Shown here: positions 1-29,948 of the stretch, piece by piece
Layout: the number at the start of each line of letters is the position of its first letter
Position numbering within the stretch: position 1 is the first letter of the stretch
Origin: Macrostomum lignano
Taxonomy: Eukaryota
Assembly (NCBI GenBank): GCA_002269645.1
Contig: NIVC01002819.1
Location: 1 to 29,948 of the forward strand
Reading direction: 5' to 3'
Length of the DNA: 29,948 nt
The notes under the pieces: generated by a model
What the model was told of the DNA's origin: nothing
Database searches by the model: none
What the model saw: the letters and a program-made list of their open reading frames with translations, nothing else
Program-made: the position numbers and the translations under genes

Positions 1-340
1 TATTCTGAACGTAATTAAGTTTTGCACCGTACCACCAGTGCAACTACTGTGCTGCTGCAGTGTGCAATTCTGAAAGCATGGGACAGCACACAGCCCGGGC
101 TCTCCTGGGCAACAGCGCATACGAACACCGTTCTTTTGGCCACACCATTGCTGTAGCAGACTCTGCATCGCTTTGTCGGCCTCGCATTGGCATCTGTCGG
201 CGGCAGCTTCGATGGCGCGTGCTGTGAGACGGCCCTGCGCTTCGATGTATTCAGACGTTTGCCCCGGCCTGTCTGCTCCATGAGAGTACGGATCGCAGCT
301 TCCAAAAATTCAACGAATTTGATATCTCTTCCTCCTTGGC
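1..340 (-). pseudogene. piggyBac transposase C-terminal cysteine-rich domain with a 1-bp frameshift near 111
   Basis: RCRVCYSNGVAKRTVFVCAV, then CPGEPGLCAVPCF after restoring one base: a piggyBac-type Cys-rich domain. Continuous with 2941..3253 once the LINE and one copy of the duplication are removed. Confidence 0.8.
219..340. repeat. Left copy of 122-bp target-site duplication
   Basis: Identical base for base to 2941..3062 (GTGCTGTGAGAC...CCTCCTTGGC). Confidence 0.95.
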
Positions 341-2829
341 TCGTTTTTCCCTAACGAGCCAGCTAACCAGACCACTCCGGATCACTCGGAGGGAGGTCAC
401 GCGCTGGCTGCATCTATCATCACGGAGGACCGCATTGTGAGAGCGGCAAATTCCTTCAAGCCTTTCAAAGCCCCAGGACCCGACGGCATTGTACCGGCCC
501 TTCTAAGAGAGGCGGTTAAATGCCCAGGCTTCCTGCGCAAACTTTGCAGCCTTCTTCGGGCATGCATCACGCTTGGTTATGTCCCGCAGGCATGGACCGA
601 GGCAAAGGTGATCTTTATCCCTAAGCCAGGCCGCCCGGACTACCATTCTATCAAATCCTTCAGACCGATCAGCTTGACCTCCTCCCTGGTCAAGCTGATG
701 GAGAGACTGGTGCTTTGGCGCCTTCTCTCTGTTGAGCTGAAGAACAAACCTCTCAGCGAGAACCAGCACGCTTTTCGGGCGGGTCGCTCCACTGAAAGCG
801 CGCTGCACGTCCTGGTCGATAAACTCGAGAAGGCCGTGCTTGGTAGTGGCTTTGCTCTGGGGATCTTCCTGGACATCATTGGCGCCTTCGATAACGTCCT
901 CTTTGAGGCGTTCCGAAGAGCTCTTTGTGAGAGGCTAACGCACTCACATCTCACCAGATGGATCATGTACATGATCAGCCATCGCACGGCCACCGCCAGT
1001 CTGCTGGGCTACCAGAGGACGGTCCCCGTCTGCAAAGGTAGCCCGCAAGGTGGGGTGCTGTCTCCAGTTCTCTGGAATATGGTCATCGATGAGCTCCTCC
1101 GGGATGTTCGGCCTGACCCCATTCTGAAAGTTGGATATGCGGACGATGTCACCGCGGTGGCATCTGGTCCGTCCCCTGATACCCTCAGGGACCTTCTTCA
1201 GAACTTCATCTACGCTGCTGAGCAATGGGCGGACCGCTGTGGTTTAAGGCTCTCTGAGACTAAGACCGCAGCGATCATGTTCACCAGCAGGACCAAGTGG
1301 CAGATTCGGCCGCTCACGCTTTACGGAAGGGAAATCCCCTTCTGCAAGCAGACTAAATGTCTGGGTATTACCCTGGACCACAGGCTGAACTGGTCTCCCC
1401 ACGTTCAAACAAAAGCCAAAAAGGCCTTCGCAGTCCTCGCGCAATTGCGCAGGGCCGTCGGCACCACCTGGGGGCTCACCCCCAAGCGCCTCTGGTGGAT
1501 CTACACTGCAATGGTTAGGCCCGCTATCTCGTATGGCGGCCTGATCTGGGCTAGCGCCCTGCAGATAAAGACCTGTCTAGAGGCTCTCAGGAGAGCGCAA
1601 GGGCGCGCTTGTCGCACGATCATGAGCGCCCCTCCGTCTGCTCCTTACGATGGCCTCAACGCCTTCCTCAACATTCCTCCGCTGGACATCTTTGTCCGCA
1701 GGGAAGCGGCTAAGACTGCCCGCCGTCTAGCTGACGCTGGCATTCGAATCCAGCCCCATAGGGCCATGGCTAAGCGCAAGCTTCTGCCCCACGCTGACCT
1801 CTGCCTCAAGGACTTGAGAGACAGCGGCGGGCTCCACGTCCTATCTGACGGCGAACCCCGCACTCTCAACCTCTTTCAGCGCTACAAGGTCACCATCCCC
1901 TCTAGGGATGCTGCCAATGACCACTGGAATTTCCAGGAGGTCCATTGCTACACGGACGGATCCATCAAAGACGGTCGCGCCGGCTTTGGGGTCTGCATCA
2001 TCATCAACGGCCGCGTAATTGCCACGCATGCCCAGCACACTGGTAGACTCTCCACAGTCTTCCAGAACGAAGTCCTTGCCATCAGCTCTTGCGCTGCAGA
2101 GCTAAACGCCAAGGTTACGAGAGGAAAGACTATTGTCATCCACTCCGACAGCCAAGCGGCCTTACAGGCCCTTTGCCACACCACAACGAACTCCCGGACA
2201 GTCGCCGACTGCGCCCGGCAGCTCAACCTCCTGGCCAGAAGCAATACTGTCAGGCTGAAGTGGATCCCAGGGCACGCAGGGTTTCCGGGGAACGAGCTGG
2301 CAGACACCCTCGCCAAGAGGGGCGGCTCTGGCTCTTTTTTCGGCCCTGCCCCCTGGTCCCTATGCCCTTGACAGTCATCAATCGTCAGATCGACGACTGG
2401 GCTGACTCCCTCCACAGGGACAGATGGGCGGGCACCCAAAACTGCCGGCAATCTCGTGCCGCGGTTCCTTGCCCGTCTCACAGGCTCAGAAACATCCTTC
2501 TGAACCAGAATCGGAAGGATATTCGAGCCCTTGTCATGACCCTTACCGGCCATGGCTACCTCGCCAGGCACTGCTTCCTCCGAGGCGACCTCGAGAGCGA
2601 AATTTGCCCCTTTTGCGAGTGCGACAATGAAGATGCTCAGCACTTTGTCTGTCACTGCCCTTTCTTTAACAGAGACCGGCTACGCTACCTCGGGCCGAAC
2701 CCGTCCATTGACGAGGTTTGCCAGCCCGACAGCATCCCACGGCTCATCCAGTTCCTTCGGGCGACTAGACGAGCCAGTTTCTTCCCAACGGAAGATCACG
2801 CTGCAGGACGGACCGGCGGACCACCCTGA
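341..2829 (+). pseudogene. LINE ORF2 (reverse transcriptase, RNase H, zinc knuckle); lacks endonuclease domain; 1-bp frameshift in a C run at 2349-2353
   Basis: Frame is open from the junction at 341 (SFFPNEPANQ...) through ORF 437..2371. Adding one C gives FGPAPLVPMPLTVINRQ and continues into ORF 2089..2829. Confidence 0.9.
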
Positions 2830-2940
2830 CCGGCCCCACGCCTCTGCCTGTCTGCGGGCCTTCAGGGGCTAGCGGAATGGGCGACCCTCGCCTCCCCGCT
2901 GTGTCTACGGACCACCCTGCAGCTAAGTCAAGTAAGTCAA
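341..2940 (+). mobile_element. 5'-truncated non-LTR retrotransposon, LOA/Lian-like (RT + RNase H + zinc knuckle)
   Basis: FKPFKAPGPDG, RPISLTS, QGGVLSPVLWN, YADD RT motifs; RNase H YTDGS..E..SDSQ..WIPGH..GNELAD; CPFC..EDAQHFVCHC knuckle; AAGT(C)-repeat tail at 2925-2940; flanked by 122-bp direct repeats. Confidence 0.95.
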
Positions 2941-3062
2941 GTGCTGTGAGACGGCCCTGCGCTTCGATGTATTCAGACGTTTGCCCCGGCCTGTCTGCTC
3001 CATGAGAGTACGGATCGCAGCTTCCAAAAATTCAACGAATTTGATATCTCTTCCTCCTTGGC
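2941..3062. repeat. Right copy of 122-bp target-site duplication
   Basis: Identical to 219..340; begins directly after the LINE AAGTCAA tail. Confidence 0.95.
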
Positions 3063-3253
3063 AATTGCAGATCCAGGCATTGCGGACCAACTGCAGCAAA
3101 ATGTGGAACCCGAGCTTTTGGTGCCATCTGTATGTTCTTCTCCCCGCACTGTAAGGCTGCAGTGCTGCATCAAGGCGATCAACGCCTCCCATGTACTTAT
3201 TGTACTGCAGCACCGAATTCGGTTTTAAAACTGACTCCTCCGCTCCGCTAGTG
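2941..3253 (-). pseudogene. piggyBac transposase catalytic C-terminal fragment (third Asp motif)
   Basis: KPNSVLQYNKYMGGVDRLDAALQPY...RRTYRWHQKLGFHILLQLVRNAW matches the piggyBac YN..MGGVD..D motif; it is joined out of frame to the N-terminal fragment. Confidence 0.88.
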
Positions 3254-3719
3254 ACTTCTTCACCTCATTGTCGGTACACGGTCTCCAAGTTGATAGCAAA
3301 TTGGGAAGAGCTCCGTCCTGATCTTCAGCTGTCAAATGTTGAAGCTCCATGTCAGCTCGGGCGTTGGTCCAGATGCGAATGGCAGACACCAGATCAGCGG
3401 TGAGAAAGTGCTGCAGATAGAATTGCACCTGGGCCATTTTACCTTCAGGAGCTTGTGCTTGGATGTCTGGGTTCAGGCCAGGCACAGCGAGGAATTCGGG
3501 CAGATCGCTGAGACGCGAATCTTCACCATCTTGAGCAGTTGTCCATTCATTCTCGTTGGCGAACTCGACTCCATGCTCAGCTACTTCACCATTACTCTCA
3601 CCATCTTCCTCGTCCAGCAACTCTTCATCGACACTCATATATTCGCTGTCGCTGCCGTCGCTGGTGAAAACAGAACCTTCCATAATTGCAATTGCAGCAT
3701 CATCAATGTTGTTAGCCAT
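3254..3719 (-). pseudogene. piggyBac transposase N-terminal fragment
   Basis: ORF 3225..3719: acidic N-terminus then QHFLTADLVSAIRIWTNARA...TWRPCTDNEVKK, typical of the start of the piggyBac DDD domain; homology stops abruptly at about 3254. Confidence 0.8.
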
Positions 3720-6131
3720 GATTTTGAGTCTCGCGTAAGTTTAATTAATTATACAGTAAAGTTGGACAAGATTGTGATATCAGTAAAAATTTACTGCATG
3801 ATTCTGGACTGTTTTTACCATAGACAGTTTTAAAATAAACTGTAGTATCAGTCAAGCGCAAATTTTAGGACAGTTGGAACTCAATAGTTAAGTAAGCCAG
3901 TCAGTAGTCTATGGGAATTTCTTGAGCCGTAAATTGACACAGTGCTCTGTGGCAGTGGGAAAGAGATTGAAGCCCCATGGTACGCGTGGCATGCCATCCG
4001 TCAATAGTGACTGTGTGCGGAAAAAAGCTCAGTGTGCTACTGGTTAATCGATCACTTTCCCGGACATATTGCAAGGATTATTGTATGTATCTAAATAAGC
4101 GAGCTTCTCTCTTCTCTTCCTTCGTGACTCGAGAAATTTCTTAATGAAATTTTGTCTATGGTAAGAATGTGGGGCTTCGCCCCCACACCCCCATCCCCAA
4201 CTTCAACCATAGACATACAAGTATGGCTCCGGGTTTTATCTGAATACATCCCGCAAAATTAAAATAGTTTAAATTAAATAAGATATTCTATGGATTTTTC
4301 GGTCGTTATTTCACTTAATCACATACCGACCTCTTCCTGGTGAAAAAGCCTGCTGAGTCCTGCTGAGCCTATTCTTCTGGTGAAAAAATAGTTAGTAAGA
4401 AACATTTGCGAATTGATGTAGATAAAGACTCAACTAGTTGTCTGTATTAAATTACAGTATACATGTATTTAAGAGGTAACAAAGATGGACTTAACTTTAA
4501 AGATTATACTCGTATAAAGGCATGTAGCAGATCGATAGTTTAATTATGTGCAGCAACAAAGCAACAGATGTATTGTATAAAGTATTATATAGAGTAGGAA
4601 ATACAAAGTTCATAACGCAAATCCATGTCATAATTCGTCATGTTAATTTTGAAAAAAGGTACTCGTCATCTGAAGCAGCTGGCTTTAATGAGATTTCAAG
4701 TGATTGTACTGTTGCTTCTACGAGCGTATTTTTAATGTTGATATTGTTGCTTCTGAGGTAGCTGGAATTGCTTCTGAGTTGCTTCAACAGATTCAGGAAT
4801 CATAAGGTCAGCATCGCGTTCACAGATTCAATTAATACCGTGTACATTGACAGCCAGTGATCTGAATGTCGCGGTGGCTTCCTTGTATTCTGGACAGTCG
4901 TTAAATCCACCACGTCTGCGTAAATTTCTCCAGCTAACTGTGTTGCCAATGTCACTCCTGATGTTCTGGTCGCTGCAATTTTGTTGACATGCAGTTGGGC
5001 TTGTAGGTTTGGTTTCGCTTGTTTTCAATAAACATGTGGCGAAAGAGCGAATTCAAGTCAAGTAAAGCAGGGACAACTATTTTCTTTCCTCCTTTAAACT
5101 ACTTTACTATGTTGGTGTCCTTGGTCTTCTGGACACTCACTATTATGGTATGGCTCTATAATAACTTCAACTTTGAGTGTGAGAGCCAAATAACTGAGGC
5201 TGCAGATTCGACCAACTGTTCCAAGTTTGTAACAAGGTTCTGTTGTTCAGGAAGACTGACACTTCAATCTGTTATAAGGAGGGGATTGGTTGTTCTTCAA
5301 AGCTCAATGGATCAGTTTGTTAAATCTATTCGAGTCAAAAGATTAGCGAGGAGTGAGCTAAGACAAAAGCACAGCGGGGTCGAAGAAATGCGCGAGTTTC
5401 TTGCTTGATTTCAACAGTGGTTTATAAGGCATTTCTCATTGGCTGAGGCTGGGGTCGTGTCCTCAGCTTTGGAGCCCATTGATTGGTTGATAATATGAAT
5501 ACATTTAAACTGGAAAATTTCTGTTTCACCTTGATTGCTATCTCGTAGTAGAAAAAATAGCTGATAAAGTTGCAAGTTTGTCCTACAAATTTCCAACCCC
5601 AATTCAATCGCTTTCGAGAATTGTGCTCCCTGTGATAAGTTTAAACAGGAAATCTCAGTTAAAGTTTCTATTTTGCATATGGACTCAAGTCTTTATGATA
5701 GAGACATAATGGAAATTCTAGCAAAATCCCTTAGACATGACGCCAGCTAGAATGCAACTGCTTTGAGGCTTAATAAATAAGCTTTAATATTATGTTGCAT
5801 ACGTGATTTTTAAACTCCCGTTACATCAAAAGTATTTTTATTCACTACTTTTTGTGTCTATTTTTTCTTTCGTTATATTAATTAGGTCGTCTCATACTTT
5901 ACAATATTTAAAATATAAAAACCAAAACCATTGGTGTGCGTGTTTAATGATGATAATAAAAATCTAGCTGTGGATCTGGATAGCGGTTGAGTTGGTATCC
6001 GGATGGCTTAACGGTCCAAGATACTCTCGCTATTGTACTTAGCAAGATACTAGCTGGCTGACGGAAAAAGCCTTTAAAGTTTCTTCAAATTTAGGATTGG
6101 AAGTAAATATTACTTTATTTTTAAAAAGGTA

Positions 6132-6405
6132 ATTTGTTTATCTAAGCTGTACAACCGCCAGCTCAGCCGCATATGTTTTGTGCGGACTTGTGTACGGCTG
6201 TTCAGTCCAAGGGCTGGGGGGTCGCCATACGCATCCTCAATTACCCCAGCTAATGCTGGCACCCATTTTACAGTTAAGTGAACTGAAGCAATGCAGAGTT
6301 AAGTGTCTTGCTCAAGGATGTGATTTATTCTGAGTGGGTGGAGAATCGAATCCCTGACCTTTCAGTCGTTAGTACGACGCTCTAACCGCTAGGCTTACTA
6401 TCCCC
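6132..6405 (-). mobile_element. tRNA-derived CORE-SINE
   Basis: - strand: tRNA-like head GGGGATAGTAAGCCTAGCGGTTAGAGCG...GGATTCGATTC (A/B boxes), then CCTTGAGCAAGACACTTAACTCTGCATTGCTTCAGTTCACTTAACTGTAAAATGGG (6262-6317), which resembles the MIR CORE domain. The 3' end is approximate. Confidence 0.75.
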
Positions 6406-6920
6406 AATTGTATGACTAAAAAGATGTTGGTAAAGATGGATTCAGTAAGTATTTTAGGGAGCAGGGGATGGCAGATGCTTAAATGGTGCGTTGCATAAAC
6501 AGCCACAGATTTGCATCGGCTATTTGTATTAATATTTGTATTGCAGCACAGTAAAGGTAATTGCATGGTGTTAGGCAGCTGTACTTTATGATTATGCAGG
6601 AACTTAAGTGGTTGAATCTGCTTTTCTATCTTAAATCTCGTGACTCACACACCCCTGGAATGATAAGAATATTTATTCAGTGCAAATACTAAGTGAGTTT
6701 TAAGTACGTTTGTGTCTAAGGTTACTTGCTATGTGTACTCATATTTTAAACTTGTCACTCGTGCCACTTGAGCTCAGCAAACACATCAATAGCCTCGCAT
6801 CAGTGGCGTGAGTTAGGCGCAAATTTCTTGGTAATCTATGGCGCGAAATATTATACACTGGTTTGTTTCTTTGTGTAAACTGTAACGGTAATGAAACAGA
6901 CAAAAAGTTGGAGAGTGCAG

Positions 6921-7402
6921 GCAGGAGGATCAAGACAGGAGAATCAAGACAGGAGGATCAAGACAAGAGAATCAAGACAGGAGAATCAAGACAGGAGGAT
7001 CAAGACAGGAGGGTCAAGAAGGATCAAGACAGGAGGATCAAGACAGGAGGATCAAGACAGGAGGATCAAGACAGGAGGGTCAAGACAGGAGAATCAAGAC
7101 AGGAGGGTCAAGACAGGAGAATCAAGACAGGAGGGTCAAGACAGGAGAATCAAGACAGGAGGGTCAAGACAGGAGAATCAAGACAGGAGGGTCAAGACAG
7201 GAGAATCAAGACAGGAGGGTCAAGACAGGAGAATCAAGACAGGAGGGTCAAGACAGGAGAATCAAGACAGGAGGGTCAAGACAGGAGAATCAAGACAGGA
7301 GAATCAAGACAGGAGGGTCAAGACAGGAGAATCAAGACAGGAGGTTCAAGACAGGAGGGTCAAGACAGGAGAATCAAGACAGGAGGTTCAAGACAGGAGG
7401 GT
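6921..7402. repeat. 14-bp minisatellite CAAGACAGGAG(A/G)(A/G)T, about 34 copies
   Basis: Direct tandem repeat; explains ORFs 6863..7429 and 6891..7418. Confidence 0.95.
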
Positions 7403-8334
7403 ACAGACATTAGGCTGAAGATTGGATAATAATATACATAAAATTAGCCCAGGTAATTCACTTTGTCAAACATGGCGCAAAAAATGGCCCTTCTCTCCAC
7501 TCACACCACTGCCTCGCATATTCACATGCGTTCTACTCTACTGCCTCTGCTAGTTAGTAGGCTGCTCAACGTTTTATATTATTAGAACTCCATGGTTAAA
7601 ACGGCCCTTTTACGGGCCAGTGGAAATTTCACAACACAAAATGACACTGACATACATGATTCTAACGTTGTCCGAGATGGCAGGAAGGATTAATTCATAA
7701 GTCCAGTCATGACTGGATTCTTGCTGTAGAAATTTCAATGAATGATTAACGTAATTAATGTGTTTATTGTCTTGTCTTAGATATATCTTAATAAGATCGA
7801 ATATTATTTATGTTTGTACTATCGAAACGGCCAACTTCATCCTAAAGTTTCATGTTTGGTAAGTCAGAAAAACTTTTTTTTACTTTTGTTTATTTCCAAT
7901 TAAAATGTTAACTTCGTTCATTTGTGCCATCTGTATTGTATCTCTTTTAATTTATTTTATTGCCTTAAATCCTGACAGATTTGTATCCTGTGAAATCTTA
8001 GTCTGAAAAGTCTTTAAGTCCAAGTCCAAGTCTTATTCTGAATGGCTTAGTTTAATAAATTAGTGAAATTCTTGTTAAGTAATATGGACTTTATAGTTGC
8101 TTAAGCATATATTCTAAGTGATATGCCGCACTTCTGGCTTTAGTCTGTTAAGACTTTTGAAAGACGACAGTTAAGTTAAGTCTGTTAAGTCGATTTTGAT
8201 TCTTGCAGACCCTACCGAAAGCCTGCTAGAAGGCATATTATATTTAATAGTAAACTCCAATTAGAGTTATCTACAGTATCCGGTAGTCTTAATGACGACC
8301 TGAGCTGTCTTGATGGCACTTGGTGGGCCGCGCT

Positions 8335-9232
8335 CCCTGTCTCTTGATGGGTGACCCCTGTCTCTTGGTGTTCGCCCCTGTCTCTTGATGGGTAACCCCT
8401 GTCTCTTGGTGTTCGCCCCTGTCTCTTGATGGGTGACCCCTGTCTCTTGGTGTTCGCCCCTGTCTCTTGATGGGTGACCCCTGTCTCTTGGTGTTCGCCC
8501 CTGTCTCTTGATGGGTGACCCCTGTCTCTTGGTGTTCGCCCGTCTCTTGATGGGTGACCCCTGTCTCTTGGTGTTCGCCCCTGTCTCTTGATGGGTAACC
8601 CCTGTCTCTTGGTGTTCGCCCCTGTCTCTTGATGGGTGACCCCTGTCTCTTGGTGTTCGCCCCTGTCTCTTGATGGGTAACCCCTGTCTCTTGGTGTTCG
8701 CCCCTGTCTCTTGATGGGTGACCCCTGTCTCTTGGTGTTCGCCCCTATCTCTTGATGGGTGACCCCTGTCTCTTGGTGGACGCCCCTGTCTCTTGGTGGG
8801 CGCCCCTGTCTCTTAGTGGGCGCCCCTGTCTCTTGGTGGGTGACCCCTGTCTCTTAGTGTTCGCCCCTGTCTCTTGGTGTTCGCCCCTGTCTCTTGATGG
8901 GTGACCCCTGTCTCTTGGTGGGTGACCCCTGTCTCTTGGTGTTCGCCCCTGTCTCTTGATGGGTGACCCCTGTCTCTTGGTGTTCGCCCCTGTCTCTTGG
9001 TGTTCGCCCCTGTCTCTTGGTGTTCGCCCCTGTCTCTTGGTGTTCGCCCCTGTCTCTTGATGGGTGACCCCTGTCTCTTGGTGTTCGCCCCTGTCTCTTG
9101 ATGGGTGACCCCTGTCTCTTGGTGTTCACCCCTGTCTCTTGGTGGGCGCCCCTGTCTCTTGGTGGACGCCCCTGTCTCTTGGTGGACGCCCCTGTCTCTT
9201 GGTGGGCGCCCGTGTCTTTTGGGGGCACTCCT
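8335..9232. repeat. 20/21-bp minisatellite (CCCCTGTCTCTTGGTGTTCG and CCCCTGTCTCTTGATGGGTGA), often as a 41-bp dimer
   Basis: Direct tandem repeat with two alternating variants. Confidence 0.95.
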
Positions 9233-9586
9233 ATATCTTTAGACATAGCTTTGGATCCACCTAATTAATTGTATGCAGCACATTGATTTTTTAAACATAT
9301 ACTTTTATTTTATATCAGCCGTAAAGTCCACATTTTTCGCAGTGATGTAAACACATGCCTTTTATTACACCAATCACTGTAGTACACAGGCTTTGTCTTT
9401 ATCTAAATCCATGACATTAAGTCAGGGCCATCCATAATGCAGCAACTGCAGGTACAAAGCCATCGATAAGACAATATCGATAAGACAAATTTTTGCTTGT
9501 CATCGCTACTTGTCTGAACTGTTAGCAATACGAGTTTGAAAATATGGCCAAAATCCTAATGCTTCATTGTTTGTCTTTTGTTTCAG

Positions 9587-9670
9587 CTGCTCAACGTCTC
9601 GCAACAACAGATTTCTTCACAATTGAATCTCTAACTTCGAATGCGCTGGGAATGTCAATGCAGAATTTCA
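9587..9670 (+). CDS. Possible 84-nt phase 1-1 exon upstream of the WSC exon
   Basis: TTGTCTTTTGTTTCAG acceptor, open frame (AQRLATTDFFTIESLTSNALGMSMQNF), weak GTAACG donor; phase fits the acceptor at 10511-10512. Confidence 0.25.
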
Positions 9671-10512
9671 GTAACGTTAAATTAACACTTAAATAGCGTT
9701 TCTATCAGTTTTTCAATTTAGTCTTTCATTGGCTTTTTATCGTCGGTTGTACGCTTTAGTGCAAGTTTTCTATTTTTAGCTTTTGCTTCTATACAAAGAT
9801 GTTTTGTCTGTGGCAATTGAGATTTGATGCAGTCCTCTTTTGTAGACTATCATAATGCTGTCAAATCCCTTCAAGAGTTAGTTGCACTCGCGAGCGGTCG
9901 ATCTACAATTTATTACAATTTCTTTGTACTACTACTATGCATGGACTCGATGCTCGAATTTCATTTTTGGTATTTCTACTGACAACCATTTTTTGTCTAG
10001 CCTATGCGTGTAAGTTGCTTTGTTAATGCGTGCTTTATAAAGTTTTATTCTATTCAGAGTGCAGGACGATAAACTGTGACGTTTCTTGGAATTTTTTAGG
10101 AGGCAAGGTATAGCCGAAAAATACATTGCGGAGAATGGAGTTTTCTTTCAGCACAAAATCTTTTATTGCTTTTGATAGGTAGGAGGCTGATCCAGCAATA
10201 TTTGTATCTTTTGAAATGTTTGAAATTCAATTCTTATATTGCTCATATCCTACAAACCATCGCACATGTCCTGCGCCTAAAAATCATAAAAGTGGCACAG
10301 CTAGCTCGACTCATTGGTTTTATGAATCTAGCATATCATTCTGTATCAGAAGCAATTAACAACTTTTACTGAAACAATGAAAACAATGTATTTTTTCGGT
10401 AAAACCTGCTTCCTTAAAATTCCTAGAAACGTGTAGTTTCCAGTCCTACTTGAGTAGTTCCGTGTGCAGAATGAGGCATTCGAATAACACGCTTCAAACT
10501 TCATCAATATAG

Positions 10513-10817
10513 GCAAGAAGAAAGTAGAAGTGCCCACTCCGCAGTTCCGAGGCTGCTACAGTGACAATGGGCTGGACAGAGATCTGCCCATCATGGGCGG
10601 CACAAGCGAAGACCTGACCGCGGACCTGTGCGACAAGTCCTGCAAGGCACAAAACTTTGGCTTCTTCGGCTTGCAAGGGAACACCTGCTGGTGCGGCAGC
10701 ACTTTTGGGCGCTACGGGAAAGCGGCACACTTTATGTGCAGCACTCCCTGTCCCGGGGATATGAACCAGAAATGCGGGGGCGAGGGAATCAATTCCGTCT
10801 ACTCAGTGTCCGATTAG
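10513..10817 (+). CDS. Terminal exon encoding a WSC carbohydrate-binding domain
   Basis: FRGCYSD...LTADLCDKSC...FFGLQGNTCWCG...CSTPCPGDMNQKCGGEGINSVY has the WSC cysteine pattern; ends at TAG. An in-frame stop at 10485 implies an upstream acceptor (AG at 10511-10512 chosen). Confidence 0.85.
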
Positions 10818-12554
10818 CTGCGCTTTTGGTGATGGAGAAATATTTGAGTTATCATTTCGTGAATTTAGGTTTCACAGTGCGTTGTTTTGTTTGATCAACA
10901 GGTGCATTTACAATATTCAGTAGTGTTTTTACTTAAAAACCATAGTAAGGCTCTTAAGCGCACATTGACTTTGTATTGAAGTTTTACGGTAGATTTTTAT
11001 GGACTGCGTGGTTATATACAGTACCATGCATTATTCGTAAAAGCATGAGCATTTTTAGTTTTATTAACAGCCGCTGCGTGTGTTGGTGAAGTGTACATTA
11101 CAACGAGACTTACTGCGACTCAATTTGATAGTTCATTCAGTGTTAGCCGACATGCACATGTGATTCTTTTATATGCATTAATTACATTTTCTTTTGGAAG
11201 AACCTACTGTAGTACCTCACTAACCCATTTTGGCTTTTGGTGGGGGGTTAAACGTCAGCAATTCGAGCAATTGTAAACCAATTGTAGGATTCCGAGAGAC
11301 CCGTCTAGATTTCAAGACCGATCCAATTCGATCCCGTGAGTCAATTACTTTACGAAACGGCATAATTTTGAAAATAGTTTTATTTTCAGTCTAAGGCTAC
11401 ACGTATAAGAAAGTATGGTGGGCGATAATTAAAAGCTATACGAATTTACATTTATTATCGTTTAGGCGTATAAACCTGATCACTGTGCCTAGGAGGGAGG
11501 TTGTTCTGTAGAAATCCCAATTTAGACCCAAATTAATGACTTGCACTTGAAATAATGGGGGGTTGGGCCGCTGGCACGTAAGAGCATCAGCCAGAAGCTC
11601 TGTACGTGTGCACCACAAATGTAATTCGATCGTAATCCGTTCCGTCAATTAAGCTGTAAAAGCAAAATTGCAGCGGTTCTTTCAACTGAACCCCAAAGGA
11701 AAATCCTGGGTACGCCGCTGGTATGTGTATATGATCAAGTAATTAATGTAGTATGATAATAGATGTAATACGTATTTTGTTGTTACGTATACACAATGCA
11801 TATATGTAGATCATACCATCATTAGTCCAGGTTGAGTGCTCACTATATTCGGTGCATAAATATGTAAAAGTATATTTTAAAACGACCGGTTCCGCAATTC
11901 GTATGCCGGTATTGCTACTAACTTGCACTGTCACCGTCCATACGTGGGGTAGTCGGTAAAACGTTAGTAACTGTTAAAAGTCCGGAATTGCTTCTCAAGC
12001 AATTTAAAACGGTACTATGTTAGTAGTTTTTAAAAATATAATTTATCCAGAAAATGCCTTGACTTTATGCAGCATTTCGATCAGTAGAAATAAAAGTTTA
12101 AAGCTTGTTACTTTTTGCTAAAGCGTTCATGTGTATTTCAAATAGAAAACTTTCTAAGAAATAAATCAGGAATTGAAGGAAATGCAATGAAAAAAATAAT
12201 GAGTAAACCGAATTGCAAATAGAATATGTAATTAGGCTGCCGCATCGTTTTTTATAGTTTCCCTTATAACATCGTAAAAATATGGAGCAAGAAATAGTGC
12301 AATCAATACTCCGCAAAACTTAGCTCTTTTAACTAAATAAACATTTAGCTACTTGCCCTACGTCCTTTATATTACACTACACAATATTAAATTTGAATGA
12401 CGTCTAGATAGAATTAACCTAATTATTAATAATATGAAACTAACAGCTTTCGAAGTTTCTTTTCCGGCTTTTAGCAGAAACTTCTAACTATTATTTATTT
12501 AAAAGTTGTGGTAGCAATAGCAAAATTTATTAATCTTGGTGTGGCCGTGGGAGA

Positions 12555-19129
<6,575 letters not shown>

Positions 19130-19194
19130 TCAATTTTTGTAGTAACTTGGACTGGGAGTCTTTTAGCTCAGAAATGAAAGGCGGGGGTGAGCCG

Positions 19195-19655
19195 GCTTTC
19201 TATTGGCTAAGTTAACTGGCTTTCTATTGGCTAGGAGGTTAGCCGGCTTTCTATTGGCTAGGTTAGCTGGCTTTCTATTGGCGGGGAGGTTAGTCGGCTT
19301 TCAATTGGCTGGGAAGTTAGCCGTTTTTCTATTGGCTGGTAGGTTAGCCAGCTTTCTACGAGCTATTGGCTGGCATGTTAGCCGGCTTTCTATTGGCTGA
19401 GAGGTTAGCCGTTTTTTATTGGTTGGGATGTTAGCCGGCTTTCTTTTAGCTGGTAGGTTAGCCGGCTTTCTATTGGCTGGGATGTTAGCCGGCTTTCTTT
19501 TAGCTGGTAGGTTAGCCGGCTTTCTATTGCCTGGGATGTTAGCCGGCTTTCTATTGGCTGAGAGGTTAGCCGTTTTTTATTGGTTGGGATGTTAGCCGGC
19601 TTTATTTTAGCTGGTAGGTTAGCCGGCTTTCTATTGCCTGGGAGGCTAGCCGGTT
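19195..19655. repeat. About 26-bp minisatellite GGTTAGCCGGCTTTCTATTGGCT.. downstream of the GLG1 stop
   Basis: Imperfect tandem repeat; AATAAA at 19971 suggests it may lie in the 3' UTR. Confidence 0.85.
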
Positions 19656-20416
19656 TCAGTATTTTCAGTGGGATTGCTAGTCTTTCTTGTACATATTTTT
19701 GTTTCTGCAAGTTGATACTTAGCGTACTGATTTTTATCGTATAAATTCTGGACTGCATTTCTTGTCGTTTTTACATGTATCTGCTGACGTGACCGCTATT
19801 TCATGGCTGCAACAGTCCATCTGGTTGAAATACATGCTGACCAATGCTTTAAGTAGTCTATTGCGCGTTTCACAACTTCATAGTGGTTTACTATATACCA
19901 TAATTGCCACTTTATGTGCAGAAAAAAACATTAACTTCGTTTTCCTTGATTTCTATTGTTTTTATAAAGTAATAAATTTACTCGTTGAAAATCTACCACC
20001 CTAAGTAAGAAGTACGTTCTTTAAGAATATCTCTGATGCAGCACATTGAGGGAGTCGTCACTTTCTACCATCCATGGACATGCGAATAACAATTTATCTG
20101 CGCATGTATATAACGCTATTGAATGACCTTCAATCGCTCCTTAAACAGCTACGCTCTTGGCTATCAATTCTGCTGTGTGGCTCCCAGGCCAGGCAGGGCG
20201 GACCAGCGGGGTGTCTGTTCTGTAGATAAAACGCCCGCTGAAAGACACTCTCTACCCTTAGCCAGCAGATGTGCAACTGACTGCACAATGCAGGCATAGT
20301 ACGGTAAGGCACCCAAATTCTGTATATAAACTGCCTCTCAACTGCAATCCAGTCTAGCTGTGAACAAAAGGCTGCAGAAGCTGTGAGACAGACTGACAAA
20401 CCGAACAAACCCGGGC

Positions 20417-21544
20417 ATGTCTGCATCAAAACGCTCATCGCACACGCCAACACTGGACGAGTTCGAGTGGCGCGGCATCCTGTGGAACAACTACACAACG
20501 CTGGAGGTGCTTCGTAGAGCCGTGTGCGAGTTCCGCTACCGCCCCAGCGACATCTGCGTGTGCACTTTCCCCCGCTGCGGCACCACCCTCACCCAGGAGA
20601 TCGTATGGCAGCTGGTGCACCGCGACGTCATCCAGCAGGGCGCCAAGTTCGCCGCCATCGACGAACGATTCCCGTTCCTGGAGTTTAACTACGGCTGGGG
20701 CACCTCCGGCCCAGTCCGGTGGGGCATCGATGAGCTGGAGGCTGCGCCGCAGGACCGGCAGCGCCTCATCAAGACCCACTGCCCCTACTCATTGATTGGC
20801 AACGCGCTGGACTCCGCTAATCCTCGGATTATTGCGGTACTTCGAAATCCGAAGGATTGCTGCAATTCGTTGTACCATTTCTACAAAGGCCTGGAGATGT
20901 ACGGGCCTTGGCCTGGCGATTGGCCAGAATTTGTAGACATGTTTCTGAACGGCAGAACCATGTGCGGAGACTACTTTCAGGCAAGGATTCGATTGCTTGC
21001 TTTTGAAGACAAGTTTGCATTTGTAAACAAGACGTTTGCTTTTGAAGGCAAGACTTGCTTTTGTAGACAAGATTTTTGCTTCTGAAACTCGATATCTTAG
21101 AGATATTTCTGCTTAGATGATTTCGATTCCCAATGATTGGGATCAGCATGTACATATAACTGTGGCTGTGACGTCATAAATAACTATCGACACTGCCTGC
21201 AGGTCACCTCAGAATGGTGGCAACAGCGCGACAAGCCCAATGTACTGGTGCTCAAGTACGAGGACATTGTGAGCAGCCCCCAGCACAGCATCTGCCGCAT
21301 AGCTGACCATCTGGGCATTCAGCCAAGCACCGAACAGCTGGCCTGCGTGATGCACAACTGCAGCTTCGAGTCGATGTCCAGCAACGACAATGTGAACACC
21401 ACCTTCGGCACCGGGTTCAGATTCCTGCGCAAAGGACTTATCGGCGACTGGAAGGCTTCCTTCACCGAGGAGCAAAGCGAACGGTTTGAGAGGGCGGCTC
21501 AAGAGCGACTGGCTGCCATTGGCTTGGAGTTTCGATACGAATGA
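20417..21544 (+). CDS. Cytosolic (PAPS-dependent) sulfotransferase, 301 aa: join(20417..20980,21203..21544), GC-AG intron
   Basis: TFPRCGTT (5'-PSB loop), RLIKTH (catalytic His), RNPKD...S (3'-PB), RKGLIGDWK motif. Joining gives GDYFQ|VTSEWW, matching SULT G..F.H...WW spacing. Confidence 0.92.
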
Positions 21545-21707
21545 CAGCCCAGCTGACAGCCCAGCTGACACCCCAGCTGACACCCCCGCTGACACCCCAG
21601 CTGACACCCCAGCTGACACCCCGCTGACACCCCAGCTGACACCCCAGCTGACACCCTTGCTGACACCCCAGCTGACACCCCAGCTGACACCCTTGCTGAC
21701 ACCCCAG
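21542..21707. repeat. 12-bp repeat TGACACCCCAGC beginning at the sulfotransferase stop codon
   Basis: Tandem repeat before AATAAA at 21743. Confidence 0.9.
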
Positions 21708-22523
21708 CCACATCAAAGTAAAAAAAACAGAAAGTTGCAATCAATAAATAAATTAGAAATAAAATTTACAATCGCGCTGTTACACAAATACAATGCAGAG
21801 TACACGAAATCATTTAATTGTGGTTCAACAGATAATTGCGCCAATCAGTAAGAAGCGAAGTGCCTGACTGCAAAACGACAAATCATAATTATAAAGAAGT
21901 GATTGATAAACTTTAAAAAAAATCGATTTTCATAATAATGCTTGAGAATTCAAACAAATCCAGAATTACTTATTAATTGTATGCAAGATTAAAAGTCAAG
22001 TTATAAATAGCCGACAACAATAACGCTTCTGAGTAAGGATTTGAACTGTACACACACACAGATTACTAATATTAGACTGGAAAGGTAACTGGAATCAGAA
22101 TAACGCTGTTTTGGTAATAACATATCCCTTACCAGCTATCAGCAGTACAACTAAGTCGATATAAAGCACAGCAGAAGGTAACTTTTTGTTCTTATATTAA
22201 CAAATCAAAATTGGATATCGAAATCTGTGTGTATTAATATAACATTTACTGTTAATAAACGACTTATATAATTACCGTTAAATTCCAAGCAGTGTTGATA
22301 GAAAGTACTTAAAATCAATAATTGTTTGTACATCTCTAAAGTTCTACGTGTGCAAGTATAGATAGATTAGACACAGAGAATGGCATGCCACTAATTCTAA
22401 ATAAGAGCTTGCAGTCAGTCAGTAGCATTCTCGTTCATGGACTCAGGATGTGCATTAGAAACTGAACACACTGACATATAGAGCACCCAGCATTGTCGCA
22501 CAGTAAGAGAAAAAGAGTAGTCA

Positions 22524-23708
22524 GGGAGCGGCGGAGTAGACTCGAGAGAGAAGCAGAGTAGACAGGGAGAGGGGTGGAGTAGACTGGGAGGGGTGGAGTA
22601 GACTCGAGAGAGAAGCAGAGTAGACAGGAGAGGGGTGGAGTACACTGGGAGGGGTGGAGTAGACTGGGAGAGGGGCGGAGTAGACTGGGAAGGGGTGAAG
22701 TACACTGGGAAAGGGGCGGAGTAGACTGGAAGAGGGGCGGAGTAGACACGGAGGGGTGGAGTAGACTGGGAGAGGGGCGGAGTAGACACGGAGGGGCGGA
22801 GTAGACTGGGAGAGGGGCGGAGTAGACTGGGAGAGGGGTGGAGTAGACTGGGAGAGGGTGGAGTAGACTGGGAGAGGGGTGGAGTAGACTGGAAGAGGGG
22901 CGGAGTAGACTGGGAGAGGGGTGGAGTAGACTAGGATAGGGGTGGAGTAGACTGGGAGAGGGGTGGAGTAGACTGGGAGAGGGGTGGAGTAGACTGGGAG
23001 AGGGTGGAGTAGACTGGGAGAGGGGTGGAGTAGACTGGAAGAGGGGCGGAGTAGACTGGGAGAGGGGTGGAGTAGACTAGGAGAGGGGTGGAGTAGACTG
23101 GGAGAGGGTGGAGTAGACTGGGAGAGGGGTGGAGTAGACTGGAAGAGGGGCGGAGTAGACTGGGAGAGGGGTGGAGTAGACTGGGAGAGGGGTGGAGTAG
23201 ACTGGGAGAGGGGTGGAGTAGACTGGGAGAGGGGTGGAGTAGACTGGGAGAGGGGTGGAGTAGACTGGGAGAGGGGTGGAGTAGACTGGGAGAGGGGTGG
23301 AGTAGACTGGGAGAGGGGTGGAGTAGACTGGGAGAGGGGTGGAGTAGACTGGGAGAGGGGTGGAGTAGACTGGGAGAGGGGTGGAGTAGACTGGGAGAGG
23401 GGTGGAGTAGACTAGGAGAGGGGTGGAGTAGACTGGGAGAGGGGTGGAGTAGACTGGGAGAGGGGTGGAGTAGACTGGGAGAGGGGTGGAGTAGACTAGG
23501 AGAGGGGTGGAGTAGACTGGGAGAGGGGTGGAGTAGACTGGGAGAGGGGTGGAGTAGACTGGGAGAGGGGTGGAGTAGACTGGGAGAGGGGTGGAGTAGA
23601 CTGGGAGAGGGGTGGAGTAGACTGGGAGAGGGGTGGAGTAGACTGGGAGAGGGGTGGAGTAGACTGGGAGAGGGGTGGAGTAGACTGGGAGAGGGGTGGA
23701 GTAGACTG
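22524..23708. repeat. 21-bp G-rich minisatellite GGGAGAGGGGTGGAGTAGACT, about 55 copies
   Basis: Highly homogeneous tandem array; explains ORFs 22931..23806 and 23077..23823. Confidence 0.97.
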
Positions 23709-23895
23709 GTTGACGAAAAGTAAACAGAGAAAACAGAAGCGAGAGAAAAAGAGAATGCAGGCAAGCCATGCATCCACCCACAACAAAGAACACAAAAGAG
23801 CAGCAATCAGACACCAACCTCACACGAAATCAATCATTAAAAAGCAGAGAAAGTGCGTTGCAGATTTTTGTCACCCGGCGCTGAAAATCGACATT

Positions 23896-24508
23896 TCAAT
23901 TGGTCGAGGCGCCGCACGGAGGCGGGAACTCCTGACTGTCCTGCAGGTTCAGCCGGCCAGCCGCGGCGGTCGTCTCCGCGACTGCGGCTTCGTTGGATCG
24001 GCGATGCTGACGGCCGCCGTTCGAAGGCGTCGGAGACGATGCTGATGCCGACGCCGACGACTGAGGCAGCGGCAGAGACGGCGGCGGCGTCGGCGGAGAT
24101 GTCGGCTGCTGCTGCTGCTGCACTGGCGAAGGCGCCGAGGGCAGCGTCGCGGGAGACGGCACAGCGGCGGCGGCGGCTGCCGGGGCCGGAGCGGCGCTGC
24201 CAGGAATCGGCGGCTCGCCACGCAGGTCGAGTCGGGCGACGGGGCCGCAGTCGCCGCCGACGTGCTCGTTGACGTTGAAGACGCTCAGATGGGCGTCTGG
24301 GCCGGCGCAGAGGAGGCGCAGGTGCTTGCCGATGGTGACCAGAGAGCAGAGGGTCCGACCGCCGCCGTCTGGTAGTCGAGCGGTGGCGAAGTCGCGGTCC
24401 TGGCTGAGCGCCGCCGGCAGATACGAGGCCGACGCTTTGTAGGCCCAGTCCATCCACGAGTCCTCGGCCGGGGCCGCCGCTACTGCTGCCGACCCGCTAC
24501 TGCCGCCG
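23896..24508 (-). CDS. WIPI2: WIPI2 exon 3
   Basis: [15 protein letters not shown]...[11 protein letters not shown]...CSLVTI...GGDC, then a Pro/Ser/Ala-rich tail. Confidence 0.88.
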
Positions 24509-26864
24509 CTGAGATGATTGAGCAGATGCACTTTGCTATGTTAGTGCCGCTTCTGATCTATCGGCTAGCAACCATTGACAATGCCTAACCAACCAATGCC
24601 TAAGCAACCATCTAATGCCATAGCAACCATCGAAAATTCTTTAGCAACCATTGAAAATGCCCTAAAAACCATAAAAAAATCCCTAGAAACCATCGAAAAT
24701 CCTTTAGCAACCATAAAAAATCCCATAACAACCATTGACAATGTCCTATCAACCATCAAATAACCTTTAGCAACTATTGATTGACGATGATGAAGGTTGG
24801 CAAACATCGAAAATCCCTGAGAAACCACCGAACATGTTATAACAACCATTTAAAATGCCATAGAAACCACTGACAATGCCCTAGCAACCATCTAAAATCT
24901 TTAGAAACCATCGAGAATCCTTTTGCAACCATTAAAAATCCCCTAGCTACCATGGACAACACCCTAGCAACCACTGACAATGCCCTAGCAACCATCTAAA
25001 ATCATTAGAAACCATCGAAAATCAGTTTGCAACCATGAAAATGCTCTAGCAACCATGGACAACACCCTAGCAACCATCTAAAATCATTAGAAACCATCGA
25101 AAATCAGTTTGCAACCATGAAAATGTTCTAGCAACCATGGACAACACCCTAGCAACCATCTAAAATCATTAGGAACCATCGAAAATCAGTTTGCAACTAT
25201 GGACAACACTCTAGCAACCGTGGACAACACTCTAGCAACCATGAACAACACTCTAGCAACCATGGACAACACCATAGCAACCATTGACAACACCCTAACA
25301 ACCATGGACAACACCCTAACAACCATGGACAACACTCTAGCAACCATGGACAACACCCTAGCAACCATTGACAACACCCTAACAACCATGGACAACACCC
25401 TAGCAACCATGGACAACACTCTAGCAACCATGGACAACACCCTAGCAACCAACCTCCCAGCGTGTCCAGGCGCAGCAGCCGCAACCTGCCCGGTGGTAGG
25501 CTGCAGGCAGAACACGTGCAGCGTCTCTGTATTGGAGCTGCAGGCCAACAGCCGGCTGTCCCGGCTGAACGCTAAAGAATAGACGGTGACGCAACGTTTA
25601 ACGCCGCGTCGAAACTCCAACAGACGCTGGCCCTCGGGCACAGAGAATATGCGAATAACGGTGCCCTTCTCCGAGGCTGTGGCCAGCTTGTTGGCCTGAG
25701 CGTTGAAGCTGATGGCAGCCAGTGGGCTGTCGTGGGCGGCCACTACGCAGAGCGGCTTCAGAGCCACGGTGTCGAATATGTGCACCTGGAATCGGGATCA
25801 TATAGTTTATTGAGTATAAGCAAATATTAAATATAAGACAGACTAGTGAATCCAGAATGGGGTTAGTGAATCCAGATGAGGATTAGTGAATCCAGATGAG
25901 GATTAGTGAATCCAGATGAGGATTAGTGAATCCAGATGAGGATTAGTGAATCCAGATGAGGATTAGTGAATCCAGATGAATATTAGTGAATAAATATGAT
26001 GATTAATTAGTCCAGATAAGAATTAGTGAATCCAGGTGAGGATTTATGAGTCCAGATAAGAATTAGTGAATCCAGGTGAGGATTAGTGAATCAAGGTGAG
26101 GATTAGTGAATCAAGGTGAGGATTAGTGAATCAAGGTGAGGATTATGGAATCTAGATGAGGAATAGTGAATCTCAGATGTGGATTAGTGAATCCAGCTAG
26201 TTGATGATCAGGGAATCCAGATGAGGATTAGTGAATCCAGATGAGGATTAATCCAGATGAGGATTAGTGAATCCAGATAAGGATTAGTGAATCCAGATAA
26301 GGATTAGTGAATCTAGATGAGAATTAGTGATTCCAAACCGGGATTAGTGAATCTCGGTGAATCGTAAATCATTACAAGCGGAGAACAGTTAATTACTTCG
26401 CCGAGTTGAGCGCTACCAGGATAAGCCAAAAGCGAGCTGTCATTCGCTGAGCCCAAGGCGCACAAGCCGAGCCTATTAGGCGGAGTCTCCCGAATAGTGT
26501 GCAGCACCTTCATATCCTGCAGGTTGTGAATGTACAGCGAGTCCTCCAGGCACACGACAAGCCGCTGACGGTTCAATCTAACAGCCAGGATACTGTTAGA
26601 ATAGCTGCAACTGCAAATCTCTGTGCCCTTTTTGAAATGGCAGACTCTTAGTTTCCTAGGCGCCGCCTGGGTTACCATGGCAACTAATGAGCTCGAATAG
26701 TGTCGCTCGATTATGCAGACTTCGTCTCCGTCGTGACGGAACACTTCTTCGAGGCGATCGGCATTCTGCGACAGGCTGTAGAGTCGGTAGCCGCAGCTCA
26801 GGCCCACCGCTAAAGAGGTGAAGTCCTGGTTGAAGCTCACGCTGAGTACGCGAGGGCCCTCCAT
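23896..26864 (-). CDS. WIPI2: WIPI2/Atg18 PROPPIN autophagy protein, 470 aa: complement(join(23896..24508,25454..25785,26397..26864))
   Basis: [48 protein letters not shown] and the FRRG phosphoinositide motif. GT-AG introns with phases 0 and 2; total 1413 nt. Confidence 0.93.
24560..25450. repeat. 21-bp minisatellite CCATGGACAACACCCTAGCAA in WIPI2 intron 2
   Basis: Tandem repeat, more degenerate toward the left. Confidence 0.9.
25454..25785 (-). CDS. WIPI2: WIPI2 exon 2
   Basis: TTCCAG|VHIFDT...FRRGVKRC...[10 protein letters not shown]; AG|GTTGGT donor. Confidence 0.9.
25845..26355. repeat. 20-bp minisatellite GTGAATCCAGATGAGGATTA in WIPI2 intron 1
   Basis: Direct tandem repeat. Confidence 0.92.
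26397..26864 (-). CDS. WIPI2: WIPI2 exon 1
   Basis: [14 protein letters not shown]...YPGSAQLGE|GTAATT donor. Confidence 0.9.
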
Positions 26865-26951
26865 GAATGAGAGTAAATGTCTATTGAGTATTAAATTGGC
26901 AGACTTTTGTACTGCTATAACTAGGACCGAAAATAGCCATTATGAAAAAGA

Positions 26952-27493
26952 CAGGTGAGAGTCAGACAGACAGGTGAGAGTCAGATAGAGGTGAGAGTCA
27001 GACAGAGGTGAGAGTCAGACAGAGGTGAGAGTCAGACAGACAGGTGAGAGTCAGATAGAGGTGAGAGTCAGACAGACAGGGACAGGTGAGACAGTCAGAC
27101 AGACAGGTGAGACAGTCAGACAGACAGGTGAGACAGTCAGACAGACAGACAGACAGGTGAGACAGACAGACAGACAGGTGAGACAGTCAGACAGACAGGT
27201 GAGACAGTCAGACAGACAGACAGGTGAGACAGTCAGACAGTCAGACAGGTGAGACAGTCAGACAGACAGGTGAGACAGTCAGACAGACAGGTGAGACAGG
27301 CAGACAGACAGGTGAGACAGGCAGACAGACAGACAGGTGAGACAGTCAGACAGGTGAGACAGTCAGACAGACAGGTGAGACAGTCAGACAGACAGGTGAG
27401 ACAGTCAGACAGTCAGACAGGTGAGACAGTCAGACAGACAGGTGAGACAGTCAGACAGACAGGTGAGACAGGCAGACAGACACATGAGACAGA
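26952..27493. repeat. Compound CAGA/CAGGTGAGACAGT repeat upstream of WIPI2
   Basis: Mixed 4-bp and 21-25-bp tandem units. Confidence 0.9.
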
Positions 27494-28087
27494 TTAATAA
27501 GTGTGAGACTTAGCGAAGACAGGATGCCAATACAGAAACTGATCAGTAAAATTAAAACAAGTCTGAAACAAAAGAAACAAAGTACAATTTGAACAAAATA
27601 TATTAAAAACAGAGCAAAAAAATGGTGACAAAAGCAGCTTGTGGGGAAAGAGTATTTTTTGAAGAAAAAAACAACAATGAGAGAAAGATGAAGAATGAAA
27701 TGAACTGCAGTTTTGGGTAATCGGCTTTGATAAAAATTAGCTGTTCATAAAATGCAACCTAGTTAATTCGGATATTGATACTTATATAAATACTAAATAC
27801 AGGTAGGAAAAATTAAAATTAAAATCTCGAAAATATAGAGTAATAACGGAAGCCGGAATGAAAGTTGAAAAATTGGCTATTGAGTTTTCTAAATTGAATA
27901 AGCTCAAATTAGATTAATAATTGCATAATAGACCAATACAAAAATATGACAATTGCAATGATAAGATATGATAAACATTTACCAGCCATGTGAGTGTGTA
28001 TTAACTATCTGTGCTGAGTAATTATAACAGGTAAAAGCTAACGATATTTTTATCGTTGGAAAATTACATCTTTGCTGCCTACTTGAG

Positions 28088-29422
28088 CCTTGGGAATTTT
28101 CCATTGGCTGTCTACTTCGGCCTTGGGAATTTTCCATCGGCTGCCTACTTCGACCTTGGGGATTTTCTATTGGCTGCCTACCATAACCTTGGGAATTTTC
28201 CATCGGCTGCCTAATTCGACCTTGGGGATTTTCCATTGGCTGCCTACTTCGACCTTAGGAAATTTCCATTGGCTGCCTACCATGACCTTGGGGATTTTCC
28301 ATCGGCTGCCTACTTCGACCTTGGGGATTTTCTATTGGCTGCCTACCATAACCTTGGGAATTTTCCATCGGCTGCCTAATTCGACCTTGGGATTTTCCAT
28401 TGGCTGCCTACTTCGACCTTGGGAAATTTCCATTGGCTGCCTACTTCGATCTCGGAGATTTTTCATCGGATGCCTACTTCGACCCTGGGGATTTTTCATT
28501 GGCTGCCTACTTCGACCTTAGGAATTTTTCATTGGCTGCCTACTTCGATCCTGGAGATTTTCCATCGGCTGCCTACTTCGACCTTGGGGATTTTCCATCG
28601 GCTGCCTACTTCGACCTTGGGAATTTTTCATCGGCTGCCTACTTCTACCTTAGGAATTTTTCATTGGCTGCCTACTTCGATCCTGGAGATTTTTCATCGG
28701 ATGCCTACTTCGACCTGGGGATTTTTCATTGGCTGCCTACTTCGACCTTAGGAATTTTTCATTGGCTGCCTACTTCGATCCTGGAGATTTTCCATCGGCT
28801 GCCTACTTCGACCTTGGGGATTTTCCATCGGCTGCCTACTTCGACCTTGGAATTTTTCATCGGCTGCCTACTTCTACCTTAGGAATTTTTCATTGGCTGC
28901 CTACTTCGATCCTGGAGATTTTTCATCGGATGCCTACTTCGACCCTGGGGATTTTTCATTGGCTGCCTACTTCGACCTTAGGAATTTTTCATTGGCTGCC
29001 TACTTCGATCCTGGAGATTTTCCATCGGCTGCCTACTTCGACCTTGGGGATTTTCCATCGGCTGCCTACTTCGACCTTGGGAATTTTTCATCGGCTGCCT
29101 ACTTCTACCTTAGGAATTTTTCATTGGCTGCCTACTTCGATCCTGGAGATTTTTCATCGGATGCCTACTTCGACCCTGGGGATTTTTCATTGGCTGCCTA
29201 CTTCGACCTTAGGAATTTTTCATTGGCTGCCTACTTCGATCCTGGAGATTTTCCATCGGCTGCCTACTTCGACCTTGGGATTTTCCATCGGCTGCCTACT
29301 TCGACCTTGGGAATTTTTCATCGGCTGCCTACTTCTACCTTAGGAATTTTTCATTGGCTGCCTACCTTAACCTTGGAAATTTTTTATTGCTGCTATTTTG
29401 GCCTTGGGAATTTTCCATTGGC
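28088..29422. repeat. 33-bp satellite (ACTTCGACCTTGGGGATTTTCCATCGGCTGCCT) with 5-mer and 7-mer higher-order repeats
   Basis: About 40 units; variant landmarks recur at 165-bp and 229-231-bp spacing. Confidence 0.93.
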
Positions 29423-29520
29423 TAGCCGTAGATTCGGTCAATTAGAATTGCGAAATTTTGCACTCCTATCCAACTAAAGAAAGTAAAACTTCACGCAACA
29501 CAAAAATTGTTTTTAAAAAT

Positions 29521-29948
29521 TCAGACGCGGCACAGTTGGCAGACCAGCGCCAGATCCTCCCCGTTTTAGCGTCACCCTGCGGCAATGGATGCAGATTTTA
29601 TAAGCATCCGACAGCAGTTGAATAACGTAGGCTTCAGCGGCGGTCTGCAGGCACAGAACGGCGGCAGCTTGCCAGGTTTCGCCAACACCTGGCGCGGCGG
29701 GCAGCTGACACATTGTGCTTCAAATGCGCGGTCACCTCCTTGACTAGGCGCATAAATGGCAGCTTGCGAATTAACAGTTTAGTGGTGGTCTGCATAAACC
29801 TAATTTCTCTGTCGATGTGATTTTTACGGCCGCCGATGAGTTCGAGGCTCAGGCTTTGAAGATTTTTGTTTCTGTTTTCGCTGCGGGTGTTGTTGTTGCT
29901 TTTTATGCTGCTTCTGGCGTTGCTTTGAATTCTGAGGATTGAACAGCA
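29521..29948 (-). pseudogene. CENPA: Centromeric histone H3 variant (CenH3/CENP-A-like), 5'-partial, with two or three 1-bp frameshifts
   Basis: REIRFMQTTTKLLIRKLPFMRLVKEV...ETWQAAAVLCLQTAAEAYVIQLLSDAYKICIHCRRVTL histone fold with CenH3 diagnostics (no Q68, W at F84, A at T107, long loop 1). Single-base insertions in runs at 29699-29701 and 29559-29562. Confidence 0.75.

Follow-up and report, generated by a model that had tools for sequence, protein, structure and literature searches.

The LINE carried by a 29,948-bp stretch of the Macrostomum lignano genome (contig NIVC01002819.1; the whole stretch is hereafter called the window) is a real, very recent target-primed reverse-transcription (TPRT) insertion into the antisense strand of a piggyBac element, and the 122-bp direct repeat that encloses it is, as judged from the sequence, a genuine target-site duplication (TSD). 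Direct comparison of the two repeat copies showed identity at 122/122 positions, and the match could be extended by 0 bases beyond either end. Both copies adjoin the insert: the left copy meets the 5' end of the LINE at 340/341 (...CTTGGC/TCGTTTTTCCC, the slash marking the junction), and the tail of the LINE meets the right copy at 2940/2941 (...CTAAGTCAAGTAAGTCAA/GTGCTG), the bases before the right copy being ...CCCTGCAGCTAAGTCAAGTAAGTCAA (ending at 2940) and those after it AATTGCAG. An exact match of this length cannot have originated by chance. In a self-comparison of the window, no dispersed, non-tandem repeat was detected besides this pair, the remaining repeats being tandem minisatellite arrays, and no further copies or fragments of the LINE, of its tail or of the TSD were found elsewhere in the 29,948 bp. 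The coordinates of the insertion and of its target are collected in Table 1. The minisatellite load of the window is in keeping with the published M. lignano genome, 15% of which consists of simple and tandem repeats (PMC5730564). The window also contains a WIPI2-like exon, for which the best protein match was 67% identical and none was near-identical.

Table 1. Features of the LINE insertion and of its piggyBac target, in window coordinates
Feature	Positions	Strand	Details
piggyBac C-terminus beyond the TSD, degenerate Cys-rich domain	15-218	-	stop codon 15-17
Left TSD copy	219-340	.	minus strand encodes piggyBac QGGRDIKFVEF...RRAVSQH
Non-LTR retrotransposon, 5'-truncated (~2.6 of ~5 kb)	341-2940	+	
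Reverse transcriptase domain PF00078	617-1369	+	E = 2.7e-31, residues 93-343 of the 341-based frame
RNase H domain PF00075	1937-2323	+	E = 1.8e-14, residues 533-661
Run of 5 C, 1-base frame shift	2349-2353	+	
C-terminal CX2CX8HX4C, zinc-knuckle-like, CPFCECDNEDAQHFVCHC	2605-2658	+	read directly
3' tail TAAGTCAAGTAAGTCAA, about two units of GTAAGTCAA	2924-2940	+	
Right TSD copy	2941-3062	.	
Remaining internally deleted piggyBac	3063-3719	-	DDE end (YNKYMGGVD..., up to 3264) and N-terminal 164-aa ORF (3225-3719)

The LINE is flanked by sequence that codes for piggyBac on the minus strand; once positions 341-3062, that is, the LINE and one repeat copy, are removed, the flanks read as one unbroken frame (...CQGGRDIKFVEFLEAAIRTLMEQTGRGKRLNTSKRRAVSQHAPSKLPPTDANARPTKRCRVCYSNG..., closed by a stop codon). 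The piggyBac C-terminus of this restored empty site was rebuilt by overlapping two ORFs of the window, and the resulting profile was searched against 1.84 billion representatives at E <= 0.001. The search returned 1,488 proteins, the best of which aligned as a single stretch (query residues ~6-163) to a target span equal in length. The top full-length matches, 560-578 aa long, contain both PF13843 (E of about 1e-64 to 1e-72) and the piggyBac zinc finger PF13842, and they are colinear with the restored frame at 39-47% identity over the C-terminal region; a word-index search with the empty-site protein gave no match. Within the alignment, the block encoded by the TSD occurs once per full-length piggyBac transposase. 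Deletion of the LINE and one repeat thus yields a single ORF that is colinear with full-length piggyBac and contains the block once, which identifies the repeat as a true TSD. The target copy was internally deleted and already dead when the LINE arrived: most of its DDE domain, some 250 residues, is missing, with the N-terminal 164-aa ORF nearly directly joined to the last roughly 160 residues, and several cysteines of its zinc finger have been replaced. Taken by itself, the fragment reaches 22.0 bits against DDE_Tnp_1_7, just below the Pfam cut-off of 22.4. The 3' end of the piggyBac element lies outside the window, before its start.

On the plus strand, the LINE opens with a 676-codon stop-free frame that contains both the reverse transcriptase (RT) and the RNase H domains. 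Past the C-run there are 162 further codons, which include the CX2CX8HX4C motif and end in a stop at 2827-2829; the frameshift at this run, the only one in the coding region, is due either to a genuine loss of 1 nt or to a sequencing error in the homopolymer. No Pfam domain was found in the C-terminal 162 aa, where the CCHC motif was the only feature recognised and nothing pointed to a restriction-like endonuclease (RLE); the motif is kept in three relatives (P0002, P0004 and P0089). The copy lacks ORF1 and the APE domain together with some 330 residues from the N-terminus of ORF2, and its alignment to a relative (P0008) begins at residue ~333 of that protein, which marks it as truncated at the 5' end. 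The tail is built of a 9-nt tandem unit. The preliminary description of this DNA had proposed a 5'-truncated LINE with an AAGTCAA tail, set in piggyBac coding sequence and closed at both ends by identical 122-bp repeats. The RT, the RNase H, the tail and the junctions confirm the first of these points, the matches of the empty-site profile to transposases with PF13843 and PF13842 establish the nature of the flanks, and the repeats proved to be identical in full, without extension and in contact with the LINE at both junctions.

Protein matches to the LINE at E <= 1e-10 numbered 371, every one of which shows LINE ORF2 architecture. The names under which matches are recorded at source (e.g., 'R1' for a Bemisia sequence) are not a classification. 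The best match was UniRef A0A1I8JNG5 (P0001), an M. lignano gene model that is 100% identical in amino acid sequence to the window protein over ~495 residues, two model splice sites aside, and that shows no frameshift at the C-run, reading GPAPLVPMPL there. Because this model continues into a ZIP transporter that is absent from the window, it represents a separate copy of the LINE, and the complete identity between the two copies indicates that the family is very young. The earlier reading of a recent insertion is thereby upheld on two counts, the perfect TSD and the 100% protein identity to a second copy in the same species. Relatives at 43-47% identity (P0008, L033, L068 and L069) have an APE domain (PF14529) N-terminal to the RT and also a separate ORF1; in the window copy, the region in which an APE would lie has been lost through the 5' truncation. 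A closer relative from a metagenome (L032; 63% identical in amino acids and 66% in nucleotides) ends in ...CCCTGCAGCTAAGTCAAAGTAAGTCAGTAAGTCAA/flank and shares with the window LINE its 3' end and its tail unit, so that the conserved 3' end and an 8-9-nt tandem tail are features of the family. The element is an RNase H-bearing non-LTR retrotransposon, probably of the APE type, with the APE read from its relatives, and we have filed it as a new member of that group; 'LOA-like', the term used in the preliminary description, would be a narrower and putative assignment.

Integration would have begun with a nick in the minus strand at 218/219, or 2 nt further in, whose 3' end (...CAGCAC) could then prime on the (GUAAGUCAA)n repeats that end the LINE RNA, perhaps through a 2-nt GU:AC pairing. 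The target bases GT that follow the tail would open a third GTAAGTCAA unit, and the 2-nt priming microhomology suggested in the preliminary description is to that extent compatible with the tail. The 63% relative lacks such microhomology. If the two bases did pair, the TSD would measure 120-122 bp. Synthesis of cDNA would have halted at ~2.6 kb, giving the 5' truncation, and the plus strand would have been broken 122 nt downstream, at the pre-insertion position 340/341, after which the filling-in of two 122-nt single-stranded stretches would have produced the duplication. The contexts of the two nicks (minus strand, 5'-CACAGCAC/GCGCC; plus strand, 5'-CCTTGGC/AATTGC) have no obvious motif in common. 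A hairpin or cruciform was considered as the cause of the distant nick and rejected, the TSD DNA folding no better than its shuffles (z = 0.17). By analogy with the long TSDs documented for 5'-truncated L1 insertions, we lean modestly towards the view that the 122-bp stagger was a sporadic outcome of TPRT, one in which the second strand was broken at a distance or a nick already present was used, and not a hard-wired property of the element. Since one insertion of the family is readable at both junctions, 'sporadic' here expresses a prior and not a measurement.

The same fact bears on the reading that a long stagger of ~100-130 bp is the rule, either for this LINE family or for LINE integration in M. 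lignano at large, which we regard as unlikely but worth serious consideration. The preliminary description had suggested a second nick some 120 bp away as a property of the family and had likened that span to a nucleosome wrap, an idea for which no evidence emerged. TSDs of >100 bp are, to our knowledge, rare among naturally fixed insertions in ordinary LINE families, yet the sole copy that can be read at both ends has one, and this raises the odds of a trait, even though a single insertion (n = 1) is a slender basis for a rule. Further copies were sought by several routes. Exact-protein look-ups with the window ORF and with the M. lignano model gave no further record; a metagenome scan with a six-sequence protein alignment found only relatives that are at most 40% identical and lie on short contigs; scans of genome and viral contigs with 17-mers from the 3' end gave chance matches only, devoid of LINE homology; and a viral protein scan gave RNase H look-alikes only. 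The nearest relatives (L032 at 63%; L033, L068 and L069 at 45-47%) give no readable TSD, their contigs breaking off within the element or within its tail. Farther out, a 5'-truncated copy nested in a Pao element (L031; 39% identity, (TAA)n tail) is flanked by a TSD of about 12-15 bp and a full-length copy (L070; 40%) by one of 14 bp (TACTGTTTCCTCTA), and no flanking repeat of >11 bp was found within the scanned ranges of L071-L073 (35-36%). These relatives suggest ordinary TSD behaviour for the wider LINE group, which speaks against a trait, but such a comparison would have little bearing on a family 60% diverged from them: identity to the relatives with short TSDs is no higher than 35-40%, and their tails are built of other units ((TAA)n or (CAA)n). 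The unusual 9-nt tail of the family can be counted in favour of a trait. LINEs with constitutively long TSDs exist (R9, 126 bp; Dualen-4b_cRei, median 900 bp; PMC9977147), but the known cases use an RLE or an RLE plus APE, whereas the relatives here have an APE only. Furthermore, the TSD length of L1 is strongly shifted by the repair status of the host (PMC5223499), which makes a host-level effect conceivable; the window, however, contains no other long dispersed repeat that would point the same way. A literature search found no account of LINE TSDs in Macrostomum.

The LINE cDNA might instead have been captured during repair, independently of an endonuclease, at a pre-existing lesion, such as a replication or repair intermediate that has a long 5' overhang. 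The absence of an obvious common motif from the two nick contexts would fit such an event, and the second break could be a host nick or the end of an Okazaki fragment, as discussed for long L1 TSDs (PMC5223499). Against this, the element has an intact tail, its TSD is clean and no target sequence was deleted, all of which are hallmarks of canonical TPRT; we consider capture improbable, although the two routes cannot be separated from sequence data alone. An assembly artefact, in which mis-joined reads created the 122-bp repeat or one of the junctions, was weighed because Mlig_3_7 is a PacBio/Canu-based assembly that is redundant and more than half repetitive (PMC5730564), and because the LINE contains the homopolymer-type 1-nt frameshift at 2349-2353. 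Mis-joins, however, seldom produce a repeat bounded exactly by a LINE tail and a truncated 5' end, nor would they be expected to leave a colinear ORF once the LINE and one repeat are removed, and both copies of the repeat are error-free over 122 bp; an artefact is thus very improbable. The remaining reading, a tandem duplication already present in piggyBac with the LINE landing exactly between its copies, is effectively excluded, since related full-length transposases carry the block once and a duplication of 122 bp, a length not divisible by 3, would frameshift the transposase, and this reading would in addition demand insertion precisely at the junction of two copies that show zero divergence. 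The preliminary description had named the same duplication in uninterrupted piggyBac copies as an observation that would undo its interpretation; the comparison made here, with transposases 39-47% identical to the target, appears to answer that point at the level of related proteins.

With a sporadic TPRT outcome as the preferred reading, the locus is, as it stands, a clean and well-resolved case of a rare but known event, and it documents in M. lignano a very young LINE family that has an unusual 9-nt repeat tail and is probably still active. Of the steps of LINE integration, the cutting and joining of the second strand is understood least, and families in which the stagger is long and fixed offer a rare natural means of studying it. 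Were the long stagger to prove a trait of the family or of its host, this would be the first APE-only, non-site-specific LINE with regular TSDs of >100 bp and would constitute a steady source of ~120-bp micro-duplications in the host genome; were it a trait of the family, produced by the APE alone, the placement of the second nick would become testable in a flatworm in which transgenesis is possible.

Four systems provide a frame for this insertion. R9 belongs to the R2 superclade, encodes a restriction-like endonuclease, inserts specifically into rDNA and makes a 126-bp duplication in all known copies. It was described from bdelloid rotifers (Gladyshev & Arkhipova 2009, Gene 448:145; cited in PMC9977147 and PMC2861651). 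The likeness to the window LINE lies in the length of the duplication (126 versus 122 bp), while the differences are that the target here is a piggyBac remnant, that the relatives have an APE and that one copy is known. The preliminary description had taken R9 as the classic case of a TSD of >100 bp, a premise that proved incomplete, since Dualen-4b_cRei and L1 also make long TSDs. Dualen-4b_cRei of Chlamydomonas, whose median TSD in mutation-accumulation lines is 900 bp (PMC9977147), resembles the window LINE as a LINE with very long target duplications that are read as distant second nicks; it differs in that its TSDs are variable, in belonging to a clade with both RLE and APE, and in that the trait is seen across many independent de novo insertions. 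The I group (I factor, LOA/Lian/Bilbo, Nimb, Ingi and Tad1) shares with the window LINE the order RT-RNase H-CCHC and a 3' tail of simple tandem repeats in place of poly(A), the relatives of the window LINE having (TAA)n, (ATG)n or (CAA)n; these relatives also resemble the group in their APE and ORF1, and the 5' truncation of the window copy is a further likeness. The I element has TSDs with a median of 12 bp (PMC8090852). The window LINE stands apart from the group in its 9-mer tail unit and in a TSD roughly tenfold longer than the 10-15 bp typical of the I type. For human L1, TSDs of >100 bp are less frequent in natural germline insertions than in cultured cells. They accounted for up to about 10% of events in HeLa cells and for 57-91% of those in cells deficient in NER (PMC5223499), and extreme examples accompany 5'-truncated inserts (PMC2912911); sporadic long-TSD insertions were reported by Gilbert (2002, 2005) and Symer (2002), as summarised in PMC5223499 and PMC2912911. 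L1 differs from the window LINE in its clade, in its poly(A) tail, in having no RNase H and in that the data come from cultured cells. As an APE-type element that integrates by canonical TPRT and makes long TSDs as a minority outcome, it nevertheless provides the best mechanistic match to the window LINE.

The piggyBac remnant into which the LINE inserted carried an internal deletion that fused its N-terminal 164 aa to roughly the last 160 aa, and several conserved cysteines had been lost from its C-terminal zinc finger, which read CAVAQESPGCVLSHAFRIAH as opposed to the consensus CxxCPGxPGLCxxPCFxxWH. This piggyBac copy was non-autonomous before the LINE inserted. Within the LINE itself, the sole frameshift lay in a run of five C (2349-2353) where another M. 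lignano copy reads as though six C were present. The frameshift could be a homopolymer sequencing error, and if so, the LINE in the window, while truncated, would be free of any coding defect.

Three M. lignano gene models in UniRef (P0001, P0005 and P0089) were chimeras of a LINE ORF2 fragment and a host gene, the host parts being a ZIP transporter, an RFamide-like neuropeptide precursor and an annexin-like protein; the published M. lignano annotation is therefore contaminated by LINE sequence.

To the right of 6.8 kb, minisatellite arrays filled approximately half of the sequence (6825-29420), with at least 15 arrays having units of 4-41 nt, many of them strongly strand-asymmetric (GC skew up to 0.6). 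The intron between the two exons of the WIPI2-like gene was occupied by a 20-nt minisatellite. The top database match for this gene showed just 67% identity, and no M. lignano entry was among the matches from the same search. The ORF with a sulfotransferase domain is presumably a host exon.

Features of the window with their coordinates
Feature	Position	Strand	Details
piggyBac copy	15-218 and 3063-3719	minus	internal deletion
Minisatellite array	6825-7430		unit 14 nt
Minisatellite array	8253-9260		unit 41 nt
ORF	14665-15645		contains PF00839 repeat
Minisatellite array	15626-16500		unit 16 nt
ORF with sulfotransferase domain	20417-21085	+	PF00685, E = 2.1e-28
Minisatellite array	22526-23830		unit 21 nt
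WIPI2-like PROPPIN gene, two exons	25186-26864	minus	PF21032, E = 2.5e-50 and 6.1e-36
Minisatellite array	28061-29420		unit 33 nt

Two arrays (14534-14655 and 15106-15315) shared a common 23-24-nt unit in opposite orientation and were complementary at up to 96% across 49 nt. Between them, at roughly 14851-15024 and within ORF 14665-15645, lay a Cys-rich repeat of the FGFR type (PF00839, E = 3.9e-9). These inverted arrays have the potential to form a long hairpin or cruciform enclosing an exon.

Among relatives of the window element, contig L031 (ENA ERZ21736675) showed a nested arrangement at 5089-14377: an I-like LINE ending in (TAA)n lay within a BEL/Pao LTR retrotransposon, the insertion point being in the Pao pol gene with the Pao RT on one side and the integrase on the other. 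Contig L070 held a full-length sibling of this I-like LINE, with an ORF1 containing DUF4780.
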